Assembly (NCBI GenBank): GCA_045586345.1
Contig: JAZNAD010000047.1
Span: 1 to 53,396, forward strand
Source of the DNA: Eubacteriales bacterium
GTDB taxonomy: Bacteria; Bacillota; Clostridia; Oscillospirales; CAG-272
DNA length: 53,396 nt
Direction: 5' to 3'
This document shows positions 1 to 53,396 of the stretch, piece by piece. A program made the translations under genes and the position numbers. The notes under the pieces were generated by a model. The model did no database searches, was not told where the DNA came from, and was given only the letters and a program-made list of their open reading frames with translations. Within the stretch, counting starts at the first letter, position 1. Each line of letters begins with the position of its first letter.

Positions 1-1093
1 CGGCGGCGCCGGCAACGACCACGTGCTCGGCGATATCCTCGGGGATCTCGATCGGGAAGCCCTTCCCGTAGGACGAGGGATAACCGCCCGAGGCCATGAT
101 CACGCAGGCGGCCGCGCCCTCCGAGAAGACGACGGGCGTATCGGCGAGGGTGCCGTTCGTCGTGGCCTGCATCACGGTCAGAAGATCGCTCTTGAGCAGG
201 GGGAGCACGACCTGGGTCTCGGGATCGCCGAAGCGGCAGTTGTACTCAATGACGCGCGGCCCCTTCGGGGTGAGCATCAGGCCGAAGTAGAGGCAGCCCG
301 TGAAGGGGCGACCCTCGGCGGCCATCGCGCGGACCGTCGGGAGGAAGATGGTCTCCATACACTGGGCGGCGATCGCCTCGGTGTAGTAGGGGTTCGGGGC
401 CACGGTGCCCATACCCCCGGTGTTCAGGCCGGTATCGCCGTCGCCGGCACGCTTATGGTCCATTGAGGAGACCATCGGAACGAGGGTCGTACCGTCGGTG
501 AACGCGAGCACCGAGACCTCGGGCCCCGTGAGGAATTCTTCAATCACGATGCGGTCGCCGCTCTTACCGAAGACGTGCTCCTCCATCATCTCGCGGACGG
601 CAGCCTCGGCGGCCTCGCGAGTCTCGGCAATGATGACGCCCTTCCCGAGGGCGAGTCCGTCCGCCTTAATGACGGTGGGGATCGGGGCGGTCTTGAGATA
701 GGCGAGGGCATCGGCGGCGCTCTCAAAGACCTCGTAGGAGGCGGTCGGGATGCCGTACTTCTTCATCAGGTTCTTCGAGAAGACCTTGCTCCCCTCAATG
801 ATCGCGGCGTTAGCACGCGGACCGAAGGCCGGGATGCCGACCTCGGCGAGGGCATCGACACAGCCGAGCACCAGAGGATCGTCGGGCGCGACAACGGCGT
901 AGTCGATGCCGGCCCCCTTGGCAAAGTCAACGATGGCGGGGATATCCTTGGCGCCGATGTCAACGCAGGTGGCATCGCGCGCAATGCCGCCGTTGCCGGG
1001 GAGAGCGTAGATCTCCTCGACCGCGGGGTTTTCCTTCAGCTTTTTAATGATGGCGTGCTCACGGCCGCCACCGCCAACGACAAGCAGCTTCAT
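1..1093 (-). CDS. purD: phosphoribosylamine--glycine ligase (GAR synthetase); C-terminal end runs off the window
   Basis: Own minus-strand translation from the ATG at 1093 reads MKLLVVGGGGREHAIIKKLKENPAVEEIYALPGNGGIA..., an ATP-grasp PurD pattern. It is absent from the ORF track because there is no stop inside the window. It is the last gene of the pur operon. Confidence 0.9.
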   Translation of the reverse strand, partial: MKLLVVGGGGREHAIIKKLKENPAVEEIYALPGNGGIARDATCVDIGAKDIPAIVDFAKGAGIDYAVVAPDDPLVLGCVDALAEVGIPAFGPRANAAIIEGSKVFSKNLMKKYGIPTASYEVFESAADALAYLKTAPIPTVIKADGLALGKGVIIAETREAAEAAVREMMEEHVFGKSGDRIVIEEFLTGPEVSVLAFTDGTTLVPMVSSMDHKRAGDGDTGLNTGGMGTVAPNPYYTEAIAAQCMETIFLPTVRAMAAEGRPFTGCLYFGLMLTPKGPRVIEYNCRFGDPETQVVLPLLKSDLLTVMQATTNGTLADTPVVFSEGAAACVIMASGGYPSSYGKGFPIEIPEDIAEHVVVAGAA

Positions 1094-1103
1094 CGGGCAC
1101 CTC

Positions 1104-2288
1104 TTAGTGGTGGAACAGGCGCATCCCGGTGAAGGCCATGGTCATGCCGTAGCGGTTGCAGGTGTCGATGACAAGGTCGTCACGGATCGAGCCGCCGGGC
1201 TCGGCAATGTAGCGGACACCGCTCTTCTTGGCTCTTTCGATGTTGTCGCTGAAGGGGAAGAAGGCATCCGAGCCGAGGGCGACACCGTCAATGGTATCGA
1301 GGTAGGCGCGCTGCTCCTCTCTCGTGAAGGGAGCGGGCTGGGTGGTGAAATACTTCTGCCAGTTGCCGTCGGCCGTGACATCCTCCTCGTTCTGGTTGAT
1401 GTAGCCGTCGATGACGTTATCGCGGTCGGGGCGGCCGAGGGTCGGGAGGAATGGCAGGTTCAGCACCTTCTCGTGCTGGCGGAGGAACCAGGTGTCGGCC
1501 TTGCCGCCGGCAAGACGGGTGCAGTGCACGCGCGACTGCTGACCGGCGCCGACGCCGATGGCCTGACCGTCAACGGCGTAGCAGACCGAGTTCGACTGGG
1601 TGTACTTCAGGGTGATGAGGGCGATGATGAGATCGCGGACGGCGCTCTCGGGCATGTCCTTCTTCTCGGTGACGACGTTCTTGAGAAGCTCCCCGTCGAT
1701 CTTGAAGTTGTTGCGCCCCTGGCGGAAGGTGATGCCAAAGACCTGCTTCTCCTCGATCTCGGCGGGAACGTAATCGGGGTCGATGGCGACGATATTGTAG
1801 TTGCCGTTCCTCTTGGTCTTCAGGATCTCCAGCGCCTCGGGCTCATAGCCGGGGGCGATAATACCGTCCGACACCTCGCGCTTGATGAGCTTCGCCGTCG
1901 TGACATCGCAAACGTCGGAGAGGGCGACCCAGTCACCGAAGGAGCACATGCGGTCGGTGCCGCGGGCACGGGCGTACGCGCAGGCGAGGGGCGACTCGTC
2001 AAGGCCCTCGATGTCATCGACGAAGCAGGCGCGCTTCAGGGTATCGGAAAGCGGAATGCCGACGGCGGCCGAGGTGGGGCTGACGTGCTTGAAGGAGGTG
2101 ACGGCAGGGAGGCCGAGCGCCGCCTTCAGCTCCTTGACCAGCTGCCAGGCGTTGAGGGCATCGAGGAAGTTGATGTAGCCGGGGCGCCCCGAGAGGATCT
2201 CAAGGGGAAGCTCGCCGCCACCCTGCATATAGATCTTGGCGGGCTTCTGGTTCGGGTTGTTGCCGTATTTCAGTTCAAATTCTTTCAT
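1104..2288 (-). CDS. purH: AICAR formyltransferase (stand-alone AICARFT domain, no fused cyclohydrolase)
   Basis: 394-aa ORF MKEFELKYGNNPNQKPAKIY...GGSIRDDLVIDTCNRYGMTMAFTGMRLFHH matches the short bacterial PurH family. It sits in pur operon context. Confidence 0.88.
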   Translation of the reverse strand: MKEFELKYGNNPNQKPAKIYMQGGGELPLEILSGRPGYINFLDALNAWQLVKELKAALGLPAVTSFKHVSPTSAAVGIPLSDTLKRACFVDDIEGLDESPLACAYARARGTDRMCSFGDWVALSDVCDVTTAKLIKREVSDGIIAPGYEPEALEILKTKRNGNYNIVAIDPDYVPAEIEEKQVFGITFRQGRNNFKIDGELLKNVVTEKKDMPESAVRDLIIALITLKYTQSNSVCYAVDGQAIGVGAGQQSRVHCTRLAGGKADTWFLRQHEKVLNLPFLPTLGRPDRDNVIDGYINQNEEDVTADGNWQKYFTTQPAPFTREEQRAYLDTIDGVALGSDAFFPFSDNIERAKKSGVRYIAEPGGSIRDDLVIDTCNRYGMTMAFTGMRLFHH

Positions 2289-2297
2289 GATGCGTCC

Positions 2298-3020
2298 TCA
2301 CTTTTCGTTTTTATTAATAATGCGCTCGGTAACGCTCCCGTCGGCAAGCGACGTGTAGCGGACGTAGAGCGAGATCTTGTTGTCCTCATTAAGGGCATCC
2401 CAGAGCGAAGCGGTAAAGGCGTCGATATCATCGGCCGTTGCCACTCTCTCGGGCTCTCCCTGGAAGGTGGGGATCGGGTTGCCGTCGGTCACGTAGGTGT
2501 GTAGAAAGTGACCGAGACCATTGATGGCGGGATACTCGAAGGTGTAACGCGCGCAGGCGCTCCCCTCGGCATCAGCGCTCTTGAGAATGGACATGTCGTA
2601 GGTAAAGTCATCTTTACCAAAGGTGATCATGCCGCTGATACGGGGGGTGAAGTTCGGCGCGTCGGGCTCGAACTCGCGGGTGCGGAGAGCCTCTGCGAAG
2701 GTCTTACCGCCGCGGATGCCCTCGTAGACGGTATCGGTCTGGTCGCCGTTCGTCACGATCAGCTTATCCGAGATCTCGCGGACGGCGGCGTAGATGATGA
2801 GCGAGGGATCCTCAACGAGGGAGGCATCGTACGGCTCGGTGAAAAGGGCATTGTCGCGCTTTGTAAACACGCGGTTGCGGCTGTTCTTCGAGCGGCCCAT
2901 GATGAAGTAGGCCGAGACGGCCTTCTTGCCGTCGGGGGTCTTGCCGAGGACGATGCCGCGGCCGACGTAGGGATTGTCACGGATCAGCTCCGCCATATCG
3001 TTGATCTTGTAGATGTTCAT
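2298..3020 (-). CDS. purO: IMP cyclohydrolase, PurO-like (archaeal type)
   Basis: 240-aa ORF with NPYVGRGIVLGKTPDGKKAVSAYFIMGRSKNSRNRVF, typical of the IMP_cyclohyd family. It lies directly upstream of the AICARFT gene. Confidence 0.78.
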   Translation of the reverse strand: MNIYKINDMAELIRDNPYVGRGIVLGKTPDGKKAVSAYFIMGRSKNSRNRVFTKRDNALFTEPYDASLVEDPSLIIYAAVREISDKLIVTNGDQTDTVYEGIRGGKTFAEALRTREFEPDAPNFTPRISGMITFGKDDFTYDMSILKSADAEGSACARYTFEYPAINGLGHFLHTYVTDGNPIPTFQGEPERVATADDIDAFTASLWDALNEDNKISLYVRYTSLADGSVTERIINKNEK

Positions 3021-3036
3021 AGCACTCTCCCAAAAA

Positions 3037-3642
3037 TTATTCGTTGATGATCGCCTTTGCCATCAGCTCGGCGGCGGCGGGCAGGAGCTTCCACTCTGCC
3101 TCCTCCATCACACGCCGCTGGAGGATCTCGGGGGTATCGCCGTCCCGGATCTCGACCGCCCTTTGCAGGAGGATGCGGCCACCGTCCGGGATTTCGTTCA
3201 CGAGGTGGACGGTCGCCCCCGTCACGCGCACGCCATAGGCGAGCGCCGCCTCATGCACGCGCAGGCCGTAGAAGCCGGCGCCGCAGAAGGAGGGGATGAG
3301 CGAGGGATGGACATTGATGATGCGGTCGGGATAGGCCGCGATCACGCGCGGACCTAAGATCGAAAGGAAGCCTGCGAGGATGACGAGGTCGGCCCCGGCC
3401 TCGGAGAGGGCCGAGAGGATCCCGTCCTCAAATTTCTCGACCGAGTCGAGGGCGCGGCGGTCGACGACCGCCGCAGGGATGCCGGCCGCAGCCGCGCGCT
3501 CAAGCGCGAAGACGCCGGGCTTTGAGGAAAGCACGAGGACGATCTCTCCACTCGGGATTGCGCCTGCCCTCTCGGCGTCGATCAGCGCCTGCAGGTTGGT
3601 GCCGCCCCCCGACACGAGGACGGCGATGCGTGCTTTCTTCAT
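3037..3642 (-). CDS. purN: phosphoribosylglycinamide formyltransferase
   Basis: 201-aa ORF MKKARIAVLVSGGGTNLQALID...NVHPSLIPSFCGAGFYG, the GART signature. Its ATG overlaps the stop of the upstream gene (ATGA). Confidence 0.92.
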   Translation of the reverse strand: MKKARIAVLVSGGGTNLQALIDAERAGAIPSGEIVLVLSSKPGVFALERAAAAGIPAAVVDRRALDSVEKFEDGILSALSEAGADLVILAGFLSILGPRVIAAYPDRIINVHPSLIPSFCGAGFYGLRVHEAALAYGVRVTGATVHLVNEIPDGGRILLQRAVEIRDGDTPEILQRRVMEEAEWKLLPAAAELMAKAIINE

Positions 3643-4331
3643 CTCACGGCCTCCTCCGCGGCTTCCTCCGCGAGCTCCTCCGCAATTTCTTCCTCGACCT
3701 CCGCTGCAATTTCCTTCTCCCGTCCGATCATCGAAAGGAGGGGAAGCAGCATCCCGCCGATGGCGTTACCGCCGATGACGAGGACGAGGAAGGCGAAGGC
3801 ATCGAGGTTGAGCTCACCCGCCGCCGCGACATAGAACATATCGGCGACCGAGTGCTCAAACCCGGCAAGGATAAAGGTCGGAACGCAGAAGAGGATACCG
3901 ACGACGGTATTCTTCTCGCGATAGATCGAAACAGCAAGGTACATCAGGATCCCGCAGAGCACGGCGCGCAGAAGCACCGAGTACCAGGGCATCGCCAGCT
4001 TCGAGCCGACGGCCACGGCCGCCACGGTCGAAAGTGCGGTGCTGCTGCCGACGGCGGGCATTAAGTAACAGACGGCGGTGCCGACAGCAAAGGTGGCAAC
4101 GGCATTGCCGAGAAGCGTCATGCCGAGACCCTCGAGCTCCCCGAGCGAAAAGCGCTCTGGGAAATAGCCGACACGGCCGGTGAATAGGCCGTAGCCCTTG
4201 TAGCAGATCGAGAGCAGGGCGACCGAGAAGAAGACGGCCCCCACAACGCGGTTGTCGCAGGCGAGATACACGCTCCCACCGATCGAGATCATAATGCCGG
4301 CCGATACGGCGGCGATGAATTGCCTCAGCAT
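3639..4331 (-). CDS. formate/nitrite transporter (FNT) family membrane protein, short form with acidic C-terminal tail
   Basis: 230-aa hydrophobic ORF carrying the FNT signature LAGFEHSVADMFYV. It is embedded in the pur operon and overlaps purM by 7 nt and purN by 4 nt. Confidence 0.75.
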   Translation of the reverse strand: MLRQFIAAVSAGIMISIGGSVYLACDNRVVGAVFFSVALLSICYKGYGLFTGRVGYFPERFSLGELEGLGMTLLGNAVATFAVGTAVCYLMPAVGSSTALSTVAAVAVGSKLAMPWYSVLLRAVLCGILMYLAVSIYREKNTVVGILFCVPTFILAGFEHSVADMFYVAAAGELNLDAFAFLVLVIGGNAIGGMLLPLLSMIGREKEIAAEVEEEIAEELAEEAAEEAVR

Positions 4332-5374
4332 ATCTCGATCTTCGAGTCGCCCTTGACGATCTCGCCGATGACGTAGGCGTCCTCGCCGTTCTCGCGGAGG
4401 ACGGCAAGCGCGGTATCGACATCTTCCTTGGCAACAACGATGCTCATACCGACGCCCATATTGTAGGTGTTGAACATATCGCGCTCCGAGATGCCGCCGG
4501 TCTTCTGCAGAAGATCGAAGATCGGGAGGATCCTGACGGCGCTCTTCTCGATCTTAGCGCAAAGGCCGTCAGGGATCGAGCGCGGGATGTTCTCGTAGAA
4601 GCCGCCGCCCGTGATGTGCGAGATGCCCTTGATGTCGACCCTTTCAAGGAGTGCGAGGACGGGCTTTACGTAGATGCGGGTCGGGGTGAGAAGCGTTTCG
4701 GCGATGCTCTTGCCGCCGAGCTCAGAACGGGGATCGTACAGCTCCTTCGGGTTATTGTCAATATCGAAGACCTTACGGCAGAGCGAGAAGCCGTTCGAGT
4801 GGATGCCGGTCGACGGCAGGGCGATCACCACGTCGCCGGCCGCCATGCGTTCGTTCTTCAGGATCTTTTTCTTATCGACGATACCGACGGCAAAGCCGGC
4901 AAGGTCGTAGTCCTCGGTGGGCATCAGCCCGGGGTGCTCAGCCGTTTCACCGCCGATGAGGGCGGCTCCCGACTGCACGCAGCCCTCGGCAACGCCGCTG
5001 ACGATCGAGGCGATCTTCTCGGGGACGTTCTTGCCGCAGGCGATGTAATCGAGGAAGAAGAGGGGGCGGGCGCCAACGCAGATGATATCGTTGACGCACA
5101 TCGCGACGGCATCAATGCCGATCGTATCGTGCTTGTCCATCAGGATCGCGAGCTTCACCTTGGTGCCGCAGCCGTCGGTGCCCGAGACGAGGACGGGCTC
5201 CTCCATCCCGGCGATCGGCAGGCCGAAGCAGCCGCCGAAGCCGCCGACGTCGTCAAGGCAGCCTTCGTTTCTCGTGCGGGCGATATGCTTTTTCATCAGC
5301 TCTACGGCGCGGTAGCCGGCGGTGATGTCAACACCGGCCGCGGCGTAGCTCTCGGATCTCGAATTTTCGATCAT
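4325..5374 (-). CDS. purM: phosphoribosylformylglycinamidine cyclo-ligase (AIR synthetase)
   Basis: The ORF track gives 4325..5401. The preferred start is MIENSRSESYAAAGVD at 5374, just downstream of the purF stop. DVGGFGG and GTDGCGTK motifs are present. Confidence 0.92.
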   Translation of the reverse strand: MIENSRSESYAAAGVDITAGYRAVELMKKHIARTRNEGCLDDVGGFGGCFGLPIAGMEEPVLVSGTDGCGTKVKLAILMDKHDTIGIDAVAMCVNDIICVGARPLFFLDYIACGKNVPEKIASIVSGVAEGCVQSGAALIGGETAEHPGLMPTEDYDLAGFAVGIVDKKKILKNERMAAGDVVIALPSTGIHSNGFSLCRKVFDIDNNPKELYDPRSELGGKSIAETLLTPTRIYVKPVLALLERVDIKGISHITGGGFYENIPRSIPDGLCAKIEKSAVRILPIFDLLQKTGGISERDMFNTYNMGVGMSIVVAKEDVDTALAVLRENGEDAYVIGEIVKGDSKIEIC

Positions 5375-5379
5375 TTTAA

Positions 5380-6804
5380 TTATTCCTTTCCGTTCCAGCA
5401 ATAGGTGCAGAGCTTACAGGCGGGAAGGCCGATGGCCTCGATCACGCCCTCCAGCGACTGAAATTCCAGCGAAGCAAAGTGGAGCTTTTCGGCAATGGCA
5501 TGACGGAGAGCGCGACCTCTCTCGGTCGTGCCGTCACTGTATTCCTCAAGGTGGTTATCCCCCTCCTCGCCCTCAAGCTCGCGGATCACGCGACGGGCAA
5601 AGAGCTCCATATCGCTCCTGGCGGGCGAGAAGTTGAGGTACTTACAGCCGTACATAATGGGGGGGCAGGCCGAGCGCATATGCACGCTCGCGGCGCCGTT
5701 GTCGTAGAGAAAATCCACGGTCTCCTTCAGCTGCGTGCCGCGCACGATCGAGTCGTCGACAAAGAGCAGGTTCTTGTCCTCGATCAGCTCGTGGACCGGG
5801 ATCTGCTTCATCTTGGCGATGCGGCTGCGGTCGACCTGGCTCGGCGGCGTAAAGCTGCGCGGCCAGGTGGGGGTGTATTTGATGAAGGGGCGCGCAAAGG
5901 GAACTCCGCTCTCGTTCGCGTAGCCGATGGCGTGGGGGGTACCCGAATCGGGAACGCCGCCGACGTAGTCGATGCCGTCGCAGGTGCCGCTGTCCTTGTC
6001 GTTCCTCGCCATGATGCGGCCGTTACGGTAACGCATGGCCTCGACGTTCACGCCCTCATAGCAGGAGGTCGGATAGCCGTAATAGGAGAAAAGGAAGGAG
6101 CAAAGGCGCATCTCGGTGCCGGGCTCGCGGAGGCGCTCAACGCCCTCGGGCGTCAGGCGCACGATCTCGCCGGGACCAAGCTCGCGCTCGGCCTCATAGC
6201 CGAGCTTCTGGTACGCGAAGGACTCGAAGGTGACGCAATAGCCCTCGTCCTTCTTGCCAATAAGAACCGGCAGGCGGCCGTAGCGGTCACGCGCAGCAAG
6301 AAGCGAGCCGTCCTCACAGAGGATGAGGATCGAAAGCGCGCCCTCAATGACCTCCTGCACGAAACCGATGCCCTCGCAGAAGTCGTTCTTCGTATCAATG
6401 AGCGCGGCAACGAGCTCAGTATTGTTAACGCCGCCGCCCGTCATCGCGTCGAAATGGCGGCCGCCCGCCGAGAGATACTCGGTGATCAGGGCGTCGGCAT
6501 TGGTGATACCGCCGACGGTGCAGATCGCGTAGCAGCCGAGATGCGAGCGGATGAGCAGGGGCTGCGGGTCCTTATCGCTGATGCAGCCGATGGCGGCCAC
6601 GCCGCGCATCTCCTCAAACACGTTCTGGAACTTGGTGCGGAAGGGGGCATTCTCAATGTTGTGGATCGAGCGCTGAAGGCCGATCTCTTTGTCGTAGGCG
6701 GCAAGCCCTGCGCGGCGGGTGCCGAGGTGCGAATGGTAGTCAACGCCGAAAAAGACGTCAGAAAGACAGTCGCACCCGAGGGTCGCTCCGAAAAATCCTC
6801 CCAT
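5380..6804 (-). CDS. purF: amidophosphoribosyltransferase-like protein lacking the N-terminal nucleophile Cys
   Basis: 474-aa ORF with the PRTase motif LLFVDDSIVRGTQ and C-terminal Cys residues. The N-terminus is MGGFFGA instead of (M)CG[IV]xG. The in-frame TAA of purC lies 9 nt upstream, so there is no alternative start. Confidence 0.85.
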   Translation of the reverse strand: MGGFFGATLGCDCLSDVFFGVDYHSHLGTRRAGLAAYDKEIGLQRSIHNIENAPFRTKFQNVFEEMRGVAAIGCISDKDPQPLLIRSHLGCYAICTVGGITNADALITEYLSAGGRHFDAMTGGGVNNTELVAALIDTKNDFCEGIGFVQEVIEGALSILILCEDGSLLAARDRYGRLPVLIGKKDEGYCVTFESFAYQKLGYEAERELGPGEIVRLTPEGVERLREPGTEMRLCSFLFSYYGYPTSCYEGVNVEAMRYRNGRIMARNDKDSGTCDGIDYVGGVPDSGTPHAIGYANESGVPFARPFIKYTPTWPRSFTPPSQVDRSRIAKMKQIPVHELIEDKNLLFVDDSIVRGTQLKETVDFLYDNGAASVHMRSACPPIMYGCKYLNFSPARSDMELFARRVIRELEGEEGDNHLEEYSDGTTERGRALRHAIAEKLHFASLEFQSLEGVIEAIGLPACKLCTYCWNGKE

Positions 6805-6813
6805 AAGCCTTCC

Positions 6814-7494
6814 TTACGCGAAGAAGAGCTCGGAGAGGGTCATGGGATCAATGTACTCGCCGTTCTTGTAGACGCGCATATTGCCCGAGGCGATCTCGTC
6901 GATCAGCATGACGTTGCCGTCCTTATCGTAGCCGAACTCGAACTTAATATCGTAGAGCACAAGGCCCTTTTCAAGGAGATCGTCGGCCACGATGCGGGTG
7001 ATCTTCTGGGTCATCAGCTTCATATCCTCGTACTGCGCGTCGGACATTACGCCGAGAGCAATGAGATCCTCCTTGGTGACCAGCGGATCGCCCTTCTCGT
7101 CATTCTTGAAGGTCATTTCGACGTAATCGGGAAGATCGGCGCCCTCCTCGATGTAGTCGCTATAACGGCGGTAGAAGCTACCGACGGCCTTATGACGGCA
7201 GATGACCTCAAGACCCTTACCGAAGACACGGGCGGGGAGCACCTCCATCGTGGTGCTCGCGAGGTCGGCGTTCACGTAGTGAGTAAGAATGCCGGCGGCA
7301 TTGACCTTCTCAAAGAAGTAGATCGACATACGGAGGTTGACGTCACCGACACCGTCGATGGTAAGACCGACCGAGTTCTCGCCGGGATCGAAGACACCGT
7401 CCTTGCCGGTGCAGTCGTCCTTGAACTTCAGGAGGTAGTTACCGTTGTCGAGTGCGAATACGTCCTTGGTCTTGCCTTTGTAAACGAGTTTCAT
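6814..7494 (-). CDS. purC: SAICAR synthetase
   Basis: Start trimmed to [27 protein letters not shown] (residue 68 of the 293-aa track ORF). The longer N-terminus is a P/R-rich artefact. Confidence 0.92.
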
Positions 7495-7543
7495 TGTTGC
7501 GATCTCCTTGTATTTTTTAATTTTTATTTTTGATTTTCGGTAA

Positions 7544-8044
7544 TTATTCGGCGGCGGCAAGGCTCTCGCCGAGGGCCTTGTCCTTCTCCAGCACCTTCCG
7601 GGCGTCGGCGGCACGGCGGGCGTCAAGCTTCTCGGCGAGCGCATCGTCACCGACGGCGAGGATCTCGGCGGCGAGAAGCGCCGCGTTGGCGGCACCGCCG
7701 ATCGCTACGGTAGCGACCGGGATGCCCGAGGGCATCTGGACGGTGGAAAGGAGGGCGTCGAGGCCGTCAAGCGTTGACGACTTGCAGGGGATGCCGATGA
7801 CGGGGAGGGTGGACTGGGCAGCGACAGCACCCGCAAGATGTGCGGCCATCCCGGCGGCGGCGATCAGAACGCCGAAGCCGTTCGCCCTCGCGTTCTTTGA
7901 AAATTCGGCCGCCTCCCGCGGTGTGCGGTGCGCCGAATAGACGTGCGCTTCAAACGGAATGCCCAGCTCACGGAGCGTGGCAAAGGCCTTTTCGACAACG
8001 GGAAGATCACTGTCGCTCCCCATCAGGATCCCAACTTTTTTCAT
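7544..8044 (-). CDS. purE: N5-CAIR mutase / AIR carboxylase catalytic subunit
   Basis: Start trimmed to [20 protein letters not shown] (residue 40 of the track ORF). RBS GGAGGAGAAAGG lies upstream. It is the first gene of the operon. Confidence 0.92.
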
Positions 8045-8063
8045 AGCTTGTCCTTTCTCCTCC

Positions 8064-8110
8064 AAAAAATTAAAAAAGGGCACATTATCCCTTGCGAAAT
8101 AATTGCGCCC
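8064..8110 (-). terminator. intrinsic terminator forming the expression platform of the ZTP riboswitch
   Basis: Minus-strand hairpin GGGCGCAATTAT-ttcgcaaggg-ATAATGTGCCC is followed by TTTTTTAATTTTTT. Its 5' arm overlaps the conserved CUGGGC end of the aptamer. Confidence 0.7.
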
Positions 8111-8180
8111 AGACGGTCGGCCTTCGGTCACCCTGCTCCCCCGCGGTATCTCTCCGCGCATCCGTCAGTTGCAGGGGCCC
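8105..8180 (-). promoter_or_regulatory. ZTP (ZMP/ZTP-sensing, pfl motif) riboswitch aptamer
   Basis: The minus strand reads CCCUGCAACUGACGGAUGCGCGGAGAGAUACCGCGGGGGAGCAGGG-ugaccgaaggccga-CCGUCUGGGCGC. This matches the pfl-motif core ACUGGCG...CGGGGAGC...CCGCCUGGGC. The pseudoknot pair changes in a compensatory way (GACGG/CCGUC versus GGCGG/CCGCC). Confidence 0.8.
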
Positions 8181-8219
8181 GCGCGCAATGTGTACGCGCG
8201 AATTATTTAATACATATGT

Positions 8220-8248
8220 AGTATATCATTCCTCTTGCCGTTTGTCAA
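8220..8248 (-). promoter_or_regulatory. sigma-A type promoter of the pur operon
   Basis: Minus strand: TTGACA, 17 nt, TATACT. Confidence 0.65.
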
Positions 8249-8320
8249 GCAATTTTAAGAAAACGCCCTTGGCGGAATCAACGAAAATTCGACCTTCCCC
8301 TTCTTTCTTTTTGACAGGGC

Positions 8321-8349
8321 TTGACTTTTGCCCCTCGGTGCGCTATAAT
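8321..8349 (+). promoter_or_regulatory. sigma-A type promoter of the abrB-like/ynbB-like operon
   Basis: TTGACT, 17 nt, TATAAT. It is divergent from the pur promoter. Confidence 0.6.
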
Positions 8350-8386
8350 TCATACTTGTATGAAAAATATGACGAAAGGAGTCGCC

Positions 8387-8623
8387 ATGACAAAAGGTAA
8401 GCATCTCCTCGGCCAACGGGGTGGGCGACGCATCTTCGGCACGGTGCGTGTCGGCGAACGCGGACAGATCGTCATACCGAAGGAGGCACGGGAGATCTTC
8501 GGTATTGAGCCGGGAGACACCCTGCTCGTCCTCGGCGACGAGAAGCACGGTCTGTTTGTTTCGAAGCCCGAGGTCATGGATCACGTGGCGGAGCAGCTGT
8601 TCCGCAGAATGGAGGAAGAATGA
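8387..8623 (+). CDS. AbrB/MazE/SpoVT-family DNA-binding protein
   Basis: Start chosen at MTKGKHLL because RBS AAAGGAG lies 6 nt upstream. The SpoVT-AbrB swapped-hairpin motif VRVGERGQIVIPKEAREIFGIEPGDTLLV is present. Confidence 0.8.
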   Translation: MTKGKHLLGQRGGRRIFGTVRVGERGQIVIPKEAREIFGIEPGDTLLVLGDEKHGLFVSKPEVMDHVAEQLFRRMEEE

Positions 8624-9915
8624 AGGATATTGAAAAAATGTACCGAGAGTTAGGCATCAGCCACGAGGTCTTTGCCTACGGCGAGGCCGCACTCTCGCGC
8701 CTTGAGGAGCGCTTCCGAAAAATCGACGAGCGCGCCGAATACAACCAGCAGAAGGTGCTCGCCGCGATGCAAAAAAACCGCGTGAGCGCCACACACTTCG
8801 CCGCTACCACGGGCTACGGCTACAACGATGCGGGGCGCGATGCGCTCGAGGCGGTGTACGCCGACACCTTCCATACCGAGGCGGCGCTCGTCCGCCCGCA
8901 GATCACCTGCGGCACGCACGCGCTCACGGTGGCTCTTTCGGCCAATCTGCTCCCCGGGGACGTTCTGCTCTCTCCGGTGGGTGCCCCCTACGACACGCTT
9001 GAGGAGGTCATCGGTATCCGCCCCTCGCCCTGCTCGCTCGCCGAGTACGGCGTCAAGTACCGTCAGGTCGATCTTCTGCCCGACGGCTCGATCGACTACG
9101 AGGGCGTTGAAAAGGCTCTTTCCGAGAGGATCGCGCTCGTCACGATCCAGCGCTCGAAGGGATACGCGACCCGCCCGACCCTCTCGGTCGCCGAGATCGG
9201 CAGGCTCATCGCCTTCATCAAGGAGTGTCAGCCCGAATGCAAGGTCATGGTCGACAACTGCTACGGCGAGTTCGTCGACGTCATCGAGCCGAGCGACGTC
9301 GGCGCCGATATGACGGTCGGCTCGCTCATCAAGAACCCCGGCGGCGGTCTTGCACCGATCGGCGGCTACATCGTCGGCACGAAGGAGTGCGTCGAGCGCT
9401 GCGCCTACCGTCTGTCGGCCCCCGGGCTCGGGCAGGAGGTCGGCGCCAACCTCGGGCTTCTGACCTCGCTCTTCCAGGGCTTCTTCTTAGCACCCACGGT
9501 CGTGGCATCGGCCATCAAGGGTGCGATCTTCGCCGCCAATCTCTACGAGCCCTTGGGCTTCCCCGTCATCCCGAACGCGACCGAGGACAGGCACGACATC
9601 ATCCAGGCCGTCTCTCTTGGGAGCGCCGAGGGGATGGTCGCCTTCTGCGCCGGCATCCAGGCGGCCGCCCCCGTTGACAGCTACGTCACCCCCATCCCCT
9701 GGGCGATGCCGGGGTATGACTCCGAGGTCATTATGGCGGCGGGCGCCTTCATCCAGGGCTCGTCCATTGAGCTGTCGGCCGACGGGCCGATCCGCCCGCC
9801 CTACGCCGTCTACTTTCAGGGGGGCCTGACCTTCTACAACGCCAAACTCGGCGTTCTCCTCTCGCTCCAGAAGCTGGTCGAGCGCGGGCTTGTGACGTTA
9901 CCAAAAGATCCTTGA
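8620..9915 (+). CDS. YnbB / aluminium-resistance family PLP-dependent enzyme (methionine gamma-lyase-like)
   Basis: 431-aa ORF with TTGYGYNDAGRDALEAVYADTFHTEAALVRPQITCGTHAL. Its ATG overlaps the upstream stop (ATGA). Confidence 0.8.
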   Translation: MKDIEKMYRELGISHEVFAYGEAALSRLEERFRKIDERAEYNQQKVLAAMQKNRVSATHFAATTGYGYNDAGRDALEAVYADTFHTEAALVRPQITCGTHALTVALSANLLPGDVLLSPVGAPYDTLEEVIGIRPSPCSLAEYGVKYRQVDLLPDGSIDYEGVEKALSERIALVTIQRSKGYATRPTLSVAEIGRLIAFIKECQPECKVMVDNCYGEFVDVIEPSDVGADMTVGSLIKNPGGGLAPIGGYIVGTKECVERCAYRLSAPGLGQEVGANLGLLTSLFQGFFLAPTVVASAIKGAIFAANLYEPLGFPVIPNATEDRHDIIQAVSLGSAEGMVAFCAGIQAAAPVDSYVTPIPWAMPGYDSEVIMAAGAFIQGSSIELSADGPIRPPYAVYFQGGLTFYNAKLGVLLSLQKLVERGLVTLPKDP

Positions 9916-9947
9916 TTTGAAAAGTTTTATTTACAGGAGATAGCATT

Positions 9948-10934
9948 ATGTGGTTCATTCTTTCGCTTACAGCCTTCCTTTTCTGGAGTGGGTCAGACTT
10001 CTTCTCAAAGCTCGGCTCACACCCCAGGGACAAGTATTCGCACTGGAAGATGGTCATGGCGGTCGGCGCCGTGATGGGTCTTCACGCCCTCTTTGAGGTG
10101 ACGGTGAACGGTGTTTCGGTCACCTTCTCCGACATCCTCGCCTACCTGCCCGCCTCAGCGCTCTACATCGGCTCGATGGTGCTCGGATACATGGGGCTCC
10201 GTTACATTGAGCTGTCGGTCTCCTCTCCCATCTGCAACGGCTCGGGCGCGGTGGCGGCCATCCTTTGCATTGTCTTCCTCCAGGAGCTCCCGACGGCGCT
10301 CGGCTGGATCGGCGTTGCCGCGATCGCCGTCGGCGTTGTTTCGCTCGGCGTCGTCGAATGGCGCGAGAGCGACGAGGCGAAGGACCTGCGCCGCGCCGAG
10401 GGCATCAAGTATTCGCGTTCCTTCCTCGCCCTGCTCCTGCCCCTGCTTTACTGCCTGCTTGACGCGCTCGGCACCTTCATTGATGCCTTCATCCTGCGTG
10501 AGGAGCCGACCGAGACCTTCCTCGATTTCCTTCCGGCACTCGCCGAGGACACCGCCAACGTCTGCTATGAGCTGACCTTCCTCGCGATGGGTGTCTTTGC
10601 CGCCGTCTACGTCTTCCTTATTAAGAAGCAGTCCTTCCTGCCCTCCTCCGAGGTGCTGGCCGAGGACGGCACGACCGTCAAACGCCACCTCGTCCGCCAC
10701 GAGGCACCGAAGCTTGCCGCCGCCGCCTGCGAGACGGCCGGTCAGCTCGCCTACGTCTACGCCCTCGCCGATACCGAGCACGTCGCCTTCTCGGCCGCCA
10801 TCATCTCGTCCTACTGCGCGATGTCGGTGCTGCTGTCGCGGCTCTTCCTCAAGGAAAAGCTGTCGGTGTGGCATTATGTGGCGATCCTTGTGGCCTTTGC
10901 GGGGATCGTGGTGCTGGGTATTTCCGATCCGTAA
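9948..10934 (+). CDS. DMT-superfamily (EamA-like) transporter
   Basis: 328-aa polytopic membrane ORF with two EamA-like halves. Confidence 0.65.
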   Translation: MWFILSLTAFLFWSGSDFFSKLGSHPRDKYSHWKMVMAVGAVMGLHALFEVTVNGVSVTFSDILAYLPASALYIGSMVLGYMGLRYIELSVSSPICNGSGAVAAILCIVFLQELPTALGWIGVAAIAVGVVSLGVVEWRESDEAKDLRRAEGIKYSRSFLALLLPLLYCLLDALGTFIDAFILREEPTETFLDFLPALAEDTANVCYELTFLAMGVFAAVYVFLIKKQSFLPSSEVLAEDGTTVKRHLVRHEAPKLAAAACETAGQLAYVYALADTEHVAFSAAIISSYCAMSVLLSRLFLKEKLSVWHYVAILVAFAGIVVLGISDP

Positions 10935-10946
10935 CAGTTGGGGTGC

Positions 10947-11053
10947 GGGAGAGGCGGCGATCATAGGCGCCAAGCCCTTCCCTGCTTCACAAAGTAAAAG
11001 CTCTTCGCTTTTTCCCATAAGGTAGAAAACCGCCCACATGGGCGGTTTTCCTT
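10947..11053. repeat. 107-nt intergenic repeat element, copy 1 (ends in hairpin GAAAACCGCCC-acat-GGGCGGTTTTC)
   Basis: It differs at 2 of 107 positions from 11169..11275. Confidence 0.9.
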
Positions 11054-11168
11054 TTGATGGCGCCTATTAGCCGCCTTTTCGCCCTCTCGACGTACCCTTG
11101 TACGCCTTCGGAGCGAAGAAGGCGGCTTCTCCATCCACTCCCGCGCCCCAAGGCAGCATCTTCGCCGT

Positions 11169-11275
11169 GGGAGAGGCGGCGATCATAGGCGCCAAGCCCT
11201 TCCCCGCTTCACAAAGTAAAAGCTCTTCGCTTTTTCCCATAAGGTAGAAAACCGCCCCCATGGGCGGTTTTCCTT
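11169..11275. repeat. 107-nt intergenic repeat element, copy 2
   Basis: Direct repeat of 10947..11053, offset 222 bp. Confidence 0.9.
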
Positions 11276-11279
11276 ATAC

Positions 11280-11309
11280 AAAAAAGGAGCACGACTGTGC
11301 TCCTTTTTT
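11280..11309. terminator. bidirectional hairpin AAAAAAGGAGCAC-gact-GTGCTCCTTTTTT
   Basis: A perfect 7-bp GC-rich stem is flanked by A-run and T-run. It lies downstream of the minus-strand lipoprotein gene. Confidence 0.7.
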
Positions 11310-11319
11310 GAGTATGGGA

Positions 11320-11934
11320 TTACTCCGCGGGGGCATTGATCACCGTCGTACCATAGGCGGTGAAGGTGAAAGTGACGACAACATCCACCGTATCCCCTTC
11401 GCAGGATTGAAGCATGTTGCAGGACAGGCTATGCAGGCTTTCGCCCTCGTTCAAGGTGACAAGATTGTTTGTGGCAACGATAGTGGCGCGTCCCGCACCA
11501 AGGACATCGCATTCATAGGTGATGGCATCGTTGCAACGGTACCCCTCATTCGTAAGGGCAAACCGATCTCCCTCTGCGAGCAGGGCAAGGGCGGTGTCGA
11601 CAAAGACCGAGCGTACCATGGTGGCATCGTCGCCTTCATAGAGCTGGGGATCGCCTCCGTCGTTGTCTATCATCAAGCAATTGCCGTTGGCAAAATAGAT
11701 GTCGTAGTCAAAGTCGTCGCCATCCACGGTGCCCACCATCTTCATGGTGACGTTATCAAACTTCTCGGGCTCGCTGATCTCCTCAAGAACCTCCTCGGGA
11801 GCTGCCGTAGTGGTCACGGTAGTGGTGGTGGTCGTGGTTGCGGCAGTCGTATCGTCGGGGTCGCCAATCGGGCCACAGGCCGCCATGACGAGACAGAGGA
11901 CAACAACAGACGCAAAAATCAAAAGCTTTTTCAT
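11320..11934 (-). CDS. lipoprotein of unknown function (Thr-rich linker)
   Basis: Start trimmed to MKKLLIFASVVVLCLVMAACG (lipobox LVMAAC), with GGAG 7 nt upstream. A poly-Thr linker is present. Confidence 0.8.
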   Translation of the reverse strand: MKKLLIFASVVVLCLVMAACGPIGDPDDTTAATTTTTTTVTTTAAPEEVLEEISEPEKFDNVTMKMVGTVDGDDFDYDIYFANGNCLMIDNDGGDPQLYEGDDATMVRSVFVDTALALLAEGDRFALTNEGYRCNDAITYECDVLGAGRATIVATNNLVTLNEGESLHSLSCNMLQSCEGDTVDVVVTFTFTAYGTTVINAPAE

Positions 11935-12075
11935 ACTGTTCTCCTTTGCATACAATATTGTGTGGGCTTCACACGTTTAGGATTATAGCACCCACCCCAC
12001 GGAAAGTCAACGGCGCTTTGCCCAAAAATGGCGTTGATTTTTGTGCAAAAAACGAAAGAATAGCCAAGCATCGGC

Positions 12076-12104
12076 AAAAAAGGAGCACAGGTGTGCTCCT
12101 TTTT
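12076..12104. terminator. hairpin AAAAAAGGAGCAC-aggt-GTGCTCCTTTTT
   Basis: It has the same stem as 11280..11309 and lies just downstream of the stop of the 12127..15141 gene. Confidence 0.65.
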
Positions 12105-12126
12105 GCTTTTCCGAATTGCGGGGCGG

Positions 12127-15100
12127 TCATCTTCTCTGGACGGGGCCGAGGGCCTCATAATCAAACCCATACGTCGGGCCGGTTCTCGTCTGATCGAGGG
12201 CAAGGACGGCCTCGGCCTCCCGAGGATCGAGGGTCGCGGCGATCTCGGCGCGGACCTCAGGGAGGAGGGTATAGTCGTAATTGCGGGGATCCTTCATCAC
12301 CTTTTCATACTCGTAACGGAGGAAGTTGTACTGCTCGTCCGAGGTCGGGACGTAGCCGAGGGCACGGCGGTAGCGCCATTCCTCGCCCGAGAGGTAGCCC
12401 TCCTTGGCAGGGCCGTCATTGATCATGGCGGCGTAATCGACGTCACCGATGCGGTTTTTGCGCTCCTCGTCCAAGAGGGGCGTGCCGCCGAGAAGAATGT
12501 TGTTCTTGATCACGCAGAAGGCGGGCGCGCGGCGGAGGCGCTCCATCGCGGCGATCTCCTCATAGGCGAGGGTGACTTCTCCGCTTTCGGGCACGGTAAC
12601 GGTGTGCGAAGGAACCGTCACGGGGGTGTAATCCTCGGCAAGGTAGGTGTATTCGGGAATGAGAAGCTCGGTGCCTGCCGGGGCGGCGGACGACGTGTAG
12701 GTCTTGCCCGTCCACCGGGCGGGAGCGTAGAAATACTTGATGCGGTAGTCGGAATGGTCGAGAGCATCAAGGACAAGGCGCGTGCCGTAGAGGTGGTTGA
12801 CGTAGGCCGGGTCGCGCCTCTCACGGGCGGCGACGTCACCCTCCTCGAGGTAGATGCGGAGCTCGCCCGCCTTCATGCCCTCCCACCAATGGCCGGCAAG
12901 CGACTGGGAGGCATAGAAGTCGGCAGGGACATCGCCGTAATCGACGGGGTACAGCTCCTCCCTCCCCTCGACCACAAACTGATAGCGGCGATTGGTGACG
13001 GCGGCGTGCTCCTTCCCGAAGTAATAGTAGAAGAGGGCCGACTGGTTGATGCAGTCGCCAACGCCGACGACCGGCTTCTCGTCCTCGTCACCGGCGACCG
13101 ACTTGGCACGGGCGACCTCCCACGGATCGCGAAGGACCATAATATTGCCGAAGCAGATATTGCCCATCCCGGTCGAGGAATACCAGCCCTTATGGTGGTT
13201 GCACCTTGAATTCAGGGTCGAGACGATGTTGTAGTAGGCGTAGTTGCCGGCGTTCATCGTGTCGTTATAGACGGCGTTGTGCGTCTCATTGAACATATGG
13301 AAGAGGTTGTAGCGGATGTGGTTGCCGCGGCAATGCGTGCCGCTGGCGTAGTACATGCCGCCGTCCACGACGTCGGCACTGCCGCCCTCAAAGCGGTTGT
13401 ATTCAAAGATGCACTCGCCGGCGGCCGAGGCGTTCACGCAGGTGTTGCGGAAGTAGTTGTGCGAGATGACGGCGCGGCAATCGTTGCAGGAGATGGCGAG
13501 CTGGCGCGTGGGCTTGGCATCATGGAAGAAGCAGTTCTGCACAAGGTTGTCGGTCGGGACGAGGTTCTTGACCTGCGTTCTCCCCTCAAGGCCGAGCATA
13601 TGCGTGTAGGCCGCCGAGAAATCGGAATAGAGGACGGCCGAGCGGAAGCAGTCAAGGAGGGCGACCGAGCGCTGCTTGGTGTTCTTCACCGTCATGTGCT
13701 GGAGGATGACGTTGCGGCACCCTCTGAGCTCGATGCCCGTGGCGTTCGAGCCGTCGACCTCGATGCCGTCGATGATGGCGTACTCCAGCCCCTCGGCGGT
13801 GATGGGGGCGTACTCGGCCTTGCCCGAATAGCCGATCTTCGAGCCGAAGAAGCCTTCGCCGTTCTTCGGGTAGACGTAGAGGACGCCGGTCTCCTTATCG
13901 TAGAACCATTCGCCCGGCTCATCGAGCGCCTCGATGGCGTTGAAGAGGTAGAAGGTGTTGCGGCCGGCGGGCGAGTTGCCCGAATGCTTACAGCCGTAGA
14001 TGCTGTGCTCGACCGACTTTAAGGAGAAGTAGCCACGCTGTCCCTCATAGGTGTAGGGGCCCTCCTCATCGGGCACAAAGGCGCCGAGCAGGGGGGTCTT
14101 TTTCTCGGTGTCGCCCTCGGCGTAATGGGCGAACTCCTTGCCCTCGGTGGTAAGGGCGAGGTTGTAGTAGCCGAACTCCCAGCCCTCAAAGACCGAGCCG
14201 TAGTACCAGATGTTGCCGGTGTTGACCCAGGACAGGAGGAACTGCGCGCGCTCTTCGGCGGTCGGGTCACGGCGGATACTGCCGGAGGCATTCTCACAGT
14301 TGTCCTTGCCATTCAGAAGCCGGAACTGCCAGCCGATGTTGTGGAGGCGGTCACCGCCGAAGTCGCGGTCGGCACGCTCGGCCCAGGTCCAATAGAGGTC
14401 GGAGCCGTCACGCGCCTTGACCGTGCCCGAATCGTAGGGCTTTGTGAAATAGAGGAGCTCGTGGATGGTGGCCGAGCGGTTGGGGTAGCGCGCGAGGATG
14501 TATTCCTCGCCACCGACGAAGAGACGGGGGGCGCCGCCGCCGGCCCCTGCTGTGATCTCGGCCATATCGGCAGCCGAGAGGCCCTGCTCGGCAATGGTGG
14601 TCGAGAGCACCTTGCCCTGCGCCTCCTTCGGAAGACGCGCGGCGACGGGATCGGTCGCGGGGTCGGCCACGCGCCAATGCGCGCGGTCACTCGAGAAGCT
14701 CTTGTTCGCCGTGAGGACGGGATGCGCGCCGGGGGCGGCGCGGAGAATGAAGGGGGCATCGACGGTGCCGCTGTGCGCGGCCGTCAGGGTCGCCGCCTCG
14801 GTCAGCGAGTAGGTGCCGTCACCGAGGGTGATGGCGGCGCCGCCCTTGCCGGCGGTACGCGAGAGTGCCTCGGCGAGCGTTGCTACGGGGGCTCCCTCGG
14901 TGCCGGCGGCGGCATCGTCACCCGAGGGTGAGACGAAGATCTCGGTCGTAGCGCTTGCGGGGTACGCGGCAGTATCAAAGCGGGGGAGGACGGTGACCTC
15001 CGTCGGCAACTCATCACGCGTTGCACGGAAGCGTGCCTCAAACGCCGCGGCCGACATGGTCAGCGGCACTCTGCCGCGCAGGTCGGAAAAGCCCTCGGGA

Positions 15101-15141
15101 AGGTTCAATTCATACAGGTTCGGGGAAGACGTGTTTTTCAT
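12127..15141 (-). CDS. right-handed parallel beta-helix repeat protein (DUF1565/pectin-lyase-fold-like), no signal peptide
   Basis: 1004-aa ORF with FVSPSGDDAAAGTEGAPVATLAEAL, GNSPAGRNTFYLFNAIEALDEPGEWF and RYNLFHMF. It is a paralog of the next gene. Confidence 0.8.
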   Translation of the reverse strand: MKNTSSPNLYELNLPEGFSDLRGRVPLTMSAAAFEARFRATRDELPTEVTVLPRFDTAAYPASATTEIFVSPSGDDAAAGTEGAPVATLAEALSRTAGKGGAAITLGDGTYSLTEAATLTAAHSGTVDAPFILRAAPGAHPVLTANKSFSSDRAHWRVADPATDPVAARLPKEAQGKVLSTTIAEQGLSAADMAEITAGAGGGAPRLFVGGEEYILARYPNRSATIHELLYFTKPYDSGTVKARDGSDLYWTWAERADRDFGGDRLHNIGWQFRLLNGKDNCENASGSIRRDPTAEERAQFLLSWVNTGNIWYYGSVFEGWEFGYYNLALTTEGKEFAHYAEGDTEKKTPLLGAFVPDEEGPYTYEGQRGYFSLKSVEHSIYGCKHSGNSPAGRNTFYLFNAIEALDEPGEWFYDKETGVLYVYPKNGEGFFGSKIGYSGKAEYAPITAEGLEYAIIDGIEVDGSNATGIELRGCRNVILQHMTVKNTKQRSVALLDCFRSAVLYSDFSAAYTHMLGLEGRTQVKNLVPTDNLVQNCFFHDAKPTRQLAISCNDCRAVISHNYFRNTCVNASAAGECIFEYNRFEGGSADVVDGGMYYASGTHCRGNHIRYNLFHMFNETHNAVYNDTMNAGNYAYYNIVSTLNSRCNHHKGWYSSTGMGNICFGNIMVLRDPWEVARAKSVAGDEDEKPVVGVGDCINQSALFYYYFGKEHAAVTNRRYQFVVEGREELYPVDYGDVPADFYASQSLAGHWWEGMKAGELRIYLEEGDVAARERRDPAYVNHLYGTRLVLDALDHSDYRIKYFYAPARWTGKTYTSSAAPAGTELLIPEYTYLAEDYTPVTVPSHTVTVPESGEVTLAYEEIAAMERLRRAPAFCVIKNNILLGGTPLLDEERKNRIGDVDYAAMINDGPAKEGYLSGEEWRYRRALGYVPTSDEQYNFLRYEYEKVMKDPRNYDYTLLPEVRAEIAATLDPREAEAVLALDQTRTGPTYGFDYEALGPVQRR

Positions 15142-15190
15142 CGTTTCTCTCCTGCTTTTTCCTTATTTTTTGCGGTGTTCCCGCACCTTC

Positions 15191-15219
15191 ACTATAAAGC
15201 AATCTCCCTCCCCCGTCAA
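15191..15219 (-). promoter_or_regulatory. sigma-A type promoter for 12127..15141
   Basis: Minus strand: TTGACG, 17 nt, TATAGT. Confidence 0.5.
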
Positions 15220-15407
15220 CCCCCGGACGGCGTTGTTCACGTTTTGTTAACATTACCTCTGCAAAGGGGGACGCATCGCGAAGGATTGCACAGAGAGGCA
15301 CGGCGAGACGCACTTAAAAAGGCTCCCCGGTGGGGGAGCCGTAAAAAGGCGTACGGCCCCCACGGCTGCAAACGCAGCCGTGGCGTATCGCCGTTTGAGC
15401 CCGCGAG

Positions 15408-15436
15408 AAGGGGGCAGGCCGAAGCCTGCCCCCTTC
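15408..15436 (-). terminator. GC-rich hairpin AGGGGGCAGGC-ttcg-GCCTGCCCCCT downstream of the 15441 stop
   Basis: It is a perfect 11-bp stem. Two further hairpins follow (about 15340-15400). Confidence 0.6.
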
Positions 15437-15440
15437 TTTC

Positions 15441-18400
15441 TCATTGCCAGAGGGAATAGTCGTAGGAATACGTAACCCCGCTCCTCCAACAGCTTATCCT
15501 CGAGACGAGGGCATAGCCATCATCGGTGAGGGCGTCGTCTATGGCGGGGAGGACGCTCTCCTTGATGCCGTACTCGTGCGCATCGGCATCCTCCATAACG
15601 TCACCGTAGACGTAGTGGAAGTAGTTGCTTGCAACGCGGGTGGTGTCGATGTAGCCAAGGTAGTTGACAGCATCGTTCGTGACGATGCGCCAGGGATCGG
15701 ACTCGGTCGTATACTTGCCGTTCTCCATCGTGGCGCGACCGCCGAGGATCACATTGTCCTGAATGACCGAGACCGAGGGCTGGCGGCGGAAGCGCTCCAT
15801 CGCCGCGATCTCCTCGTACGTCAGGGTGATATGCCCCTCGGAATCGGCCGCGCGCACCTCGAGGGGTGCGGTCACGACCGTCCCAAGCTCGTTCCTGTAC
15901 TGATACTCGGGGATCAGGATCTCGGTGAAGGCGGGAACCGTCGCCGTATAGGCCTTGCCCGAGAGAGTCCACGGCGCATAGAAGTAGCGCGGATGGTAGC
16001 GCTCGCTCTGGGGGACGGAGGTATCGGCGTAGGCATCAAGGATCAGCTTGGTGCCATAGAGATGGTTGATGTAGGCAGGATCGCGCTTCGCCCACTCGTC
16101 CGTCAGGGCGGTCTCAAGGTAAAGCTCTACCTCCTTCGTCTTATTGCCGACCCACCAGTGACCCGCGAGCGACTGGCCGGCAACAATCTGCGTGCCTGCA
16201 TCATTCTTGATGGGAGCGCCCTTCATATCCACGAAGGAGTAATGCGAGGCGGAGCCGCCGGCGCTGTAATTGTCGCCGAAGTAGTAGTAAAAGAGGGCCG
16301 ACTGGTTGACGAGGTCGTTGGCGCCCGTATAGACGACGTCGCCCTCGTCGCCCGCCGAGGAGCCGGCTGTGGCGACCTGCATCGGGTTGCGGAGCACCAT
16401 AATGTTACCGTAGCAGACGTTCCCGACACCCGACGAGGAATACCAGCCCTTGTTGCGGTTCGACTTTGACCCAAGGGTCGAGATGACGTTACCGTAGGTG
16501 TAGTTGCCCGAGCACATCGTGTCATTGTACACGGCATTGTGCGTGGCACGGAACATATGGAAAAGGTTGTAGCGGATATGGTTGCCGCGCGAGGTCAAGC
16601 CGCCCATATACACCATGCCGCCGTCCACAACATCGGCGCTGCCGCCCTCAAAGCGGTTGTATTCAACGATGCATTCGGTGGCGCTGCCCGTGCTCACGGT
16701 GGTGTTATGGAAATAGTTGTGCGAAAGAACGGTGCGGCAGCCGCCGACCGAGACCGCCGTATGCAGGGTGGGGAGGGCGTCGTGGAAGATACAGTTCTGC
16801 ACGATGACGTTTGTCGGGGCCATCTTCCGCATCGCGGCAGAGAGCGAGAGATTGATCATCACATTCGAGGCTGCCGAGAAATCCGAATAAATGACGGCGG
16901 TATCGGTGACCTCACCGCCGAGTGTGAGGCAGGTGCCGCTCACGTTTCTCACCGTAACGTCCTGCAAAACGATCCTGCGCGAATTCATGATGTTGATGCC
17001 GTTATTGGTTGCTCCGTCCACCGTGATACCGTCAATGACGACGTTCTGGATCGCGGTCAGCGAGAGGAGATGAAAGGGCTTGGCGCCGCGCACCTCCATG
17101 TCCGCTTCGTGAAAGCCCTCGGTGGGATAGAGATAAAGGATGCCCTTATCGCGGTCAAGGAACCATTCGCCGGGGGCGTCGAGCGCCTCAACGGCATTAA
17201 AGAGATAGAAGGTGTTGCGGCCGGCAGGCGAGTTGCCCGACATCTTCGCGCCGTAGATGTTGTAGGTCATCGACTTCAGCGCATAGCCGCCGTCCTCCTT
17301 CAGCTTGCCAAGCAGAGGCACCGAGGGATCGTCGGGGGAGGGGTGCGACCAGTCCTGGCCGCCGCCGGGGATCTCGTCGGCATCGGTGAGGGCGAGGTTA
17401 TAGTAGCCGAACTCCCAGCCCTCAAAGACCGAGCCGTGGTACCAGATGTCGCCCGTATTGACCCAGGAGAGGATCTCCTCGCCGAGCGGACCGTCGGGAA
17501 TGCGGATCTCCCAGCCGACATTGGCCTTTTCACCGTAGCCCCAGCGATTGGCGCGCTTGATCCAATCCCAGTAGAGGTTCGAGCCGTCGCGAGAGGTGAC
17601 GGTGCCCGTGTCGTAGACCTGGGTAAAATAAAGGAGGTCAAGGGGCTCGTTGCTGTTCGGGAAGCGAGCGAGCGTGTAGGGCTCGCCGTCAACGTACAGG
17701 CGGGGCGGGCCGCCCGAGGAGCCTGCCTTGATCTCGGCAAAGTCGGAGGCCGACATCCCCTGTGCCGCGAGGGTCGTATAGATGACGCGGTCGCGCGCCT
17801 CCTCGGGGATGCGGTCATAGACGTCGGCATTGGCGGTCGGGGACAGGGCGCTCCAGAGCGCTTCGTCGGTCGAGATATCCCTGTTCGCCGAGAGGATGAC
17901 CTCCTCGTCCTCCCATGCCTTGATAAAGAGGGGGGACAGGCGCATGCCGCTGTGCTCACGCTTCAGCTCGATCGCTTTGTCAGTGTAGTAGGTGCCGCCC
18001 ATCATATAGATGACGCCGCCCGCGCGGTCCTCCATGCGCGCGATCGCCTCGCTGAGGGTGGCAAGGGGCTCCTCCTTGGTGCCCGCAGCCCCGTCGTTCC
18101 CCCTCGGGGAGACGAAGAGCTGGCGGCTCCTTGAGGCAGGGTAATTGTCAAGAGATACGCGCTCGACCGTCGAGACCTCGTCGGGGAGCTCGGCCTTGGT
18201 AGCAAGGAAGCGCTGCATGACAGTGCTCGCCGTCATCGTAAGGCCGACGTCGTTCTCGAGCGACGGCAGAGTTGAGGGCAGATTGAGAGAAAAGAGGGGA
18301 ATAAGACCGACATCGCCCGTCTTCGGCGTTTCGTAATCCAGCCTGAGACGGCGCCCCGAGCCCTCCATCTCCTCGCAGAAGGCGAGCACGGCGTCGTAGG

Positions 18401-19160
18401 CACCGTCGTCTCCCGAGCCGGTCAGATAGACGCGCGTGCCCACCGTCTCGATAGTCCACTTGCCCTCCCCGACCTCGGGCGACTTGCGCTCCCCGGAATA
18501 GAAGTCGCCGACAAGGATCTCATAGCCGTTCGTCACCTCGGCGCGCTGGCCGACGATTTTGAGGTAGGCTCCCGTCTTTTCGGCGATCTTATCGCGCAGG
18601 ATGGTGGCGATCGCCTCGCTCTTGCTGTCACGCACAATGCTGTAGTCGTAGATATCGACGCCGTTGATCGAGGCCTTGCGGTAGGGGTATTCCTCAAGCG
18701 AGAGCATCCGCCGGCGGGGGCGCATCACGCCCTCCTCGGTGATGTACTCCTCGGTGAAGTACTCAATGCCGCGGATCAGCGCCCCGTCCGAGCCGCCGCG
18801 GATGACGAGGCGGTCATTCTCGTACCAGATGCCGAAGTCGTTGATGCCGAGGTTATAGCTTTTGCTCTCCTCGCGGTTGGTGTTGCCGATGAGGATCTCA
18901 AGGGTGTCGGTCGGGACAGGGTCACCCGTTTTCACAAAGTCCTCTCCGTAATCGAGCTTCGCGCCCGACACGTCCTCGATCTTCTCCATCATCGCGCGGA
19001 TGGCGCGGAAGGGCTCGAGGCCGATATTTGTCGCATAGACGATCTCGTAGTTTTCAATTCCCTTGAATTCGACGGCCTTGGCCCTCCCACACGAGCCGAG
19101 GGTCATTGGCAGGAGGAGGCAAATGAGCAGAACCAGGGGCAAAAGACGGCGCATTTTCAT
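15441..19160 (-). CDS. lipoprotein, parallel beta-helix repeat protein with duplicated N-terminal alpha/beta module
   Basis: Start trimmed to MKMRRLLPLVLLICLLLPMTLGSCG (lipobox LGSC), with GGAG 8 nt upstream. The C-terminal ~900 aa are collinear with 12127..15141. Confidence 0.82.
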   Translation of the reverse strand: MKMRRLLPLVLLICLLLPMTLGSCGRAKAVEFKGIENYEIVYATNIGLEPFRAIRAMMEKIEDVSGAKLDYGEDFVKTGDPVPTDTLEILIGNTNREESKSYNLGINDFGIWYENDRLVIRGGSDGALIRGIEYFTEEYITEEGVMRPRRRMLSLEEYPYRKASINGVDIYDYSIVRDSKSEAIATILRDKIAEKTGAYLKIVGQRAEVTNGYEILVGDFYSGERKSPEVGEGKWTIETVGTRVYLTGSGDDGAYDAVLAFCEEMEGSGRRLRLDYETPKTGDVGLIPLFSLNLPSTLPSLENDVGLTMTASTVMQRFLATKAELPDEVSTVERVSLDNYPASRSRQLFVSPRGNDGAAGTKEEPLATLSEAIARMEDRAGGVIYMMGGTYYTDKAIELKREHSGMRLSPLFIKAWEDEEVILSANRDISTDEALWSALSPTANADVYDRIPEEARDRVIYTTLAAQGMSASDFAEIKAGSSGGPPRLYVDGEPYTLARFPNSNEPLDLLYFTQVYDTGTVTSRDGSNLYWDWIKRANRWGYGEKANVGWEIRIPDGPLGEEILSWVNTGDIWYHGSVFEGWEFGYYNLALTDADEIPGGGQDWSHPSPDDPSVPLLGKLKEDGGYALKSMTYNIYGAKMSGNSPAGRNTFYLFNAVEALDAPGEWFLDRDKGILYLYPTEGFHEADMEVRGAKPFHLLSLTAIQNVVIDGITVDGATNNGINIMNSRRIVLQDVTVRNVSGTCLTLGGEVTDTAVIYSDFSAASNVMINLSLSAAMRKMAPTNVIVQNCIFHDALPTLHTAVSVGGCRTVLSHNYFHNTTVSTGSATECIVEYNRFEGGSADVVDGGMVYMGGLTSRGNHIRYNLFHMFRATHNAVYNDTMCSGNYTYGNVISTLGSKSNRNKGWYSSSGVGNVCYGNIMVLRNPMQVATAGSSAGDEGDVVYTGANDLVNQSALFYYYFGDNYSAGGSASHYSFVDMKGAPIKNDAGTQIVAGQSLAGHWWVGNKTKEVELYLETALTDEWAKRDPAYINHLYGTKLILDAYADTSVPQSERYHPRYFYAPWTLSGKAYTATVPAFTEILIPEYQYRNELGTVVTAPLEVRAADSEGHITLTYEEIAAMERFRRQPSVSVIQDNVILGGRATMENGKYTTESDPWRIVTNDAVNYLGYIDTTRVASNYFHYVYGDVMEDADAHEYGIKESVLPAIDDALTDDGYALVSRISCWRSGVTYSYDYSLWQ

Positions 19161-19212
19161 ATATAGTCTCCTTTGAAAGATTTCTTTGGGAATTCCTGAC
19201 TTCCTTTCTCCC

Positions 19213-19241
19213 ATTATACCACAAGTCGCGCGCGGGCGCAA
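19213..19241 (-). promoter_or_regulatory. sigma-A type promoter for 15441..19160
   Basis: Minus strand: TTGCGC, 17 nt, TGgTATAAT (extended -10). Confidence 0.5.
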
Positions 19242-19419
19242 GGGGAAAAATGACGGTGAGGGAGGGGGAACCCTCTCGGTCGCCCACGGTGCCACCTCCG
19301 CGACGCTTCGCCCTGCGCAACTCAACTAACCGAAAATCTGCCCTGTCGGTTGATTTTCGGAGTTTCGCATGCCCGCGGAGGGAGGCGACCACAGAACGCA
19401 AGAAAATGGCAGAGGGGGC

Positions 19420-19448
19420 TTGCTTTTTTTGCTCGTGTGATATATAAT
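19420..19448 (+). promoter_or_regulatory. sigma-A type promoter of ileS
   Basis: TTGCTT, 17 nt, TATAAT, about 50 nt upstream of the ileS ATG. Confidence 0.5.
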
Positions 19449-19499
19449 GAATAATTATGAAAGTAAAAGCGCCCTACGGGCGTTTTAAGGAGGTCTTCC

Positions 19500-22400
19500 A
19501 TGTACAACAAGGTACCGACGAACGTGAACTTCGTTGACCGCGAGCGTGAGGTGCTTGCCTTCTGGAAGGAAAACGGCATCTTCCAAAAGAGCATCGAGGG
19601 CAGAAAAGAGGGGGAAAACTATACCTTCTACGACGGCCCTCCGACCGCGAACGGCAAGCCGCACATCGGCCACGTGCTGACGCGCGTCATCAAGGATATG
19701 ATCCCGCGCTACCGCGCGATGAAGGGTGCTCACATCCTGCGTAAGGCGGGCTGGGATACCCACGGTCTCCCCGTCGAGCTTGAGGTCGAGAAGAAGCTCG
19801 GCCTTGACGGTAAGGAGCAGATCGAGCAATACGGCATCGCCCCCTTCATCGACGAATGCAAGGAGAGCGTGTGGAAGTACAAGGGCATGTGGGAGGAATT
19901 CTCGGGCATTGTCGGCTTCTGGGCCGATATGGACGATCCTTACGTCACCTATCACGACGACTACATCGAGTCGGAGTGGTGGGCGCTCAAGCAGATCTTC
20001 GACCGTGGCCTGCTCTACAAGGGCTTCAAGTGCGTGCCCTACTGCCCGCGCTGTGGCACGCCGCTGTCGTCACACGAGGTGGCGCAGGGCTATAAGACGG
20101 TCAAGGAGCGCTCGGCGGTCGTGCGATTCCGCGCCTGCGATGAGGATGCCTACTTCCTCGCCTGGACGACGACGCCCTGGACGCTCCCCTCGAACACCGC
20201 GCTCTGTGTGAGCCCGACCGATACCTACTGCCGCGTCAAGGCCGCGGACGGGTACGTCTATTATATGGCCAAGCCCCTGCTTGACACCGTGCTCGGCCCG
20301 CTTTCGAAGGAAGGCGCCCCCGCCTACGAGATCCTTGAGGAGATGGTGGGCGAAGCGCTCGTCGGCAAGAGCTACGAGCCCCTTTACGCCTGTGCCGACG
20401 ATATCGCCAAGGCGCAGGGCAAGCGCGCGCACTACGTGCTGTCGGACAGCTATGTTTCGATGTCGGACGGTACCGGTATCGTCCATATCGCCCCCGCCTT
20501 CGGTGATGACGACTCGCGCGTTGGCCGCCGCTACGGTCTGCCCTTCATCCAGATGGTGGATGCGAAGGGTAACATGAAGGAGGCATCGCCCGCCGCCGGC
20601 AAATTCGTCAAGGACGCCGACCCCGTGATCCTTACCGATCTCGATGCGCGCGGCCTTCTCTTCTCGGCGCCGAGGTTCGAGCATGAGTATCCCTTCTGCT
20701 GGCGCTGCAGCACCCCCCTCATCTACTACGCGCAGGACACCTGGTTCATCAAGATGAGCGACGTGCGTGACGACCTCATCCGCAACAATAAGACGGTCAA
20801 CTGGATCCCCGAGACCATTGGCGAGGGGCGCTTTGGCGACTGGCTGAAGAACGTGCAGGACTGGGGCCTTTCGCGCAACCGCTATTGGGGCACCCCCCTC
20901 AACATCTGGACCTGTGAGTGCGGCCACCTCACGTCGGTCGGCTCGCGCGAGGAGCTCCGCTCGCTCTCGAGGAACTGCCCCCCGGACGTTGAGCTCCACC
21001 GCCCCTTCATTGACGAGGTGGTGATCGACTGCCCGAGGTGCGGCAAGGAGATGCACCGCACCCCCGAGGTCATTGACTGCTGGTTTGACTCGGGCGCCAT
21101 GCCCTTTGCCCAGTGGCATTACCCCTTCGAGAACAAGGAGATCTTCGAGCAGAACTTCCCTGCCGACTTCATCAGCGAGGCCATCGACCAGACCCGTGGC
21201 TGGTTCTATTCCCTGATGGCGATCTCGACCCTCATCTTCAATAAGGCGCCCTACAAGAACGTCATCGTGCTCGGCCACGTCCTCGATAAGGACGGGCAGA
21301 AGATGTCGAAGTCGAAGGGCAACGCCGCCGACCCGATGGAGGAGCTCTCCAAGTACGGTGCCGACGCCATCCGCTGGTACTTCTACTCGAACAGCGCCCC
21401 CTGGCTCCCGAACAAGTACCACGAGGGGGCCGTGCTCGAGGGCCGCAACAAGATGATGGGCACGCTCTGGAACACCTACGCCTTCTACGTCCTCTACGCG
21501 AACATTGATAACTTCGACGCGACGAAGTACAACCTTTCGGACTGCGCCCTCACCGCGATGGACCGCTGGATCCTCTCGCGCCTGTATTCGACGGTCGGCG
21601 AGGTCGACCGCCGCCTTGGCAATTACGAGATCCCCGAGACGGCGCGCGCCCTCCAGGAGTTTGTGAACGACCTCTCGAACTGGTACGTCCGCCGCTCGCG
21701 CGAGCGCTTCTGGGCGAAGGGCATGGAGGCCGACAAGGTCGCCGCCTACATGACGCTCTATACCGCGCTCGTCACCCTCGCGAAGATCGCCGCCCCGATG
21801 CTGCCCTTCCTCGCCGAGGACATTTACAGGAACCTCGTCGCCACGCAGGACGCCTCGGCTCCCGAGAGCGTGCACCTCTGCGACTTCCCCGAGGTTTTGA
21901 CAAGTTTTGTTGACGAGAAGCTCGAAAAGGAGATGGATGCTGTTCTTTCCATCGTAACGCTCGGGCGCGCGGCACGCGCTTCGGCGGCGGTGAAGAACCG
22001 CCAGCCGCTGGCGACGATGTACGTCCAGGGCAAGGAGGCGCTCGGTGAGCAGTACCTTGAGATCATCCGTGATGAACTGAATGTCAAGGAGGTCGCCTTC
22101 ACCGATTCGGTGCGCGATTTCACGACCTACACCTTCCGTCCGCAACTCCGCACGGTCGGCCCGAAGTACGGCAAGCATCTCGGCTTCATCAAGACGGCGC
22201 TTGCGGGTCTTGACGGGAACGATGCCTACGACACGCTGAAGGCCGAGGGCGCGCTCACCTTCGAGAACGCGGGGGAGGCCATCCGCCTTGCCGAGGAGGA
22301 TCTGCTCATCGACATGGTCAAGGCCGAGGGCTTCGAGTCGGTGACTGAGCGCGGCGTGACCGTCGTGCTTGACGTGCGTCTTACCGACTCCTTGATCGAG

Positions 22401-22646
22401 GAGGGCCTTGTGCGCGAGCTCATCAGTAAGATCCAGACGATGCGTAAGGAGAGCGACTTCCAGGTGACCGACCATATCGTGCTCGGTGTCACGGGGAGCG
22501 AGGCAATCCTTGCCATTCTCAAGAAAAACGCCGCCGAGATCGGCGGTGCGACCCTGACCGATGAATTCCTCCCTGCCGCCGAGGAGGGCGGTCGTGAGTG
22601 GAAGATCGGCGATGAGAGCGTGACCCTTTCGGTCCGCCGTATTTGA
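19500..22646 (+). CDS. ileS: isoleucine--tRNA ligase (type 2, long form)
   Basis: 1048-aa ORF with PPTANGKPHIGH (HIGH) and KMSKS motifs. RBS is AAGGAGG. Confidence 0.95.
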   Translation: MYNKVPTNVNFVDREREVLAFWKENGIFQKSIEGRKEGENYTFYDGPPTANGKPHIGHVLTRVIKDMIPRYRAMKGAHILRKAGWDTHGLPVELEVEKKLGLDGKEQIEQYGIAPFIDECKESVWKYKGMWEEFSGIVGFWADMDDPYVTYHDDYIESEWWALKQIFDRGLLYKGFKCVPYCPRCGTPLSSHEVAQGYKTVKERSAVVRFRACDEDAYFLAWTTTPWTLPSNTALCVSPTDTYCRVKAADGYVYYMAKPLLDTVLGPLSKEGAPAYEILEEMVGEALVGKSYEPLYACADDIAKAQGKRAHYVLSDSYVSMSDGTGIVHIAPAFGDDDSRVGRRYGLPFIQMVDAKGNMKEASPAAGKFVKDADPVILTDLDARGLLFSAPRFEHEYPFCWRCSTPLIYYAQDTWFIKMSDVRDDLIRNNKTVNWIPETIGEGRFGDWLKNVQDWGLSRNRYWGTPLNIWTCECGHLTSVGSREELRSLSRNCPPDVELHRPFIDEVVIDCPRCGKEMHRTPEVIDCWFDSGAMPFAQWHYPFENKEIFEQNFPADFISEAIDQTRGWFYSLMAISTLIFNKAPYKNVIVLGHVLDKDGQKMSKSKGNAADPMEELSKYGADAIRWYFYSNSAPWLPNKYHEGAVLEGRNKMMGTLWNTYAFYVLYANIDNFDATKYNLSDCALTAMDRWILSRLYSTVGEVDRRLGNYEIPETARALQEFVNDLSNWYVRRSRERFWAKGMEADKVAAYMTLYTALVTLAKIAAPMLPFLAEDIYRNLVATQDASAPESVHLCDFPEVLTSFVDEKLEKEMDAVLSIVTLGRAARASAAVKNRQPLATMYVQGKEALGEQYLEIIRDELNVKEVAFTDSVRDFTTYTFRPQLRTVGPKYGKHLGFIKTALAGLDGNDAYDTLKAEGALTFENAGEAIRLAEEDLLIDMVKAEGFESVTERGVTVVLDVRLTDSLIEEGLVRELISKIQTMRKESDFQVTDHIVLGVTGSEAILAILKKNAAEIGGATLTDEFLPAAEEGGREWKIGDESVTLSVRRI

Positions 22647-22660
22647 AAGAGGTAATGAAG

Positions 22661-23404
22661 ATGAACGAAAAGATCCTTGCTAAGGTCGGCGGTCTTGCCG
22701 TGACCGAGGCCGACCTTGCCGTCATGCTGCAGGCCCTTGGCCCGCGCGGCGCACAGTACCAGAGCCCCGAGGGGCAGCGTGCCCTCGTCGAGGAGCTTGT
22801 CAACCAGAAGCTCTTCCTGCTCGACGCCCAGAAGAACCTCCTCGAGGCCGAGGCCGAGTTCCAGGCTCAGTTGAAGCGCGCTAAGGAGTCGCTCCTGACC
22901 GAGTACGCCATCCGCAAGGCCATCGCGAAGGCCGATGTCAAGGAGGAGGAGATCCGCGCCTTCTATGACGAAAATCAGAATAAGTTCACGCAGGGCGAGA
23001 CGGTGAACGCCTCGCACATCCTCGTCGAGGACGAGGAGACCGCCGCGAAGGTCGCCGCCGAGATCGCCGCCGGCAAGACCTTTGAGGAGGCCGCGAAGAA
23101 GTATTCCTCCTGCCCCTCGAAGGAGGCGGGCGGTAACCTTGGCGAGTTCGGCCGCGGCCAGATGGTCCCCGAGTTTGAGGAGGCCGCCTTCGCGCTTGAG
23201 ATCGGCGTCGTCTCCGAGCCCGTCAAGACCCAATTCGGCTATCACATCATCCGCGTGAACGCCAAGAACGAGGCGAAACCGGTTTCCTTCAACGAAGCCA
23301 GAGAGTCGATCTGGCAGAAGCTCGTCGCCGACAAGCGCGAGGCCGCCTACCGCAGCCGCGTCAATCAGCTCAAGATCATGTTCCCCGTGGATATGATGCT
23401 GTGA
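22661..23404 (+). CDS. parvulin-type peptidyl-prolyl isomerase (PrsA/SurA-like, no lipobox)
   Basis: Start chosen at MNEKILAKV, 8 nt after AAAGAGG. The PpiC domain reads NASHILV...GGNLGEFGRGQMVPEFEEAAF...QFGYHIIRV. Confidence 0.85.
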   Translation: MNEKILAKVGGLAVTEADLAVMLQALGPRGAQYQSPEGQRALVEELVNQKLFLLDAQKNLLEAEAEFQAQLKRAKESLLTEYAIRKAIAKADVKEEEIRAFYDENQNKFTQGETVNASHILVEDEETAAKVAAEIAAGKTFEEAAKKYSSCPSKEAGGNLGEFGRGQMVPEFEEAAFALEIGVVSEPVKTQFGYHIIRVNAKNEAKPVSFNEARESIWQKLVADKREAAYRSRVNQLKIMFPVDMML

Positions 23405-23601
23405 GGTAAGCAATAAAAAAACGCCGCTATCGGGGAATATTCTTATCGGAGAATTAAAAAAATACCACTAAGTGCGAGCATCGCATTTGACCGGTCAAAT
23501 GCATTATGGGTTAAGCCCAAAACCTTATACAAACAGAAAGAGCAAACACGCCAAGACGAAAAATCTTGTATGTCTGCTCTTTTTCTGTTGGTCTTAGTTT
23601 A

Positions 23602-23783
23602 GAGTTATGAGGCTCTCTGTGCTCGCCGTTATGAATTTGCTACGCAAATATTATGATATGGTTGCCCTCGCAGCTTAAAACTTGGCGAAGCCAATCATAA
23701 CTATGCAAGGCATATCATCACTCATAACTTGCCCGTAAGGGCAATCATAGTTTAGCGTGATTTGTCCGTTAAGGGCATCACTC
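23602..23783 (+). repeat. array of inverted 7-9-mers (GTTATGA / TCATAAC family) interleaved with short hairpins
   Basis: AGTTATGAG (23603-23611) pairs with CTCATAACT (23721-23729), GTTATGA (23628) with TCATAAC (23695), and ATGATATG (23653) with CATATCAT (23711). Hairpins lie at 23635-49, 23682-94, 23702-14, 23729-44 and 23763-77. Confidence 0.6.
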
Positions 23784-23982
23784 TATGCGGCGGTTTTTTG
23801 TAGAGAAGCCAAGGAGAGGTCACTCGTTTATTATTGGCAAGGCAGGTGCAAAATTACTATTTGCCGTGCATCGCAAAGAATGACAAAATATTTGCAACAT
23901 GCGCTAATATAATAGATCCATGTGGTTGACTTTTTTATCCTTAGGATCTCTTAATGCGACCGATACATCCATGATGCGCACA

Positions 23983-24029
23983 TTCCAAATAAAAAAATCT
24001 ATTTGGAATTTAAAAAGTTTTATTTGGAA
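23983..24029 (+). promoter_or_regulatory. operator-like repeats TTCCAAATA-N8-TATTTGGAA-N12-TATTTGGAA
   Basis: An inverted repeat plus a third direct half-site ends 5 nt upstream of the -35 of the island gene. Confidence 0.5.
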
Positions 24030-24034
24030 AAATG

Positions 24035-24063
24035 TTGACATATTTTAAAAGCTATGATAACAT
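24035..24063 (+). promoter_or_regulatory. sigma-A type promoter of the island gene
   Basis: TTGACA, 17 nt, TAACAT (preceded by TGa). RBS GAGGAG follows, then the ATG at 24098. Confidence 0.5.
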
Positions 24064-24097
24064 ATTTTTGTGATCATATTCTGTCGAGGAGAAACTA

Positions 24098-25135
24098 ATG
24101 AAGGTTATAAATCAAGAAAAAGTAAAGAACTATCTGTTGCGTTTGATAAAAAGCGGAAGAAAGGATTATGTTAAAGCGACGATCGAAGCCTTCAATATTA
24201 GCAAATCCAGTGTTTATAATTACGTTAAGCAAATGGAAACGGATGGCTTGATCGAAAAAAAAGAAAATACGTATACTCTTCGAACTAACAATTATCATTA
24301 TTTTTTCAAAAACGATGGAACATTAGGCGAGGATCGCGTATACAGTCAATTTATTTCGCAGCATATCCAATTCAAGAAAAATGTGAATTCTATATGGAAT
24401 TACGCATTTACCGAAATGATGAATAATGCCATTGAGCATTCGGAAGCAGAAAATATTTCCGTTAGCATTTATCAAAACTGCCTTGATACTGAAATACTGA
24501 TTATAGACGACGGTATTGGAATTTTCAAAAACATCCAAAGATTTATGAAAACCAGCAAAAACGAAATGATCTCTCTTCGAGAATGTGTATCGCTTTTATT
24601 TGCAGGGAAGTTCACAACTGCCAGGCAATATCATACAGGCGAAGGCATTTTCTTTACCTCTCATGTTATGGATGAATTTATTATTTACTCCGACGATAAC
24701 TTTTTCACCAGAAACAATTTTACATCTGCACAAATAGAAGATACTAATCTGCATAGCCTCATGCAAATGGAAAAAGGTACTATCGTAAGAATGACGATCA
24801 GTAACAGTACCAAAAAAGTTTTGTCTGAAGTTTTTAATACCTTTGCTCCGGTAGATGAAGGATTCATAAAAACAACTATCCCGGTGGCGCATATGTTTGC
24901 GGGCGGAAATCCCGTATCACGCTCGGAAGCAAGAAGGTTGCTGGAGTGTATAGCTCTCTTTAATGATATTGATTTGGATTTTTCGGGTGTGGAGGAAATA
25001 GGGCAGGGCTTTGCTCACGAGCTTTTTGTTCTCGGAAAACAAAAATATCCACATATAAATCTAAGAACGATCAAGACCTGCAAAACAGTTGAAAATATGA
25101 TAAAGCGTGTCATTAATACCTCGGCGCTTCAATAA
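24098..25135 (+). CDS. wHTH / GHKL (RsbW/SpoIIAB-like HATPase) / STAS-like (DUF4325-like) fusion protein
   Basis: 345 aa. The N-terminus has a wHTH (ISKSSVYNYVKQMETDGLIEK). GHKL motifs are the N-box EMMNNAIEHS, G1 IIDDGIGIF and G2 TGEGIFF. The C-terminus is STAS-like (SRSEARRLLECIALFNDIDLDFSGVEEIGQGFAHELF). Confidence 0.7.
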   Translation: MKVINQEKVKNYLLRLIKSGRKDYVKATIEAFNISKSSVYNYVKQMETDGLIEKKENTYTLRTNNYHYFFKNDGTLGEDRVYSQFISQHIQFKKNVNSIWNYAFTEMMNNAIEHSEAENISVSIYQNCLDTEILIIDDGIGIFKNIQRFMKTSKNEMISLRECVSLLFAGKFTTARQYHTGEGIFFTSHVMDEFIIYSDDNFFTRNNFTSAQIEDTNLHSLMQMEKGTIVRMTISNSTKKVLSEVFNTFAPVDEGFIKTTIPVAHMFAGGNPVSRSEARRLLECIALFNDIDLDFSGVEEIGQGFAHELFVLGKQKYPHINLRTIKTCKTVENMIKRVINTSALQ

Positions 25136-25224
25136 CGGCTCAACCTTCGCCAAGCAAGCTCCGCTCAAAATGGCACGGGTGGGGACTGTTGCCCGTCTTC
25201 CCCGACAAGAGAAGGGGAAGACGC

Positions 25225-25252
25225 AAAAAGGAGCACGGATGTGCTCCTTTTT
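25225..25252. terminator. hairpin AAAAAGGAGCAC-ggat-GTGCTCCTTTTT
   Basis: This is the third copy of the GGAGCAC/GTGCTCC stem in the window. It lies between convergent genes. Confidence 0.65.
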
Positions 25253-25424
25253 CTGTTATACCGCCGAAATCCCAAAAGGCACGGTGTGCCTTTGGCTCCT
25301 TCGCTCCACGCGGAGCTCAACTGCGCTCAGGATGACGCGGCGGCGGCGTAATTTTCCCCGTGCGGTTCCTCATGGCGGTAAAACTGAAGCTATTACGAGG
25401 ACGGACCGTCCGGGAGGGCTATTC

Positions 25425-25796
25425 TCACAGCCGTTTGGATTTGGCGCGGAACACCAATGCCGCCAAATACCCGAAGACGATCGCCGCGGCGGTGCCGCCT
25501 GCGGCGGCACGGAGGCCGCCCGTCAGGGCGCCGAGGAGCCCCTCCTCGGCGACCGCCTCGCGGACGCCGACGGCAACATTGCCGCCAAAGCCGACAAGGG
25601 GAACCGTGACACCGCTCCCCGCGAACTCGCGGAGCGGCTCGTAAAGACCGAGCGCCCCGAGCGCCACCCCTGCCACCACGTAGATCACGAGGATGCGTGC
25701 CGGCGTCAGCCGCGTGAGGTCAAGCAGGAGCTGTGCGATCACACAAATACCTCCTCCCACGAGAAAAGCCGTGAGATAGGAAATAAAACTTTGCAT
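25425..25796 (-). CDS. spoVAE: stage V sporulation protein AE
   Basis: 123-aa membrane ORF FLVGGGICVIAQLLLDLTRLTPARILV...VPLVGFGG, immediately after spoVAD. Confidence 0.88.
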   Translation of the reverse strand: MQSFISYLTAFLVGGGICVIAQLLLDLTRLTPARILVIYVVAGVALGALGLYEPLREFAGSGVTVPLVGFGGNVAVGVREAVAEEGLLGALTGGLRAAAGGTAAAIVFGYLAALVFRAKSKRL

Positions 25797-25797
25797 T

Positions 25798-26787
25798 TTA
25801 TACCTCCGTAATGCGGATAAGATGCGCGACGCCCGCGATGCTCCCGCCCTGCTGAAGACTACCGGGGTTCATCAGCGCCCCCGTGCCGACAGCCAGCATC
25901 CGCCGCACCTCGCGGCGGGCGACGCGGGGCAGAAAGACCCCCGCAAGGAGCGAGGCGATACAGCCGCAGCCCGAGGCGCCGCCGTGGATGTCCTTCTCCT
26001 TGTCGTAGAGCAGGCACCCGCCGTCCTCGTGGACACGGGAGAGGGTCGGAAGCTGCTCGGAAAGCAGGGTGTAAAGAAGCACGCTCCCTTCGCGCCCAAG
26101 GTCGCCCGTCAGGATGAGGTCGAAGTCCTCGGGAGCTTCGCCCGTCTCTCGGAAGTAGGCAAGAAGGGTATCGGCGGCGGCCGGCGCCATTGCAGCGCCC
26201 ATATTGGCGGCATCGGTGATCCCGGCATCGCAGATGCGTCCGGGGAGGAAGGCATCGACCGCCGCACTTCCCTCGCGGCCGAGGATGGCCGCCCCCGCGG
26301 CGGTGGCCGTCCATTGGGCGGTCGGGGTGCGCTGAGAGCCGTACTCAAGAGGGGTTCGGAACTGCCGCTCGGCGGCGGCGTTGTGCGAGGAGGTCACGAC
26401 CCCGACAGTTCTGAGTGAGGGGGTGGCGGCCAGCGCAAGCGAGGCGACGCCCAGCCCCTCGACCATCGTCGAGCAGGCGCCGAACAGCCCAAGGAAGGGC
26501 GCACCGAGCGAGGACAGCCCCTGCGAGGAGGCCACGCACTGGTTCTGAAGGTCGCCGGCAAAGAGCAGATTGAGGTCATCTGGGGGAAGATCGGCCTTCC
26601 CGAGCGCGAAGGAGAGCGCCATGCGCGCCATCTCGCCCTCGGCCAGCTCGAAGGACTCCATCCCGAAGCGGTCGTCCTCGGCGCAGAAATCGAAGGCCTC
26701 GCCATACGGGCCGCGCCTCTCCTCGTAGCCGCCGACGGCGCTCGAGGCGCGGACATAGGCCGGGGGGAGTGTGAGAAGTCGGCTCAT
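25798..26787 (-). CDS. spoVAD: stage V sporulation protein AD (thiolase-like fold)
   Basis: Start trimmed to MSRLLTLPPAY, whose ATG overlaps the spoVAC stop (ATGA), with GGAGG upstream. Confidence 0.88.
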   Translation of the reverse strand: MSRLLTLPPAYVRASSAVGGYEERRGPYGEAFDFCAEDDRFGMESFELAEGEMARMALSFALGKADLPPDDLNLLFAGDLQNQCVASSQGLSSLGAPFLGLFGACSTMVEGLGVASLALAATPSLRTVGVVTSSHNAAAERQFRTPLEYGSQRTPTAQWTATAAGAAILGREGSAAVDAFLPGRICDAGITDAANMGAAMAPAAADTLLAYFRETGEAPEDFDLILTGDLGREGSVLLYTLLSEQLPTLSRVHEDGGCLLYDKEKDIHGGASGCGCIASLLAGVFLPRVARREVRRMLAVGTGALMNPGSLQQGGSIAGVAHLIRITEV

Positions 26788-27224
26788 GCAGCACCTCCGA
26801 GGATCCACAGAATCGCGCCGTATACCGAGCCACTAAGGATCGCGTAAAGAAGGACCGGCCCCGCGACGGTAAAGATCTTTGCCCCGATGCCGAGCACCCG
26901 CCCCTCGAGCGAGGCATCAAGCGCGGGAGAGACGACAGCGTTGGCAAACCCCGTCACGGGGACGAGGGTCCCCGCACCCGCAACACGGGCCACGGTATCG
27001 AAGACGCCAATGCCGGTCAGGAGTGCCGAGAGGAAGATGAGCGTCACGGTGACGAGCGTGCCCGCCGTCTTTTCATCGGCACCGAGGGTAAGATAGAGCG
27101 ATGACAATGCTTCACCGAACAGGCAGATCGAGCCGCCGACAAGAAAGGCGGCAACGCAGTTCTTGACTGTGGGGGATCGCCCCGCGCGGCGGTCGGTAAG
27201 AGCACGGTATTGGTCTTTATTCAT
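26784..27224 (-). CDS. spoVAC: stage V sporulation protein AC
   Basis: Start trimmed to MNKDQYRALTDRRAGRSPTVKNCVAAFLVGGSICLFGE, with RBS AGAGGAGG. Confidence 0.88.
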   Translation of the reverse strand: MNKDQYRALTDRRAGRSPTVKNCVAAFLVGGSICLFGEALSSLYLTLGADEKTAGTLVTVTLIFLSALLTGIGVFDTVARVAGAGTLVPVTGFANAVVSPALDASLEGRVLGIGAKIFTVAGPVLLYAILSGSVYGAILWILGGAA

Positions 27225-27246
27225 AGGAGCCTCCTCTTTTTTTAGA

Positions 27247-27276
27247 AAGTATGCGCGCATGAGACAAAAACTATTC
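27247..27276 (-). promoter_or_regulatory. forespore (sigma-G/sigma-F-like) promoter of spoVAC-AD-AE
   Basis: Minus strand: GAATA, 18 nt, CATACTT. This resembles the sigma-G consensus GHATR-N17/18-CATxxTA. Confidence 0.45.
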
Positions 27277-27277
27277 C

Positions 27278-27306
27278 TTGCTTTTTGCCCTTGCATACGC
27301 TATAAT
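27278..27306 (+). promoter_or_regulatory. sigma-A type promoter of the DUF975 gene
   Basis: TTGCTT, 17 nt, TATAAT. Confidence 0.5.
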
Positions 27307-27351
27307 GAGAATGAACGCCGCCATGCCCCGAACGGGCAGAAAGGACCCCCT

Positions 27352-27930
27352 ATGCACAACAACAGCGAGATCCGCGCAAGAGCGCGTCAGCAGCTTGGAG
27401 ACAATATTTTTGCCGAGACCTGGCTTTTCGGCCTGATCGTTTGCTTTATCATCTCGACCCTTACCAGCATGGCTACCAGCTTTATCATCGGTATTCTCGT
27501 CGTCGGCCCGCTCACCTTCTCGCAGACCTATATGTTTATGGCGCGGACGCGCGGCAAGGAGAAGTTTGATATTATGGACATCGCCCAAGGGTTTACGAAC
27601 GGCCAGTTCGTCCGCACGACTCTGCTCCTTCTGCTCCAAGCCGCCTTCCTCTTCCTTTGGTCTCTTCTTCTCGTTATCCCCGGCATCATCAAGTCGTATT
27701 CCTATCGCCTCGCCTTCTATGTCGCGGCTGACCGCCCCGACCTTTCGGTCAACGAATGCCTCGCCGAGAGCGCGCGCCTGATGCGCGGCCACAAATGGCG
27801 CGCCTTCTGCATGGATCTTGTGATGTTCCTCTGGTCGCTCGTCGGCTCCTGCGTCTGCGGCATCGGTACCCTTTGGGTCGCCCCCTACCGCGAAGCCGCC
27901 ATGGCCAACTTCTACGAGGATCTGAGATAA
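27352..27930 (+). CDS. DUF975-family integral membrane protein
   Basis: Start trimmed to MHNNSEIRARARQQLGDNIFAETWLFGLIV, the typical DUF975 N-terminus. Confidence 0.75.
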   Translation: MHNNSEIRARARQQLGDNIFAETWLFGLIVCFIISTLTSMATSFIIGILVVGPLTFSQTYMFMARTRGKEKFDIMDIAQGFTNGQFVRTTLLLLLQAAFLFLWSLLLVIPGIIKSYSYRLAFYVAADRPDLSVNECLAESARLMRGHKWRAFCMDLVMFLWSLVGSCVCGIGTLWVAPYREAAMANFYEDLR

Positions 27931-27936
27931 GAATAA

Positions 27937-27961
27937 GAAAAAACGCCGCACGGCGTTTTTT
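27937..27961 (+). terminator. intrinsic terminator AAAAAACGCCG-cac-GGCGTTTTTT
   Basis: Hairpin plus T-run right after the stop. Confidence 0.7.
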
Positions 27962-28057
27962 CTTTTGGGAAGGACATCAGACAAGCAAGGGCTTGCCAAA
28001 AAGCGAAAAAGTGTATATAATGATATAATAAAAGTAACTAAAGCCCGAGGTGACGCT

Positions 28058-28717
28058 ATGCTGACCTATTCCGACGTAAAACGCGATCCAAGGATCAAGA
28101 CCTATATTGAGATGGCCGACAGGGCTCTCTCTGCCATCGGCTACACCGAGCACAACCACGCGCACGTGGGGATCGTTGCCAAGCGCGCGGGGGATATCCT
28201 CGAGTCGCTCGGCTACCCCAAGCGGACGGCCGAGCTTGCGCGCATTGCGGCGCATCTGCACGACCTCGGTAATATTGTCAACCGCAAGAAGCATTCGCAA
28301 AGCGGCGCCCTGATGGCCTTCCGCCTCCTTGACACGATGGGGATGGAGGCCGAGGAGATCGCCACGGTGGTGAGCGCTATCGGCAATCACGATGAGGACG
28401 AGGGCGAGGCAGTCAGCGAGGTGGCGGCCGCGCTTATCTTAGCCGATAAGTCGGACGTGCGCCGCTCACGCGTGCGGCAGATTGATCGCGCGACCTTTGA
28501 TATCCACGACCGTGTCAACTATTCGGTCATCTCCTCCCTGCTTTCCACAAGACCCGAGGAGAAGCGCATCGTGCTCTCCCTGACGATCGACACCGAGATC
28601 AGCCCCGTGATGGATTATTTTGAGATCTTCCTCGGCCGTATGCTGATGTGCAAGCGCGCGGCAGCGCGCCTCGGCCTCTCGTTTGGGTTGGTCATCAACG
28701 GCCAGGCGATCGTGTGA
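28058..28717 (+). CDS. HD-domain phosphohydrolase
   Basis: Start trimmed to MLTYSDVKRDPRIKTYIE. The H...HD...H..D pattern is present (HNHAHVG, AAHLHDLGN, GNHDED). Confidence 0.78.
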   Translation: MLTYSDVKRDPRIKTYIEMADRALSAIGYTEHNHAHVGIVAKRAGDILESLGYPKRTAELARIAAHLHDLGNIVNRKKHSQSGALMAFRLLDTMGMEAEEIATVVSAIGNHDEDEGEAVSEVAAALILADKSDVRRSRVRQIDRATFDIHDRVNYSVISSLLSTRPEEKRIVLSLTIDTEISPVMDYFEIFLGRMLMCKRAAARLGLSFGLVINGQAIV

Positions 28718-28719
28718 TG

Positions 28720-28753
28720 AAAAGGACAGAACTCTGCGGTTCTGTCCTTTTTT
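28720..28753. terminator. bidirectional terminator AAAAGGACAGAAC-tctgcg-GTTCTGTCCTTTTTT
   Basis: A perfect 9-bp stem flanked by A- and T-runs between convergent genes. Confidence 0.75.
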
Positions 28754-28790
28754 GATGCATACTGAATGATAAAAAATGAGGATAACCGTT

Positions 28791-29246
28791 TTAGCCGGCG
28801 GTAAAGTCCCCCGTAAGGTCAATCCCCCACAGAAGAAGGAGGTTGCGGACAACGAAAAATACAAGGAAGATGACGAGAACGGCAAGGGCCGGCCAGCGCT
28901 TCGCGCGGCGGAGGGGGGCGGCGTTGTTTTTGATAGCGGCTACCAGCCCGCAGATCTCATAATAGAGAACAAGGGCGATAAGAGTAAAAATACAGGGGTT
29001 CAGACGGAGGGCGGCGGCAAGGTCGAGGCGAAGGAGGGCGTGAGAGGCGCGCGTGACGCCACAGGTCGGACAATAGACGCCGACCGTGTGCAGGGGGCAA
29101 AAGAGAATTGCATCAAAAAGGTCAAAGCGATCAAGGAGAAGAAATAAAGCAAGAGAGAGGATGACCGTAGCGTTTGTGAGAATATAGACCGACCGGACCG
29201 ACAGCCCTCTTTTTTTATCCACGCCACTCCCTCCCTCCAAAAACAT
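28791..29246 (-). CDS. DUF2752-family membrane protein
   Basis: 151-aa ORF with CPLHTVGVYCPTCGVTRA. Confidence 0.75.
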   Translation of the reverse strand: MFLEGGSGVDKKRGLSVRSVYILTNATVILSLALFLLLDRFDLFDAILFCPLHTVGVYCPTCGVTRASHALLRLDLAAALRLNPCIFTLIALVLYYEICGLVAAIKNNAAPLRRAKRWPALAVLVIFLVFFVVRNLLLLWGIDLTGDFTAG

Positions 29247-29334
29247 ATTGCACTTTCCGCATTTTTGTGGTATACTTTATATAATGACAGTATATCATCT
29301 TACGCTGTCTGCGTCAAGCGGACAAGGAGGAAAT

Positions 29335-29796
29335 ATGAAGCCTTCCGATCCTATCCTCCGCCCGGAGGAGGAAAAAACAAAGCAAGCCTCTTACACGCCT
29401 CCAGGCGCCGATGCACCGCCAAAGAGCCGGGAAAGCGAGCCGTCCGATGCCCCCACCGTGACCGAAGAGCCCGCAATCGGCGGTACCCATGAAAAGGCCC
29501 TCGGCTCGGGTCTTTCGATCGCCTCGCTCATTCTCGGACTTTTCGGCGTCATCTGCTGTAGCTGCTGCGGTCTCCCGACGGGCGTTGCGGGCATCATCCT
29601 TGCCCTTGCCGACCGTATCCGCCGCGGCCGCTTTGACGGGATCGCCCTCGCGGGTCTTATCACCTCTATCGTTTCGATCCTTCTTTTTGTGTTTGCCTTT
29701 GCCACCTTCTTCTTTCTTGGCATTATGGACGGTCTTATGGATGACGGCATGGTCATTCCGCCGGCCGGAGCATTCTTGTTTCGGAGGTTTGTATGA
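29335..29796 (+). CDS. small membrane protein (DUF4190-like), Pro/Glu-rich N-terminus
   Basis: Start trimmed to MKPSDPILRPEEEK after AAGGAGG. Two to three C-terminal TM segments and a Cys cluster CCSCCG are present. Confidence 0.65.
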   Translation: MKPSDPILRPEEEKTKQASYTPPGADAPPKSRESEPSDAPTVTEEPAIGGTHEKALGSGLSIASLILGLFGVICCSCCGLPTGVAGIILALADRIRRGRFDGIALAGLITSIVSILLFVFAFATFFFLGIMDGLMDDGMVIPPAGAFLFRRFV

Positions 29797-30143
29797 AGCT
29801 CTTAAAAAAACTTTTACTTCTGCTTCTCATCTCTGCTCTTTTCCTTTCTCTCGTCTCCTGCAGTGAGCCGATCGAAAGAGCCCAAAGGATCCTCGAGGAG
29901 GAGGGATTCACGGTGATACGCACCGAGGAAAAGCTGCACGCCGATCTTGAGGCGCACCTTAAGGCAACGCGCCAAGGCGAATGGCTGGACATTTACGTCT
30001 TCAAGAAAGAAAAAAAGGACGCAGCCGAGGCCATGTATCAGTCGATGCTTCAAAATTATGAGCACCTTCCCAATATGATCGCGGTGCTTGACGGCACAAC
30101 GCTTATCCACGGCCACCGCACGGTATATCTCCTCTTGGAATGA
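29793..30143 (+). CDS. small lipoprotein of unknown function
   Basis: MKLLKKLLLLLLISALFLSLVSCSEP has lipobox LVSC. Its ATG overlaps the upstream stop. Confidence 0.7.
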   Translation: MKLLKKLLLLLLISALFLSLVSCSEPIERAQRILEEEGFTVIRTEEKLHADLEAHLKATRQGEWLDIYVFKKEKKDAAEAMYQSMLQNYEHLPNMIAVLDGTTLIHGHRTVYLLLE

Positions 30144-30152
30144 CGTCAAAAG

Positions 30153-30186
30153 AAAAAAAGAAGCACTCAGGGGGTGCTTCTTTTTT
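30153..30186. terminator. bidirectional terminator AAAAAAAGAAGCAC-tcagggg-GTGCTTCTTTTTT
   Basis: Hairpin between convergent genes. Confidence 0.7.
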
Positions 30187-30230
30187 GTTTGGTTTTCTTT
30201 ACCTTTATCTATTATATAGGAAGCTGTTGC

Positions 30231-30947
30231 TTACTTTTCAATCCTTTTGATGCGTTTTTTCATCCGGCGGAGGTCGCCGAGCATACGGAAGGTATCGCGA
30301 AGGACACGCACGCTCGACTTGCCGTGGCGCTCGACGGCGACGGGAATTTCCTTGAAGGTCATCCCAAAATGAAGGCCAAGAAGAATAGCCTCAAAGTCGA
30401 AGGCAAAGCGGTCTATCTCGGCATTTTGGAAGATCCGCTTAGCCGCCGCAAGGCGGAAGCCCTTGCACCCGCACTGCGAGTCCGACAGCGGAAGCCCACC
30501 GAAAACGCGGAGAACGGTGAGATAGGTGCGGCTGACGATCTTACGCATGAAGGAATACGAGGCGTAGCCGTTCTTATGCTTTGTGCGTGAGCCGACGGCA
30601 ATATCGGGTGCCCCCTCAGGGGCGAGAGCATCGTAGAAGGTCTTGATAACGCCGGTGCCGTAGGCAAGGTCACAGTCGGTAAAGAGAATGACATCCCCAA
30701 GGGCGGCCTCAACGCCCTTTCGGATGGCATAACCCTTTCCGCGGTTTTCTCCGTAGCTGACAAAACGGATCTCCTCCCGACAGCAGGCAGAAAGGATCTC
30801 CTCCGACGAGTCATGAGAGCCGTCATTGATAAAAATGATCTCATAGTCGCTGCCGAAGGTCTCCTTCATATAGTCTCCTACCTCACGGACGGTCGACGGA
30901 AGAATATCCTCCTCGTTATACACAGGGATCAAAAGACTGAGCTTCAT
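30231..30947 (-). CDS. family-2 glycosyltransferase (dolichyl-phosphate sugar synthase-like)
   Basis: MKLSLLIPVYNEEDILPSTV...IIFINDGSHDSS...DCDL, a GT-A fold signature. Confidence 0.82.
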   Translation of the reverse strand: MKLSLLIPVYNEEDILPSTVREVGDYMKETFGSDYEIIFINDGSHDSSEEILSACCREEIRFVSYGENRGKGYAIRKGVEAALGDVILFTDCDLAYGTGVIKTFYDALAPEGAPDIAVGSRTKHKNGYASYSFMRKIVSRTYLTVLRVFGGLPLSDSQCGCKGFRLAAAKRIFQNAEIDRFAFDFEAILLGLHFGMTFKEIPVAVERHGKSSVRVLRDTFRMLGDLRRMKKRIKRIEK

Positions 30948-31080
30948 ATTTCTTTACTCCTTTAGCCTACACAGGCGTTTCTCGGCTACCTCTCAGTATA
31001 TCAAATTGTATATTTTTTTTCAATCCTTTTTTAAAAGACTCCAAATGTAAATTATTTATTACATTTTTCGCGTTTTTCTC

Positions 31081-31109
31081 TTGTAATATAGTTTAATATA
31101 TGTTATAAT
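31081..31109 (+). promoter_or_regulatory. sigma-A type promoter of dnaA
   Basis: TTGTAA, 17 nt, TATAAT, in an AT-rich spacer. Confidence 0.5.
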
Positions 31110-31152
31110 AGCCATATATAATTTAATTCATTGAAGGAGAAAGGAGAAAGAG

Positions 31153-32547
31153 ATGAAAAACGAGTTTTTAGAGATTGGCGAAGCGGTGCTTCATCTCCTC
31201 CGCGAAAGATACGCACAAAACGTATTTGCCGTATGGTTTCGCGATCTCGTTCTCGAGGATCTTACCGATAAATCCGCCGTTTTCTCCACAAAATCCAGCT
31301 TTAAGATCCGCTTTTTGCAGGACAATTACCGCCCTGTCATTGAGGAATGCCTCTCCTCGGTGATGGGCTGTCACATCTCGGTCTCCTTTGTTTGCCGCGA
31401 GGGCGAGGGTAAGGGAACGCCCCCTATCTTTGAAACCAAGGAGGAGGAGATTCCGGAGGTCGAGGAGAAGGAGCCCTATCAGATCAACATCCAGGATATT
31501 CAAAATCCTCGCACGATCGTTGAAAGATATACCTTTGAAAACTTCCTCGTAGCCGACTCTAACCGCTTTGCCCATGCCGCCGCCTTAGCCGTTGCGCGCT
31601 TTGCCTGCGATATGGGAGCCGAGAATGAGAACATCTATAATCCCCTGTTTATCTACGGCAAAAGCGGTCTTGGAAAGACCCATCTTCTCTACGCCATTAC
31701 GAATGAGATCAAAAAGAAAAATCCGAACGTCCGCATCGTCTATAAGCGCGGCGAGGACTTTACGACCGAGCTGATCAGCGCAATGCAAAATAATTCGACG
31801 GCGGCCTTCCGCTCCTATTACCGAACGGCCGATATCCTTCTCATTGACGATATCCAGTTCATTGCCGGTAAGGTACAGACGCAGGAGGAATTCTTCCATA
31901 CCTTCTCGGCGCTGTATGAGGAGGGAAAGCAGATCATCCTGACCTCGGACCGTCCGCCGCGTGAGATCCGCCCTCTTGAGGAGAGGCTCCTCACCCGCTT
32001 TGAATGGGGGCAGCTGGCCGACATTCAGCCGCCATCCACCGAGCTGCGTACCGCAATCATTCAGAAAAAGGCGACCGAGGATACTCTCTATCTGCCGTCT
32101 GACGTAATCTCCTTCTTAGCTGAGAATCTGACCGAAAATATCCGCCAAATCGAGGGTGCTATCCACCGTCTCAAGGGAATTACGATGATCTCCTCCTCCG
32201 AGGTAACGCTGGATATGTGCCGCCGCTCGATCGCCGACCTTCTTCATACACCGACCGCCGCCTCCGACGTTGTTGACAAGGTCTTCCGCGTGGTATCGCG
32301 CCGCTATAACGTGCATCCCGACGATATCAAGGGCAACCGCCGAACGCAGAACATTGCAACGGCGCGCCACACCTGCATCTATCTCATCCGCCAGCTGACA
32401 GATCTTTCCCAATCGGCGATCGGCGTACACTTTGACCGCGACCATACGACGGTCATCAACTCGATCAAGACCGTGGAAAAGAGCATTCGCGAGAACCCCT
32501 CGGTCGAATACGACATTGAGGAAATGATCCGCGAGATCCGAGGTTAA
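31153..32547 (+). CDS. dnaA: chromosomal replication initiator protein DnaA
   Basis: 464 aa with Walker A GKSGLGKTHLLYAI and the C-terminal DnaA-box binding domain IATARHTCIYLIRQLT. Confidence 0.97.
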   Translation: MKNEFLEIGEAVLHLLRERYAQNVFAVWFRDLVLEDLTDKSAVFSTKSSFKIRFLQDNYRPVIEECLSSVMGCHISVSFVCREGEGKGTPPIFETKEEEIPEVEEKEPYQINIQDIQNPRTIVERYTFENFLVADSNRFAHAAALAVARFACDMGAENENIYNPLFIYGKSGLGKTHLLYAITNEIKKKNPNVRIVYKRGEDFTTELISAMQNNSTAAFRSYYRTADILLIDDIQFIAGKVQTQEEFFHTFSALYEEGKQIILTSDRPPREIRPLEERLLTRFEWGQLADIQPPSTELRTAIIQKKATEDTLYLPSDVISFLAENLTENIRQIEGAIHRLKGITMISSSEVTLDMCRRSIADLLHTPTAASDVVDKVFRVVSRRYNVHPDDIKGNRRTQNIATARHTCIYLIRQLTDLSQSAIGVHFDRDHTTVINSIKTVEKSIRENPSVEYDIEEMIREIRG

Positions 32548-32559
32548 CTCCTCCTTAAG

Positions 32560-32726
32560 TTTTCCACTTTTCTGTTAATTTTTTTGTGAATAACGCTGTG
32601 GAAAAAAAAAGACTTACGTTCCCCTTTCCCGCATGCCCCTCTTATGCACGGGTTTTGCATTTTTTGATGTGTATAAGTTTTACTTAAAAAAGGCTTATAC
32701 AGTGGGATAAATTTCAGTTTTCCACA
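32560..32726. promoter_or_regulatory. DnaA-box cluster / oriC (dnaA-dnaN spacer)
   Basis: There are several near-consensus TTATCCACA boxes. TTTTCCACT lies at 32560-68. TTATTCACA (rc) lies at 32585-93. TTTTCCACA (rc) lies at 32597-605. TTATACACA (rc) lies at 32668-76. TTTTCCACA lies at 32718-26. An AT-rich stretch follows at 32750-32800. Confidence 0.7.
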
Positions 32727-32822
32727 CTTTCCCCCGCCCCTACTACTGCTACTACAAAGAGTATTAGTTTATTTATCTTTGTTTTTACTCTCGCTCTTTC
32801 AGTGAGAAGAAAGGAATATCCT

Positions 32823-33968
32823 ATGAAGATCACGTTTTCAAGGTCCCGTTTTCTTGAAAAGCTGACGCCCGCCATGGGCACCGTCTCTAACAAAAATACC
32901 ATTGCCTCTATCGAGGGTGTTCTCATTGAGACGGTGGAGGACAGGATCCGTTTGTCTACCTACGATATGAAGAAGGGGACAGTCTCGGAGATCGAGGCCA
33001 TTGAGATCGTTAACGGAGGCAGCTTCATTATCAACGCCTCGCGTCTTCTCCACATTCTGAAGGTGATGCCCGAGGATGAGGTAACGCTGGAGGTCGACGA
33101 TCGCTTTAATGCCAAGATCTCAAGCGGTGCCTCCTCCTTCTCTCTCTTTGCTCTTAGGGGGAGCGATTTTCCAAACCTGCCGGTTCTTTCGGGTGAGAAG
33201 GGCTTTGAGATAGACGCTTCCATTTTAAAAAGAATGATAGGTAAGGTCATCCACTCGGTGGGTGAGCCGCAGGAGTCGCGTCCTATGCTCGGCGGTGCCT
33301 TCTTCCGTCTCCTTGACGGAAGACTTGAGCTTGTCTCGTGTGACAGCTTTACTCTTTCCTTTGTGACAAAGGAGTGTGAGATCAAGGACATCGGTGCTGT
33401 GAATTCGCCTGCTTTTGAATTTATCGTGCCGGGCCACGCTCTCAATGAGCTGCTCCGCATCCTCCCCGAGGGCGAGGAAAGGATCAATATATATCTGACC
33501 CGCCGCCATGCTATCTTCCATCTGGATGAGATGACCTTCTTCACGCGTCTTATCGACGAGGATTACATTGACTATCACCGGATCATGCCGAAGGATCAGA
33601 CCATCTTTGTGACGGTTGATCGCGCACGCTTCCTTGAGGGGCTTGAAAGAGCTAACCTCGTAGCCGAGGATAAGAGCCAATCGAACGGGCGAAGCTATGT
33701 GCGCCTTCTGATAGAGGATAACATTATGACCCTGACCTCGACCTCGGTCTCCGGTAAGGTATATGATGAAATGAGCTGTCAGCATACCGGCGAGAGTATT
33801 GAGATTGGCTTTAACTGCCGTTTTCTTATCAACAGCGTGCGCGCGGCCGAGGGGGATGAGATCCTCCTGACTCTGAAAAATGCCAAGAGCAGTGTGACCA
33901 TTGAGCCGAAGGAAGAGGGAGAAGAAAAGTTTTTCTATATGGTTCTGCCTGTGCGCATGTCCGAGTAA
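32823..33968 (+). CDS. dnaN: DNA polymerase III beta sliding clamp
   Basis: Start trimmed to MKITFSRSRFLEKLTPAMGTVSNKNTIASIEGVLIE. It follows dnaA. Confidence 0.95.
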   Translation: MKITFSRSRFLEKLTPAMGTVSNKNTIASIEGVLIETVEDRIRLSTYDMKKGTVSEIEAIEIVNGGSFIINASRLLHILKVMPEDEVTLEVDDRFNAKISSGASSFSLFALRGSDFPNLPVLSGEKGFEIDASILKRMIGKVIHSVGEPQESRPMLGGAFFRLLDGRLELVSCDSFTLSFVTKECEIKDIGAVNSPAFEFIVPGHALNELLRILPEGEERINIYLTRRHAIFHLDEMTFFTRLIDEDYIDYHRIMPKDQTIFVTVDRARFLEGLERANLVAEDKSQSNGRSYVRLLIEDNIMTLTSTSVSGKVYDEMSCQHTGESIEIGFNCRFLINSVRAAEGDEILLTLKNAKSSVTIEPKEEGEEKFFYMVLPVRMSE

Positions 33969-35049
33969 ATGGAGATACAGAGCCTCAGCGCCGTCTCCTT
34001 CCGTAACATTGAATGCGAGAGGGTTCATTTTTCGCCCGGTGTCAACCTCCTTTTCGGGAATAACGCCGAGGGAAAGACCAATCTCCTTGAGGCGGTCTAC
34101 TACTTCGCGCGCGGCAAAAGCTTCCGCGGAGCTTCTGACCGTGAGCTGTGTCGCTTTGGGGATGAAGGCTTTGAGATCGAAGCCTCCTTTCATGGCGGCG
34201 GCCGCCGACAGACTCTTCTCTATCGCTCCTTCGGCAGGGAAAAGGTAAGAAAGAGAAACGGTGCGCCAGTCGAGTCTGCTGGGGAGATGATCGGTCATCT
34301 GCGTGCTGTGCTCTTTCACCCCGAGCATCTGATGCTTGTCAAGGGGAGCCCTGAGAAGAGGCGTGAATTTTTGAATATTGCCATTGCCCAGAACGACCCC
34401 TCTTACATTTCTCTCTACGCCACCTATCAGAAGATTCTTGAGAACCGTAACAGTCTTCTGAAAATGGCGCAAAAGGGTGGGCCACTGTATGGCGATGAGC
34501 TTGATATATGGAGTCAAAAGCTCGGCGAGGCGGCTGCACACATCGTAAAAAAGCGCATTGACTATGTGGAGGAGCTGGCCCCTGCCGCTAAGGCTCTGCT
34601 TACCGAGTTCTCCGCGGGGCGGGAGGAGCTTTCTCTCTCCTATAAATGTGAATGTGAAGAAAAAAGCATCCCCATTTTAAGTGAAAAATATATTACACTC
34701 TTAAGAAGCGACATCCGCCGCGAGGTGGCCGCCGGCTTCACCGTCTTCGGTCCGCATCACGACGATCTTGAGATAAAGATCGGCGGTCATCCGGCCCGCG
34801 AGTATGCGTCGCAGGGGCAGCAGAGGTCTATCACCCTCTCCTTGAAGCTGGCCGAGGGCGAGGTCTCGCATCACCTCTTTTCTGAATATCCCATCTTCTT
34901 ATTTGATGACGTATTGAGTGAGCTCGATCCCGAGCGCCGTCGGTTTCTGCTTTCTTCGCTCCGCGGGAGGCAGATCCTCGTTACGGCGTGTGATGACCGT
35001 GACTTCGGTGACAGTGAGGCACGGCGCATCAAAACTGTGGGAGGGTCGT

Positions 35050-35069
<20 letters not shown>
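33969..35069 (+). CDS. recF: DNA replication and repair protein RecF
   Basis: The N-terminus contains GVNLLFGNNAEGKTNLLEAV (Walker A). It starts immediately after the dnaN stop. Confidence 0.95.
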
Positions 35070-37307
<2,238 letters not shown>

Positions 37308-37324
37308 GAAGGGAGAAAGAAAGC

Positions 37325-39895
37325 ATGGCACATGAGCATAAAGCGCAGGGTGACGATCTTTCCTTTCCCCTGCAGAAAATAGAAAACCGCTATATGGAGA
37401 AGGAGGTCAGACAGGCCTTCCTCGAATATTCCATGAGCGTTATCACCTCGCGTGCACTCCCCGATGTGCGCGACGGGATGAAGCCGGGTCAGCGCCGCAT
37501 CATGTACGCAATGTACGAGGACGGTCTCACCCATGATAAGCCCTTCCGTAAATCGGCCACCACGGTCGGTAACGTGCTGGGCCGCTACCATCCGCACGGT
37601 GACTCGGCTGTGTACGACACGATGGTGCGTATGGCGCAGTCCTTCTCGCTCCGCTATCCTCTTGTTGAGGGTCACGGTAACTTCGGTAACGTTGACGGCG
37701 ACCCTGCCGCCGCCTACCGTTACACCGAGGCGAGAATGGAGCGGATCGCCGCTCATATGATGAGCGACATCGAGAAGAACGTCGTCGACTTTGCCCCGAA
37801 CTTCGATAACAGCCGCCGTGAGCCGACCGTGCTCCCCTCACGCTTCCCGAACATCCTCGTGAACGGGTCGGTGGGTATCGCCGTCGGTATGGCGACCAAC
37901 ATCCCGCCGCATAACCTTTCCGAGGTCATTGACGGCACCGTCTACCGGATGGACCACCCCGAGTGCTCGGTTGAGGAGCTGATGCAGTACATCAAGGGGC
38001 CCGACTTCCCGACCTACGGTCTCATCTACGGTTCGCGCGGCATGTACGATGCCTATGCGACTGGCCGCGGCCGCGTGATCGTGCGCGCACGGGCGCGCAT
38101 TGAGGAGAGCGAGCACCGCATCATCGTCACCGAGATCCCGTATATGGTGAACAAGAGTCAGCTCGCCGCGTCGATGGCTGACCTCGTGAAGGATAAGAAG
38201 ATTGAGGGCATCACCGACATCCGTGACGAATCGGGCCGTGCCGGTATGCGCATCGTGGTGGAATATCGCCGCGATGCGAACGGTGAGGTCATCCTCAATC
38301 AGCTCTATAAGTATACCCAGCTGCAGAGCACCTGTGCCGTCAATATGCTGGCACTCGTCGGCGGTGAGCCGAAGGTCCTTTCGCTCCCCGATATTCTTGA
38401 CCATTACATCCACCATCAGGAGGACGTCATCACCCGCCGCACTCGCTTTGAGCTTGAGAAATCGCTCGCCGAGATGCATATCTTTGAGGGCTACAAGATC
38501 GCCCTCGACCATATCGACGAGGTGATTGAAATCATCCGCCGGTCGGCCTCGATCCCCGAGGCGAAGGAAAAGCTGTGTTCCTCCTTCGGTCTTTCCGAGG
38601 CGCAGGCGCAGGCCATCGTCGAGATGACGCTCGGTAAGCTTTCCGGCCTTGAAAGACAGAAGATCGAGGATAGACTCGAGAAGCTCACCGTCCGCGTTGC
38701 CGAGCTGCGCGCGATCCTCGCCGATGAGGAGAAGGTCAAGGAGATCATCCGCGAGGAGCTTTTGACGGTCAAGGACAAGTACGGCGATGCCCGCCGCACC
38801 GAGCTTGTCGAGGCGACCGACGAGATCGACCTCGAGGACCTCATTCCGCGCCACACCTGCGTCATTACCCTGACCCACGGCGGCTATATCAAGCGCCAGC
38901 CCGCCACCACCTATTCGGCACAGCATCGCGGCGGTAAGGGCATTATGGGTATGACGACGAAGGAGGAGGACTTCGTTGAGAACGTCCTCGTCGCAAACAG
39001 CCACGAATACCTGATGTTCTTTACGAACCTTGGCAAGGTCTATACGAGAAAGGCCTATCGCATCCCCGAGGCCTCGCGTACCGCCAAGGGCACCAATATC
39101 GTCAACATCCTCGAGCTTGAGGAGGGCGAGAAGATCACGGCCATCATTCCGATCGCCGCCTTCTCGGACGAGGAGTACCTCACGATGATCACCAAGCGCG
39201 GTATCATCAAGCGTACCCTGCTTTCCGAGTACGAATACCAGCGCCGTGGCGGTAAGCGCGCCCTCGTCCTTGACGAAGGCGACGAGCTCCTCTTTGTCCG
39301 CCATACGAAGGGCGGCGGCGACCTCATCCTCGCTACGAGGCACGGTCTTGCCACCCGCTTCACCGAGGAAAATGTGCGCGTGATGGGCCGTGTGACCCGC
39401 GGCGTGCGCGGCATCTCGCTCCGCGAGGATGACGAGGTCGTCGGTGTTGCCATCGTGGAAGAAGGTAAACAATTCCTTACGATTACAGAAAAAGGCTTCG
39501 GAAAGCGGTCGGATTTTGACGAATTCCGTTCCATGAAGAACCGTGGCGGCCTTGGCGTTGCCTGCCACAACATTACGGAGAAGACAGGCAATCTTGCCGC
39601 CGTCGCCTCTGTGGACGAGGAGGATGACATCATGCTGATCACCTCGGGCGGCGTCATTATCCGCACACCCGTTGCGGGCATCCCGAGCTACTCGCGTACG
39701 GCGGGCGGCGTTATTGTGATGCGCCTCTCGGAGGACGAGAAGGTCGTGACCTTCACCCGTCTTGAGAAGGAAGAAAAGATCGAGGAGGAGATCGAGGCAG
39801 CCCCTGCCGATGAGCTCGAGGCTCCCGTTTTCGTGCCGAGTGAGGCCGAGGACACCGAGAGCGGCGCTCCCGCCACCGAGGAGGCCGACGGATGA
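37325..39895 (+). CDS. gyrA: DNA gyrase subunit A
   Basis: 856 aa with [10 protein letters not shown] (active-site Tyr region) and an acidic C-terminal tail. Confidence 0.97.
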
Positions 39896-40518
39896 AGCGC
39901 GCCTTAGCCCTTCTTCTCTCGCTCCTTTTCCTCCTTCCCCTCACCGCCTGCGGCGGCGGAGGCGACTATGTGACTGAGGTGGAGATCCTCCCGGTAGCCC
40001 GCGACCTGATCGCGCGGTCGGTGCCGGTGAACATCGCCTTCCTCGGTGACGGCATCCCCGTTGCCCCGGGCGCGATCGCCATCGGGAAGTATTATCCAAC
40101 CGACGAAGCGTGGCTTGCCTCCTACGGCATTACCTGTCTTGATGAGCTGAAGGCCGAGGCGGAAGCCGTCTACTCAGCGCCCCTCGTCGCGGTCCTCTAC
40201 GCGAAGGCCTTCCCCGAGGGGAACGTCTACTACGATTATCAGGAGCGCTCGATCGCACAGGGGAAGGGGATCCTGATCCTTGCCGAGCGCGAGCCCATGC
40301 TCTCCTGGTACAGCGGTGTGTCCCACGAGTATCTCTATGACACGATGACGCTGACCGACGCCGGCACCGACCGCGCCGAGATCACGCTCGACGTCAAGGT
40401 GACGAAGGATGGCGAGACCAGGACCCACAGCCTCGAGCTCACGCTCGTCTTGACCGAGGGGGGCTGGCGGTGCGATACCTTCACCCCGGTAGCATTCCAA
40501 ACCGTTGACGAAGAATAA
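39892..40518 (+). CDS. lipoprotein of unknown function
   Basis: [26 protein letters not shown] has lipobox LTAC. Its ATG overlaps the gyrA stop. Confidence 0.75.
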
Positions 40519-40553
40519 GAAATATAAAAATCACACAGAAAGGTTCTACGAAG

Positions 40554-41162
40554 ATGAAGTACAATGAGAAAATCGTGGCACTCAGAAAGGCCAACGGCTT
40601 CACTCAGGAGGGATTCGCCCGCGCAGTCGGCGTGACGCGTCAGGCGGTCTACAAATGGGAGGTCGGTGATTCCTATCCCGAGGCGGAGAAGCTGATCGCC
40701 ATCAAGCTGCTCTTTGGGATTAGCATCGACGACCTGCTTGATGATACCTATGAGGTGATCGTGGAGAAGGCGAAGAAGCCCGCTCGCAAGAAGACGCTTC
40801 CTCCCGCCCCCGTGGCCAAGGCCGAGCCCGTTGCTGAGCCTGAGCCTGTGGTCGAGCCTGCTCCCGTGGTAGAGCCTGCTCCCGTGGTAGAGCCCGTTCC
40901 CGCTCCCTTTGTGGCAGATGAGCCCGCGACCTTTGCTCCTGCACCGGCCCCTGTGGTCGAGCCCGAGCCCGAGGCTGAGCCCGTGCCTGCACCGGTGCCC
41001 GTGGTTGAGCCTGCTCCTGCTCCTGCTCCTGCTCCCGCTCCCGCCTCGGCCCCTGCCGTTACCTCCGAGGACGACCTTGACGAGTTCGGCTTTGAGGCCA
41101 CTGAGAACACGACGGGTGCGAAGGAAGGGAATTTGTTCGACGTCTTCCTGAAAAACAAATAA
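40554..41162 (+). CDS. XRE-family HTH regulator with long Pro/Ala/Val/Glu repeat tail
   Basis: The N-terminal HTH_3 region reads LRKANGFTQEGFARAVGVTRQAVYKWEVG. The C-terminal ~120 aa are low-complexity repeats. Confidence 0.8.
   Translation: MKYNEKIVALRKANGFTQEGFARAVGVTRQAVYKWEVGDSYPEAEKLIAIKLLFGISIDDLLDDTYEVIVEKAKKPARKKTLPPAPVAKAEPVAEPEPVVEPAPVVEPAPVVEPVPAPFVADEPATFAPAPAPVVEPEPEAEPVPAPVPVVEPAPAPAPAPAPASAPAVTSEDDLDEFGFEATENTTGAKEGNLFDVFLKNK
40845..41042 (+). repeat. in-frame coding tandem repeats: 18-nt unit x3 (PVVEPA) and (GCTCCY)5 hexanucleotide run (APAPAPAPAP)
   Basis: The 18-nt units lie at 40845-62, 40863-80 and 40881-98. The hexanucleotide run lies at 41013-41042. Confidence 0.85.
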
Positions 41163-41387
41163 AAGCCGTAAAATCGGCGCTTTTTCTCGCGCTTGCTCGC
41201 TCGAAAAACGACAACTTAAAAAGAACCTTGTGTATGCCGGGGGCGGTCACGCCCCGCCCCCTGCGCCTTGTTGCACCCGAGGATAGCACTCACGCGTTTT
41301 CCTTAACGCGCGAGATTTTCGGCTATGCAGTGAATAGACCGCCCTTTTTTGGCATATACTTCCTCTGAATACTGCGAGGAGATGTGT

Positions 41388-41642
41388 ATGGTCAAAGGAT
41401 GTGAAAAGCGTGTCGTGAGGCTGCAAAAGCCTGACAGCCGTTGGTTTGAAGAGGTATTTTTCGTGCTGAGGGACGATCCCTCGGTCATTCCGCGTGACGC
41501 GGATATCGTGACCGAGGCAAACCGCCTCCTTGAGACGGTGGAGTCGAAGCGTCCACGGCGGCGTGCTCGCTTCTCTCCCCTCCCCTTTTTGCTTGGTGCA
41601 GCGCTCGGCGCTGTGTCTCTTCTCCCTTTTCTTTTGTGTTGA
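41388..41642 (+). CDS. small protein with C-terminal membrane anchor, unknown function
   Basis: Start trimmed to MVKGCEKRVVRLQKPDSRWFEEVFFVLRDD, 7 nt after GAGGAG. The hydrophobic C-terminus reads LPFLLGAALGAVSLLPFLL. Confidence 0.6.
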   Translation: MVKGCEKRVVRLQKPDSRWFEEVFFVLRDDPSVIPRDADIVTEANRLLETVESKRPRRRARFSPLPFLLGAALGAVSLLPFLLC

Positions 41643-41769
41643 TTTTTATTCCCGCCGACGGCGTCCCTCGGGAGCACGGCGGGGCCTACATAAAAAAGAA
41701 ATAAGCCCGAGGGATACCGTCCGTCGCGGCGGGTATCCTTGCGGATGAATTCCGAATTCATCCCGATCG

Positions 41770-41794
41770 GGGGAGCGATTTCGCTCCCCATTTT
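41770..41794 (+). terminator. intrinsic terminator GGGGAGCG-attt-CGCTCCCC + ATTTT
   Basis: A perfect 8-bp stem followed by a U-rich tract. Confidence 0.6.
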
Positions 41795-41835
41795 CGGTTT
41801 CGTATACCTTGCGCCGCGACAGAAATGGATAGCAA

Positions 41836-43860
41836 ATGGAAAAAATGAAAAAACAGGTGCATGGCGCCGAGAAGCCGATTGCCGCGCCCGGCAAGGCCGA
41901 AGCCGCGCCGAAGAAAAAAGGCGCGCCGAGACGTACCGAGGCGGCGTCCGTTCCGCCGCAGCCCACAAAAAAGAAGAAGCCGGCCGCGGACGAGGCCGCT
42001 GTGACGGCTGCCAAAAGGCCACGTAAGGAAGCGCCGAAGGCGGAGGCAAGAAAGACGCCGAGGTCAGTCGGGAAAGCTCCCGCCTCCTACCCTGTGACCC
42101 CATCACCAAGGACGGCGAAGAAGCCGTCGGCGAAGGGCGCGGCGGCAGCCGGGGCATCTGTCCCCTCCGTGAAGGGGAGCAGGCGGAGCAAAAAGCCGCA
42201 AGCGAAGCTCCGCGTCGTCTTCCTCGGTGGGCTTCACGAGATCGGCAAGAACATGTGCGCCATCGAGTACGGCAACGATATCGTCGTCATTGACGCCGGC
42301 ATCGCCTTCCCCGATGAGGAGATGCTTGGGGTCGATCTTGTCATTCCCGACATCACCTATCTCACCGAGAACGCCCATCGCGTGCGCGGCGTGCTTCTCA
42401 CTCACGGGCACGAGGACCACATCGGCGGCGTGCCCTATCTTCTGCGCGAGCTTCATGTGCCTGTCTACGGTACGGCGCTGACGCTCGGCATCCTCGGCCA
42501 CAAGCTCGAGGAGATGCACCTCCCGAAGAAGCCCGATCTCCGTCGCGTGAAGGCGGGGGATACCGTCACGCTCGGCGCGTTCCGTGCCGAATTTGTGCAC
42601 GTCAACCACTCGATTCCCGACGCCTCGGCCATCGCGCTCACTACCCCCGTCGGTACGGTCTTTCATACCGGCGACTATAAGCTCGATGTCTCGCCGATCG
42701 GCGGACGGATGATGGATCTTGGGCGGATCGCCAGGATCGGTGACGAGGGAGTTCTGCTCCTTCTTGGGGAATCGACCAACGCCGAGCGCGTCGGCTACAC
42801 GCCCTCCGAGCGCCGGGTCGGGAATTCGCTCGAGCATCTTTTTATGAAATACCCCGACCGCCGCCTTGTGGTGGCGACCTTCTCGTCGAATGTCCACCGC
42901 GTCCAGCAGATCATTGACGCCTCGGTGCGTCACGGGCGGCACGTGGTGGTCTTTGGCCGCAGCATGACAAACGTTGTCGGTGCGGCGGTCGAGCTCGGCT
43001 ATATCACCGCCCCCGAGGGGACGATCATTGGGCCGCAGGATATGAAGCGCTATACCCCCGCGCAGCTTACCCTCCTGACGACCGGGAGCCAGGGCGAGCC
43101 GATGTCGGCCCTCTACCGGATGGCCTTTGGCGCGCACGACCGCGTGACGCTCTCGTCGCAGGATGTTGTGGTGCTTTCGTCGTCCGCCATCCCCGGCAAC
43201 GAGAAGTTGATAGGCAAGATCATCAACACCCTCATTGCCTCGGGCATCCGCGTTGAGAACGACGATTCGATCGAGGGCATTCACGTGTCGGGCCATGCCT
43301 GCAGCGAGGAGCTGAAGCTGATGATCGCCCTCACCCGTCCGCGCTTCTTTATGCCCATCCATGGTGAAGCACGCCACCTCTTTGCCCACAAGGAGATCGC
43401 CGAATTCATGGGCATCGCCCCCGAGAATATCTTCCTCGGCGAGAACGGCCGCGTGCTCGAGCTTGACGGCGAGCATGCCGCCTTTGCGGGGAGCGTTCCC
43501 GCCGGCCGTGTGATGGTCGACGGCGCAGGCATCGGGGATGTCGGAACCGCCGTGCTCCGCGACCGCAAGCTGCTGTCGGAGGACGGACTCATTGCCGTCG
43601 TTGCCACCGTCGATCGCCACGAGGGGCTCATTATGGCGGGCCCCGAGATGATCTCGCGCGGTTTTGTTTACGTTAAGGAGGCCGAGGGCCTGATGGACGA
43701 AGCACGCGCCCTCGCCGCCAAAACGCTCGAAGGAATGCTCCACCGCGGTGTCTTTGACTTCAATGAAATGAAGAACGGCATTAAGGAGGAGCTCTCGCGC
43801 CTGCTCTTTAAGAAGACACGGCGCCGTCCGATGATCCTGCCGATCATCCTTGATCTCTGA
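41836..43860 (+). CDS. rnj: ribonuclease J (beta-CASP metallo-beta-lactamase) with ~120-aa basic N-terminal extension
   Basis: The core starts at KLRVVFLGGLHEIGKNM and carries HGHEDHIGG. No in-frame Met lies between the N-terminus and the core. Confidence 0.88.
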   Translation: MEKMKKQVHGAEKPIAAPGKAEAAPKKKGAPRRTEAASVPPQPTKKKKPAADEAAVTAAKRPRKEAPKAEARKTPRSVGKAPASYPVTPSPRTAKKPSAKGAAAAGASVPSVKGSRRSKKPQAKLRVVFLGGLHEIGKNMCAIEYGNDIVVIDAGIAFPDEEMLGVDLVIPDITYLTENAHRVRGVLLTHGHEDHIGGVPYLLRELHVPVYGTALTLGILGHKLEEMHLPKKPDLRRVKAGDTVTLGAFRAEFVHVNHSIPDASAIALTTPVGTVFHTGDYKLDVSPIGGRMMDLGRIARIGDEGVLLLLGESTNAERVGYTPSERRVGNSLEHLFMKYPDRRLVVATFSSNVHRVQQIIDASVRHGRHVVVFGRSMTNVVGAAVELGYITAPEGTIIGPQDMKRYTPAQLTLLTTGSQGEPMSALYRMAFGAHDRVTLSSQDVVVLSSSAIPGNEKLIGKIINTLIASGIRVENDDSIEGIHVSGHACSEELKLMIALTRPRFFMPIHGEARHLFAHKEIAEFMGIAPENIFLGENGRVLELDGEHAAFAGSVPAGRVMVDGAGIGDVGTAVLRDRKLLSEDGLIAVVATVDRHEGLIMAGPEMISRGFVYVKEAEGLMDEARALAAKTLEGMLHRGVFDFNEMKNGIKEELSRLLFKKTRRRPMILPIILDL

Positions 43861-44417
43861 TGCTGACGGTCCGTTGCATTGAGATCGGCGAGGCGCTGGC
43901 GCTCACAGCCCCTCTCCCCGCGGGGGCGCAAGGCTATGCCGAAGCACCGAAGAACGACGGCGTCAGGGCACAGCGTCTTGCGGGGCTCCGGCTTCTTTCG
44001 GAGGTCTATCGCGAGGCGACGGGAACTCCCCTGCCCTCCCTTGTCTTCGGCGAGCGCGGAAAGCCGTCGTCTGCCGGCGGAGAGCTCTCCTTCAATCTGA
44101 CCCACGCGGGGCGGCTGGTGGCCGTCGCGCTTGACTCCTCGGAGCTTGGCATCGACCTTGAGGCCTACGGCGACACCGACGAAGGACGCGCCGAACGCCT
44201 GCTTTTGCTCTTTAACGACCGCGAGCGCGCCCTTGTGGCCGCCTCCCCCGATGCCCGGCGCGCCGCCGTTGAGATCTTCGTCCGGAAGGAAGCGCTGTCC
44301 AAAAAGGATGGCCGCGGCTTACCCGTTCTCCGCCGTATGGACGGGTCACAGCCCCCACGCTACGAGGCGCGTCCGCGCGATGCCGAGGGGCGCGAGTATT
44401 ATTTGTGTGTGTACTGA
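43860..44417 (+). CDS. 4'-phosphopantetheinyl transferase (Sfp-type)
   Basis: FNLTHAGRLVAVALDSSELGIDLE and FVRKEALSKKDG motifs are present. Its start overlaps the RNase J stop. Confidence 0.75.
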   Translation: MLTVRCIEIGEALALTAPLPAGAQGYAEAPKNDGVRAQRLAGLRLLSEVYREATGTPLPSLVFGERGKPSSAGGELSFNLTHAGRLVAVALDSSELGIDLEAYGDTDEGRAERLLLLFNDRERALVAASPDARRAAVEIFVRKEALSKKDGRGLPVLRRMDGSQPPRYEARPRDAEGREYYLCVY

Positions 44418-44446
44418 AGAAGAGAGGTGCCCGGCACCTCTCTTCT
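44417..44446. terminator. hairpin AAGAAGAGAGGTGCC-cg-GCACCTCTCTTCTT
   Basis: A long perfect stem immediately after the PPTase stop. Confidence 0.65.
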
Positions 44447-44617
44447 TGCTTGCGCAGGGCTTCGGATCTTGGCATAACCGAAACGGGAGCTGCCGGGTGC
44501 CGCTCGTTTCTTTCACCGCCTCCTCCCCCGATGTACTTTTTGTACGCCTGTGGGTCGGAGAACCGCAATTTCTGCCGAAGATCCGCGTGCCTTTGTGCAA
44601 AAGCTTGCTCGCAAAAG

Positions 44618-44644
44618 AAAAAACGCCCCTACGGGAGCGTTTTT
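44618..44644 (-). terminator. intrinsic terminator of the antiporter gene
   Basis: Minus strand: AAAAACGCTCCC-gta-GGGGCGTTTTTT. Confidence 0.7.
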
Positions 44645-44659
44645 AGTATTGTGTAAACC

Positions 44660-45652
44660 TTACATTGCAAATTGCAGAGTGCAGAAGGCGGCATAGACGC
44701 CGAGCAGAGCGATACCCTGCCAGCGGTAGAGCTTACCGCGGAGGAGGGCAGGCAGGGTGAGCAGCACCATGACAGCGAGCATCACGGGGATATCGAGGAC
44801 GAGCGACGCCGGATGGCCGAAGAGCGCGGTGCCGGCGGGAACATCGAAGGGCGAAAGAGCGACCGACACACCGCTGACGAGCACAAGGTTGAAGATATTA
44901 GCACCGATGATGTTGCCGAGCGAGAGTGCACCGTGCCCCTTAGTGAGCGCGGTGATAGCGGTGACAAGCTCTGGGAGAGATGTTCCGAGCGCCACGAAGG
45001 TCAGCGCAATGACCGATTCGGGAACGCCGATCGCCTCGGCGATCTTCGTACCGTTATCGACGAGGAGGTCGGCACCGAGAGCAATGAGCGCCGCGCCGAG
45101 TACAAGCTTTGCGAGCGCTGTAAGAAGCGAAAGCTCGGGCAGATCGTCATCGTGGACGTCGGTTTCCGGCATCGGATTTTCGGGTGAGACGGCGAGGGGA
45201 GCGCGCCGTGCGGCGATGACCTGCAGGGTCATATATCCGAGGAAGACCGCGAGCAGAACGAAGCCGATCCAACGCGGGAAGCGGCCGAGGGCGTACGCCG
45301 AGATGAGGTAGATCGCGGCTGAGCCGAAGAAGAAGATCACCGGCACCCGGAGGGCGTGGCCGGGGGCGGCGGTGGGGCGGATGGCAATGGTGATAGCGGC
45401 GATCAGCGCCGTGTTACAGATGATCGAGCCGATGGCGTTGCCGTAGGCGATCTCGCCGTGACCCGAAATGGCCGATGTGGCCGATACCATGACCTCGGGG
45501 AGTGTCGTACCGATCGAAACGACGGTCGCGCCGATAAGGAGCTCGGGCACGTGAAAGCGGTGAGCGATGCTTGTTGCCCCCTCGACGAACCAGTCGCCGC
45601 CCTTGATAAGCAGGAGGAGGCCTAAGGCAAACAGCATGATCTGATCGTACAT
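44660..45652 (-). CDS. calcium/sodium:cation antiporter (CaCA, YrbG-like)
   Basis: Start trimmed to MYDQIMLFALGLLLLIKGGDWFVEGATSIAHRF. Alpha-repeat motifs GTTLPE and GTSLPELV are present. Confidence 0.85.
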   Translation of the reverse strand: MYDQIMLFALGLLLLIKGGDWFVEGATSIAHRFHVPELLIGATVVSIGTTLPEVMVSATSAISGHGEIAYGNAIGSIICNTALIAAITIAIRPTAAPGHALRVPVIFFFGSAAIYLISAYALGRFPRWIGFVLLAVFLGYMTLQVIAARRAPLAVSPENPMPETDVHDDDLPELSLLTALAKLVLGAALIALGADLLVDNGTKIAEAIGVPESVIALTFVALGTSLPELVTAITALTKGHGALSLGNIIGANIFNLVLVSGVSVALSPFDVPAGTALFGHPASLVLDIPVMLAVMVLLTLPALLRGKLYRWQGIALLGVYAAFCTLQFAM

Positions 45653-45888
45653 AAGGGTTTCCTTTCCTTTTGAGAATGCGGTAGCGCGTCCAGCGGGGAG
45701 GGATGACGCTGTCGGATTCCGTAGAGCTGTGTCGATGCGCACCTCTACTATCATATCATAGGTCAGCGGAAAATGCAACAGGGTTTCTTTTGTGAAAAAT
45801 CGGTCGATACGGTTGCCAAGCGCCGAAAAATAAGGTATAATAGAAGCATAACAGAAACAAAGGCATATCTCGGGAAAGGAGGACGGCT

Positions 45889-46770
45889 ATGGTGAAAAAA
45901 GAATGCCTCTCAAGGATCTCGGCGCTGCATTACGGAAAGCTGGTTCTGCGCTCCCTGATGCTTGTGCTTGCCTTGGTCTTTTATATCCTCGGCCGCATCC
46001 GCGGCGTCGAACGGCCGCTTGCCTTCCTCTCGCGCCTTTCCTGGCTGCATCTCGCGATCCTTTTTGTATTCGCCGTCGAGATGCTTCTCCGCTTCTTCCC
46101 CTCGCGCCTTGAGAGCATGGGGTGCCAGAAGCAGTTCCGCCGCAACTACCGTCCCACCGAAGCCGCCGAGCGCCTCACGGAGGAGGGCGGTCGGTTTGCC
46201 CTCGGCACATGGCGGTCGACTCTGGCCGTGGCGGGCGCATGGCTTGGCCTCAACGGCATCTTCGCCGCCCTCTTTTACACGGGTGTCATCGACGCCGGGA
46301 TCCTCATCCTGATCTCGCTCTTCTACTCGGTCGCAGACATGATCTGCATTCTTTTCTTCTGCCCCTTCCAGACATGGTTCATGAAGAACAAGTGCTGTGC
46401 CTCCTGCCGCATCTACAACTGGGATTACGCCATGATGTTCACCCCCCTCGCACTCATCCCGAACATCGTCACGGTCTCGCTCTTTGCCATGGCACTTACA
46501 CTTCTTATTTTCTGGGAGATTGCCGTCGCGCGCCATCCCGAGCGCTTCTCCCCGGCCACTAACCGCGCCCTCCTCTGCGCCAACTGCCCCGAGAAGCTCT
46601 GCCACCATAAGCGCCAGCTCCGTTCCTTCTTAAAGAAGAATGCGGAAAGGATCCGTTTCCGCGAGAGCCTGGCTCTCGCCCGTGCCAAGGCGCGCCGCCT
46701 CCTTCGTCTCGATAAGGACAAGGGAACACCCCCGGACGGAGCCCCACCCGAGAGCACGACAAAAGAGTAA
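45889..46770 (+). CDS. integral membrane protein of unknown function
   Basis: 293-aa ORF after GGAGG with multiple TM segments and the motif CCASCRIYNWDY. Confidence 0.65.
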   Translation: MVKKECLSRISALHYGKLVLRSLMLVLALVFYILGRIRGVERPLAFLSRLSWLHLAILFVFAVEMLLRFFPSRLESMGCQKQFRRNYRPTEAAERLTEEGGRFALGTWRSTLAVAGAWLGLNGIFAALFYTGVIDAGILILISLFYSVADMICILFFCPFQTWFMKNKCCASCRIYNWDYAMMFTPLALIPNIVTVSLFAMALTLLIFWEIAVARHPERFSPATNRALLCANCPEKLCHHKRQLRSFLKKNAERIRFRESLALARAKARRLLRLDKDKGTPPDGAPPESTTKE

Positions 46771-46783
46771 ACAAAACCATGCA

Positions 46784-46820
46784 AAAAAGAAGGACATGTC
46801 GTAAGACGTGTCCTTCTTTT
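46784..46820. terminator. bidirectional terminator AGAAGGACATGTC-gtaa-GACGTGTCCTTCT
   Basis: A 13-bp stem flanked by A- and T-runs between convergent genes. Confidence 0.75.
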
Positions 46821-46822
46821 GT

Positions 46823-47674
46823 TTAATACAGCCGCCAAGCAGGGAGGGCCGGTGAGACGTGCTCTCTGTCGGCGGCATCGGTGATGGCGGCAAGGATCAC
46901 CTCGGCATACGCTGTGTGGCCTCGATCGTTCGGGAGACCCGTGTGCTCGCCCTCGGTGTGCACAAGGGTCGCATCGGCGGTGAAGGCGGGGCGTACGTCG
47001 GCGGTCACGAGACCGTAGTGGGCGGCGAGCGAAAGGATCGCCTCGGCCTCTTCATCTGTTGCTGAGTGGGGTATGACGAGCAGGATATCACAATAGGGAC
47101 GCGACGAACGGATGCCGCGGATCATGCTCTCAAGATCGGGGGTGAAGCCGCGACCGAAGGTGGCCCCCTCAGTAGCGCTGACGTTATCGCTGCTCGGTGC
47201 AAGGATCGCCAGGCGGAAGTTGAGGGGCGAGGCGATCAGGTCAGCAAGACCGATCTCAAACGAGGGAGTGATGTGAGGGTACACGCGGCCGAGGAAGCCC
47301 TCGGGGGCACAGTAGAGCTCGCGCAGTCCCGCGCGGATCTGCAGGCGGTAGGGGTAGGCCGAGGTGTCATTGCGCTCACCGTAGAAGTCGGAGGCCCCGT
47401 AGCCAAAGATCGTGGCATCCCCAAAATAGAGTAGCTCGAAGTCCGAGATCCCCTGCGAGAGCAGGCGGTAGCCCGAGAGGAGCGAGGGCGGCGTGGTAGA
47501 CGGCGCCGTGACGATCGGCTGCCCGTTTTCCTTCTCCCGGCGCTCCTCCTCAAGGCGACGCCGTTCGACGGCGTCGCCGATCAATGCTACCGCAAGCATC
47601 ACGGAAAGTGCAACCATTAGCGCAAGCGCTGTGACCGTAAGCAAACGCCGCGTTTTCTTCGTCAGTCGCTTCAT
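46823..47674 (-). CDS. membrane-anchored protein, possible SGNH-hydrolase fold
   Basis: There is an N-terminal TM segment, then LLYFGDATIFGYG (GDS-like block). Its ATG overlaps the upstream stop. The functional call is weak. Confidence 0.55.
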   Translation of the reverse strand: MKRLTKKTRRLLTVTALALMVALSVMLAVALIGDAVERRRLEEERREKENGQPIVTAPSTTPPSLLSGYRLLSQGISDFELLYFGDATIFGYGASDFYGERNDTSAYPYRLQIRAGLRELYCAPEGFLGRVYPHITPSFEIGLADLIASPLNFRLAILAPSSDNVSATEGATFGRGFTPDLESMIRGIRSSRPYCDILLVIPHSATDEEAEAILSLAAHYGLVTADVRPAFTADATLVHTEGEHTGLPNDRGHTAYAEVILAAITDAADREHVSPALPAWRLY

Positions 47675-48432
47675 TGCGGGCCTCCAAGGAGCGATGTGAG
47701 AAGCGTGTCAAGCATCTTGGCAAAATATGGAAGATATACCGGTAAAGTGGCAAGGAGTGCAACAAAGACGATGATGGCGGGGATCAGGAAGCGCAGGTCG
47801 TTGCCCTGCTTTTCAAAGCGGATCTCGGCGCGACGGCGGTGGATATCGTCCAGATAGTAGGAGGCAGTCAATACGTCAAAGCTCAGCGGTCCGGTGGGGG
47901 TGAGAAGGGCCGACAGGCGTTCGGTGGTCTTCTCGGGGGCCTCGGCCGTACCGACGCTCTCGGAAGCGGCGGCTTCAGCGGCGGCTTCAGCGGCGGCTTC
48001 AACGGCTTTTGCCGTTTGAGGCGCGAGCTCCTCCTCGGCGTGGATGGCCGATGCCTCGGATTCCTTCTCGGCAAGCTCGTCGTCAAGGCTGCGAAGCGGC
48101 TCGATCACGCGGCCGTCGGGCAGAACGACTGTGGTGAGCTTTCGCACAAGAGACGTGCGCGCAAGGAGAGCGCGGCGCAGTCCGAGGATGGGTCTGACCC
48201 CCAACTCATCAAGCGTTTTGGCCGTTTCGGGTGACGTAGCACCCTCGCGCCGGAGCAAAATAAAGAAGCGGCTGACAACGCGCTGGTAGAAGACGGTCGC
48301 AATGGCTGCTAAAAGGCCGCCAAGGAGCAATCCCACGATAAGAACCGAGAGATTAAAGGCGATCCCGCCCGGAGCTAGGTAATTATACGGGTTTTCTTCG
48401 GTCGCTAAAGCGACGAAAAAGGAAAGATTCAC
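47671..48432 (-). CDS. membrane protein of unknown function downstream of parB
   Basis: 253-aa ORF with a GTG start 3 nt after the parB stop and a GAGGA RBS. It has two TM regions and an acidic Ala/Glu linker. Confidence 0.6.
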   Translation of the reverse strand: MNLSFFVALATEENPYNYLAPGGIAFNLSVLIVGLLLGGLLAAIATVFYQRVVSRFFILLRREGATSPETAKTLDELGVRPILGLRRALLARTSLVRKLTTVVLPDGRVIEPLRSLDDELAEKESEASAIHAEEELAPQTAKAVEAAAEAAAEAAASESVGTAEAPEKTTERLSALLTPTGPLSFDVLTASYYLDDIHRRRAEIRFEKQGNDLRFLIPAIIVFVALLATLPVYLPYFAKMLDTLLTSLLGGPQ

Positions 48433-48435
48433 GGC

Positions 48436-49341
48436 TTATTCCTCGTCCATAAAGGCGTCACCGCACAAGCGGCGCAGAAATGCGTCGAGATCCTGGTTGT
48501 CCTCATAGTAGAAGGTAATGGTCTTTTTTCGCTTGCCTTCCTCGATGGTCACGCGGCGGCCAAGCTCGCGCATCAGTCGGTTCGAGAGCACAGCGGCGTA
48601 ATCGACCGAGAAGTTGGCCTTCTCGGAGGTATTTTCCACGGCCGCCTTCTCGGTGGCCTTTTTTGCGCGCAGAGCACGCTTGACCTGCTCCTCCAGCGTG
48701 CGTACCGACCATTCCTCGGCGATCGCGCGGCGAGCCATGGCGGTACGGTCACCGTCGTCACGGAGCGAAAGCAGGGTGCGGGCATGTCCTGCCGACAGAT
48801 CCTTGGCAGCCACGAGGGCCAGCACCTCGTCGGGAAGGTCCAAAAGACGCTCAAAGTTAGCAATGGCCGAGCGGCTCTTGCCGATCTTCTGCGAGATCTC
48901 CTCCTGGGTCATCCCGTAATCGTCGGCGAGGGCACGGTAGGCCATTGCCTCCTCAACGGGGTTCAGGTCTTCTCTTTGAATGTTCTCGACGAGGGCGATC
49001 TCGGCGGCCTCGCGCTCGTCCCCTTCGATAATGATAACAGGGACCTCAAGGAGCCCTGCCAGCTTCGATGCGCGCCAGCGGCGTTCGCCGGCAACGATCT
49101 GGTATTTGCCGTTCGGTAGCTCGCGCACGAGGATGGGCTGGAGCACACCGTGTGTGGCAATCGAGGCGGCCAGCTGCTCAAGCGGCTGGGTCTCAAAGGT
49201 CTTTCTCGGCTGACCGCTTTTCGGCTCGATCAGGCCGATACGGAGGCTGGTCTTCTGGCTTTCGGCGGTGTCCTCCACCGAATTTTCTAGGAAAAGCGCG
49301 TCAAGGCCTCTCCACTGTCCTTGCGGTTTTTTAGGCGGCAT
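48436..49341 (-). CDS. parB: chromosome partitioning protein ParB/Spo0J
   Basis: Start trimmed to MPPKKPQGQWRGLDALF after AAGGAG. The ParB box GERRWRA is present. Confidence 0.93.
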   Translation of the reverse strand: MPPKKPQGQWRGLDALFLENSVEDTAESQKTSLRIGLIEPKSGQPRKTFETQPLEQLAASIATHGVLQPILVRELPNGKYQIVAGERRWRASKLAGLLEVPVIIIEGDEREAAEIALVENIQREDLNPVEEAMAYRALADDYGMTQEEISQKIGKSRSAIANFERLLDLPDEVLALVAAKDLSAGHARTLLSLRDDGDRTAMARRAIAEEWSVRTLEEQVKRALRAKKATEKAAVENTSEKANFSVDYAAVLSNRLMRELGRRVTIEEGKRKKTITFYYEDNQDLDAFLRRLCGDAFMDEE

Positions 49342-49561
49342 AGATTCTCTCCTTATAGTTAACGGGCGACCGTACCGGCGCCGTCCGGCGTCGGTCTGCG
49401 GTTCGCGGGTGAAGCATGGGACCGGGGCGGTAGCATGGGAAGAAAAAGGGAAATAGGTCGAAACGGCACGAAAACGGCACAACCGCTTGGCAAACCGGGG
49501 TAACGCTCGGCAAAAGCGCTACACCTCGTCCAACAGCGCCACTTCTCTGTGGCTCCCTGTG

Positions 49562-50326
49562 TTATACGCGGAGTAGAAGCTCCTTGACCACCTCGCGGTA
49601 TTCAAGCGAGCTCTTTCCGTATGGGTCAAAGTACGAGATCGGACGGCCGAAGCCGGGTGCCTCGGCGAGCTTGACGCTCCGCGAGACAGTAGTCTTGAAG
49701 AGCTTGTCCGCATAATACTTCTTCAGCTCACCCTCCACCTGCGCCGTCAAAAGCAGGCGCTTGTTATACATTGTCAGGAGCAGCCCCGTGATGTCGAGCG
49801 AGGGGTTGTAGAGGCTACGCACCTTTTTGATGGTCAGATTCAGCTGAGAAAGCCCCTCGAGCGAGAAAAAGTCGCAGGGCATTGGAATGATAACACCGTC
49901 AGCAGCGGCCAGAGCATTGATCGTCAGCATACCAAGGGTCGGTGGGCAGTCGATTAGAATAAAGTCGTAGTCATCGCGAATGGGCGCAAGCGCGTTCACG
50001 ACGTTCTTTCCTCGCTCCTCGCTCGTGTGGAGGTCATATTCGGCTCCCACAAGCGAGATCGTCGAGGGGATCAGTGACAAATTCTTGAATTCGGTGACAA
50101 GAACGGCGCTCTTGGCGTCGGATTCCCCGATCAATACCTGATACGAGGAGATCTTTACCGATTTTTTGGCGATCCCGAGGCCGCTCGTGGCGTTCCCTTG
50201 GGGATCCATATCAACGAGAAGCACACGCTTTCCGCGCTTCCCGAGCTCGGCGGCGATGTTAATGACGCAGGTGGTCTTCCCTACGCCGCCCTTTTGGTTG
50301 GCAAAGGCCAGGCAAATGGCACTCAT
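49562..50326 (-). CDS. parA: chromosome partitioning ATPase ParA/Soj
   Basis: Start trimmed to MSAICLAFANQKGGVGKTT (deviant Walker A) after GGAGGG. The promoter lies inside the longer track ORF. Confidence 0.93.
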   Translation of the reverse strand: MSAICLAFANQKGGVGKTTCVINIAAELGKRGKRVLLVDMDPQGNATSGLGIAKKSVKISSYQVLIGESDAKSAVLVTEFKNLSLIPSTISLVGAEYDLHTSEERGKNVVNALAPIRDDYDFILIDCPPTLGMLTINALAAADGVIIPMPCDFFSLEGLSQLNLTIKKVRSLYNPSLDITGLLLTMYNKRLLLTAQVEGELKKYYADKLFKTTVSRSVKLAEAPGFGRPISYFDPYGKSSLEYREVVKELLLRV

Positions 50327-50432
50327 ACTGTCTTCCCTCCGTGGAGAAATGGTCGATGGTTGACGAAAGGCTTGCTTGAGCCTACTAAAAGGTCGCAAGA
50401 GCAACGGTTTTGCTAGTCTCTCGGTTACTATT

Positions 50433-50461
50433 ATTATATCACCGATGCCGGGTGCTGTCAA
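50433..50461 (-). promoter_or_regulatory. consensus sigma-A promoter of parA
   Basis: Minus strand: TTGACA, 17 nt, TATAAT. The -35 lies 3 nt from parS. Confidence 0.7.
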
Positions 50462-50464
50462 CGA

Positions 50465-50480
50465 TGTTTCACGTGAAACA
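50465..50480. promoter_or_regulatory. parS: parS centromere site
   Basis: TGTTTCACGTGAAACA is a perfect 16-bp palindrome matching the Firmicutes parS consensus TGTTNCACGTGAAACA. Confidence 0.9.
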
Positions 50481-50724
50481 TTTGTGATTTTCTCGGCCGG
50501 CTCTGTGCACGCAGCTGCACTGTTTGCTTCCGCGTCCGGCATCGCCCCATGCACTGCTTCCCTGTACCCCGCGCACTCCCCACTTCCTCCGTGTGCTTGC
50601 CTTCCTCGACACCCCTGCTCCCCGAAGGCCGCTTGTTTCCCCGCGCTTTCTGCGTTCTTTGACACGTGGCCTCGCCTCCTTGATTTTTCAAATGTTGGCT
50701 TTGGCAAGATCAAGCAAAAATCGT

Positions 50725-50740
50725 TGTTTCACGTGAAACA
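50725..50740. promoter_or_regulatory. parS: parS centromere site
   Basis: A second identical copy of TGTTTCACGTGAAACA. Confidence 0.9.
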
Positions 50741-51161
50741 TGGGGTGTCGGCTTTTTTGGCTTCTGGGCCTGCTTTTTGGCAAAACAAGCACACTTTTGG
50801 TGGCCGCGCCCGGTTTCCGGAGGCCTGCGCCAGCTTTTTGGGGGGCTACGCTTGCTTTATGAGCGGTGATGTTGTTCTCGCGGTTAATTTTGGATTGTGC
50901 CGCCGGCGGCTGTGACGCAGGACGGCTTTTGCCCATACGTCTTCCGGGGGCGTGGAGGCACGCCCCTGCCAAAAGGGCAAGAGTTCTCCGAGGCTTTTTT
51001 GCAATCACATACACTTCAAAAGGCCAAATGAGTGTAAAATGCACTAAAAAGCAAGATTTTGATTGCCTTGCGGTGTTTTTGCTTCGTTGGAGGTGACTTT
51101 TGGGGCGTGCTGCGCCCGAGGGAACGCGCGCCGCGCCGCCGGCTACCGTTTGTGCCTGGAG

Positions 51162-51221
51162 TTTTGACATTTTTACGGCGGTTTTTTGCGGGGTTTTTCT
51201 GTGGTTTTTGCGGAGGTTTTT
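51162..51221 (+). repeat. phased T-tracts including a tandem GGTTTTTGCGGrGGTTTTTCTG duplication
   Basis: T4-6 tracts start at 51162, 51170, 51182, 51194, 51205 and 51217, a spacing of about 11-12 bp. Confidence 0.7.
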
Positions 51222-51500
51222 CTGAATTTACCAAAATCTGCATAATTTTAAAGAGTCGAATTGTACAAAGATAAACAGGAAAAATAACACATATTTGGAT
51301 AGAAAATACAGCGCCACGTCTGGCAGATCGACGTGATGACAAAAGAGAAAAGGCGAGGATGGGAAACGAAATAACTCGGAGAATACAGTAGAGAAAACGG
51401 TTTCTCTAAAGAGAAATGAACTCAGAAGGGGCGAAGGTGGGACGGAGAGAGGATGTGGAAGGCGGCGGAGAAGAATGAATATATAAAAGTTGAAATATAC

Positions 51501-51610
51501 AAATTTTACCACCGATCTTTCTACGGAAATTTTACCGCCGCTTCTTGCATAGAAATTTTTACTGTCGATCTTCGCATCCAAACTTTTTTCGGCCGGTCTT
51601 GCATACATCC
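51501..51610 (+). repeat. iteron-like degenerate direct repeats (4 clear units of 26-31 bp)
   Basis: The four units are AAATTTTACCACCGATCTTTCTACGG, AAATTTTACCGCCGCTTCTTGCATAG, AAATTTTTACTGTCGATCTTCGCATCC and AAACTTTTTTCGGCCGGTCTTGCATACATCC. Confidence 0.65.
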
Positions 51611-52101
51611 ACTTGCCGATGGATTCTGCATACAAGGCCGTGTCGGCTGATCTTCTCGCTGTTTTCATTTTCGCGGCCGGGTATACCCGCAGGGCTGTAT
51701 CCTCGCGGGCCTTCGCCGTGTCCGTCCGTTAAGCTTTTGAAGGTGCATTTCCACAGGCCAAGGGGGATTCCCTCGGCCTTGCCCGGCGGAGGGGGCGGCG
51801 GACAGGGCGCGACGGACGGGGCGCTCCTAACGCGCGCCGAGGGGGCTTGAAAAGACTTTTTTGCGGTGTAGCTCCGCGCACCGAGGAGGCTTCGTCATTC
51901 GCATGCCGGTCCCCCCTGCGAAATGCCGCCAAAAAATGGGGTGCCCCCTTCCTTTTCCCTGACGCTCCGGGCGGGGCCTGACGGCCTTGAGCCGATACAT
52001 GCGATAGTATTTGTTAAAAACCAACAAAAAGTCTTGCAATTTTTGTACCGCCAAGCAGCCGAGATTCCTATGGGAAATCGAGGAAAGCCGCCCCCTGCCT
52101 A

Positions 52102-52131
52102 TTGACAAGAGGCGCTCTCCTATGGTAAAAT
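52102..52131 (+). promoter_or_regulatory. sigma-A type promoter of the last gene
   Basis: TTGACA, 18 nt, TGgTAAAAT (extended -10). Confidence 0.5.
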
Positions 52132-52234
52132 GAATTACTATAATAGGAGGGGTTTCCCCTTTTTCACCCCCGGTTTTCATTTGCCACGGCAAATTAAAAT
52201 AAATCCACAACACTTTTCAAAAAGGAGAATCCTT

Positions 52235-53396
52235 ATGAAAAAGCGCGCACTTTCCATGCTTCTTCTGGTTGTGATGGTGTTCGCGGCAGTGCCTCTCTCG
52301 GCATTCACCGCGGTTGCCACCGAGGCCGCGGGGAGCGGCACGGACTACACGGAGGAAGACTATAACGCCCTTTACGCCGACCAGGAGAACCTTGTGTTCG
52401 CCGTCGACTTCTTCGCGACCAACGAGTATTGGAATGCAGAGAAGTCGTACACGGACAACGCCACATGGACGACCAAAGCCAAAAACATGCTGAACGCCTA
52501 CCGCTGGAAGGGCACGCAATCCTTCAACATAGGCGCAGCCTTCCAGACAGGCTTTTCGCTTGCGGACGGCAAGGTGACCGTCACGGGCGAGGGTGCCGGG
52601 ACGGCTGAGTTCAAAATCGACAGCGTTGCCGCAGATCTGAATTACGGCTACGGCGAGGTGACCAGAGACGATGAGGGCAATGTTACCGGTTATACCGGCG
52701 GTGCCACGCAGGAGATCATCCGCTCCAGCCTTCCCACCGTCAACACCATCTTCGCCGTAGCGGGTGTTCGTTTTCAGGTCAACTCTGACGGGAAATTTTA
52801 CGGCTTAGGCTGTGGCTCGTCCCCCACCTCGGGCAGTAGTGCCGTCTCGCAGGCGGTGGGGACGTCAAGCAATGGTATTATCGCGGTGACCGGCGGGACT
52901 TCTCTCGCAGCGTTGCCGACCACCGTGCAGTCCTACCGCACCTCGATCATCCGCCCTAAACCTACGGGTATTGGCACTAACGCAAGCTCCATAGATTTCT
53001 ACAAATATAAAACGGTATATGTGAACAGCGAGGGCGCCGTTCTTACGGAAGCTGCCGATGGCTACAAGCCCGTTGAGGTGGTCGATACTACCACAAAGCT
53101 CACAAAAAGCGGCTACTCCTACGGTCGCTACAATCCCCATGTCAAGGTAACGCCCGAAAAGGTCTGGGACGGCACGGCGCTCGTTGACAACACCACGCAG
53201 TACAATGTTCTTGTTGACCGCTTCACCCCTGCTACCGGCTATGCCGCCTTCTATCAGGGCACGGACGAGGTGTATAAGAACGAGGCTCTTGCCTACCTTA
53301 ACAACACCTATGATATAGGTTCCAGCCTCCTTGCCTGGAGCGGTAGCTTTGGCGACATCTACGCCGTCCGCTACTACAAGGGCGTCCTGACCGACG
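52235..53396 (+). CDS. secreted protein of unknown function (N-terminal part; continues beyond the window)
   Basis: Own translation from the ATG at 52235 (RBS AAAGGAGAA) reads MKKRALSMLLLVVMVFAAVPLSAFTAVATEAAGSG..., a signal peptide. The frame stays open to the end of the window. It is not in the ORF track because it has no stop. Confidence 0.8.
   Translation, partial: MKKRALSMLLLVVMVFAAVPLSAFTAVATEAAGSGTDYTEEDYNALYADQENLVFAVDFFATNEYWNAEKSYTDNATWTTKAKNMLNAYRWKGTQSFNIGAAFQTGFSLADGKVTVTGEGAGTAEFKIDSVAADLNYGYGEVTRDDEGNVTGYTGGATQEIIRSSLPTVNTIFAVAGVRFQVNSDGKFYGLGCGSSPTSGSSAVSQAVGTSSNGIIAVTGGTSLAALPTTVQSYRTSIIRPKPTGIGTNASSIDFYKYKTVYVNSEGAVLTEAADGYKPVEVVDTTTKLTKSGYSYGRYNPHVKVTPEKVWDGTALVDNTTQYNVLVDRFTPATGYAAFYQGTDEVYKNEALAYLNNTYDIGSSLLAWSGSFGDIYAVRYYKGVLTD

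What the first reader, a model, noticed from the sequence alone, without database searches (positions are those of the whole stretch)
23405..25135. Low-GC island carrying an orphan wHTH / GHKL ATPase / STAS-like fusion gene
Base composition drops abruptly right after the PPIase stop (23404) and recovers exactly at the stop of 24098..25135. The island gene uses A/T-ending codons, while every neighbour is GC3-rich. This argues for horizontal acquisition between two convergent housekeeping units (PPIase and spoVA operon). The 345-aa product joins three modules. The first is an N-terminal winged HTH. The second is an RsbW/SpoIIAB-like GHKL ATPase or serine-kinase core (N-box EMMNNAIEHS, G1 DDGIGIF, G2 GEGIFF). 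The third is a C-terminal STAS-like domain resembling the family catalogued as DUF4325. So an anti-sigma-type kinase and an anti-anti-sigma-type fold sit in one polypeptide with a DNA-binding head. No sigma factor, PP2C phosphatase or other partner lies nearby. The position aligning with the phosphorylatable Ser of SpoIIAA (DSSG) reads IGQG. I know of no described function for this architecture. It could be a self-contained sensor-regulator or a single-gene defence or abortive-infection module. Together with its 690-nt structured leader, it is the best candidate for an undescribed system in this window.
Basis: partly seen in the sequence, partly recalled or inferred. Interest (0 to 1): 0.78.

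Follow-up and report, generated by a model that had tools for sequence, protein, structure and literature searches.

The report
Mobile one-gene kinase–STAS regulator cassette
A foreign, AT-rich, self-contained gene cassette has replaced a sugar-transferase gene in this gut Clostridium; its uncharacterised protein joins a DNA-binding head, an anti-sigma-type kinase and a non-phosphorylatable partner domain, and relatives ride in phage genomes as independent add-on genes.

Summary
The low-GC island is real. GC is 0.34–0.43 against 0.63 in the flanks, and GC3 is 0.38 against 0.65–0.87. It is the only sub-0.45 stretch in 53 kb.

It was acquired horizontally. The closest relatives of the host carry a host-GC GT4 glycosyltransferase at the same PPIase–spoVAE junction.

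The three-domain call holds: wHTH, SpoIIAB-like GHKL and a DUF4325 STAS-like domain (Pfam; AlphaFold pLDDT 89; Foldseek hits to SpoIIAB and RsbV).

- **Not an orphan.** About 3,000–3,700 homologs exist, forming 443 clusters at 50% identity across many phyla. They are always solitary and under strong purifying selection (dN/dS about 0.06).
- **No 690-nt leader.** The mobile unit is only about 23982–25162. It holds three TATTTGGAA operator half-sites, a −35/extended −10 promoter and the gene. The rest of the "leader" is a mosaic of unrelated repeat elements.

Homologs also sit in phage genomes as promoter–gene–terminator morons.

The closest characterised systems are VapK/VapS and CapK/CapS (EMBO J 2026). 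VapS is itself DUF4325, but its phospho-serine is Gln here in 107 of 110 family members.

The best reading is an autoregulated single-chain partner-switch regulator. Its output is unknown and may be phage-related.

The parts
23437..23588 (+). Repeat element A. It is sRNA-like and ends in a hairpin (23537–23582) followed by a T run. It lies in the low-GC block but is not part of the gene unit.
   Evidence: It is 83–85% identical to L014:16527-16676 and L062:8417-8568, at positions unrelated to the family gene. The fold z-score is -3.2. There is no credible Rfam match: the only overlapping hit is a spurious, far sub-threshold plant microRNA model (MIR156, minus strand 23530–23591, 27.3 bits against a gathering score of 62).
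23594..23790 (+). Repeat element B, a multi-copy, multi-hairpin element. It has GTTATGA x3, then TCATAAC x3–4, separating hairpins that covary. It is not part of the gene unit.
   Evidence: The pattern scan gave at least 120 hits in gut Clostridia genomes, of which 90 are true copies at about 79% identity. In 50 copies, 16 of 30 predicted pairs show compensatory double changes. In L003 it lies in inverted orientation upstream of the gene. In L017 and L057 it lies 2–5 kb downstream.
23983..24029 (.). Operator region with three 9-nt half-sites: TTCCAAATA (23983–23991, inverted), TATTTGGAA (24000–24008) and TATTTGGAA (24021–24029, 21 bp after the second).
   Evidence: These are the only three exact TATTTGGAA matches in the 53-kb window. 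They form the sharp 5' edge of conservation across 18 loci. Clade-specific equivalents overlap the core promoter in other clades. In the genome collection, 11 of 78 exact palindromes lie next to a family gene, 9 of them 112–121 bp upstream of a full-length start codon.
24035..24063 (+). Sigma-70-type promoter: TTGACA, 17-nt spacer, TG-n-TAACAT (extended -10).
   Evidence: The promoter scan scores 10/12 plus TG. It is conserved in 18 loci.
24086..24091 (+). Ribosome-binding site GAGGAG, 6 nt before the ATG.
   Evidence: Read directly from the sequence. It is conserved in the alignment.
24098..25135 (+). CDS of 345 aa. Approximate domains: wHTH at residues 1–75, SpoIIAB-like GHKL ATPase/kinase at 90–240, and a VapS-type STAS-like DUF4325 domain at 255–345.
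   Evidence: Pfam scores: DUF2250/wHTH 25.3 bits, HATPase_c 26.3, HATPase_c_2 24.6, DUF4325 27.9. Family-wide, DUF4325 hits 61/61 members, HATPase_c 46/61 and HATPase_c_2 42/61. AlphaFold2 gives pLDDT 88.9 and pTM 0.79. Foldseek matches SpoIIAB at TM 0.70–0.74 and 6m36 chains at 0.73–0.76. dN/dS is 0.05–0.06.
25136..25162 (+). Short 3' tail that still travels with the gene. It marks the right end of the shared DNA block.
   Evidence: blastn against L001/L010 extends to 25162. Beyond that the loci diverge.
25225..25252 (.). Perfect 12-bp inverted repeat (AAAAAGGAGCAC/GTGCTCCTTTTT). It is a host-type bidirectional terminator-like hairpin between the island gene and the convergent spoVAE.
   Evidence: Found as inverted repeat I7. 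Near-identical copies lie at window 11281–11308 and 12077–12104, so it belongs to the host rather than the island.

Best explanation
The island is a horizontally acquired, moron-like transcription unit: operator, promoter and one gene. In this lineage it replaced a resident GT4 glycosyltransferase gene between the PPIase gene and spoVAE.

Its product is a single-chain version of the GHKL-kinase / STAS 'partner-switch' logic known from SpoIIAB–SpoIIAA, CapK–CapS and VapK–VapS.

**Proposed mechanism**
1. The N-terminal wHTH, as a dimer or higher oligomer, binds the three TATTTGGAA half-sites next to the -35 element and represses its own promoter. This is inferred from conserved operators that co-vary with protein clade.
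2. The SpoIIAB-like domain binds and hydrolyses ATP, since all catalytic motifs are invariant.
3. The C-terminal VapS-type STAS domain carries Gln where VapS has its phospho-Ser. It would act as a built-in pseudo-substrate or sensor partner of the kinase domain, not as a consumable substrate. This is inference.
4. A signal remodels the kinase–STAS clamp. By analogy with CapK/VapK this could be ssDNA from DNA damage or phage replication; a change in ATP/ADP is the alternative. The remodelling would release DNA and/or free the kinase face to act on a target in trans. This is speculative.

The biological output is not known. Repeated carriage as an independent cassette inside phage genomes suggests a lysogen-benefit or phage–host conflict role.
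For: **Horizontal transfer**
- GC and GC3 contrast sharply with the flanks.
- The closest host relatives, L090–L092 (PPIase 81–86% identical), have a host-GC Glyco_transf_4/Glycos_transf_1 gene at this junction and no island gene. No remnant of that gene is present in the window.
- Homologs 85–90% identical in protein lie in unrelated contexts in genomes of 0.38–0.53 GC.

**Self-contained unit**
- No neighbour recurs in more than 7 of 88 loci.
- DNA conservation starts exactly at the first half-site and ends at the stop codon.

**Autoregulation**
- Three exact half-sites occur only at the promoter within the 53-kb window.
- The TTTGGAA-type motif occurs about three times at roughly 21-bp spacing and overlaps -35/-10 in the 44–55% identity clades. 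A different repeat, ATAAAGTTT, is used in the 36–43% clade.
- The exact palindrome was not found at any other exact-match site in genomes that carry the gene.

**Fold and chemistry**
- Pfam and family scans support the three domains.
- AlphaFold2 pLDDT is 88.9 and pTM 0.79. Foldseek matches SpoIIAB and the RsbV/RsbW entry.
- The N, G1 and G2 boxes are invariant, as is S274-R275-S276-x-A-x-R. Gln303 is present in 107 of 110 sequences.

**Kinship with characterised systems**
- VapS scores 62.7 bits on DUF4325. VapS S48 aligns with Q303.
- The CapK/CapS and VapKSC mechanisms come from PMC13373217.

**Moron behaviour**
- The family is on 62 IMG/VR contigs.
- In about 14 contigs the gene sits next to a phrog_36 regulator and upstream of terminase small/large subunits and portal; in most it lies directly between the regulator and terS. 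Another lineage places it after the tape-measure and tail genes.
- The phage copy in L180 has its own promoter with repeats and a terminator on each side.

**Function retained**
- dN/dS is 0.05–0.06.
Against: - No experiment or direct computation shows that the wHTH binds these repeats.
- I could not inspect PAE or coordinates, so docking of the STAS domain onto the kinase is not shown.
- The canonical phospho-acceptor is absent, so 'kinase' may really mean ATPase only.
- No effector domain, no conserved downstream gene and no trans operator were found, so the output is undefined.
- PADLOC gives no match. The 130 immediate neighbours are mostly housekeeping, with only scattered single defence-model hits and no integrase or transposase enrichment.
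- There is no hit in the INPHARED phage or PLSDB plasmid collections.
- IMG/VR contigs may include host flanks.
- The mechanism of insertion is unknown. No terminal repeats or target duplications were seen.
Confidence: 0.45

Rival explanations
1. It is a stand-alone anti-phage or superinfection-exclusion module. On infection the SpoIIAB-like domain is released from its pseudo-substrate STAS. It then sequesters or phosphorylates a phage or host factor, for example a sigma-like late regulator, and blocks the phage or arrests the cell.
For: - It behaves as a moron inside phage genomes, in most of about 14 contigs immediately after a phrog_36 transcriptional regulator. That regulator shows weak DUF1492 / sigma-70 region 4 signals.
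- It is AT-richer than its surroundings almost everywhere.
- VapKSC uses the same DUF4325 STAS and protects against a phage (PMC13373217).
- An Acidiferrobacter homolog lies beside WYL–WCX, NERD-helicase and ADP-ribosylglycohydrolase genes.
- Stand-alone DUF4325 proteins occur in prophages and phages.
Against: - There is no PADLOC hit.
- Neighbours are not visibly enriched for defence genes.
- There is no recognisable toxin or effector domain.
- The position next to the late regulator may simply be a common moron slot.
- No phenotype data exist.
Confidence: 0.25
2. It is an ordinary accessory transcription factor. Its GHKL–STAS module senses ATP/ADP or a small ligand and controls a distal regulon unrelated to phages. 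Low GC merely reflects membership of the flexible genome.
For: - The wHTH and autoregulated promoter are typical of MarR/ArsR-like regulators.
- It is widespread in free-living phyla.
- Most neighbours are metabolic or housekeeping genes.
Against: - The exact operator palindrome was not found at any second exact-match site in genomes that carry the gene. The motif occurs nowhere else in the 53-kb window.
- Position changes between related species and the gene is carried in phages. Both are unusual for a regulator tied to a host regulon.
Confidence: 0.2
3. It is a single-chain CapK/CapS equivalent that switches on an adjacent immune operon after DNA damage.
For: - It uses the same domain vocabulary: HTH, anti-sigma-type GHKL, STAS and wHTH.
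- Palindromic operators sit in its own promoter, as for CapS.
Against: - No conserved downstream gene exists in 88 loci. Here the downstream gene is the convergent spoVAE.
- hhalign probabilities against CapK, CapS and VapK are only 31–41% and are confined to the N-box/G1 region or the wHTH.
- The CapS STAS is not DUF4325.
- The phospho-Ser is absent.
Confidence: 0.05
4. It is a decaying relic of a transfer event, or a sporulation anti-sigma factor linked to the neighbouring spoVA operon.
For: - It lies next to sporulation genes.
- It is SpoIIAB-like.
- One locus (L423) keeps the operator but only the C-terminal 80 residues.
Against: - The ORF is intact with every invariant residue, and dN/dS is about 0.06.
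- Homologs sit at unrelated loci and in non-sporulating phyla.
- Host relatives have a glycosyltransferase here instead.
Confidence: 0.05

Closest known systems
VapK–VapS–VapC (VapKSC) toxin–antitoxin/defence system (Chambers et al., EMBO J 2026, PMC13373217)
   Same: VapS is a strong DUF4325 member (62.7 bits), the same Pfam family as the C-terminal domain here. The two align over the LDF-x-x-V…F core. VapK has an anti-sigma-type GHKL kinase with a similar N-box (E-x-x-x-N-x-x-x-H-S) and G1 box.
   Different: VapKSC has three separate genes including a PIN toxin, whereas here there is one fused protein and no toxin. VapS S48, the phospho-acceptor, is Gln303 here (107/110). VapK carries an N-terminal STAS rather than a wHTH. 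Kinase-domain similarity is weak (hhalign probability 41%).
CapK–CapS regulators of immune operons (same paper)
   Same: Both combine an HTH, an anti-sigma-type GHKL kinase, a STAS domain and a wHTH repressor that binds palindromes in its own promoter. Both autoregulate.
   Different: CapK/CapS are two proteins with different domain orders (HTH–STAS–GHKL and STAS–wHTH). They always lie upstream of an immune operon. CapS has a conserved phospho-Ser54. The CapS STAS is not DUF4325. Profile similarity to this family is only generic.
SpoIIAB–SpoIIAA / RsbW–RsbV partner-switching modules
   Same: These give the best structural matches: SpoIIAB entries 1til, 1l0o and 1tid at TM 0.70–0.74, and the roughly 104-residue chains of the RsbV/RsbW entry 6m36 at TM 0.73–0.76. 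The N, G1 and G2 boxes are intact.
   Different: Those systems have separate proteins, a cognate sigma factor and a PP2C phosphatase encoded nearby, and a phosphorylatable Ser. None of these is present here. In addition, a wHTH is fused here.
Phage morons (independent promoter–gene–terminator units inserted between phage modules)
   Same: Phage-borne homologs have their own promoter and flanking terminators. Their GC is lower than that of the phage (0.29 vs 0.42). They sit between functional modules. The window copy has the same autonomous layout.
   Different: The window copy is chromosomal, with no prophage genes around it. 'Moron' describes a genetic layout, not a function.

Membership tests
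Pfam DUF4325 (PF14213, STAS-like; now known to include VapS) | Score above the gathering threshold on the Pfam model | tested here: met
   The window protein scores 27.9 bits against a cutoff of 23. All 61 diverse family members match, with a best E-value of 1.7e-17. VapS scores 62.7 bits.
Anti-sigma-factor-type GHKL Ser kinases (HATPase_c_2; SpoIIAB/RsbW) | Bergerat fold with N-box (E..N..H), G1 (DxGxG) and G2 (GxG) motifs | tested here: met
   The motifs are invariant in 110 sequences. Foldseek gives TM 0.70–0.74 to SpoIIAB. Pfam scores for the window protein fall just below the thresholds (HATPase_c 26.3 vs 26.4; HATPase_c_2 24.6 vs 27.4). However, 42–46 of 61 relatives match at E<=1e-3.
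Anti-sigma-factor-type GHKL Ser kinases (SpoIIAB/RsbW partner switch) | Phosphorylatable Ser/Thr at the N-terminus of STAS helix alpha-2 in the partner | tested here: not met
   The site reads G302-Q303-(A/G)304. Gln is present in 107/110 sequences and Ser appears at position 304 in 1/110.
Anti-sigma-factor-type GHKL Ser kinases (SpoIIAB/RsbW partner switch) | Cognate sigma factor and/or PP2C phosphatase encoded with it | tested here: not met
   None is present in the window neighbourhood. No conserved neighbour exists in 88 loci.
CapK/CapS | Adjacent capK (HTH–STAS–GHKL) and capS (STAS–wHTH) genes upstream of an immune operon | tested here: not met
   Here there is a single fused gene in the order wHTH–GHKL–STAS and no conserved downstream gene. 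hhalign probabilities are 31–33% and limited to generic motifs.
CapK/CapS | Kinase activated by ssDNA; repressor released by phosphorylation | not testable with these tools
   This needs biochemistry or AF3 modelling with nucleic acid.
VapKSC | Three-gene operon with a VapC-like PIN toxin | tested here: not met
   No PIN gene lies next to the gene here or recurs in 88 loci.
Catalogued anti-phage defence systems (PADLOC-DB v2.0.0) | Match to a defence-protein HMM over the catalytic part | tested here: not met
   Only weak wHTH-level hits to Csa3/CARF regulators were found, with a best E-value of 2e-4.
Phage moron | Autonomous promoter–gene–terminator unit inside a phage genome, with composition unlike its neighbours | tested here: met
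   This holds for homologs. In L180 the gene lies between the phrog_36 regulator and terminase small subunit, with a terminator on each side and its own promoter. Its GC is 0.29 against 0.42 for the phage. The window copy has the same layout but is chromosomal.
Structured cis-regulatory leader / riboswitch | A long 5' leader conserved with the gene | tested here: not met
   Upstream gaps are mostly 100–350 bp. Conservation starts 115 bp upstream of the ATG. Rfam gives only far sub-threshold, spurious hits.

The most novel reading that the evidence does not exclude
The wHTH–GHKL–DUF4325 family is a previously unrecognised one-protein phage-conflict system. It spreads as a moron between phages and chromosomes.

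In this reading an anti-sigma-type kinase is kept off by a fused, non-phosphorylatable VapS-like pseudo-substrate. An infection cue such as ssDNA releases it. It then sequesters or phosphorylates a phage late sigma-like regulator or an essential host factor.

Sensor, switch and effector would all sit in one 345-aa chain. The invariant Ser274-Arg-Ser276 might serve as a relocated phospho-acceptor or as a nucleic-acid/phosphate-binding site.
Probability: 0.2. Interest if true: 0.8.

Novelty: new variant of a known kind. Interest (0 to 1): 0.55.

Why it matters
Kinase–STAS partner switches were long known only as sigma-factor controllers. In 2026 they were shown to gate bacterial immune operons and a toxin–antitoxin system.

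This family packs the same parts into one autoregulated polypeptide with a deliberately "dead" phospho-site. It is abundant: thousands of members across many phyla, in animal-gut Clostridia and in their phages. It moves as a single-gene cassette.

Working out its signal and target would have three uses:
- It would test whether partner-switch logic can operate within one molecule.
- It would assign a function to a large DUF4325-containing fused family.
- It might add a compact, portable sensor-regulator or defence gene to the known set.

It is also a clean example of gene replacement by a moron-like cassette at a housekeeping locus.

Tried and rejected
- **Leader as riboswitch or ncRNA of the gene.** An Rfam E-value scan of 23300–25450 gave only spurious hits. 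Comparison across loci shows the leader is not conserved with the gene. Rejected.
- **Conserved partner gene.** All-vs-all clustering of ORFs within ±5 kb in 88 loci found nothing recurring in more than 7 loci. Pfam and PADLOC scans of 130 immediate neighbours showed no enrichment.
- **Carriage on sequenced phages or plasmids.** tblastn against INPHARED and PLSDB gave no match. IMG/VR did give 62 loci.
- **Solved structure for the C-terminal domain.** A PDB sequence search with a domain-only profile gave nothing meaningful.
- **Orthology with CapK, CapS or VapK.** Only generic motif-level similarity was found. Rejected as membership but kept as analogy.
- **Trans regulon.** The operator motif is absent elsewhere in the window. 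The exact palindrome was not found at any other exact-match site in genomes that carry the gene.
- **Informative domain fusions in longer homologs.** Only one was found, an RHS-repeat N-terminal extension (P0227). It may be a gene-call artefact.
- **Terminal inverted repeats or target-site duplication.** None convincing was found flanking the island.
- **Remnant of the displaced glycosyltransferase.** None is present in the window.
Full report
**1. The observation**

GC in 300-nt windows drops from 0.63–0.64 to 0.31–0.43 between about 23350 and 25150, then returns to 0.58–0.69. It is the only stretch of the 53-kb window with 1-kb GC below 0.45. The minimum is 0.34, more than 4 sd below the mean of 0.583.

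The 345-aa ORF 24098..25135 (+) has GC3 of 0.38. The neighbouring ileS, PPIase, spoVAE, spoVAD and spoVAC have 0.65–0.87. The composition claim is confirmed.

**2. What was here before**

Searching the flanking PPIase against one genome per species found three close relatives of the host: L090, L091 and L092. Their PPIase is 81–86% identical, and their ileS–PPIase DNA is 81–85% identical.

In L090 and L091 DNA homology picks up again inside spoVAE, so both junction flanks are confirmed there. In L092 only the PPIase side aligned at the DNA level. In all three a host-GC (0.61–0.68) 380-aa gene follows the PPIase gene after a few bases. In L090 and L091 it fills the gap to spoVAE. It is a GT4 glycosyltransferase (Glyco_transf_4 at 98.8 bits, Glycos_transf_1 at 91 bits).

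None of these loci encodes the island protein. The window retains no remnant of the glycosyltransferase. None of the three assemblies is among the 80 best genome hits for the island protein. The island therefore replaced a resident gene rather than inserting into an empty junction.

**3. The gene is not an orphan, and it moves**

A word-indexed search found 3005 homologs. A profile search found 3726 at E<=1e-10. An exhaustive HMMER search of 50%-identity representatives found 1827 clusters at E<=1e-3 and 443 at E<=1e-30. Nearly all are full-length at 330–360 aa.

Members come from gut Clostridia (Oscillospiraceae, Lachnospiraceae). They also come from Chloroflexi, Gammaproteobacteria, Desulfobacteraceae, Methylomirabilales and Treponema.

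Homologs 85–90% identical to the window protein lie in completely different neighbourhoods, in genomes of 0.38–0.53 GC. In almost every locus the gene is 5–15 GC points below its flanks. Clustering all ORFs within ±5 kb of 88 loci gave no neighbour family present in more than 7 loci. Immediate neighbours are a housekeeping mix. There is no integrase or transposase signal and only isolated defence-model hits.

dN/dS against four close homologs is 0.05–0.06 with dS of at least 1. The gene is functional, and its unameliorated GC3 marks it as a newcomer to this 0.63-GC host.

**4. The real unit and the 'leader'**

DNA similarity to other loci covers only 23982–25162. An 18-locus alignment shows conservation switching on exactly at TTCCAAATA (23983) and off at the stop codon.

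The shared 115 bp holds, in order:
- TTCCAAATA, 8 nt, TATTTGGAA, 12 nt, TATTTGGAA
- TTGACA, a 17-nt spacer, and TG-n-TAACAT (scored 10/12 plus TG)
- a GAGGAG ribosome-binding site

TATTTGGAA occurs exactly three times in the whole window, all at this promoter.

Other protein clades carry their own repeated motif at the same place. In the 44–55% identity clades it is TTTGGAA about three times at roughly 21-bp spacing, with one copy between -35 and -10. In the 36–43% identity clade it is ATAAAGTTT two or three times. An operator that changes with the DNA-binding domain is the signature of autoregulation. This is inference, not measurement.

The exact palindrome TTCCAAATA-N8-TATTTGGAA was found 78 times in 185,579 genomes. 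Eleven sites lie next to a family gene. Nine are 112–121 bp upstream of a full-length start. One more lies at 81 nt from a copy (L423) that keeps only residues 265–344. No second exact-match site was found in any carrier genome. The other 67 are in unrelated AT-rich taxa.

Upstream gaps in the family are mostly 100–350 bp, so the 690-nt 'structured leader' is not a family feature. Its distal part is a mosaic:
- **Element A (23437–23588).** It is 83–85% identical to sequences in L014 and L062 that lie away from the gene.
- **Element B (about 23594–23790).** This is a multi-copy repeat of animal-gut Clostridia, with at least 120 pattern hits of which 90 are true copies. Invariant GTTATGA/TCATAAC heptamers separate hairpins that covary. 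Sixteen of 30 predicted pairs show compensatory changes in 50 copies.

Neither element has a credible Rfam match.

**5. The protein**

Pfam gives a wHTH at residues 2–59 (DUF2250 at 25.3 bits, plus many weaker HTH families). It gives HATPase_c at 103–184 (26.3 bits), HATPase_c_2 at 91–196 (24.6 bits) and DUF4325 at 278–319 (27.9 bits, above threshold). Across 61 diverse relatives, DUF4325 matches 61, HATPase_c 46 and HATPase_c_2 42.

AlphaFold2 with a 110-sequence alignment gives pLDDT 88.9 and pTM 0.79. Foldseek against PDB ranks SpoIIAB first (1til, 1l0o, 1tid, 1th8; TM 0.70–0.74 normalised to the target). It also finds the roughly 104-residue chains of the RsbV/RsbW entry 6m36 (TM 0.73–0.76; by length these are RsbV, which is my inference) and the STAS-bearing SLC26A9.

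Invariant in 110 sequences are N109, N110, H114, D137, G139, G141, H179, G181 and G183. E106 and E182 are near-invariant (109/110 and 106/110). This is a complete ATP site. Also invariant are S274-R275-S276-x-A278-x-R280, F295, G302, F305 and F310. Q303 is present in 107 of 110 sequences and position 304 is Ala or Gly.

**6. Comparison with what is known**

DUF4325 appears in only three papers. One notes PIN genes coupled to DUF4325 genes. Another notes a prophage DUF4325 ORF.

A 2026 EMBO J paper (PMC13373217) describes two systems:
- **CapK/CapS.** CapK (HTH–STAS–GHKL) is activated by ssDNA and phosphorylates the STAS–wHTH repressor CapS. This de-represses immune operons.
- **VapKSC.** VapK phosphorylates the STAS antitoxin VapS and so frees the PIN toxin VapC.

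I extracted the sequences from the paper's supplements. VapS is a strong DUF4325 member (62.7 bits). Its phospho-Ser48 aligns with Q303. CapS is not DUF4325, and CapK shows only a weak HATPase_c signal.

Profile comparisons of the family with CapK, CapS and VapK reach only 31–41% probability. They cover just the N-box/G1 region or the wHTH.

The window protein therefore shares the parts list and probably the logic of these systems, but it is not a member. It is one chain with a different domain order. It has no phospho-acceptor, no partner gene and no effector. PADLOC v2 has no model for it.

**7. Phage connection**

The family occurs on 62 IMG/VR contigs. In about 14 contigs it is co-oriented next to a phrog_36 transcriptional regulator and upstream of terminase small subunit (phrog_51), terminase large subunit, portal (phrog_533) and minor head protein. 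In most of these it lies directly between the regulator and terS. In another lineage it follows the tape-measure and tail genes.

The L180 copy has a terminator before it, its own promoter with AACTTTA/ATAAAGTT repeats, and a terminator after it. Its GC is 0.29 against 0.42 for the phage. This is the textbook moron layout.

The phrog_36 neighbour shows only weak DUF1492 / sigma-70 region 4 signals. The idea that the anti-sigma-like domain targets it is a lead, not a finding.

**8. Mechanism and confidence**

- **Shown:** horizontal acquisition with gene replacement; an autonomous unit; the three-domain fold; an intact ATP site; no canonical phospho-site; solitary occurrence; carriage in phages.
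- **Inferred (about 0.7):** the wHTH represses its own promoter through the repeated half-sites.
- **Inferred (about 0.5):** the STAS-like domain is an intramolecular pseudo-substrate or sensor partner of the GHKL domain. The pTM of 0.79 points to a defined inter-domain arrangement, but I could not inspect PAE.
- **Speculative (0.2–0.3):** the signal is ssDNA or infection, and the output is a phage-conflict function.

Overall confidence in the composite best explanation is 0.45.

**9. Verdict**

'Orphan' and 'structured leader' are wrong.

This is a new variant of the kinase–STAS partner-switch kind. It is a widespread, uncharacterised, single-chain, autoregulated, moron-like cassette. It is interesting and testable but not categorically new.

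Noticed in passing
window 23594-23790 (copies e.g. L238:6408-6620, L268:3126-3338): A multi-copy structured repeat of about 160–200 nt in animal-gut Clostridia. Invariant GTTATGA (x3) and TCATAAC (x3–4) heptamers separate short hairpins, often with CGAAG-type loops, that covary strongly (16 of 30 pairs with compensatory changes in 50 copies). There are several copies per genome, some near contig ends. It has no credible Rfam match. It could be a REP/BIME- or MITE-like element or a new ncRNA.
   Followed up: partly
window 23437-23588: A 150-nt element that is 83–85% identical to sequences in two other Clostridia MAGs (L014:16527-16676, L062:8417-8568). It ends in a terminator-like hairpin plus T run, and its fold z-score is -3.2. 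It may be a small RNA gene or a mobile fragment.
   Followed up: partly
L090:6749-7891, L091:3230-4369, L092:6749-7885: A host-GC GT4 glycosyltransferase follows the PPIase gene in the three closest relatives, and in L090 and L091 demonstrably occupies the PPIase–spoVAE junction. It is completely missing from the window, so the island arrived by replacement rather than simple insertion.
   Followed up: yes
L090:7950-8300 and L091:4450-4800; window 25301-25336: A GC-rich REP-like repeat of the host lineage (…CTGAGCGCAGTCGAA…GGAGCGAGG…; tandem copies of GCGAGCTGCGGTTTATGCCAAGAGCC…) lies in the spoVAE-proximal intergenic region. A 36-nt piece is present in inverted orientation in the window.
   Followed up: no
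window 25225-25252, 11281-11308, 12077-12104: The same perfect 12-bp-stem hairpin (AAAAAGGAGCAC…GTGCTCCTTTTT) recurs three times in the window at 90–93% identity. It appears to be a reused bidirectional terminator or repeat.
   Followed up: no
L423:2778-3098: One Clostridia MAG keeps the exact operator palindrome. Only the last 80 residues of the protein (the STAS-like domain, 86% identical) follow, 81 nt downstream. This is a deletion derivative or a naturally stand-alone DUF4325 version.
   Followed up: no
P0227 (684 aa): One family representative has a roughly 330-aa N-terminal extension with an RHS repeat in front of the complete wHTH–GHKL–DUF4325 module. A Treponema homolog (L174) lies about 0.8 kb from a CdiA_C toxin fragment. 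This may hint at polymorphic-toxin loci, or it may be a gene-call artefact.
   Followed up: partly
L172:635-7673: An Acidiferrobacter homolog sits at the edge of a likely defence island (NERD–UvrD helicase, ADP-ribosylglycohydrolase, DUF2779, WYL–WCX regulator) next to queA/tgt.
   Followed up: no
L176-L195 (e.g. L180:7290-7700): In about 14 viral contigs a small phrog_36 'transcriptional regulator' lies next to the gene, directly upstream of it in most. It shows weak DUF1492 / sigma-70 region 4 signals. This is a possible functional link between an anti-sigma-like protein and a sigma-like late regulator.
   Followed up: partly

Follow-up and report, generated by a model that had tools for sequence, protein, structure and literature searches.

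A diverged Gut-1 (RF01706) array in a small MITE-like element inserted into a terminator loop in gut Clostridia

The DNA analyzed here, referred to as the window, is a 53,396-nt stretch of contig JAZNAD010000047.1 (GenBank assembly GCA_045586345.1) from a Eubacteriales bacterium of the Clostridia (CAG-272). It carries a single copy of a 353-nt noncoding element, which splits a bidirectional intrinsic terminator between a PPIase gene and the spoVA operon. The next gene downstream (24098-25135) encodes a protein with winged-helix, GHKL-ATPase, and STAS-like (DUF4325) parts, and has more than 3000 homologues. A preliminary description, made from the letters alone, had reported a dense array of inverted repeats and small hairpins at 23602-23783, in DNA without open reading frames. 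The array is real, and the absence of any open reading frame of at least 60 aa across 23405-24097 was confirmed. The unit to which the array belongs is larger, comprising an element at 23431-23783 within a terminator split across 23415-23799 (Table 1).

TABLE 1 Features of the element and of the host terminator that it interrupts (window positions)
Feature	Position	Strand	Remark
Host terminator 5' half-stem with A-tract (AAAAAAA CGCCGC)	23415..23427	+	Complementary to 23787-23799; uninterrupted in L126
Left TSD copy, TAT, 3 bp	23428..23430	.	Similar A/T-rich 3-mers flank other family members
Inserted element, MITE-like, 353 nt, no ORF of at least 60 aa	23431..23783	+	Homologues of 344-418 nt; empty site in L126
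Left terminal inverted repeat GGGGAATATTCTTATCGGAG	23432..23451	+	Degenerate relative to family consensus GsGTGATrTyCTTArCGGAG
Conserved 5' module	23432..23536	+	78-92% identity across the family
Perfect 20-bp palindrome GCATTTGACCGGTCAAATGC	23483-23502		In the 5' module; unique in the window
Internal hairpin resembling an intrinsic terminator, between an A-tract and CTCTTTTTCTGTT	23531..23592	+	Position kept in all family members
Left arm, k-mers AGTTATGAG, CGTTATGA, ATTATGATATG	23602..23675	+	Gut-1 orientation on the + strand
Central hairpin TTGGC-GAA-GCCAA	23682..23694	+	Every array has a hairpin here; its apex is usually C-GAA-G
Right arm, k-mers TCATAACT, ATCATCAC, TCATAACT, ATCATAGTT	23695..23752	-	Gut-1 orientation on the - strand
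Long-range inverted repeat bracketing the right arm, TATGGTTGCCCT with partner AGGGCAATCATA	23657..23668; partner 23738-23749	+ (first copy)	
3' hairpin GCGTGAT..CCGTTAAGG..ATCAC	23755..23783	+	Right terminal inverted repeat (23764-23783) made up of its 3' arm and loop
Right TSD copy, TAT	23784..23786	.	
Host terminator 3' half-stem with T-tract (GCGGCGG TTTTTT)	23787..23799	+	Pairs with 23415-23427; compare L126

All of the repeats listed in the preliminary description were found. The inverted pairs are AGTTATGAG (23603-11) with CTCATAACT (23721-29; 9 of 9 positions pairing), GTTATGA (23628-34) with TCATAAC (23695-701), and ATGATATG (23653-60) with CATATCAT (23711-18); the extra heptamer variants were located as reported, and the five small hairpins were present, the last of which (TGTCC/GGGCA) includes a T.G pair. 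Repeat density was compared with 1000 dinucleotide-preserving shuffles of 23602-23783 and lay beyond chance, with 12 inverted 7-mer pairs (expected, 1.15 ± 1.36; 0/1000 shuffles reached 12) and 4 hairpins with a stem of at least 5 bp (expected, 0.52; 2/1000 shuffles). Enrichment was modest for 4-bp hairpins (55/1000) and for the best 7-mer plus its complement (62/1000). Segment 23590-23805 folded better than shuffles on both strands (z = -2.3 on the + strand and -2.9 on the - strand). A chance origin of the repeats in AT-rich, low-complexity intergenic DNA might draw on the two of four shuffle measures that are only marginal, but it is refuted by the inverted 7-mer count and by the recurrence of the same architecture in more than 15 independent loci; we consider its probability negligible.

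The preliminary description had also proposed that the array is a cis-regulatory leader of the downstream gene, or a binding array for its winged-helix product. Region 23405-24097 was compared with 80 loci encoding homologues of that protein. Upstream of the gene, loci L001, L002, L013, and L116 share only the promoter-proximal segment 23982-24097 with the window. At L116, which encodes a 90% identical homologue (P0002), the window's 23982-25162 is shared at 83% DNA identity, and the gene lies beside tRNA genes in a different neighborhood without an array. On that comparison, the wHTH-ATPase gene and its promoter are a separate AT-rich module, which adjoins the array by happenstance. The leader or operator reading can point to the proximity of array and gene in the window and to L009, in which a 51% identical homologue lies about 0.9 kb from an element; at L009, however, gene and element have the opposite relative orientation and are separated by another gene. 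Moreover, homologues of 81-90% identity share about 115 nt upstream without the array, the gene occurs on none of the contigs (most of them short) of the approximately 15 relatives found by pattern search, and it has its own set of repeats (ATTTGGAA, three copies) beside its promoter. These comparisons already refute this reading, and we regard it as very improbable.

The nature of the larger unit became evident from syntenic loci, which were reached via homologues of the window PPIase. In the window, the junctions read AAAAAAA-CGCCGC-TAT-(353 nt)-TAT-GCGGCGG-TTTTTT. Locus L126, whose PPIase is 92% identical, has an intact terminator between the same two genes and represents the empty site: the PPIase stop codon is followed by AAAAGAAAAC-CGCCGC-ATT-GCGGCGG-GTTTTTATAG and then by the end of spoVAE, in an intergenic region of 30 nt. 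Without the 353 nt and one TAT, the window sequence matches the L126 terminator almost base for base. The window element is thus a MITE-like, nonautonomous insertion in the apical loop of a bidirectional intrinsic terminator. The preliminary description had offered the relic end of a mobile element as a third reading, which was the closest of its proposals; the element is complete, though small, with two ends, a target site duplication, and an empty site, and is not a relic end.

Other members of the family are placed similarly. Their flanking half-stems are locus specific in sequence and length and complementary within each locus (CGCCGC/GCGGCG, GGACACC/GGTGTCC, GGCGCGGAG/CTCCGCGCC, and ATATCCCCCCGT/ACGGGGGGATAT), and, as is characteristic of bidirectional terminators, an A-tract precedes them and a T-tract usually follows. 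A clear flanking stem is missing in two of the seven complete elements (L095 and L101). Short A/T-rich direct repeats can be read where six of the seven meet their flanks (TAT, ATT, AAA, AAA, ATTA, and TAA), those of L085 being unclear. The terminal inverted repeats of the seven elements are complementary at 15-22 of 24 positions; the best are those of L085 (22/24, with a perfect 19-bp run), and those of the window (15/24) are the most degenerate in the family. At most loci with both flanks readable, the element lies between convergent genes, directly past a stop codon. Identity between element bodies is 85-93% for L087/L095, L084/L085, and L082/L101 and 78-84% for the window and L096, with flanks at background similarity. 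A single subfamily can be found at unrelated flanks within single metagenomes; the evidence for dispersal is metagenomic.

That hairpin loops are genuine insertion targets in these genomes follows from two further insertions. An IS3-family insertion sequence (IS) lies in a hairpin loop with a TAT duplication at L127, and a related copy occupies the loop of an element's own internal terminator at L103. IS1397-type elements, which belong to the IS3 family, give duplications of 3-4 bp. The ends of the IS3-family IS differ from those of the element; a resemblance between the left ends of the two (TGAT..CTTAG..TTGAAAA) was rejected, the other end of the IS having failed to match. No autonomous partner (a transposase gene with matching ends) was found among the loci compared or in scans of viral contigs, phages, and plasmids.

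The first relative found was L009, which has a window-like layout with a different heptamer. When metagenomes were scanned for a conserved 19-mer located in the left part of the element, 34 loci were returned, of which approximately 15 were true relatives. Homologous elements of 344-418 nt were found at L009, L082/L108, L084, L085, L095, and L101. The approximately 15 relatives keep one order of parts, given here on the window + strand. An A-tract and GC-rich half-stem are followed by an end of about 20 nt (GsGTGATrTyCTTArCGGAG), by a sequence-conserved module of about 105 nt with the palindrome GCATTTGACnGGTCAAAyGC, and by a strong terminator-like hairpin and CTCTTTTTCTGTT. Then come three to five direct copies of a 7-9-mer, mostly with short GC-rich hairpins between them, a central hairpin, and two to four reverse-complement copies of the k-mer, again with hairpins between. 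The hairpin GCGTGAT..CCGTTAAGG..ATCACGC, the complementary half-stem, and usually a T-tract complete the unit. Despite its sequence conservation, the 5' module showed almost no consensus RNA structure (RNAalifold). In the window, the internal terminator hairpin has a predicted free energy of -20.3 kcal/mol (z = -4.2). The 3' hairpin is alignable across the family but has two folding registers, and pair counts there would mislead.

Within each arm of the window element, the k-mers are spaced by small hairpins: one nonhairpin spacer and the hairpins ATTTGC-tac-GCAAAT and GGTTGC-cctc-GCAGCT in the left arm, and TATGC-aag-GCATA and TGCCC-gtaa-GGGCA in the right. The crossing helices noted in the preliminary description exist; they reflect the presence of several interchangeable k-mer copies in each arm and nothing more. 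The long-range helix that brackets the right arm is wholly different in sequence yet still complementary in L009, L082, L084, and L095. The k-mer is uniform within an element and differs between subfamilies, with the two arms changing together: GTTATGA in the window and L096, GTGATAT in L009 and L107, ATGAAAT in L082 and L101, TCGATAT in L084 and L085, GTGAAGT in L087 and L095, and GTGATGT in L104. Its spacing is irregular (16-26 nt), which does not agree with phased protein-binding sites on B-form DNA. In L083, L096, L107, and L110, the array is lost or shortened, with the left module and terminator kept, and other insertions lie in the internal terminator loop of L103 and L105. A solitary arm was observed directly 3' of a stop codon in L101.

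Several other identities were considered for the array. Mini-ORFs, suggested by ATG and TGA within the window k-mer, were rejected, since the k-mers of other subfamilies lack start or stop codons. Integron attC core sites (GTTRRRY/RYYYAAC), a lambda-type attP with arm sites, and iterons or omega-protein heptads were each dropped because the k-mer varies by subfamily, its spacing is irregular, and no matching gene lies nearby. BLAST searches with the element found nothing similar in collections of phages and plasmids, the only matches from pattern scans of viral contigs fell in coding DNA and were attributable to chance, and an exact look-up of the window's own proteins found no record.

The preliminary description could not name an RNA family for the array, which is a diverged relative of Gut-1 (Rfam RF01706), a catalogued candidate RNA motif. 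The Rfam search that it had suggested was run on 801 nt of the window and gave no match at the gathering score or at E ≤ 10; the family surfaced only through better-preserved relatives. When 170 nt of the window were scanned, Gut-1 scored 12.1 bits at 23707-23753 on the - strand, below its gathering score of 50 bits. On the strand opposite the window + strand, the right arms of L082, L101, L095, and L009 scored 53.8, 53.4, 50.8, and 46.1 bits, respectively, three of the homologues thus lying at or above the gathering score. The left arms matched on the + strand (40.4 bits in L009, 35.8 in L082, and 26.4 in L095). These opposite-strand matches show that each element carries two inverted copies of one Gut-1 module. 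The elements that match Gut-1 share the 5' module, internal terminator, central hairpin, and 3' hairpin of the window.

The right arm of the window has the Gut-1 architecture of at least three short hairpins between copies of one heptamer, reading on the - strand as k-mer, TGCCC-ttac-GGGCA, k-mer, ATGC-ctt-GCAT, k-mer, TGGC-ttc-GCCA, k-mer. Divergence of the window copy consists of a changed heptamer and one linker with an extra variant k-mer. A family-specific covariance model of the arms was dropped, because the units vary in length and MAFFT could not bring them into register.

The 2010 description of Gut-1 drew on human gut metagenomes, judged the motif to be an RNA by covariation (rated "RNA: Y"), and listed it as not cis-regulatory, with neither an organism nor a function (Weinberg et al. 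2010; PMC2864571). The supplement records it in gut sequences only, and the text of the paper is silent on a second arm and on mobility (PMC2864571). In that description, at least three short GC-rich hairpins, with a repeated heptamer between them, occur only in gut Clostridia-type metagenomes (PMC2864571). The consensus heptamer is GUGAAAU or GUGAUAU, whereas that of the window is GTTATGA. The model is a single 77-nt arm, presented as an orphan sRNA (PMC2864571); the element, in contrast, has two inverted arms within an inverted-repeat-bounded insertion in a terminator loop, together with an extra conserved 5' module. In the flanks of the 2010 alignment, an inverted second arm, upstream terminators, convergent stop codons, and flanking inverted repeats are visible, and at least five near-identical two-armed copies with differing flanks come from one gut metagenome. 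No later paper mentioning Gut-1 was found in the literature searched.

Stems and loops bear on whether the array acts as DNA or RNA. The preliminary description called the hairpins covarying; stems that differ within one array are not covariation, but between homologous elements true covariation was found (for example, TTTGC/GCAAA versus TTCGC/GCGAA). Across 11 arrays, 267 Watson-Crick pairs and a single G.T pair were counted in the predicted stems between k-mers. Loops of the right arm on the + strand are mostly of the form G..A (GCA, GAA, GTA, GCAA, GTAA, and GTCA), and those of the left arm tend toward the complements (TGC, TTC, TAC, TTGC, and TGAC). The same mirror pattern is seen in the 2010 Gut-1 sequences, and it indicates that both arms are the same module, inverted. 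In each arm, the GNA or GNRA loops thus fall on the strand that reads outward from the center. No conserved promoter was seen on either strand, and the arrays lie directly downstream of a terminator. Mismatches in the terminal repeats, read on the + strand, comprise 22 G.T and 4 A.C, although only three to five positions are independent; this bias hints at pairing at the RNA level or of the top strand.

We propose that an insertion into a terminator loop is probably tolerable because of the internal terminator and because the element can fold back through its end inverted repeats, through pairing of k-mers between the two arms, and through the long-range helix. The two arms would be paired end modules that act when single stranded: on the outward-reading strand, each palindrome would form a hairpin with a GNA or GNRA loop and a k-mer next to it. 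The k-mer beside the hairpin may be the specificity site for a protein encoded by the element or a partner, presumably the transposase of an autonomous relative. If one cognate protein recognized the k-mer, the joint change of every copy in both arms would be accounted for. Taken as a whole, this account of a MITE-like terminator-loop element that carries a diverged Gut-1 pair, is tolerated at its target, and presents hairpin and k-mer specificity sites on single strands is on balance probable. We advance more tentatively, as a possibility that falls short of even chances, that Gut-1 in general is the paired end module of a new terminator-loop-targeting mobile family of gut Clostridia, whose hairpins display the subfamily k-mer on single strands to a cognate recombinase or transposase, and is not a free-standing sRNA. 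If so, a recognition code would be drifting in step across six to nine copies. DDE transposases bind double-stranded DNA, and known mechanisms leave a requirement for hairpins unexplained.

The main competing explanation holds that Gut-1 is a structured ncRNA, and the element a mobile ncRNA gene or 3'-untranslated-region module, in which the transcript would fold into rows of hairpins whose single-stranded k-mer linkers either pair between arms, building a multiway-junction ladder, or titrate a partner that binds RNA. Consistent with it are the three homologues that reach or exceed the Gut-1 gathering score, the covariation of stems between homologues, the frequency of GNRA-type loops, folding better than shuffles on both strands, the pairing of left with right k-mers in minimum-free-energy folds of several arrays, the lean of terminal-repeat mismatches toward G.U on the + strand, and the 2010 authors' own rating. 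A single G.U in 268 stem pairs, however, would be unusual under selection on one RNA strand, and the mirror symmetry of the loops means that no single transcript has favorable loops in both arms. Further, the array begins just past a terminator with a conserved promoter on neither strand, and some + strand A.C mismatches are G.U on the - strand, and vice versa, so that neither strand is consistently favored. We judge the ncRNA explanation rather unlikely. Less probable again is that the element is a REP/BIME-like extragenic repeat that benefits the host as a terminator, a barrier to 3' exonucleases, or a set of nucleoid or topoisomerase binding sites. Its position between convergent genes directly past a stop codon at most loci with both flanks readable would suit such a role, as would the strong internal terminator, palindromes compatible with both strands, and the solitary arm right behind a stop codon in L101. 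Against it, REP units are constant per genome, whereas in these arrays the constant part is the linker and no two hairpins are alike; the empty site at L126 has a terminator working without the element; and truncated and array-less derivatives exist (L083, L096, L107, and L110). Host benefit therefore seems improbable.

The preferred reading, a mobile element, has parallels among known systems. In Tn7, Mu, Tn5053, and the eukaryotic foldback and CACTA elements, copies of an element-specific motif are direct at one end and inverted at the other, and subterminal motifs of transposons coevolve with the cognate transposase, resembling the k-mer arms described here. Those motifs are, unlike the element's, double-stranded sites of 12-22 bp without hairpins between them, and the bacterial examples make 5-bp duplications. 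The left arm lies about 170 nt from the left end of the element and is not strictly subterminal in this family. Bacterial MITEs and modular repeats (Correia, BOX, RUP, and ERIC) are likewise small, noncoding, intergenic, bounded by inverted repeats, and highly self-complementary, with a modular build, variable numbers of internal units, target site duplications, and empty and filled sites (PMC3184786). The element differs from them in that its internal units are not one sequence, the stems varying while a short linker is constant and subfamily specific, and in its target, the tip of a terminator hairpin; it is not known to have a partner IS. Insertion at the apex of an extragenic palindrome is shared with IS1397, ISKpn1, and ISPpu9/10 (PMC1525189, PMC8450116), but these are autonomous and transposase bearing, with ends unlike those of the element.

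REP/BIME repeats and REPINs with RAYT have alternating or inverted palindromes at gene 3' ends and a short conserved motif beside the hairpin that is recognized on single-stranded DNA (PMC2817692, PMC3333891). REP hairpins, however, are sequence conserved per genome and lack a subfamily k-mer array; the stems of the element all differ within and between arrays, and the one conserved palindrome that characterizes REP/BIME was not found. No RAYT gene was seen here. The ToxI antitoxin of type III toxin-antitoxin systems also forms a short repeated noncoding array upstream of a gene in a defense-like island, but its units are direct 36-nt tandem repeats, with a terminator and the toxin gene after them. 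That identity was rejected, the arms of the element being inverted, its units nonidentical, and the neighboring gene unlinked.

To our knowledge, and in the literature searched, the two-armed layout, the boundaries set by inverted repeats and target site duplications, the terminator-loop target with its empty site, and the subfamily k-mers are new. Such arrays can adjoin defense-like islands without belonging to them, which should be borne in mind in annotation. Gut-1 has stood in Rfam since 2010 as an orphan motif without organism, context, or function and can now be placed in metagenome-assembled genomes of Clostridia. It is not a new kind of molecule; rather, an orphan Rfam family is recast as a testable mobile-element problem, raising the questions of which enzyme moves the element and whether hairpin and k-mer are read on single strands.

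Judged by sequence comparison, the stretch between the PPIase gene and the spoVA operon is a hotspot for insertions. Window 23405-25424 was compared with loci L118, L119, L120, L124, L126, and L259; in L126 the gap is a bare 30-nt terminator, L118 and L259 each carry an HTH_26 gene there (with an additional 66-aa ORF in L118), L119 and L120 have a glycosyltransferase, and L124 is rearranged.

Hairpin apices were occupied by an IS3-family IS, consisting of OrfA (two HTH domains) followed by OrfB with an rve domain, in L127 and in L103 (a gut-metagenome locus with an element of the same family), with a TAT duplication. One copy of this IS, which is very abundant across metagenomes that carry Gut-1 elements, occupies the loop of a Gut-1 element's internal terminator. 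In L105, another member of the element family, the internal terminator loop holds a palindromic 50-nt mini-insert (TGTGTGATATGCACC...GGTGCATATCACA).

A partial element copy and a solitary Gut-1 arm were also found. In L029, a right-end hairpin and first array unit lie directly 5′ of a short rubrerythrin-like ORF, whose ATG is inside the k-mer of the array unit. The lone one-arm Gut-1 in L101 scores 44 bits and has degenerate k-mers; it is located 5 nt 3′ of a stop codon, with a complete, two-armed element ~3.3 kb away on the same contig.

Only one of the left-arm spacers is not a hairpin (..GTGCTCGCC..); it is complementary to GTGCGAGCA, an invariant segment in the 5′ module, and a spacer with GCTCG occurs at the equivalent left-arm position in four loci with related elements (L084, L085, L095, and L104). 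This complementarity could reflect a long-range contact or the remnant of a duplication.

Other RNA calls in the window were a ZMP/ZTP riboswitch (48 bits; gathering score, 39) and a 97-nt tRNA-Asn (ARAGORN; anticodon att) within the spoVAD coding region, the latter probably a false positive.

Locations of features in the window and in related loci
Feature	Sequence	Position	Strand
ZMP/ZTP riboswitch	window	8100-8182	-
Invariant segment of 5′ module	window	23469-23480	
Left-arm spacer	window	23620-23631	
wHTH-HATPase-DUF4325 module	window	23800-25162	
ATTTGGAA/TTCCAAAT repeats	window	23983-24029	
Promoter, TTGACA-17-TAACAT	window	24035-24063	
tRNA-Asn call	window	26278-26374	+
Right-end hairpin plus first array unit	L029	6474-6432	-
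One-arm Gut-1 copy	L101	3650-3719	+
IS3-family IS	L127	2432-4033	
IS3-family IS	L103 (element orientation)	~1090-1708	
Palindromic mini-insert	L105 (element orientation)	~1236-1285	

The window also carries an AT-rich (34% GC) single-gene module whose product combines winged-helix, GHKL ATPase, and STAS-like (DUF4325) domains; this protein has >3000 homologues and gave only weak scores, limited to CARF/Csa3 wHTH models. In relatives, the module is found at unrelated sites, adjoining tRNA genes in L116, for example. Three copies (one direct and two inverted) of the ATTTGGAA/TTCCAAAT repeats lie just 5′ of the gene's promoter and, by sequence comparison, are kept in L116 as well, 5′ of a 90%-identical homologue. 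These repeats, rather than the Gut-1-type array, are the likelier candidate operator for the wHTH-HATPase-DUF4325 protein.
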